NCBI GenBank assembly: GCA_964407715.1
Contig: CAYOWP010000016.1
Coordinates: 1 to 16,616, forward strand
DNA: 16,616 nucleotides
DNA from: an uncultured archaeon
Lineage (GTDB): Archaea > EX4484-52 > JAADEF01
Direction of reading: 5' to 3'
Shown here: piece by piece, positions 1 to 16,616 of the stretch
Layout of the letters: the number at the start of each line of letters is the position of its first letter
Position numbering within the stretch: the stretch's first letter is position 1
The notes under the pieces: generated by a model
What the model saw: the letters and a program-made list of their open reading frames with translations, nothing else
Told to the model about the DNA's origin: nothing
The model's database searches: none
Position numbers and translations under genes: made by a program

Positions 1-3000
1 TGTTTGTTCCATAAATAGAGAGTCCAGTATGGAGCATATGGGGTGTGTGGGTAAGTAGCATTTAGTAATTGATATCCTATACCTCCATATTTTGCTAAAG
101 GATTATCACTTCCGCCAAAAGGAGAAAAAGCATGAAAAACTTTGAAACCTTGTAATGCTACCTCTTTTATCCCTACTGCAAAAGAAATTGCATTAAGTAG
201 TGCTATTGTTCTAGGATCTGTCCCATTACTGCCTCCAGATCCTAAATTATATTCTGTCCAAATTAAATCTAATGTTTTATTGAACTTTTGTTTGTATTTT
301 GAAGTTATAAGCTCAAAACTATATATTCCTTTTGGATATTCACTATGTGTTCTCACTTTTGCAAAGTTAATAAGTATTGGATCTGTTCTCCAATTATAAT
401 TACTGCTAATTATAGGATCTTCATTATTGTTAGGAGGATAGTATATATTATTAAAGTTGCTGCTATTATAAGGATACATGCACGTTCCATATTCTAAATA
501 CCCTCTAACAATATAAGTCTCAAATTCTACAGAGTTGTTGTAAATATAATCAAAGAAATATCCTTCTCCCGTCCACATCATATCTGCAAGATTTTCTATG
601 CCAAAGAATATATTTTTCCCTATTTTCATATCTTTTGGCAAAGATTTGTTAATTTTATTTCTTGTATAGTTATAAACCCTTATATATCCTAAAGCATCCT
701 TAAGATAAATATCATTTATTATTACGAGTATAATTTTAGTAACATTTAATTCTGTTATTGTGTGATTTACAATATCCCACACATATTGAGCATAATCTGT
801 TTCATTAGGTATACATGTACTTGAATCATATGGCATACCTGGAGGATAATTTGGTGGACAACCTCCTATATGTAATATTGGCGTTGCATTTAATGTTTTG
901 GTTATGTAATTTATGGCTTTATCATAATCAGACCAATCATAATGATTACATTTGTGAATAGTTGCATTCCAGAAATCACATGAATCTGATGGGAAATAGG
1001 TTGTTAAGTATCCTCCTGTAATTGCTTTAATTTTTTCAGGAGGTATTCCACCAAGTAAATTATCATTGGTAATATGATATAAACTTGTAGATAATCCTAC
1101 AGTCAAATTTGATATTCCTATAGGCTTTGTGTAATTCGCAACAAGATTCACTTTTACAGGATAGGATAAGGAGATATTGAAAGAGGTTGTTGAATTGGTT
1201 AAAGTTAAGTTAGAGCATAAATATGCATGAGTTAAATCTTTAAAGTTAAAACTCCAATTTGCTTTAGGATCAGGGATTATGTTCCAATATTTTGTTATGT
1301 TTGGATAATTAGATGTTCCCCAAGGGAAATAAAAGAATGAAGGATAGAGTATGTTTGTGCATAGGGTTATGTTTGGATATGTGTTGTTTATTAATATGTC
1401 TTTTGGTATTGTTAGGGTTATTGTGTAATTTATTTTATTATTGGAGGATGATTTTTGGTTTTTTATTTTTATTTGGTTTTTTATTGGGATTTTGTATTTT
1501 AGGAGTAGGGTTATGTTGGGTTCTGGTGGAGTTATGTTTAGTTGTCCTGTGGTTTGGTTATAGGATAAAGCAGAAAGATAATGTTGCTTTATTTCCTTAG
1601 GGGTTAAAGCAACATTATAGATTCTTAGATTATCTATTGCTCCTCTTAGATCTTTGCCTATTATTATATCTGTATCTGAAGTTGCTATCTTTGAGTTTAA
1701 GAGAGGATAAGTAGCAACTAATTTTCCGTTTATGTATAGGGAGAGATTGCCATATTTTGCTGTAAATACTATGTGATTCCATTTATGTAAATTAGATGAA
1801 TTGAATGGATATTCTATGAATACATAACTATCTCTGCTATATTGTTCTTCCTTTACTCCCATAAGTAGAGAATCTTCCCATCCATAACGCCATACTGTTA
1901 CCCATTTGTTTGAGATGTTTGCCTCGAGTCTGAGTTCATCTAGCCATGCATCTCCTGTGGAGTTTCTAAGACCAAACGAGGAAATTCTTATATATTTTGC
2001 ATCTGTAGGTACATCATATACAGGACTTATATTTTTTGACCAATCATAAGAATAATTTTTACAATAAGCAGGAGCTAAATGGAAATCAGGATAAGGTGGA
2101 GGTAAGATATTTCCCGTGGAGTTAAGAAATCTTGCTAGTAAAGTAAACCTTTTCCATCCTACTGTCGGATTGCATGTTATATTCTTTCCTTTAGACCATG
2201 CTACCCATCTTATTTGAGTTGCATTTTTTGGAAGTATAATTTTATTAACATTCCACAGACCATATAAAGGAGAGGAAGATGTTGAATTTATAAATTCTTC
2301 TGCATGAAATCTTACAGAACTATTTCCTATTATACCTTCTCCTCTCTCTATAGTTATATTGCAAGTTGAGCATAGAGGAGAAGAAGGCATATCAAAAATA
2401 ACATGCTCTTCGGTAATTGGTGTATTATCTTGAGGTCTATAAAGATAAAGGAAGTAGTCATCAGTATCTATAAGTTTGGCTGTTTGGTTAAATGCATCAG
2501 GTTTTAACCAAAATTCTATAGTAAGTTCTTGATTTGGATGTAGATAATTAGTATTCTCTATTTTAACATAGCCAGTTCCATTTAAAAGTAAAGCTTTATA
2601 TTGAACTCCTCTTGTATATGAAACATTATTTCCTATAACTTTATGTGGAGATAAAGAAGAATATGCCCCTCTATCTCGAAGAACATTATCAAATTTTAGA
2701 AATAAAACTGTATTTTGATTTGTGTAAATATCAGGACTTGTATCTATCACTGGGTACAAAGATTTGTACATATATTGAATTTCATAAGGGGTTAGAACTC
2801 GTGTATATATTCGGAAGTCATCAATACTAGTATTGTATCCTTTTCCGATATATAATGGATCTGTTAAATTGAGCTTTAATGGGAGATCAAATTCTCTTTT
2901 ATGCATTAATTTTCCATTAACATATATCAGAGAAACATTTCCATCATAAGTCCAGACAAGAAAATTCCATTTGTTATTAATCAGGTTAGATGTAGAAGCA

Positions 3001-3672
3001 CTATCACAAACCCTTCCTATAGGGGTATTAAAACATACTTGAAGAGCTTTATCTCCATATTTATCTGCCACATACCATCTCAAATCTTCTTGTGTATTAG
3101 GCCCTTTTCTATATGGACTTGCCCAAGGATTAAGCGGATAGTAGGGTTTCATCCAGAATGTTATAGAGATTTGTGTAATGTTTTCTATGGCTGATAAGGG
3201 TAAAGAAACATTAACACCACTTAGATCTGTTGTAAAATTCAATGCACATCCATGTATGCCAGGGACCCATTGAGGGTTATTTACTAAGGTTCCGTTATAT
3301 CCGTGACCTGATGTGTCATGTGCTATTGTACCTGAGCATTCATCAAACTTTAATGCTAATAGAGTAGAGTTATCATTATATATATCTGTGTCATTTACAT
3401 ATCTCCATACAGAGGGATAAACAGCTCCTGAAGGTAAAGTTAGCGTATAAGTTCCATTATAGTTTGTGAATGTTATGTTTTGAAGGATAGTTATGTAATT
3501 ATAGGAATCATCTTGTATTATTGGGATGTTTTCTTGGAATGTGGTGGAGAAATTTACATTTCCAGATGCATAAACGATAAAGAGAAATAGAAATATCGAG
3601 AGTAGAGAAAAAATTGTAACATAAATTTTAGTTATCTCTCTCTCTCTCTCTCTTCAGAGAGGTTTTTGGCAT
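1..3672 (-). CDS. Giant secreted/surface glycoprotein (signal peptide, 2x LamG/ConA-like, CBM-like insert, GH39/clan GH-A-like domain); 3'-truncated by window edge; frameshifted at a 5' (GA)n tract
   Basis: Manual translation: one minus frame is open from 3653 to the window edge (about 1,217 codons; absent from the ORF track because it has no stop in the window). It reads ITKIYVTIFSLLSIFLFLFIVYA-SGN (signal h-region), then LamG motifs LALKFDECSGTIAHDTSG, ISITFWMKP, KWNFLVWTYDG..LIYVNG, IDDFRIYTRVLTPYEI (~3370-2765). A second LamG set follows: LTIEFWLKP, KWNHIVFT..LSLYINGKLV, AIDNLRIYNVALTPKEI (~2715-1578). It ends with YDWSDYDKAI..PILHIG..IINDI..LIWTEYN (~1130-1). The ATG at 3672 is in a different frame and stops at TAA 3630-3628. 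Confidence 0.85.
1578..1618. repeat. Perfect 14-bp inverted repeat (hairpin) inside the giant gene
   Basis: ATAATGTTGCTTTA (1578-1591) and TAAAGCAACATTAT (1605-1618) are exact reverse complements with a 13-nt spacer. Confidence 0.8.
3635..3653 (-). repeat. (GA)9 dinucleotide simple sequence repeat in the signal-peptide coding region
   Basis: The + strand reads (TC)9T at 3635-3653. It is the only such microsatellite I saw in the window and lies between ATG 3672 and the signal-peptide h-region. Confidence 0.95.
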
Positions 3673-3696
3673 AAAAATATAATATATTGAAGGGAT

Positions 3697-3710
3697 TTAT
3701 ATAATTTTCT
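3697..3710 (-). promoter_or_regulatory. Archaeal BRE-TATA promoter for the giant surface-protein gene (probably leaderless)
   Basis: Minus strand AGAAAA-TTATATAA, with the TATA box 25-32 nt upstream of ATG 3672. Confidence 0.6.
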
Positions 3711-3740
3711 ATTATTTATTTAATTCTATTAAAATAGAAA

Positions 3741-4283
3741 GGGAGAGAGTTAATAAAAGGCATGCTGTCCTTCTCAAAGGGTTAGCTGCTCCAATATGCC
3801 TTTTGAGAGGGTATCTCTCCCCTTAACCATCTTTTATTTATCTTGAATAATATGGTTAACGCGAAGATATCGCTAACCTACTCGCATAGCAGCATGCTAA
3901 CCTGAAGAAAGGTTACCTGCTCACAAACGCTCAGAAAGGTTACCTGCTCCAATATGTCTTTTGAGAGGGTATTTCTCCCCTTAACCATTTTATTAAAAAT
4001 TGATTAACGGGAGAAAATCGCTTTATCAAGCACATAAGAGCATACTAACCTCTTTTCAGGTTAGCTGCTCACAAACGCTCAGAAAGGTTACCTGCTCCAA
4101 TATGTCTTTTGAGAGGGTATTTCTCCCCTTAACCATTTTATTAAAAATTGATTAACGGGAGAAAATCGCTTTATCAAGCACATAAGAGCATACTAACCTC
4201 TTTTCAGGTTAGCTGCTCACAAACGCTCAGAAAGGTTACCTGCTCCAATATGTCTTTTGAGAAGGTATGTCTCCCGGTTAACC
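3741..4283. repeat. Tandem array of four imperfect palindromic non-coding elements (A 3741-3830, B 3852-3988, C 4001-4136, D 4149-4283), including a perfect 148-bp tandem repeat
   Basis: 3917-4262 is an exact 148-bp-period repeat (2.3 copies). Units have self-complementary ends (ATGGTTAA/TTAACCAT in B; TTAAcGGGAGAAA/TTTCTCCCcTTAA in C), an inner stem GAGCAtaCTAACCT/AGGTTAGcTGCTC, and short AT-rich spacers. Confidence 0.9.
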
Positions 4284-4379
4284 CTCTTCTACCCATTCCA
4301 TGCAACCACTTAACACAAACACAATCGCATTATAGAATGCTAATTCCTCTTGTCCTGAATGATGAAATCATGTTTCTTC

Positions 4380-5375
4380 TCAATCTATTCCCAATATCTT
4401 CCATTTTCCTTCTCTTTCTCCTTTATAGATGTATTCTCTTGCTGATATACCTGCAATGCATCCAGTTCCAACCGCAACTGCTATCTGCTTATCCCTAATA
4501 TCAGTAACATCACCTGCAGCAAAAACACCTTCTTGAGATGTCCTCATCAATTGATCAACCTTTATCTCTCCTTTTTCATTAAGTGCAACAAAATCTGAAG
4601 GAATAAAAGAGGTGTTTGGAATGGTGCCTATCTCAATGAAAATGCCGTCCACCTCAATATCTCTAACCTCAGCACTTTCTCTATGCTTTATTCTTATTCC
4701 CTTCACAATATCCTCTCCATAAATCTCTTCTATCACATAAGGAGTAATAATCTCAATGTTCTCACATGATTCAACCTTATTAACAAGGTACTTCTCAGCC
4801 CTAAATTCTTTTCTGCGATGTATAAGATATACTTTCGATGCTATCTTAGATAAGTACTCTGCTGAAGTAAAAGCACTATTACCCCCGCCAATCACGCATA
4901 CAACTTTATTCTTAAAAAATGGCCCATCACATTCAGCACAATAGCTTACTCCCTTTCCAAGAAATTTCTCCTCTCCTTTCACATTTAATCTTCTTGGAGA
5001 TCTTCCTGTCGCTAAAATAATAGCCTTTGCTTTAAGTTCTTTATAGATTCTTCCATTAACTATGAAAATATCATTCTCCCTCACAATCTCAACCACTTCA
5101 TCCTCAATAATCCTTGCGCCAAACTTCCTTGCCTGCATCTCCATATTCTTTGAAAGATTTGCGCCAGAAATGAGCTCAAACCCAGGATAATTCTCAATAC
5201 TCGATGTATTAAGCATTTGTCCTCCAATATTCTTCCCTATTATAAGCGTTTTTAGAGCACCTCGTGATGTGTATATTCCTGCTGTCAATCCAGCAGCAGA
5301 TGCACCTATAATAATCACATCATATTCCTTATCAATCCTATCAGTTGAAAATGATGATGTCTCGTAGATTATCAT
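4380..5375 (-). CDS. trxB: Thioredoxin-disulfide reductase (NADPH)
   Basis: YDVIIIGASAAGL FAD-binding start, IENYPGF, GVSYCAECDG redox CxxC, GGGNSA and HRRKEFRAE NADPH site, GVFAAGDV; SD GAGGTGA at 5389-5383. Confidence 0.95.
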   Translation of the reverse strand: MIIYETSSFSTDRIDKEYDVIIIGASAAGLTAGIYTSRGALKTLIIGKNIGGQMLNTSSIENYPGFELISGANLSKNMEMQARKFGARIIEDEVVEIVRENDIFIVNGRIYKELKAKAIILATGRSPRRLNVKGEEKFLGKGVSYCAECDGPFFKNKVVCVIGGGNSAFTSAEYLSKIASKVYLIHRRKEFRAEKYLVNKVESCENIEIITPYVIEEIYGEDIVKGIRIKHRESAEVRDIEVDGIFIEIGTIPNTSFIPSDFVALNEKGEIKVDQLMRTSQEGVFAAGDVTDIRDKQIAVAVGTGCIAGISAREYIYKGEREGKWKILGID

Positions 5376-5387
5376 GACATAATCACC

Positions 5388-6830
5388 TCATTTGTTTCTT
5401 AAAATCTCTAAGAGAATTTTACGAGCAAGCTTTGGATCAGCTGATCCCTTAGTCTCTTTAAGCACCATACCAACCAAGAACTCCAATGCCTTTTCTTTTC
5501 CTGAATGATAATCCTGAACTGCATTTGGATATTTCTCAATCACTTTCTTTACAATTTCACGTAAGGATTCATCTCTTATCTTTTCCTTAAACCCATATTT
5601 CTTTATGATTTCCTCTGGAGGTAAAACATCTTCAAAGATTTTTCTCATAATCATCTCAGTATTATAATCATTATATTTTTCCTCTTCATACCACTTTATC
5701 ACATCTATAATCCACTCATCCTTAACACCTGAATTGCGATATAAAAGGTTGTTATAATTCAATATCTTTCTAAGCACCACACCAACCCATGTTGATGCAT
5801 TCTTAATTGAGATTCCCTCTCTCTTAACACATCTCTCAAACAAATCAGCTATCTCTTTCTCAGATGCTAATGACTCTGCAAGTTTTCTATTTATGTTGTA
5901 TTCTCTCATAAGACGCTCTATCTTAACATCTGGAAGTTCTGGTAGAGATTGCTTTATAGTATCTATTTCTTCATCAGAAATAATTATAGATGGTAAATCT
6001 GGCTCAAAGATATATCCATAATCCTCTTCTGTTTCCTTTTTTCTCATGGAAAGAGTGATGTTCTTGCTTTCATCCCATCTCCGTGTCTCCCTCTCAATCC
6101 TTCCACCTCTAAGTATAATGTTTTTCTGTCTTATAATCTCATAATTTGCTGCAATCTCCACTTCTTTAATCCCTGTGATGTTCTTTACCTCTACTCTTTC
6201 TCCAATACCTTCTATAGAAATATTGAGATCAGACTTAAAAGTTCCTTTTGATGAGTCAAAGGCATCAATATATTCCAAGATTTGCATTATCTTGTTTAGA
6301 TATGCCCTAATCTCCTCTGGAGTATTGAAATCAGGCTCTGTAACTATCTCAACTAAAGGAACTCCTGATCTATTATAATCCACTAAGACATAATCCTTTC
6401 TATGTATAATCTTTGCTGGATCCTCCTCTATATGTACGCGCTTTATTCTTATTATTTTTTCTTTATTATTTACATGTATCTTAACATACCCCTTAACACC
6501 TACAGGAATCTCATATTGCGTAATCTGATAGTTCTTGGCTAAGTCAGGATAAAAATATGTCTTTCTTGAGAAAAAGAACTCCTTGTTTATCTTGCAGTTT
6601 AATGCCAAAGCTATTTTTAGCACTATCTCCACAGCTTTTTTATTTAATCTTGGTTTTGTCCCTGGCATTCCCAAACAAACATCACATATTGCTGTATTTG
6701 GAGGTAAATCATTAGCGTATACACTATTAATACAATTACAAAATAATTTGCTTTTTGTCTTTAATTGAGCATGCGTCTCAAGCCCCATTATAAATCTTAA
6801 CTCTTGAAGAGCACTCTGATTCCTATCCAT
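5388..6830 (-). CDS. gatB: Asp/Glu-tRNA(Asn/Gln) amidotransferase subunit B
   Basis: GLETHAQLKTKSKLFC, CLGMPGTKP, FSRKTYFYPDLAKNYQITQY, HIEEDPAK, VDYNRSGVPLVEIVTEPD, C-terminal YqeY-like FLVGMVLKETKG. At 480 aa it lacks the GatE insertion domain. Confidence 0.95.
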   Translation of the reverse strand: MDRNQSALQELRFIMGLETHAQLKTKSKLFCNCINSVYANDLPPNTAICDVCLGMPGTKPRLNKKAVEIVLKIALALNCKINKEFFFSRKTYFYPDLAKNYQITQYEIPVGVKGYVKIHVNNKEKIIRIKRVHIEEDPAKIIHRKDYVLVDYNRSGVPLVEIVTEPDFNTPEEIRAYLNKIMQILEYIDAFDSSKGTFKSDLNISIEGIGERVEVKNITGIKEVEIAANYEIIRQKNIILRGGRIERETRRWDESKNITLSMRKKETEEDYGYIFEPDLPSIIISDEEIDTIKQSLPELPDVKIERLMREYNINRKLAESLASEKEIADLFERCVKREGISIKNASTWVGVVLRKILNYNNLLYRNSGVKDEWIIDVIKWYEEEKYNDYNTEMIMRKIFEDVLPPEEIIKKYGFKEKIRDESLREIVKKVIEKYPNAVQDYHSGKEKALEFLVGMVLKETKGSADPKLARKILLEILRNK

Positions 6831-6952
6831 AATATGTTATGTATTAAGATGCAAACTTTTAAAAGATTATATTATTAACAATTATGTATATGGTAAAAGT
6901 TATTATTTTATATCATGGTCATGTTGAGATAGCCAATTTATAGAGTGATATC

Positions 6953-7954
6953 ATGTTAAGAAAAATCGTTAGACTCTCTACTCCCTCTCTTTCTATCATC
7001 ACCATACTCTCTACCACAATATTGATCGTGGTGCTGTCATGTGGTTGTATAAATCACAAACAACAAAACATTATAGAAAACTATATAGATGGCTCAATTA
7101 TGGTTGATGGTATAGAAAGAACATATCATCTTTATATTCCAAATAATTATAATCCAAATGCTCATTTGCCTCTCCTCATAGTTCTGCATGGTGGTGGAGG
7201 AAATGGCAAAGGTATGGAAGAAAAAACAACGCTTGGTGAATTTGATAAACTTGCCGATAAAGAGAATTTTATTGTAGTATATCCTGATGCTTTCAAAAAA
7301 CATTGGAATGATGGCAAAGAGGATCCATATTCTTATTCTGCCAGACACAATATTGATGATGTAAAATTCATCTCTACACTAATCGATTATCTAGGAAAAA
7401 AATATAACATAGATAAAAATAGAGTGTATGTGGTAGGGATGTCAAATGGTGGAATGATGAGCTTTCGCTTGGCCTGTGAACTGTCAGATAAAATAGCAGG
7501 AATTGCAACTGTTGCTGCTTCAATGCCAGAGAATCTATATATCTTGTGCCATCCATCAAATAAGATTTCTATATTGATGATACATGGCACACATGATCCT
7601 ATAGTACCTTGGGAAGGAGGTTATGTGCATATCTTTGGAAAGAGACGTGGAAATGTTGTTTCAATTGAAGAATCCTTTGAGTTTTGGGCAAGGCACAATA
7701 ACTGCACATTACAATTTAATCAAACATATTTACCAGATATTGATCCTAATGATGGGACAAAGGTATGGAAAAAAGAGTGCTCAAATGAAGAGAATGGAAC
7801 AAAGGTTATCCTTTATGGGATTGAGGGAGGTGGACATACATGGCCTGGTGGGTTAAGGAGGTTCTCAGAGCAAATAGTGGGAAGAATAAGCCATGACATA
7901 AATGCATGCAAAGTCATATGGAATTTCTTTAAAGAAATAAGAATTAACTCCTAA
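6953..7954 (+). CDS. Secreted/lipoprotein alpha/beta-hydrolase, LpqC / PHB-depolymerase-family esterase
   Basis: N-terminal hydrophobic helix ending LSCGC; ERTYHLYIP, LPLLIVLHGGGG oxyanion region, IDDVKFI, GMSNGG nucleophile elbow, IHGTHDPIVP (Asp), GGGHTWPG (His). Confidence 0.85.
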   Translation: MLRKIVRLSTPSLSIITILSTTILIVVLSCGCINHKQQNIIENYIDGSIMVDGIERTYHLYIPNNYNPNAHLPLLIVLHGGGGNGKGMEEKTTLGEFDKLADKENFIVVYPDAFKKHWNDGKEDPYSYSARHNIDDVKFISTLIDYLGKKYNIDKNRVYVVGMSNGGMMSFRLACELSDKIAGIATVAASMPENLYILCHPSNKISILMIHGTHDPIVPWEGGYVHIFGKRRGNVVSIEESFEFWARHNNCTLQFNQTYLPDIDPNDGTKVWKKECSNEENGTKVILYGIEGGGHTWPGGLRRFSEQIVGRISHDINACKVIWNFFKEIRINS

Positions 7955-8690
7955 ACCCTCTATATCCTTCTCTCTCCATTATGTTCTCAATTTCTTGAAT
8001 ATTCGTGGTTGAATAAACAATTTTGCCATCAAGCATTATGTGTATCTTGTTAGGCTTAATATAATGCAACATCTTTTGATTATGGGATATGATTATAAAA
8101 GTCTTTCTCTTCTTTTTATTTAGATCATTAATGATGTTGAATACCTTTTTTAAGGAATCTATATCTAATCCTGTATCTATCTCATCCAATATAATCAATT
8201 CTGGATTTAGCAAGAGCATCTGCAAAATCTCGCTTTTTTTCTTTTCTCCTCCAGAAAGATTCTCATTAATGCCCCTATTCAGAATGCTCTCTCTTAACTG
8301 TAGTTTTTTCATGATATCTCTAACATAGCCTTTAACCCTATCGCTATCCTCTTCACTTTTATATTTATGATAGATGCTCTGTAAGAAAAACATCATATTT
8401 ACATGCTCTATTTCAGGAGGTGTTTGAAAAGATAAAAAGATACCTTCCCTTGCTCTTTCATATGGTTTGAGAGAGGTAATATCCTTGCCTTTATATAATA
8501 TCCTACCACTTAAAATTTTACATTTTGGATTTCCCATAATCGTAAAACATAATGTTGATTTTCCAGAACCATTTGGGCCGAAGATGGAATGTATCTCGCC
8601 CTCATTAATTTCCAAGTTAATATCCTCCAATATCCTTTTATTATCAATACATACATTGAGATTCTCTATCCTTAGGATTTCCTTTGACAT
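7944..8690 (-). CDS. sufC: Fe-S cluster assembly ABC ATPase SufC
   Basis: Walker A GPNGSGKST, ERAREGIFLSFQTPPEI, NENLSGGEKKK, Walker B LDEIDTGLDIDSL. Start placed at ATG 8690 after SD GGTGA (the track start is 8702). Confidence 0.92.
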   Translation of the reverse strand: MSKEILRIENLNVCIDNKRILEDINLEINEGEIHSIFGPNGSGKSTLCFTIMGNPKCKILSGRILYKGKDITSLKPYERAREGIFLSFQTPPEIEHVNMMFFLQSIYHKYKSEEDSDRVKGYVRDIMKKLQLRESILNRGINENLSGGEKKKSEILQMLLLNPELIILDEIDTGLDIDSLKKVFNIINDLNKKKRKTFIIISHNQKMLHYIKPNKIHIMLDGKIVYSTTNIQEIENIMEREGYRGFRS

Positions 8691-9594
8691 ATAAATCACC
8701 ATTACATAAGAATTTTTTTATAATTATTTCCTTAATGTTTTTCTTTGAAAAACCTCTTGATTGCATATAAAATATATCCTCATCTCTTAGCCTTGTTGTG
8801 TTTGCTCTATGAGTTGCCTTTACATCCTTTGTATGAATTTCCAATCCTGGAATGAACTCTATGTTGCCTTGTTCCAATAGCATTCCTTTTTGATGTATAT
8901 CTGTCTTGCTCTTATATGCTCCTTTGGTCATTTTGACTAAAACATTGGAAATTATCTTAGATTTGTTTTTTACTAATGCTTTATTTACTATTTTTGATTC
9001 TGTTTTTGGCATAAGATGAATAACATTATATTTCATATCTATGGATCCTTCCTTATATGAATATAACCTTGAGGATATTCTTGCTTTGGCTTTCTCTTTT
9101 AACGCAATGTCTATTCTCTCTTTTATATTTCCTTTGCTCGCTATCTTCTCAAAAAGATTTAATTCACTACTCTTATCCATATCAATCCTAAAAAATACAA
9201 AACAAGAAGTCTTTTCATCAAAATTAACATCATTAATGAGATTTAATTTGGTATCTCTTTTAAGGTTTATGTTTATTACACTATCATTTAAAGAATCTCC
9301 ATCTAAATTAAATGCCCTCTTATAATATCTTAATGAAGATTTTACATTGTTTTCTATGTTGATATCAATCCTTATAGGATATGGGCTATCATATATCTGC
9401 ACTATCTGAATATCTTTATTAGTGAGGAAATTTATTGTTAAATAATATTTATATTTTTTATCAACAAATCCTTCTTTGCCTTCCTCTATCTTTATGTCCA
9501 ATTCTTTTTTATTAAGATAGCGATATATTTTATCGCCTAAAAATATGTTGTTCCCCTTTATTATGATAGCATCACCATACATCATATTTTTCAT
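8644..9594 (-). CDS. sufD: SufD-like Fe-S cluster assembly protein (divergent)
   Basis: beta-helix-type composition with C-terminal IPGLEIHTKDVKATHRA and IFYMQSRGFSK; lies between sufB and sufC; SD GAGGTG upstream. Confidence 0.82.
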   Translation of the reverse strand: MKNMMYGDAIIIKGNNIFLGDKIYRYLNKKELDIKIEEGKEGFVDKKYKYYLTINFLTNKDIQIVQIYDSPYPIRIDINIENNVKSSLRYYKRAFNLDGDSLNDSVININLKRDTKLNLINDVNFDEKTSCFVFFRIDMDKSSELNLFEKIASKGNIKERIDIALKEKAKARISSRLYSYKEGSIDMKYNVIHLMPKTESKIVNKALVKNKSKIISNVLVKMTKGAYKSKTDIHQKGMLLEQGNIEFIPGLEIHTKDVKATHRANTTRLRDEDIFYMQSRGFSKKNIKEIIIKKFLCNGDLYVKGNPKDRESQCMY

Positions 9595-9613
9595 AATATC
9601 ACTTTACACCTCA

Positions 9614-10948
9614 TCAAATCTCATTTTCAATTTCCAATCTTATAAGTTCATTAAACTCTGCAGTATATTCCAATGGGAACTCCTTTATCAGTTCTTTGAT
9701 AAAACCAAGCACAATCAATGTCTCTGCCTCTTCTTTTTTAAAACCTCTACTCATAAGATAAAATAGCATCTCGTCCTCTATCTTTCCAGTCATAGCCTCA
9801 TATCTCAAATTTGCATTTTTTTCCTCAATTATATTACTTGGGATTGTCTTCCCCTCTGAAACATCATCCAATAAAAGCATATCACATCTTGAGTAATTCT
9901 CCGCATTTCTTGCATGTTTATTTATTACAACCTTTCCTCTATTGATGTTCTTACCTCCTTTCCTGCTGATTGATTTTGATATTATCTTTGATTTTGTATT
10001 TTTACCTATATGAAATACCTTGCTCCCCACATCCAATATCTGTCCTTGAGAAGCATAATTCATGCTCAGTATATTAGCTCTTGCATAATCTCCAAATAAA
10101 AGAATAGAAGGATGCTTTATGGTAATCTTGCTACCTATATTGCTTTCTATCCATTCTATAGTGGCATTTTTATGCACATGAACCTTTTTAATCACAAAAT
10201 TGTATATATTCTTTGACCAATTTTGAATTGCTATATGTTTTAATCTCGCATTTTCCTTTAATAATATCTCCGCTACTCCCACATGAAGGGAATATGATGA
10301 ATAATAAGGGGCAATACATCCTTCTATATACTCCATCTCTGCTCCTTTATCCAATATTATTAATGTTCTCTCAAACTGACCAAAAAGTGGTGTCTCAACT
10401 CTAAAAAAGGTATGGATTGGAAGCTCCACTTTTGTATTCTCTGGAACATATATAAAACTTCCTCCAGACCATACAGCAGTGTTAAGTGCTGCAAATTTGT
10501 CTTCCCTTGGAGAAACAATTTTCCCAAAGTATTCTCTAACAAGATCCTCATGCTTCTTCAATGCTCTATCAGTATCCAAGTATATTACCCCTAATTTCTT
10601 TAGATATTTTTTTATTTTGTGATATATTATATTGGAATCAAATTGCGTTGATAATCCTGCAAGAAATCTCTTCTCAATCTCTAATAGGTTTAGATTATTC
10701 AATACCTCACGAACCTCCTCTGGAATATCTTCCCATTTATCTGATTTTGGGATATTTTTATCAGTATAATATGTAAGCTTCTCAAATTCAATTTCTTTTA
10801 TCTTTGAAAGCCATGATGATAAAGGCATGCTCTTGAAAATTCTATATGCCCTTATTCTTTTTCTTAGCATCCACTCAGGCTCCTTTTTTATTTCAGAGAT
10901 TTTTCTAATAGTATCCTCATTCAAACCCTTAATAATAAGAGGTTTCAT
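9614..10948 (-). CDS. sufB: Fe-S cluster assembly scaffold SufB
   Basis: KGLNEDTIRKISEIKKEPEWML, FAALNTAVWSGGSFIYVP, GQFERTLII, YIEGCIAP, IQNWSKN, SKIISKSIS, SRCDMLL, LFYLMSRG, FPLEY. Confidence 0.95.
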   Translation of the reverse strand: MKPLIIKGLNEDTIRKISEIKKEPEWMLRKRIRAYRIFKSMPLSSWLSKIKEIEFEKLTYYTDKNIPKSDKWEDIPEEVREVLNNLNLLEIEKRFLAGLSTQFDSNIIYHKIKKYLKKLGVIYLDTDRALKKHEDLVREYFGKIVSPREDKFAALNTAVWSGGSFIYVPENTKVELPIHTFFRVETPLFGQFERTLIILDKGAEMEYIEGCIAPYYSSYSLHVGVAEILLKENARLKHIAIQNWSKNIYNFVIKKVHVHKNATIEWIESNIGSKITIKHPSILLFGDYARANILSMNYASQGQILDVGSKVFHIGKNTKSKIISKSISRKGGKNINRGKVVINKHARNAENYSRCDMLLLDDVSEGKTIPSNIIEEKNANLRYEAMTGKIEDEMLFYLMSRGFKKEEAETLIVLGFIKELIKEFPLEYTAEFNELIRLEIENEI

Positions 10949-11037
10949 AATTCATTATATTGGGATATATTTTTTATAAAATATGATCAATAAATTTTAT
11001 TCCAAAGGTATTGTCCAACAATTTTTAATAGGGATTT

Positions 11038-11122
11038 GTTAACGAGAAATCTCGCTCTTACAATCGCATTAGCTCTACAAGGTTTGCTGCTTTGAGACGC
11101 TTTCTCAGGAGCTATGTTCCCC
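11038..11122. repeat. Solitary, shortened and diverged copy of the palindromic element found at 3741-4283
   Basis: Collinear blocks shared with unit B: GTTAACG.GA, TCGCT, TCGCAT, AAGGTT..CTGCT, ACGCT and terminal TAT.T..CCCC. Confidence 0.6.
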
Positions 11123-11124
11123 AT

Positions 11125-11134
11125 TTTTTTAAAT
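11125..11134 (+). promoter_or_regulatory. Putative TATA box for serS
   Basis: TTTTTTAAAT about 26-35 nt upstream of ATG 11160; no SD, consistent with a leaderless mRNA. Confidence 0.45.
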
Positions 11135-11159
11135 AATATGACGGTATAATTTATAGTTT

Positions 11160-12434
11160 ATGTTAGATATCAAATTCATCATAGAGAATAAAGATGTTGT
11201 ATTAAAGGATCTAAAGAAAAGGAATGAAGAAGATTTTATACCAAAAGTAGATATAATGATTAAGCATTACAAGACATATAAGAGATTAAAAAAAGAGATT
11301 GATTCTTTAAGACATGAAAGAAATATCCTTATAGAGGAAATAACAAACAAAAAAAGGAAAAATCAAAGTGCTGAAAAAGAAATAAAAATGATAAAAGAAA
11401 TCTCAGAAAAGATAAAAGTACTTGAGAAAGAAATACAAAAAGAAAAAGAGGCATACTTAGAGATTCTCTATGAGATACCAAACATCACACATGAATCTGT
11501 ACCATATGGAGAAGATGAGAATGACAATGAAATCGTAAGGACGGTTGGGAAAAAAAGAGATTTTTCTTTTACTCCTCGGGATCACATAGAGATATTTAAA
11601 AAAAGAGGATGGTTTGATTTGGAAAGAGCAGCCAAGGTATCTGGTTCAAGATTTTACTATCTAAAGGGAGATATCATAAAATTGGAGATTGCACTGATTA
11701 ATTATGCCTATGATTATCTAACGCAAAAAGGTTTTGCTTTCTTCTCTGTACCCATGCTTGCAAGGGAATTTGCATTCTTTGGTACAGGTTTTCTACCAAA
11801 GGGCAAGGAGGATCTATATAAAATAGAGGGGGAGGATTATTATCTTATAGGTACTGCCGAAGTTCCATTAGGTGCTTATCATGCTAATGAGGTCTTGCTT
11901 GAAGATGAATTACCATTAAGATATGCTGGGATAAGCTCATGCTTTAGAACAGAGGCAGGAAGCCATGGCAGAGATACAAAAGGCATATTCAGAGTGCATC
12001 AATTTGAAAAGGTAGAGATGTTTTCTTATGCTCATCCTGAAAGATCATGGGATGAACATGAGTTCTTAATAAAAACAGCAGAAGAGTTCTATCAAAGCTT
12101 AGGTATTCCTTATAGAGTTGTGAACGTATGCAGCGGAGATCTCGGCCCTGTAGCGGCAAAGAAATATGATATCGAGGCCTGGTTACCTGGACAAGGAAAA
12201 TATAGAGAAATTTGTTCTTGCTCAAATACAACAGATTATCAAGCAAGGAGATTAGAGATAAAATATAGGAGAAAAGAAGGAGAAAAGCCAAAAGGATATG
12301 TGCATACATTGAACAGCACACTTACCGCTTTACAAAGAACCATTATTGCTATTGTAGAGAATTATCAAAATGAGGATTGCACAATAACAATACCAAAGAT
12401 TTTAAGACCTTACATAGGAAAAGATATTCTGTAA
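11160..12434 (+). CDS. serS: Serine--tRNA ligase (canonical/bacterial type)
   Basis: MLDIKFI, N-terminal coiled coil, IPNITHESVPYG, YLIGTAEVPL, motif 2 FRTEAGSHGRDTKGIFRVHQFEKVE, EICSCSNTTDYQARRL, motif 3 HTLNST..QRTIIAIVENYQ. Confidence 0.97.
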   Translation: MLDIKFIIENKDVVLKDLKKRNEEDFIPKVDIMIKHYKTYKRLKKEIDSLRHERNILIEEITNKKRKNQSAEKEIKMIKEISEKIKVLEKEIQKEKEAYLEILYEIPNITHESVPYGEDENDNEIVRTVGKKRDFSFTPRDHIEIFKKRGWFDLERAAKVSGSRFYYLKGDIIKLEIALINYAYDYLTQKGFAFFSVPMLAREFAFFGTGFLPKGKEDLYKIEGEDYYLIGTAEVPLGAYHANEVLLEDELPLRYAGISSCFRTEAGSHGRDTKGIFRVHQFEKVEMFSYAHPERSWDEHEFLIKTAEEFYQSLGIPYRVVNVCSGDLGPVAAKKYDIEAWLPGQGKYREICSCSNTTDYQARRLEIKYRRKEGEKPKGYVHTLNSTLTALQRTIIAIVENYQNEDCTITIPKILRPYIGKDIL

Positions 12435-12442
12435 TGCCAAAC

Positions 12443-13321
12443 TCATCTTCTAATTTGCTCCTTGACATATAGCATAATCTCCTTGCCTATGTCCTTTCCA
12501 GTTGCCTTCATAAGGCCTTGTATTCCTGGATTCAAGTTAAGCTCTATAACATAACTTTCTCCATTAGGTAATGTTATGATGTCAACAGCCCCTATGTCTA
12601 TCCTCAAAACCTCTAAGGATTTTATGGCAATCTCCTCTTCTTCTTGAGTTGGTGCATAGCTCTCCACTCTTCCTCCAACCTTAACATTTGCTCTAATCTC
12701 TCCTTGCTTGGCAATCCTTTTCATTGCCCCTATTATCCTGCCCCCAACAACTAATATGCGGATATCATATGGATGTTCTACACGTAGATATTCCTGAATA
12801 AGGAACTCTGCCTTTTCCTCAACATTCAATGTGCCTACAAGCTCCCTAAGAGATTCCTCACTATCTATGAACATCACTCCCTTACCACCAGATCCAGAAA
12901 GCAACTTTAATATGATTGGATAATTAAAATCAAGAGATTCAATCTTGCTAATGGATCTCGTATAAATAGTAAAAGGAACAGGAATGCCTTTTTTAGCCAA
13001 ATAAAGAGAGGTTAGGAATTTATCATGCACAATATTTATAACATCCGCTGGATATGGCTTCCTCACATTGTTGAGTTCATATGCAGTAAGTATCTTATGT
13101 CCCTCATTTTTTCTTTTTCCATCTATTCTTGGAAGAACATAGCCGGGTTTTGAGATGTCTCTTCCATTATCAAAGATAGAAACATTATCTCCTTTTATCA
13201 CAAGTTTTACATGTTCCAAAAAAGAAACATCAAATGATATTTTCATTTGCCTTGCACATTCCATGAGTATCTTAGTAGTTTGAGAATACAATCTCGGAAC
13301 CAGGAATAACAAATCTGTCAT
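12443..13321 (-). CDS. RimK/LysX-family ATP-grasp ligase (alpha-L-glutamate ligase-like)
   Basis: DKFLTSLYLAKKGIPVPFT, YPIILKLLSGSGGKGVM, LIQEYL, DIRILVVGGRIIGAMKR, IRANVKVGG, GAVDI, VIELNLNPGIQG. Confidence 0.88.
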   Translation of the reverse strand: MTDLLFLVPRLYSQTTKILMECARQMKISFDVSFLEHVKLVIKGDNVSIFDNGRDISKPGYVLPRIDGKRKNEGHKILTAYELNNVRKPYPADVINIVHDKFLTSLYLAKKGIPVPFTIYTRSISKIESLDFNYPIILKLLSGSGGKGVMFIDSEESLRELVGTLNVEEKAEFLIQEYLRVEHPYDIRILVVGGRIIGAMKRIAKQGEIRANVKVGGRVESYAPTQEEEEIAIKSLEVLRIDIGAVDIITLPNGESYVIELNLNPGIQGLMKATGKDIGKEIMLYVKEQIRR

Positions 13322-13346
13322 AAAATAATAAATAGAAAATATAAAA

Positions 13347-13370
13347 ATTTAAAAAACAAAAATTAATAAA
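13347..13370 (-). terminator. T-rich terminator after rpl12, overlapping a possible TATA box for the RimK-like gene
   Basis: Minus strand TTTATTAATTTTTGTTTTTTAAAT immediately after the rpl12 stop codon. Confidence 0.4.
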
Positions 13371-13836
13371 TTATCCAAACAAAGCTCCTAATCCAGCAGC
13401 TGCCTCTTCTTCTGATTTCTTCTCTTCCTTTTTCTCTTCTTTCTTTTCCTCTGCTGGTTCTTTTGATTGAGTAGTTGAAGGTTGTGCAGCAGGAACAGGA
13501 GCAGAGATAGCCTGGCTCATAGCCTCGTCTATATTAACATTTTCTAATGCAGCAACTAATGCCTTCACTTTTGCATCATCAACCTTAACACCTGCTGCCT
13601 CCATAACCTTCTTTATGTTCTCCTCGTTTATCTCTTTTCCCGCCTTATGCAACAACAAAGCCGCATATATGTATTCCATGATCAACACCCCTTAATCATT
13701 TTAGCATGATTATCCAAACAAAGCTCCTAATCCAGCAGCTGCCTCTTCTTCTGATTTCTTCTCTTCCTTTTTCTCTTCTTTCTTTTCCTCTGCTGGTTCT
13801 TTTGATTGAGTAGTTGAAGGTTGTGCAGCAGGAACA
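13370..13836. repeat. 128-bp exact direct repeat (13370-13497 = 13709-13836) encoding the C-terminal tails of P1 and P0
   Basis: Base-by-base comparison shows no mismatch, including synonymous positions, over [41 protein letters not shown]. Confidence 0.95.
13371..13679 (-). CDS. rpl12: 50S ribosomal stalk protein P1 (archaeal L12)
   Basis: [30 protein letters not shown], acidic hinge and [13 protein letters not shown] tail; SD GGGGTG before ATG 13679. Confidence 0.97.
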
Positions 13837-14696
13837 TCAATTCCAAGCATGTTCCTTATCTCTTCACCAAGACAAGATGCCAAGGATAAAGCTCTATAAT
13901 GCGCTTTTTGTAATAGCATTTCCATAACCTCTTTTTCATATATCTCAGCATTATATGCCAAGTTAAATGCTTTTTGATGAGCATCGCTTATCTTTAATTT
14001 AAGTGTCTCGGGTATATAGTAATTGGCATTATATGCTAAGTTAAATGCCTCCATTGATGCTTGAGTGATGGCATCATAATACTCCTTCTCATCTATGCTT
14101 AATATCTCTGAATCATATACCACGCCATCCTCATACATAGCCAAGATGTTTAATCCAACAGGAATTGGCTTTATGTTTAATTTCATTAAAATGTTTGCCT
14201 TTTTCTCATCAATGATCTCGCCTTCTTTTGCAATTATGCTATCCTCTTGGATTACTATGCTATTGCCCTGTATCCTTGCCTTAATACCAGCTGATTTAAA
14301 CTCACTTATAATTGGTCCTGGAGGAATGCCAGTATCTCCTGCAGGAACAACAATATCTTGAGGTGCTACATCTCCTGGTTTTGCAAATGTCATTGTCTTG
14401 TTCTTTTCTGCAAATTTATATAGATGAAATGGGTTCTCATTTGTTGTTAATAAACCGACAATCACGGCATTCCTTATATACTCCTTTAATTTCTCAGGAA
14501 GATTTAATTTATCAGCAACTTTCAAAAGTACTCTCTTCTTAATCACCTTTATATTTGCCTTGTTGCTCATTTTTTTCCTTAATTCTTGATATTGTGAGGA
14601 GGGAAGCTTATTAATATCAACAATCCCTATAACCTTTGCTTCCTTTATTCTATTCTCTATATCTCTTGCCATCTGAATTTTGTATTCATTTACCAT
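13710..14696 (-). CDS. rpl10: 50S ribosomal protein P0 (uL10)
   Basis: LPSSQYQELRK, NENPFHLY, AKPGDVAPQDIVVPAGDTGIPPGP, LMKLNIKPIPVGL, GLGALFG tail; operon position. Confidence 0.96.
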   Translation of the reverse strand: MVNEYKIQMARDIENRIKEAKVIGIVDINKLPSSQYQELRKKMSNKANIKVIKKRVLLKVADKLNLPEKLKEYIRNAVIVGLLTTNENPFHLYKFAEKNKTMTFAKPGDVAPQDIVVPAGDTGIPPGPIISEFKSAGIKARIQGNSIVIQEDSIIAKEGEIIDEKKANILMKLNIKPIPVGLNILAMYEDGVVYDSEILSIDEKEYYDAITQASMEAFNLAYNANYYIPETLKLKISDAHQKAFNLAYNAEIYEKEVMEMLLQKAHYRALSLASCLGEEIRNMLGIDVPAAQPSTTQSKEPAEEKKEEKKEEKKSEEEAAAGLGALFG

Positions 14697-14708
14697 CTTT
14701 CAACACCT

Positions 14709-15341
14709 TTATTTTATATCAACCCTTATAGGAACGCTCATTGTCTTCTTTATATAAACGCTTCTTATATTTTGTATTCCATTAGGTAATTTCTTAAGCA
14801 CAGCATTTAAAACTGCATCATAATTCTTTAATATATCTTCCTCTTTCATGTCCTCATATCCTATAACAACTTGAATAATTGGAACATCCCTGACATTAAT
14901 CTTTATGGTATTCTTTAGTTTTTTAATCATTTCCTTAGCATCTACATTTGGAGGAACAGGTCTAGGTATTTTTCCTCTCGTACCCAACATCTTACCAAAT
15001 TCCTTTGTAATCTTAACCATTAACTGTGGCTCTGCTAAGAGATGATCAACTTTCTTTATGATTTTCTTGAATTTCTTCTTATCATTTATAAACTCATTAA
15101 GCATTTCTTCTGTTATACTTACATCAGCAATATCTTTATATTTTTGAGTAAGTAATGTTCCTATAACACCAACTTTTCTTGGTTTGGATAAGGGAGCTGG
15201 TAATAGTATCTCTTCCTTTATCCTGTTATCAGGTCTTTTCAAATCTAAATCTCTTAAGTTGATTATCAACTCTATACTCTGAGTGAAATTTCTTTTTTTG
15301 GAATTCTCATCTAAATATTTGAGTGCCTCTCTTGCTCTCAT
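14709..15341 (-). CDS. rpl1: 50S ribosomal protein uL1
   Basis: KKRNFTQSIELIINLRDLDLKRPDNRI, GKMLGTRGKIPRP, NIRSVYIKKTMSVP; SD GAGGTG. Confidence 0.96.
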   Translation of the reverse strand: MRAREALKYLDENSKKRNFTQSIELIINLRDLDLKRPDNRIKEEILLPAPLSKPRKVGVIGTLLTQKYKDIADVSITEEMLNEFINDKKKFKKIIKKVDHLLAEPQLMVKITKEFGKMLGTRGKIPRPVPPNVDAKEMIKKLKNTIKINVRDVPIIQVVIGYEDMKEEDILKNYDAVLNAVLKKLPNGIQNIRSVYIKKTMSVPIRVDIK

Positions 15342-15353
15342 TAGTTACACCTC

Positions 15354-15839
15354 TCATTCTTTAAAGTAATCTTCATATTTGCCATCATCAATCTCTTTAA
15401 GTATCTCCTTAGGGTCTTTTCCCTCAATGCTAACCCCAGCAGATACACAAGTTCCAATCACAGATTTAACAGCTGATTTTAGTGATTTTATTAGCATTCC
15501 TTCCTTTTTCATTTTTGCTATCTTAATCACTTGCTCCATGCTTAAGTTACCTACAAAATCTCTTCCAGGCTGCTGAGATAGTTTCTCAACTCCAAGTTCT
15601 TTTTTTATAAGTTGGCTAACAGGAGGGGTTCCTACCTCTATTTCAAATTCCTTAGTTTCTTCATCCACAATAATCTTTACTGGCACTTTCATGCCTGCAA
15701 ATGCTTTTGTTTTTTCATTAATGGCATCTATTACTGCCTTAACATTAACTTTAAGCTGTCCTAATGCTGGGCCTAGTGGAGGGGCTGGCGTGGCTTTACC
15801 TCCCTCAACCAATGCATCAATAACTCTTTGCTTTCCCAT
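15354..15839 (-). CDS. rpl11: 50S ribosomal protein uL11
   Basis: [64 protein letters not shown]. Confidence 0.97.
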
Positions 15840-15854
15840 ATCTCATTGCACCTT

Positions 15855-16292
15855 CTATGAAGTTATCTTTCTTAATAGCTCTAATTTTATAGTGATAGGA
15901 ATAGGGATTGAAACATCAATTAACTCTATCTTTGCCTCTTGTTTTGTTTCATCAACAGAAATTATCTTGGCTTTCTCTCTCTTAAATGGACCTCCAACTA
16001 TCTCCACAATATCTCCCTCATCAAATTTTTGTATGGCAGTTCTTTCTTTGAAGAATCTTTCTATCTCTTCCTTTTTTATGGGTTTTTCAAGTATTCCGCG
16101 AATAAAAGGAAATCCTGTTATGGCTTTTTTTACTGTATCATAATCATCTGCCTCAATCAGAATGTATCCTTTTATTTCTGGAATATATGCCACTGCCTTA
16201 ATAGGTAGTTTCTTGCTCTTTGCATTTATCTCTATGGCATCTATTGCCTGCTTCTCTTTTTTACCTACAACTCTCACAGCATAAATTGGCAA
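15855..16292 (-). CDS. spt5: Transcription elongation factor Spt5/NusG
   Basis: IYAVRVVGKKEK, IKGYILIEA (NGN domain), GDIVEIVGGPFKREKAKI (KOW). Start placed at TTG 16292 because the track's GTG (16301) is part of the SD GAGGTGA. Confidence 0.93.
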   Translation of the reverse strand: MPIYAVRVVGKKEKQAIDAIEINAKSKKLPIKAVAYIPEIKGYILIEADDYDTVKKAITGFPFIRGILEKPIKKEEIERFFKERTAIQKFDEGDIVEIVGGPFKREKAKIISVDETKQEAKIELIDVSIPIPITIKLELLRKITS

Positions 16293-16302
16293 AAGAATCA
16301 CC

Positions 16303-16479
16303 TCAAATCCCTATCTTTAACAAATGAATTAAAACATACCATATCACAAATCCTATAAAACCTACAAGTAATAAGCCTATTCCAGCAATCTTTATGCCTG
16401 CTATAAATTCCTCTCTTGTCGGTCTTTTAAGCAATTTCAATACTCTCTTATATCTCTCAATATATGTTTTTATATCCAT
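16303..16479 (-). CDS. secE: Protein translocase subunit SecE / Sec61-gamma (58 aa; missing from the ORF track)
   Basis: Manual translation MDIKTYIERYKRVLKLLKRPTREEFIAGIKIAGIGLLLVGFIGFVIWYVLIHLLKIGI*, with the RVLKL.K.PT.EEF and G.IGF motifs; conserved position upstream of spt5. Confidence 0.95.
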   Translation of the reverse strand: MDIKTYIERYKRVLKLLKRPTREEFIAGIKIAGIGLLLVGFIGFVIWYVLIHLLKIGI

Positions 16480-16521
16480 AATATGGCCTCTCCTTCTTAT
16501 ACTCTTTATTTTAAGAACTTT

Positions 16522-16554
16522 CCCCTCCTGCCACTCCTGGCAGTACTAACGGGG
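16522..16554 (-). promoter_or_regulatory. GC-rich leader hairpin; candidate ribosomal protein L1-binding autoregulatory site
   Basis: RNA CCCC-GUUAGUA-CUGCCA-GGAG-UGGCAG-GA-GGGG: two stems flanking a 7x2 asymmetric internal loop, in an otherwise very AT-rich intergenic region. Confidence 0.55.
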
Positions 16555-16576
16555 TAAAATTATGAAGATTATTTAA

Positions 16577-16590
16577 TTTTAAAAAATTTA
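16577..16590 (-). promoter_or_regulatory. Putative TATA box of the secE-spt5-ribosomal operon
   Basis: Minus strand TAAATTTTTTAAAA; the predicted start (~16555) falls just before the leader hairpin. Confidence 0.45.
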
Positions 16591-16616
16591 TTTGTTTTTC
16601 AACCTCCGCACACCAT

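What the first reader, a model, noticed from the sequence alone, without database searches (positions are those of the whole stretch)
1..3653. Unannotated >1,200-aa modular glycan-binding/glycosidase-like surface protein
Seen: a signal peptide, two LamG/ConA-like domains, roughly 50 N-x-S/T sequons by manual count, scattered Cys residues that could form disulfides, and a C-terminal region with a glycosidase-like pattern. It continues beyond the window. Established: large LamG-containing proteins are proposed attachment factors in small-genome host-associated archaea and CPR bacteria. Inference: a lectin-plus-hydrolase fusion could bind and remodel host S-layer glycans or matrix polysaccharide.
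Basis: partly seen in the sequence, partly recalled or inferred. Interest (0 to 1): 0.7.

Follow-up and report, generated by a model that had tools for sequence, protein, structure and literature searches.

The report
Repeat-switched sugar-binding surface protein, tiny archaeon
A very small vent archaeon encodes two large, heavily glycosylated lectin-plus-glycosidase-like surface proteins whose start codon is put out of frame by a run of nine AG pairs, the layout of the on/off switches that bacterial pathogens use to vary their surface.

Summary
A 1217-codon open frame lies on the minus strand (3653..3) and runs off the contig. It encodes a signal-peptide-like segment, two LamG domains (the second split by a ~170-aa insert), 52 N-x-S/T sequons (17.2±3.7 expected) and a C-terminal TIM barrel. 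That barrel is closest to GH39 glycosidases. The nucleophile Glu is kept, but the acid/base Glu is Asp.

The only good start is ATG 3672, which sits 33 nt after a TATA-like box, where this genome's leaderless genes start. It is out of frame behind a perfect (AG)9 tract, and one more AG unit would join it to the signal peptide.

A mosaic paralog on contig C2 (69% aa identity) has the same promoter, ATG and tract. These are the only dinucleotide repeats of 6 or more units in 898 kb. Four more genes for exported proteins, in three related genomes, have the same layout with n = 8 (in frame), 9, 9 and 10.

Best reading (0.55): a slipped-strand on/off switch on a host- or glycan-binding surface protein of a DPANN-type archaeon. 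Switching itself was not observed. This scan noted similar layouts earlier in CPR bacteria and one other DPANN archaeon.

The parts
3698..3705 (-). TATA-like box ATTATATA, first base 33 nt upstream of ATG 3672
   Evidence: Across 476 ORF starts of this genome, TATA-like motifs peak at -34..-28 from the ATG (the leaderless class) and SD-like motifs at -15..-9. No SD-like motif lies from -25 to +60 of this ATG.
3628..3672 (-). ATG 3672-3670 and the 14-codon frame it opens as assembled (MPKTSLKRERERDN, stop TAA 3630-3628)
   Evidence: The ATG is out of frame with the long ORF. It would be in frame at n = 7, 10 or 13 AG units.
3635..3653 (.). Perfect (AG)9A tract on the minus strand ((TC)9T on the plus strand)
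   Evidence: Spectrum of dinucleotide repeat lengths in the 898-kb genome: 3460 of 3 units, 331 of 4, 28 of 5, none of 6-8, and 2 of 9 units, which are this tract and its copy on C2.
3561..3635 (-). Signal-peptide-like segment ITKIYVTIFSLLSIFLFLFIVYASG (codons 7-31 of the open frame)
   Evidence: hydrophobicity. Whether it is cleaved or acts as a signal anchor was not tested.
3..3653 (-). Open frame of 1217 codons; the C-terminus is missing
   Evidence: dN/dS against the paralog is 0.27.
2754..3371 (-). LamG domain 1 (about aa 95-300)
   Evidence: Pfam Laminin_G_3. I set the start at the LLALKFDE motif by eye.
2424..2711 (-). LamG domain 2, N-terminal part (about aa 315-410)
   Evidence: profile positions 2-55.
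1908..2423 (-). Domain inserted into LamG 2 (about aa 411-582), fold unknown, possibly CBM4/9-like
   Evidence: No Pfam hit at E<=10. ESM Atlas nearest named clusters are CBM_4_9 at 0.85, a lead only. The AlphaFold2 model is unusable, pLDDT 42.
1569..1907 (-). LamG domain 2, C-terminal part (about aa 583-695)
   Evidence: profile positions 77-151; 5hon arabinanase module, E 2.6e-4.
1254..1568 (-). Linker (about aa 696-800), inside a block (1263-1600) that is 98-100% identical to the paralog
   Evidence: dS 0.014 here against 0.7 to saturated elsewhere.
3..953 (-). GH39-like (beta/alpha)8 barrel (aa 901-1217, cut at the contig end). Asn980-Asp981 (716-711) sits at the N-E-P acid/base position; Glu1134 (254-252) sits at the nucleophile position
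3322..3717 (-). Block 97-100% identical to paralog C2: promoter, ATG, tract and first ~110 codons
1..55 (.). 55 bases shared with the start of contig C2: an assembly fork inside the gene's 3' part

Best explanation
The gene encodes a large exported, N-glycosylated surface protein of a DPANN-type archaeon. Its parts are a signal peptide, two LamG lectin-type domains (one carrying an inserted module), a linker, and a GH39-like barrel that binds or cuts a glycan. Expression is gated by a dinucleotide repeat. Transcription from the TATA box at -33 gives a leaderless mRNA that starts at ATG 3672. Six codons later comes (AG)n, read as (Arg-Glu)n, followed by the signal peptide. With n = 9, as assembled, translation stops after 14 codons (OFF). 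Gain of one unit or loss of two by replication slippage would restore the frame (ON). A second, mosaic copy on contig C2 carries the same switch and a diverged set of binding domains. The population could therefore switch two alternative surface proteins on and off independently. Shown: the anatomy, the frame relations, the rarity of the tract, the paralog, and the recurrence of the layout with different repeat numbers in relatives. Inferred: the leaderless start, slippage in vivo, surface location, glycosylation, and the ligand.
For: (1) No start codon lies in frame for 137 codons, yet the frame opens exactly at the tract and encodes a signal-peptide-like segment at once. Other large sequon-rich ORFs listed for this genome begin with M followed by a hydrophobic segment. 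(2) ATG 3672 lies at the genome's typical leaderless distance from a TATA-like box and has no SD motif. (3) The tract is an extreme outlier: no dinucleotide repeat of 6-8 units exists in 898 kb and only two of 9 units, both in this gene pair. (4) Both long frames are intact (1217 and 1210 codons at 32% G+C), with dN/dS 0.27, so they are not old pseudogenes. (5) In the 42 genomes held for this phylum, four other loci place (AG)n between an ATG and the rest of a gene for an exported protein: G038:C40 n=8, in frame (1285 aa, LamG, 61 sequons, C-terminal membrane anchor); G037:C29 n=9, out of frame (869 aa, LamG, 48 sequons); G037:C21 n=10, out of frame; G022:C31 n=9, out of frame, where the tract lies after a lipoprotein-type signal and before an NMT1-type binding protein. 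(6) G037:C29 and G038:C40 are only 33% identical as proteins yet keep a perfect tract followed by the same CAATAAT. (7) The frame offsets differ between loci, which does not fit one fixed programmed shift. (8) Control: none of 10 (AG)8 loci in 371 Aenigmatarchaeota genomes has this layout. (9) MutS was not found in the 92%-complete genome and AglB/STT3 is present.
Against: No length variation was seen in this organism. The only usable public data were contigs, and the one contig of run X1 that spans the tract shows n=9 without a gap. Both copies are OFF, and 5 of the 6 loci in the phylum are OFF. Random phase predicts two thirds OFF, so this fits, but it also fits inactivation or an unknown decoding mechanism. 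No protein with an in-frame N-terminus was found among proteins of 55-175 aa in the 5.8-billion-cluster collection. The three loci in genus g12 are paralogs, not orthologs of each other or of this gene. Their differing repeat numbers therefore show that tract length and frame differ between family members, not that one locus switches. The leaderless start rests on motif position only. The acid/base Glu is Asp, so glycosidase activity is uncertain. The C-terminus and any anchor are missing.
Confidence: 0.55

Rival explanations
1. Recently inactivated genes: a slip in the repeat knocked out both copies (spread by gene conversion), and they are on the way to decay. There is no adaptive switching.
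For: Both copies are OFF with the same n, inside a block homogenised by conversion. 5 of 6 loci in the phylum are OFF. No ortholog was found in the same-genus genome G036 or in the rest of the 42 genomes, so the gene is dispensable.
Against: There is no second lesion in 1217 or 1210 codons. dN/dS is 0.27. Perfect tracts persist in family members that have diverged to 33% identity, whereas an unselected repeat should acquire interruptions. A single slip reverses the lesion, which is what a contingency locus is.
Confidence: 0.15
2. The tract is a 5' leader and the protein is made constitutively. Translation would start at a non-canonical codon in frame (ATA 3635 or ATT 3626), or by re-initiation after the 14-codon leader ORF that ends at TAA 3630-3628.
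For: ATA followed by TK and the hydrophobic core would give a compact signal peptide. The leader ORF's stop lies 2 nt before an in-frame ATT.
Against: No SD-like motif lies near these codons. Leaderless mRNAs need a 5' AUG (established knowledge, recalled). In G038:C40 the tract is plainly translated in frame from an ATG as (RE)n. Other sequon-rich ORFs listed for this genome begin with M.
Confidence: 0.12
3. Assembly or sequencing error: the true tract length is in frame (n=10 or 7) and the gene is simply ON.
For: Repeats are error-prone. The 5' block is identical in two paralogs, which complicates assembly. In run X2 the laid part of one contig stops at 3623, next to the tract.
Against: An 18-19-nt dinucleotide run is well within read length. 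Logan's separate assembly of run X1 gives the same length with no gap, though possibly from the same reads. Independent assemblies of three other genomes show the same kind of frame break.
Confidence: 0.1
4. Programmed recoding: ribosomal frameshifting or RNA-polymerase slippage on the AG run makes some in-frame product from n=9 DNA.
For: Repetitive runs can promote slippage (established for homopolymers, recalled). Most loci are out of frame.
Against: The shift that would be needed differs between loci: the frame offsets are 1, 2, 0, and 1 or 2. No stimulatory element was looked for or seen. Slippage on dinucleotide runs is not an established recoding mechanism (recalled).
Confidence: 0.05

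Closest known systems
Helicobacter pylori outer-membrane protein genes switched by CT/AG dinucleotide repeats in the signal-peptide coding region (oipA/hopH, sabA); Neisseria opa genes with a CTCTT repeat
   Same: A perfect repeat whose unit is not a multiple of three lies a few codons after the ATG and before or within the signal peptide of a surface adhesin. Repeat number sets the reading frame. Several paralogs each carry the switch.
   Different: This is an archaeon with a probable leaderless mRNA. The protein is a LamG / GH39-like glycoprotein, not a beta-barrel porin. Switching has not been observed. The 2025 review PMC11868660 (passages only) treats the distribution of phase variation in archaea as future work.
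Large organism-specific LamG/ConA-like lectin proteins of DPANN archaea, e.g. Ca. Nanohalobium constans (PMC7443923, passages read)
   Same: Large, secreted, strain-specific proteins with LamG domains and many N-glycosylation sites, in a small-genome archaeon. They are predicted to mediate host attachment.
   Different: This protein is fused to a GH39-like barrel, one LamG carries a nested insert, it is duplicated as a mosaic pair, and it is gated by a repeat. The passages read describe none of these.
GH39 glycoside hydrolases (beta-xylosidases 6uqj, 1px8/XynB, 4ekj; PslG; alpha-L-iduronidase)
   Same: A (beta/alpha)8 barrel of clan GH-A. The family profile matches GH39 structures at E 2e-20 to 1.5e-19. 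In the 1px8 alignment the N-E-P and T-E-x-N motif columns are aligned. The nucleophile motif WTEYN is kept.
   Different: The protein's own sequence gives no Pfam GH39 hit. The acid/base Glu is Asp. Only 42 relatives exist at E<=1e-3 among 1.84 billion representatives. The C-terminal beta-sandwich is not in the contig. It sits at the end of a lectin array.
Gene-converted paralogous surface genes
   Same: Blocks of near-identity (dS 0.01-0.03) alternate with strongly diverged blocks.
   Different: Only two copies were seen, and no silent cassette archive.

Membership tests
Laminin_G_3 / ConA-like lectin superfamily (PF13385) | Profile match above the curated cut-off | tested here: met
   136.4 bits against a cut-off of 27.6, three stretches. 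The pieces score 60.4, 26.4 and 58.5 bits.
GH39 (CAZy) / Glyco_hydro_39 (PF01229) | The protein's own sequence matches the family profile | tested here: not met
   No Pfam family at E<=10 for aa 802-1217. Among 43 relatives scanned, 16 match PF01229 at E<=0.01, 6 of them above the 26-bit cut-off.
GH39 (CAZy) / Glyco_hydro_39 (PF01229) | (beta/alpha)8 barrel of clan GH-A, closest to GH39 structures | tested here: met
   AlphaFold2 pLDDT 81. Foldseek top hits are 8i0x, 6uqj, 4ekj and 2bfg. The profile of 39 relatives matches 6uqj at 2.1e-20 and 1px8 at 1.5e-19.
GH39 (CAZy) / Glyco_hydro_39 (PF01229) | Acid/base Glu in the N-E-P motif after strand 4 | tested here: not met
   Asn980-Asp981-Ile here, N-D-L in the paralog, N-D-P in P0001. 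The other 36 sequences: 33 have N-E, one has N-N, two have R-T.
GH39 (CAZy) / Glyco_hydro_39 (PF01229) | Nucleophile Glu after strand 7 (T-E-x-N) | tested here: met
   Glu1134 in WTEYNLGS. Glu is present in all 38 sequences that cover the column and aligns with ITEYN of 1px8.
GH39 (CAZy) / Glyco_hydro_39 (PF01229) | C-terminal beta-sandwich domain | not testable with these tools
   The gene is cut at the contig end. Relatives continue for 123-495 aa after the PYAPYW motif.
Simple-sequence-repeat contingency locus (slipped-strand phase variation) | Perfect repeat, unit not a multiple of 3, inside the 5' coding region, far longer than the genome's background | tested here: met
Simple-sequence-repeat contingency locus (slipped-strand phase variation) | Repeat number decides whether the start codon is in frame with an otherwise intact gene | tested here: met
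Simple-sequence-repeat contingency locus (slipped-strand phase variation) | Repeat number differs between cells, strains or related loci | tested here: inconclusive
   In this organism only n=9 was seen, and only in contigs. Related leader families show n=8 (in frame), 9 and 10, but these are paralogs in two other species.
Simple-sequence-repeat contingency locus (slipped-strand phase variation) | Reversible switching with a phenotype | not testable with these tools
   The organism is uncultured.
CBM_4_9 (PF02018), for the insert aa 411-582 | Profile match or jelly-roll fold | tested here: inconclusive
   No Pfam hit. Atlas feature score 0.85, below the 0.9 level the tool calls reliable. The model has pLDDT 42.

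The most novel reading that the evidence does not exclude
A small DPANN phylum uses AG-repeat contingency loci on leaderless mRNAs to switch its host-contact glycoproteins, and at least one solute-binding lipoprotein, on and off. This would be slipped-strand phase variation as a regular strategy in Archaea. The present locus would be a two-cassette system: shared promoter, switch, linker and tail are kept identical by gene conversion, around diverged lectin and glycosidase-like modules.
Probability: 0.45. Interest if true: 0.72.

Novelty: new variant of a known kind. Interest (0 to 1): 0.6.

Why it matters
DPANN archaea live attached to other cells, and how they recognise, hold and let go of hosts is largely unknown. 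A repeat-gated pair of lectin/glycosidase-like surface proteins gives concrete, testable candidates for that contact. It also suggests that these organisms hedge their bets at the population level as bacterial pathogens do.

In four literature searches I found no description of a repeat-driven on/off switch of a surface protein in Archaea. The one archaeal reference cited for contingency loci in the 2025 preprint is, by its title, a 1987 paper on simple repetitive sequences in archaebacterial genomes.

There is also a practical point. Gene callers will truncate or drop such genes. This protein did not appear in the protein collection, while three neighbouring genes of the same contig are in it.

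Tried and rejected
- Alternative code or TGA read-through. The frame upstream of TGA 3656-3654 holds no start codon (read), so recoding does not supply a start.
- tRNA scan and Rfam at gathering thresholds: nothing in the window.
- Metagenome contigs. The protein-pattern scan found 14 stretches, none of them a relative. An exact 31-nt scan next to the tract found 0. So I obtained no extra copies, no other repeat lengths and no C-terminus.
- Protein collection. The N-terminal 100 aa against proteins of 55-175 aa gave 0 hits. Residues 1060-1217 against shorter proteins gave 0 hits. The full-length search gave 8 hits, only one of them close (P0001, 58% identity, a fragment).
- Sequencing runs. 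Three vent-metagenome runs are held, all as contigs, and no RNA holder is listed. Contigs cannot show minority repeat lengths. X1 spans the tract with n=9. In X2 the laid part of one contig stops at 3623. An X2 contig reaches beyond window position 1, but its letters are not available.
- AlphaFold2 of aa 340-700 with a 3-sequence alignment: pLDDT 42, unusable.
- The search for related loci with the 39-sequence alignment failed for lack of a conserved stretch. An 11-sequence alignment then found one genome, a Candidatus Aenigmatarchaeota MAG.
- Search for the g12 leader motif with one mismatch in 42 genomes: 25 matches against 6 for the reversed control. Only the three exact matches are real leaders.
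- Homopolymers of 9 or more in the genome: 5 sites, none tied to a long ORF start.
- The (AG)n matches in G036 (contigs C136, C152) lie on short G+C-rich contigs without this layout and look foreign to that genome.
- Class-level and phylum-level searches returned the same 42 genomes as the order.
- Pilin-type (class III) signal: the residue before the hydrophobic core is Lys-Ile rather than Gly/Ala, judged by eye only. Rejected.
- No complex prediction was run.
Full report
WHAT IS THERE

The window is the whole of contig C16 of an 898,521-bp, 16-contig genome that is 92% complete. Its other genes are archaeal housekeeping genes: ribosomal proteins P1, P0/L10, L1 and L11, Spt5, SerRS, GatB, SufBCD and a thioredoxin-reductase-like gene. 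Public runs that hold the stretch are hydrothermal-vent metagenomes. Earlier notes of this scan on the same genome call it a DPANN archaeon. I checked only the small size and the archaeal markers.

The finding lies on the minus strand. One frame is open from 3653 to 3, which is 1217 codons, and it leaves the contig.

DOMAINS

- Pfam finds Laminin_G_3 at 136 bits.
- Scanned in pieces, LamG 1 falls at about aa 150-293 (by eye it starts near aa 95).
- The second LamG has its first third at aa 357-410 and its last half at aa 620-690. About 170-200 residues are therefore nested inside it.
- That insert has no Pfam match. The ESM Atlas places it nearest CBM_4_9 clusters at 0.85, which the tool itself calls a lead only. 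An AlphaFold2 model built from three sequences failed, with pLDDT 42.
- The last 416 residues have no Pfam match of their own. Only 42 relatives at E<=1e-3 exist among 1.84 billion representatives.
- Sixteen of 43 relatives scanned carry Glyco_hydro_39 matches at E<=0.01, six of them above the curated cut-off.
- With a 39-sequence alignment the segment folds as a (beta/alpha)8 barrel (pLDDT 81, pTM 0.84). Its best structural matches are GH39 beta-xylosidases, followed by GH79 enzymes, PslG and iduronidase.
- A profile of the alignment matches GH39 structures at 2e-20. In the alignment to 1px8 the two catalytic motifs are in register.

In the alignment the nucleophile motif is kept (WTEYN, Glu1134). 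The acid/base motif reads N-D-I here, N-D-L in the paralog and N-D-P in the closest relative P0001. Membership fails on one defining residue, and the enzyme may be slow, altered or only a binder.

GLYCOSYLATION AND EXPORT

- There are 52 sequons against 17.2 +/- 3.7 after shuffling, and 4.27 per 100 aa against 0.90 genome-wide.
- The other large sequon-rich ORFs listed for the genome, which begin with M and a hydrophobic segment, have 3.9-5.7 per 100 aa.
- An AglB/STT3 gene is present.
- Residues 10-28 of the frame form a strong hydrophobic segment.

THE START PROBLEM

The frame has no ATG, GTG or TTG before codon 138, and a TGA sits directly upstream. Nineteen bases upstream of the tract, in another frame, lies ATG 3672. 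It reads MPKTSLKRERERDN and then stops.

Between this ATG and the signal peptide lies a perfect (AG)9A tract at 3653-3635. One more unit, or two fewer, would give MPKTSLK(RE)n-ITKIYVTIFSLL..., a normal charged n-region followed by a hydrophobic core.

A TATA-like ATTATATA begins 33 nt before this ATG. Over 476 ORF starts of the genome, TATA-like motifs peak at -34..-28 and Shine-Dalgarno-like motifs at -15..-9. The genome therefore has a leaderless class of genes, and this ATG sits on that peak. No SD-like motif lies anywhere from -25 to +60.

The tract is not background. The genome has 3460 dinucleotide repeats of 3 units, 331 of 4, 28 of 5, none of 6-8, and two of 9.

THE PARALOG

The second 9-unit tract belongs to a paralog at C2:3-3632, which is 1210 codons and 69% identical.

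The two genes are mosaics:
- 97-100% identical over 3717-3322, which covers the promoter, ATG, tract and first ~110 codons (dS 0.027).
- 98-100% identical over 1600-1263, the linker (dS 0.014).
- 41-88% identical at the DNA level elsewhere, with dS from 0.7 to saturated.

Overall dN/dS is 0.27. Both contigs begin with the same 55 bases. A third shared block at the 3' end therefore broke the assembly, and that is why the C-terminus is missing.

This pattern indicates gene conversion of shared blocks around diverging binding modules, with purifying selection on both copies.

RELATIVES

No ortholog was found in the 42 genomes held for the order. The class and phylum turned out to be the same 42 genomes. 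Only LamG-level matches appeared.

A search for (AG)7 in those genomes hit 8 of them. Apart from the two copies here, four loci share the layout:
- G038:C40, n=8, IN frame. It reads METQ(RE)SNNLK followed by a hydrophobic core. The protein is 1285 aa with LamG and Big_13 domains, 61 sequons and a C-terminal membrane anchor.
- G037:C29, n=9, out of frame. Its leader is MRTTSLTDTK..., and the protein is an 869-aa LamG protein with 48 sequons.
- G037:C21, n=10, out of frame for both upstream ATGs.
- G022:C31, n=9. A lipoprotein-type signal is out of frame with an NMT1-type binding protein.

The remaining matches are in untranslated regions, are in-frame internal (RE)n runs, or lie on foreign-looking contigs.

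G037:C29 and G038:C40 are only 33% identical over 470 aa, yet both keep a perfect tract followed by CAATAAT. The required frame corrections differ among loci.

As a control, 371 Aenigmatarchaeota genomes hold (AG)8 in 9 genomes at 10 loci, and none has this layout.

READING

The anatomy is that of a slipped-strand contingency locus, as in the dinucleotide-repeat-controlled outer-membrane protein genes of Helicobacter pylori (recalled). Here it sits in an archaeon on a probable leaderless mRNA.

What is missing is direct evidence that the tract changes length in this organism. Only contigs were available, and the one contig that spans the tract shows n=9. Searches for in-frame N-termini or for other copies found nothing.

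I put 0.55 on the switch. The rivals are recent inactivation (0.15), non-canonical initiation or re-initiation (0.12), assembly error (0.10) and programmed recoding (0.05).

The protein's role as a glycan- or host-binding surface protein rests on three things: its domain content, its sequon load, and what is proposed for similar DPANN proteins (PMC7443923, passages). The ligand and the host are unknown.

LITERATURE

I ran four full-text searches.
- The 2025 phase-variation review PMC11868660 (one passage read) names archaeal distributions as future work.
- PMC3315296 (three passages) discusses repeat indels at gene termini in some Archaea.
- Of the six papers holding both 'DPANN' and 'phase variation', I looked at passages of two. 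Neither describes such a switch.
- The 2025 preprint 10.1101/2025.10.21.683753 says contingency loci are known in archaea. Its one archaeal reference is, by its title, a 1987 paper on simple repetitive sequences in archaebacterial genomes (passages and reference list read).
- Supplements were not consulted.

This scan has itself noted similar layouts in several CPR bacteria and in one other DPANN archaeon. I did not test those notes.

VERDICT

The main addition is the repeat-gated start, the mosaic paralog and the recurrence of the layout in the phylum. I class it as a new variant of a known kind of switch, on a new member of a known class of DPANN surface proteins. Interest 0.6.

Noticed in passing
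window 3773-4283: Tandem array (period 148, 2.5 copies, 97% matches) between the surface-protein gene and the trxB-like gene. The unit belongs to a dispersed family with 116 BLAST matches across the 898-kb genome, often clustered and often near contig ends. Earlier notes of this scan describe the same family as MITE/REP-like hairpin repeats.
   Followed up: partly
L053 (G022:C31) 1523-1540: (AG)9 lies between a lipoprotein-type signal (…ISGC) and an NMT1/THI5-type solute-binding protein and puts them out of frame. The same kind of repeat may therefore gate a transporter component as well as adhesin-like proteins.
   Followed up: partly
L093 (G037:C61), 5' end of a 575-codon LamG-family frame: Another member of the g12 family has no AG tract. 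Its upstream ATG appears out of frame with the signal-peptide frame across an A7 run; loss of one A would join them, by my reading of the printed sequence. Too short a run to call a switch.
   Followed up: no
L098-L103 (Aenigmatarchaeota genomes G213, G222, G225, G230, G253, G254): Six of ten (AG)8 loci share similar flanks (…TTTCC.ATGGAG..CC before the tract) and all have exactly 8 units, outside long ORFs. This looks like a conserved non-coding element, not a variable repeat.
   Followed up: no
L030 and L052 (G036:C136, C152): Short (about 1 kb) G+C-rich contigs with (AG)7, (AG)18 and (AG)8 in the same-genus genome do not resemble the rest of that A+T-rich lineage. Probably contamination of the bin.
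   Followed up: no
G000 contig ends (e.g. C4 3' end with C16 3' end; C1/C8/C9; C3/C8/C13): Many contig ends share 55-base overlaps, as left by a k=55 assembly graph. The window's right end also sits at such a fork with C4.
   Followed up: no
G000:C7:4181-4189 and 7576-7584: Two identical copies of a segment with a strong SD, an ATG and an A9 run. No long ORF follows in any frame.
   Followed up: partly
window 13403-13452 and 13742-13791: The same 15-nt repeat (3.3 copies) occurs at the 3' ends of the adjacent ribosomal P1 and P0/L10 genes. This is the shared acidic C-terminal tail of the stalk proteins and is ordinary.
   Followed up: no
run X2, loose end at window 3364: A public contig carries what looks like a library-adapter sequence at its end. 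A technical artefact in that assembly.
   Followed up: no

Follow-up and report, generated by a model that had tools for sequence, protein, structure and literature searches.

Phase variation driven by sequence repeats is seen as a feature of bacterial pathogens adapted to their hosts. The locus described here raises the question of whether a perfect (GA)9 tract in the leader of a large archaeal gene could be a switch of this kind. The tract lies on the minus strand of a 16,616-nucleotide stretch of DNA (hereafter the window), which is the whole of contig C16 of a DPANN genome, G000, of ∼ 0.9 Mb (898 kb, 32% G+C, 92% complete). A sequence-only reading of the window had proposed that slippage in the tract toggles an adhesin or host-interaction protein. 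The neighbouring genes on C16 are archaeal housekeeping genes, encoding ribosomal proteins L10/P0 and L1, GatB/E, SufBCD and SerRS. The gene itself is truncated at its 3′ end, as the long frame reaches position 3 and so the end of the contig.

The intergenic DNA 5′ of the gene (window 3760-4290) contains an array of a ∼ 150-bp repeat, which finds matches of 65-88% identity at dozens of sites on nearly all 16 contigs of the genome. When this repeat was used as a BLAST query, contigs C8 and C9 of G000 returned mirror-image matches with equal scores. These two contigs are probably the same region present twice in reverse complement, which would represent redundancy within the MAG.

The elements at the 5′ end of the gene are as follows.

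3697..3710, minus strand: BRE-like AGAAAA (3710-3705) and TATA box TTATATAA (3704-3697), from direct reading and TATA position
3628..3672, minus strand: short frame from ATG 3672-3670, 14 codons plus TAA 3630-3628, the proposed OFF-state product
3654..3656, minus strand: TGA closing the long frame just 5′ of the tract, from direct reading
3635..3652, minus strand: perfect (GA)9, the proposed slipped-strand switch, reading (TC)9 on the plus strand
3567..3635, minus strand: signal-peptide codons (ITK, h-region, VYA, with cleavage predicted before SG), from translation and hydropathy
3..3653, minus strand: long open frame of 1217 codons for a LamG-domain surface glycoprotein, from translation and Pfam

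Translation from ATG 3672 yields MPKTSLKRERERDN and terminates at the TAA at 3630-3628. The long frame begins 19 nt past this ATG (19 mod 3 = 1) and it follows arithmetically that the gain of one GA unit, or the loss of two, would join the two frames; an 8-unit allele meets an immediate TAA. Within the long frame the first ATG, GTG or TTG to be met is TTG 3242 at codon 138, leaving 137 codons devoid of a canonical start. In these respects the sequence-only reading, which had described the short-frame stop, the TGA at 3656-3654, a first usable start more than 130 codons in and fusion of the frames at 10 or 7 units, proved to be accurate. The anatomy is that of a 5′ dinucleotide-repeat ON/OFF switch, in which a change of +1 or -2 units would bring the start codon back into frame with a gene that is intact in other respects.

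The promoter was also examined against the genome as a whole. In the 628 ORFs of G000 that have 150 codons or more, TATA-like 8-mers peak at 28-34 nt (mode 32) 5′ of the ATG, which is the pattern of leaderless archaeal genes. The TTATATAA element of the switch gene is located 33/32 nt before ATG 3672, at the genome-wide mode, and the claim of a BRE-TATA at the expected distance therefore stands. Since the TATA box is at the modal distance to this ATG, the promoter aims at a start codon in a different frame from the body of the gene.

Following the tract, the long frame encodes ITK, a hydrophobic stretch of 18-20 residues with a Kyte-Doolittle 15-residue mean of up to 2.79, and then VYA immediately before SG. 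Judged by sequence and hydropathy, the features of a Sec-type signal peptide are all present (K in the n-region, an h-region, and V-Y-A before S-G), in agreement with the earlier expectation that the fused product would carry a well-formed Sec signal peptide. In the mRNA the tract is predicted to pair with the UC-rich codons of the h-region (3566-3668, minus strand; -28.7 kcal/mol, z -2.65, with 3/200 shuffles as stable). A search of the same segment and strand against Rfam gave no family above threshold, the best match being a plant-miRNA-like hairpin at chance level (26 bits against a gathering threshold of 77). At the DNA level, GA/TC mirror tracts can form triplex structures.

The tract stands apart from the rest of the genome in its length. 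Maximal GA/TC tracts of 3, 4 and 5 units occur 969, 83 and 5 times in G000, tracts of 6-8 units do not occur, and there are two of 9 units, compared with an expectation for (GA)9 of 5e-5 under a first-order Markov model. Indeed, the only dinucleotide tracts of at least 6 units in the 898 kb are the window tract and an identical copy on contig C2, the next longest having 5 units. The (GA)9 tract is a perfect repeat whose length greatly exceeds both the chance expectation and the background of the genome. The other repeats found in G000 (A/T runs of 9-10, one (TTATT)4 and one (TTC)5) are intergenic or unremarkable.

Two parts of the encoded protein are listed below.

2775..3203, minus strand: best-scoring Laminin_G_3 (concanavalin-A-like lectin) domain, residues 151-293, Pfam E 1.2e-39
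3..1106, minus strand: C-terminal 368 residues, GH39- or clan GH-A-like by language-model features, a lead only

The Pfam model Laminin_G_3 (PF13385) matches three stretches of the protein at 136.4 bits, against a cut-off of 27.6, and an additional LamG signal is seen at around residues 620-690. The long-frame protein also contains 52 N-x-S/T sequons for N-glycosylation. No Pfam family was found in the C-terminal 368 residues, and the sole match in a sequence search of the PDB, 5hon, was to the LamG region, with none to the C-terminal part. GH39 clusters gave a feature score of 0.95 with this part, although the 154-157 of 256 features shared are below the 170 typical of true members. The C-terminal part may thus resemble GH39-type glycosidases, a lead drawn from language-model features only. 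The earlier description of the protein as an adhesin was a guess: given LamG lectin-type domains together with a GH39-like C-terminal part, a secreted lectin-glycosidase is just as likely as an adhesin.

The second (GA)9 tract of the genome (contig C2, 3614-3631) is located within a paralogue of the gene (C2:1-4018) with 67.5% protein identity. Comparison of the two copies revealed two blocks of much higher similarity.

3250..3714, minus strand: cassette of ∼ 460 bp in common with C2, comprising promoter, ATG, (GA)9, signal peptide and ∼ 135 codons, from binned identity
1250..1550, minus strand: second block identical to the C2 paralogue, from the mosaic pattern (codons 700-800, pS 0.015)

Identity begins at ∼ 3714, just 5′ of the BRE/TATA, is complete (60/60) in all bins between 3665 and 3366 and remains at 56-57/60 down to 3246, while the remaining gene is ∼ 65-70% identical to the paralogue. 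This mosaic of sequence identity suggests that the switch cassette is probably kept alike between the paralogues by gene conversion. Positions 1-41 form another block perfectly identical to the C2 paralogue. C16 and C2 stop at one and the same position within the gene, and a common repeat therefore probably broke the assembly there.

The divergence between the paralogues is informative about the state of the gene. There are no stops in the 1217 codons of the C16 copy or in the 1210 codons of the C2 copy, compared with 65-120 in the other frames (70-120 in the five others of the C16 copy), and the two copies differ with dN 0.22 and dS 0.83, a dN/dS of ∼ 0.27. Two open bodies and this dN/dS together indicate that both paralogues were translated through their divergence. 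The gene body is functional, or was so until very recently, and ordinary pseudogene decay is an unlikely explanation, as had been argued from the ∼ 1,200 intact codons of the window copy.

Orthologues of the gene were sought in several collections. A protein search of 40 relatives returned LamG-domain matches only and no orthologue, and neither was an orthologue found in a search among shorter proteins. A search of 5.8 billion proteins produced one 58%-identical fragment, which lacks the N-terminus. When residues 1-140 were compared with 1.84 billion representatives, only residues ∼ 90-140, the start of the LamG region, were matched and residues 1-90 gave no match. JGI metagenome contigs contained no match to the flank pattern with a variable gap, and no related locus. 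As no orthologue with a 5′ end came from these searches, ON alleles of the gene were not seen.

The number of repeat units was then considered at the level of the assembly. Two public runs contain the stretch, X1 (the probable source) and X2, both in the form of Logan contigs rather than reads; comparison with these run contigs skips 3624-3663 as repeat, and contigs drop minority paths. In X1, a 300-letter contig covers 3415-3714 without a gap, which corresponds to 9 units. In X2, the contig aligns only as far as 3623, and 45 of its letters beyond that point are unaligned. No RNA run came up among those containing the stretch. The cassette node has a depth of 39.3, with flanks of 14.2 and 18.5 upstream and 31.1 and 21 downstream, and in the X1 contigs loose ends of either flank type are seen at 3714 and at 3231. 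A node depth close to the sum of the flanks (14 + 18), together with the two flank types, indicates that the cassette is one collapsed assembly node, so that the 9 units in both copies are one observation and not two. In addition, the X1 contig and the window disagree at 3453 and 3456, from which it follows that more than one cassette haplotype exists.

These data bear directly on one alternative explanation, namely that the consensus or the assembly masks a population, or one gene copy, that has mainly 10 or 7 units, each assembler having entered the most frequent path through the collapsed 460-bp cassette, 9 units, for both copies. A single graph node with two flank types on each side would permit this, as would the existence of at least two cassette haplotypes, from which each assembler picked one, and the loss of minority paths from contigs. 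However, two different assemblers gave 9 units with no gap, the tract is unambiguous at k above 18, and the Logan contigs break at the variant site 3414 and not at the tract. Moreover, one copy ON with the other OFF would itself be phase variation, and the explanation mostly overlaps with a slipped-strand switch. Masking of this type is considered unlikely.

Related tracts were found elsewhere in the phylum. A scan of 42 DPANN genomes, a collection in which the order, class and phylum sets are identical, identified GA tracts of at least 8 units at eight loci in five genomes, reduced to six by counting the two G000 copies once and setting aside one locus from a MAG of the same genus. The latter (L015, G001:C136:1-1072) has (GA)18 and other GA runs on a GC-rich 1-kb contig with Cys/Val-rich repetitive frames; it looks out of place in an archaeon of 32% G+C and probably entered the bin as a contaminant.

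At four of the six loci the tract is within a signal peptide or directly follows one, and none of these four is in frame. Besides the window, these are G011:C29, where 8 units precede a Laminin_G_3 protein and a 41-codon upstream frame starts MNHKTSL (compare MPKTSL in the window); G011:C21, with 9 units; and G022:C31, with 9 units directly past the lipobox of an NMT1-type lipoprotein binding protein. The two others are in frame in a methyltransferase and intergenic, 2 nt before an ATG, respectively. Tracts of 6-7 units were present at 13 loci, of which 11 were examined, those left out being G001:C152 (7 units) and G011:C14 (6 units). In G016:C40 a 7-unit tract is in frame with two ATGs of a Laminin_G_3 protein gene, the leader of which matches that of G011:C29, and a second binding-protein gene of G022 has 6 units and is out of frame. 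Of the remaining loci examined, some lie in frame within coiled-coil proteins, while others are intergenic or unclear. With one mismatch allowed, the leader motif of G011 and G016 was found exactly only in the three known copies, and no leader was seen in the 12 of 22 one-mismatch matches that were inspected.

The G022 locus (L028, G022:C31:1-1846) consists of tandem NMT1/THI5-type lipoprotein binding-protein genes with tracts at 335-346 and 1524-1541. The two paralogues have near-identical signal-peptide codons, with 6 and 9 units directly past the lipobox in each case, and are out of frame with their mature domains in opposite directions. Evidence that tract length does change in this lineage comes from an orthologous intergenic site, with 8 units in G018:C39 (L014) and 6 units in G028:C11 (L031), where the flanks are identical in 300/312 columns (96%) and the sole indel is two GA units. 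This tract stops 2 nt short of the ATG of an HD-domain-like gene, closely following the stop codon of the preceding gene, and may tune initiation or transcription rather than frame.

Taken together, GA tracts recur at the signal-peptide site in three families of the phylum, at differing lengths and in both phases. The secreted-protein tracts of the three other genomes have 6, 7, 8, 9 and 9 units, with one in frame and four out, and those in similar LamG leaders have 7, 8 and 9. The search for tracts in signal-peptide codons elsewhere, which had been put forward as a check, was thus positive, through both the identical C2 cassette and the three other genomes. The window and G022 copy 2 would each need +1 unit to regain the frame, whereas G011:C29, G011:C21 and G022 copy 1 would need -1 unit. 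As the shift needed differs between loci, the pattern fits random phase and not one recoding rule. In the consensus assemblies 5/6 secreted-protein loci are OFF, for which arithmetic gives P ∼ 0.35 (at least 5/6, with 2/3 of alleles OFF). The comparator loci were taken from consensus MAGs, among which related genomes do not count as independent. A proportion of this size agrees with random phase, and would be equally expected from a lineage-wide bypass mechanism.

The same observations allow a second alternative to be assessed, in which slippage inactivated the gene or genes recently and in one direction, leaving young pseudogenes and no adaptive switching. The consensus of the window gene is indeed out of frame, as are four other GA-tract secreted-protein genes in the phylum, and DPANN genomes are reductive. 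Yet more than 1200 codons remain open in each of two paralogues with a dN/dS of 0.27, and the promoter, ATG and signal peptide are perfectly preserved and homogenized between the copies. Long perfect tracts persist at like sites in three families, where decay would interrupt them, and a frameshift within a perfect tract is inherently reversible. One-way loss is therefore quite unlikely.

A third alternative is that the 9-unit allele is expressed anyway, through recoding or a non-AUG start. Slippage on AGAGAG, with the P-site tRNA-Arg or tRNA-Glu re-pairing after a shift of +/-2 nt, would be one route; a +1 shift at AAC-UAA-A or RNA polymerase slippage are possible others, and initiation at the in-frame AUA 3635-3633, which also gives a well-formed signal peptide, is a possible non-AUG route. 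A bypass of this sort would account for 5/6 secreted-protein loci in the phylum being out of frame in the consensus, and the mRNA pairing between the tract and the h-region codons (z -2.65) could be seen in the same light. Against this, the direction of the shift differs (+1 at two loci, -1 at three), so that one rule could not rescue every locus, no motif is common to the 0-frame stops and their flanks, no Rfam family or frameshift element was found at threshold, and a homologous leader with 7 units is in frame as it stands. The hallmarks of a programmed ribosomal frameshift, a common direction and a signal conserved in relatives, were not seen. Leaderless archaeal mRNAs require a 5′ AUG and, to our knowledge, cellular RNA polymerases have not been established to slip on dinucleotides. 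That the 9-unit allele is expressed through any of these routes is considered improbable. Two further candidates were rejected outright: re-initiation at ATG 3622, which is in the third frame and meets a stop after 22 codons, and an alternative code with TGA as sense, given that there is no long-frame ATG between the TGA and the upstream stop at 3722-3720.

Slipped-strand switching would operate at this locus as follows. Transcription would start ∼ 2 nt before ATG 3672, giving a leaderless mRNA. With 9 or 8 units the ribosome would stop after 12-14 codons and no protein would be exported (OFF), while slippage to 10 or 7 units would join the ATG, an (Arg-Glu)n stretch, the signal peptide and the body of 1200+ codons (ON). 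The cassette held in common with the C2 paralogue would be kept identical, probably by gene conversion. No MutS or MutS_V was found in the 92%-complete G000, and the sole match to NucS_C, in a 339-codon frame (L077, G000:C1:56943-60128), is sub-threshold at 22.5 bits against 24. That no canonical mismatch repair was found in G000 would favour slippage, an effect that is established for Helicobacter and Campylobacter.

Overall, the repeat is real, non-random and well placed, and the phylum context supports a phase-variation switch. We therefore lean, if only somewhat, towards the (GA)9 tract being a slipped-strand contingency switch in a secreted LamG-protein gene of a DPANN archaeon, assembled in the OFF state. 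In this scheme we infer that members of the population differ in tract length at the window locus, and that such length changes can be reversed and govern expression. Of the archaeal phase switch originally envisaged, the 5′ repeat ON/OFF anatomy is supported, whereas the adhesin is one possibility for the protein. More tentatively, it is plausible that the phylum possesses a small ‘phasome’, in which GA tracts in leaders toggle several secreted-protein genes (for LamG/glycosidase-like surface proteins and lipoprotein substrate-binding proteins) independently and gene conversion passes the cassette from one paralogue to another.

The available literature on archaea touches on this question from several sides. 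Repeat surveys that include archaea argue that 5′-biased repeats can inactivate genes reversibly across prokaryotes (PMC2831843, PMC3315296); in the available portions of these surveys the data are homopolymers or pooled statistics from 18 and a few archaeal genomes, respectively, with no archaeal ON/OFF locus described. A 2025 review, in the part available, treats the distribution of phase-variable loci across archaeal phylogenies as an open question (PMC11868660). The accessible text of a phage preprint states that contingency loci are known in archaea, citing two general works and a 1987 paper, by Vashakidze and Prangishvili, on simple repeats. A literature search of the accessible article text found no report of an archaeal gene switched ON and OFF by a repeat; what it found on archaea and DPANN was statistical repeat surveys, reviews and reference-list mentions. 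For DPANN together with phase variation, the term appeared in the accessible text only in reference lists or in relation to another organism.

Should the phylum-wide phasome prove true, contingency loci would thereby be described for the first time in Archaea. If the tracts switch, tiny symbiotic archaea would bet-hedge on a few surface proteins, probably towards hosts or viruses, and genes annotated in MAGs as frameshifted pseudogenes may be live. The question would in that case be directly testable by counts of repeat units in existing reads.

Known bacterial systems provide the closest comparisons. The opa genes of Neisseria are a multi-copy surface-protein family with a CTCTT pentamer repeat in each leader and most copies OFF at a time. 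The window gene and its relatives are alike in having a coding repeat in the leader of each copy; opa differs in that its unit is a pentamer, its host is bacterial and its switching is experimentally established. In Helicobacter pylori, paralogue families of outer-membrane proteins exchange sequence by gene conversion. Several of its outer-membrane protein genes (oipA/hopH, and also sabA and babA) have 5′ CT repeats, according to the portion of the source available (PMC10564699), and switching there has been shown by sequencing hundreds of isolates, whereas the window locus is known from consensus assemblies. The same text bears out the Helicobacter parallel drawn by the sequence-only reading. 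As at the window locus, the signal-peptide codons of a surface-protein gene, oipA, contain a perfect dinucleotide repeat (CT, read as GA from the opposite strand), and the number of units shifts the frame between the ATG and the remaining signal peptide (PMC10564699). H. pylori is a bacterial pathogen, whereas the window host is an uncultured archaeon, in which a TATA/BRE promoter would drive a leaderless mRNA for a LamG/glycosidase-like protein. The slipped-strand mechanism is already known; the host group is new.
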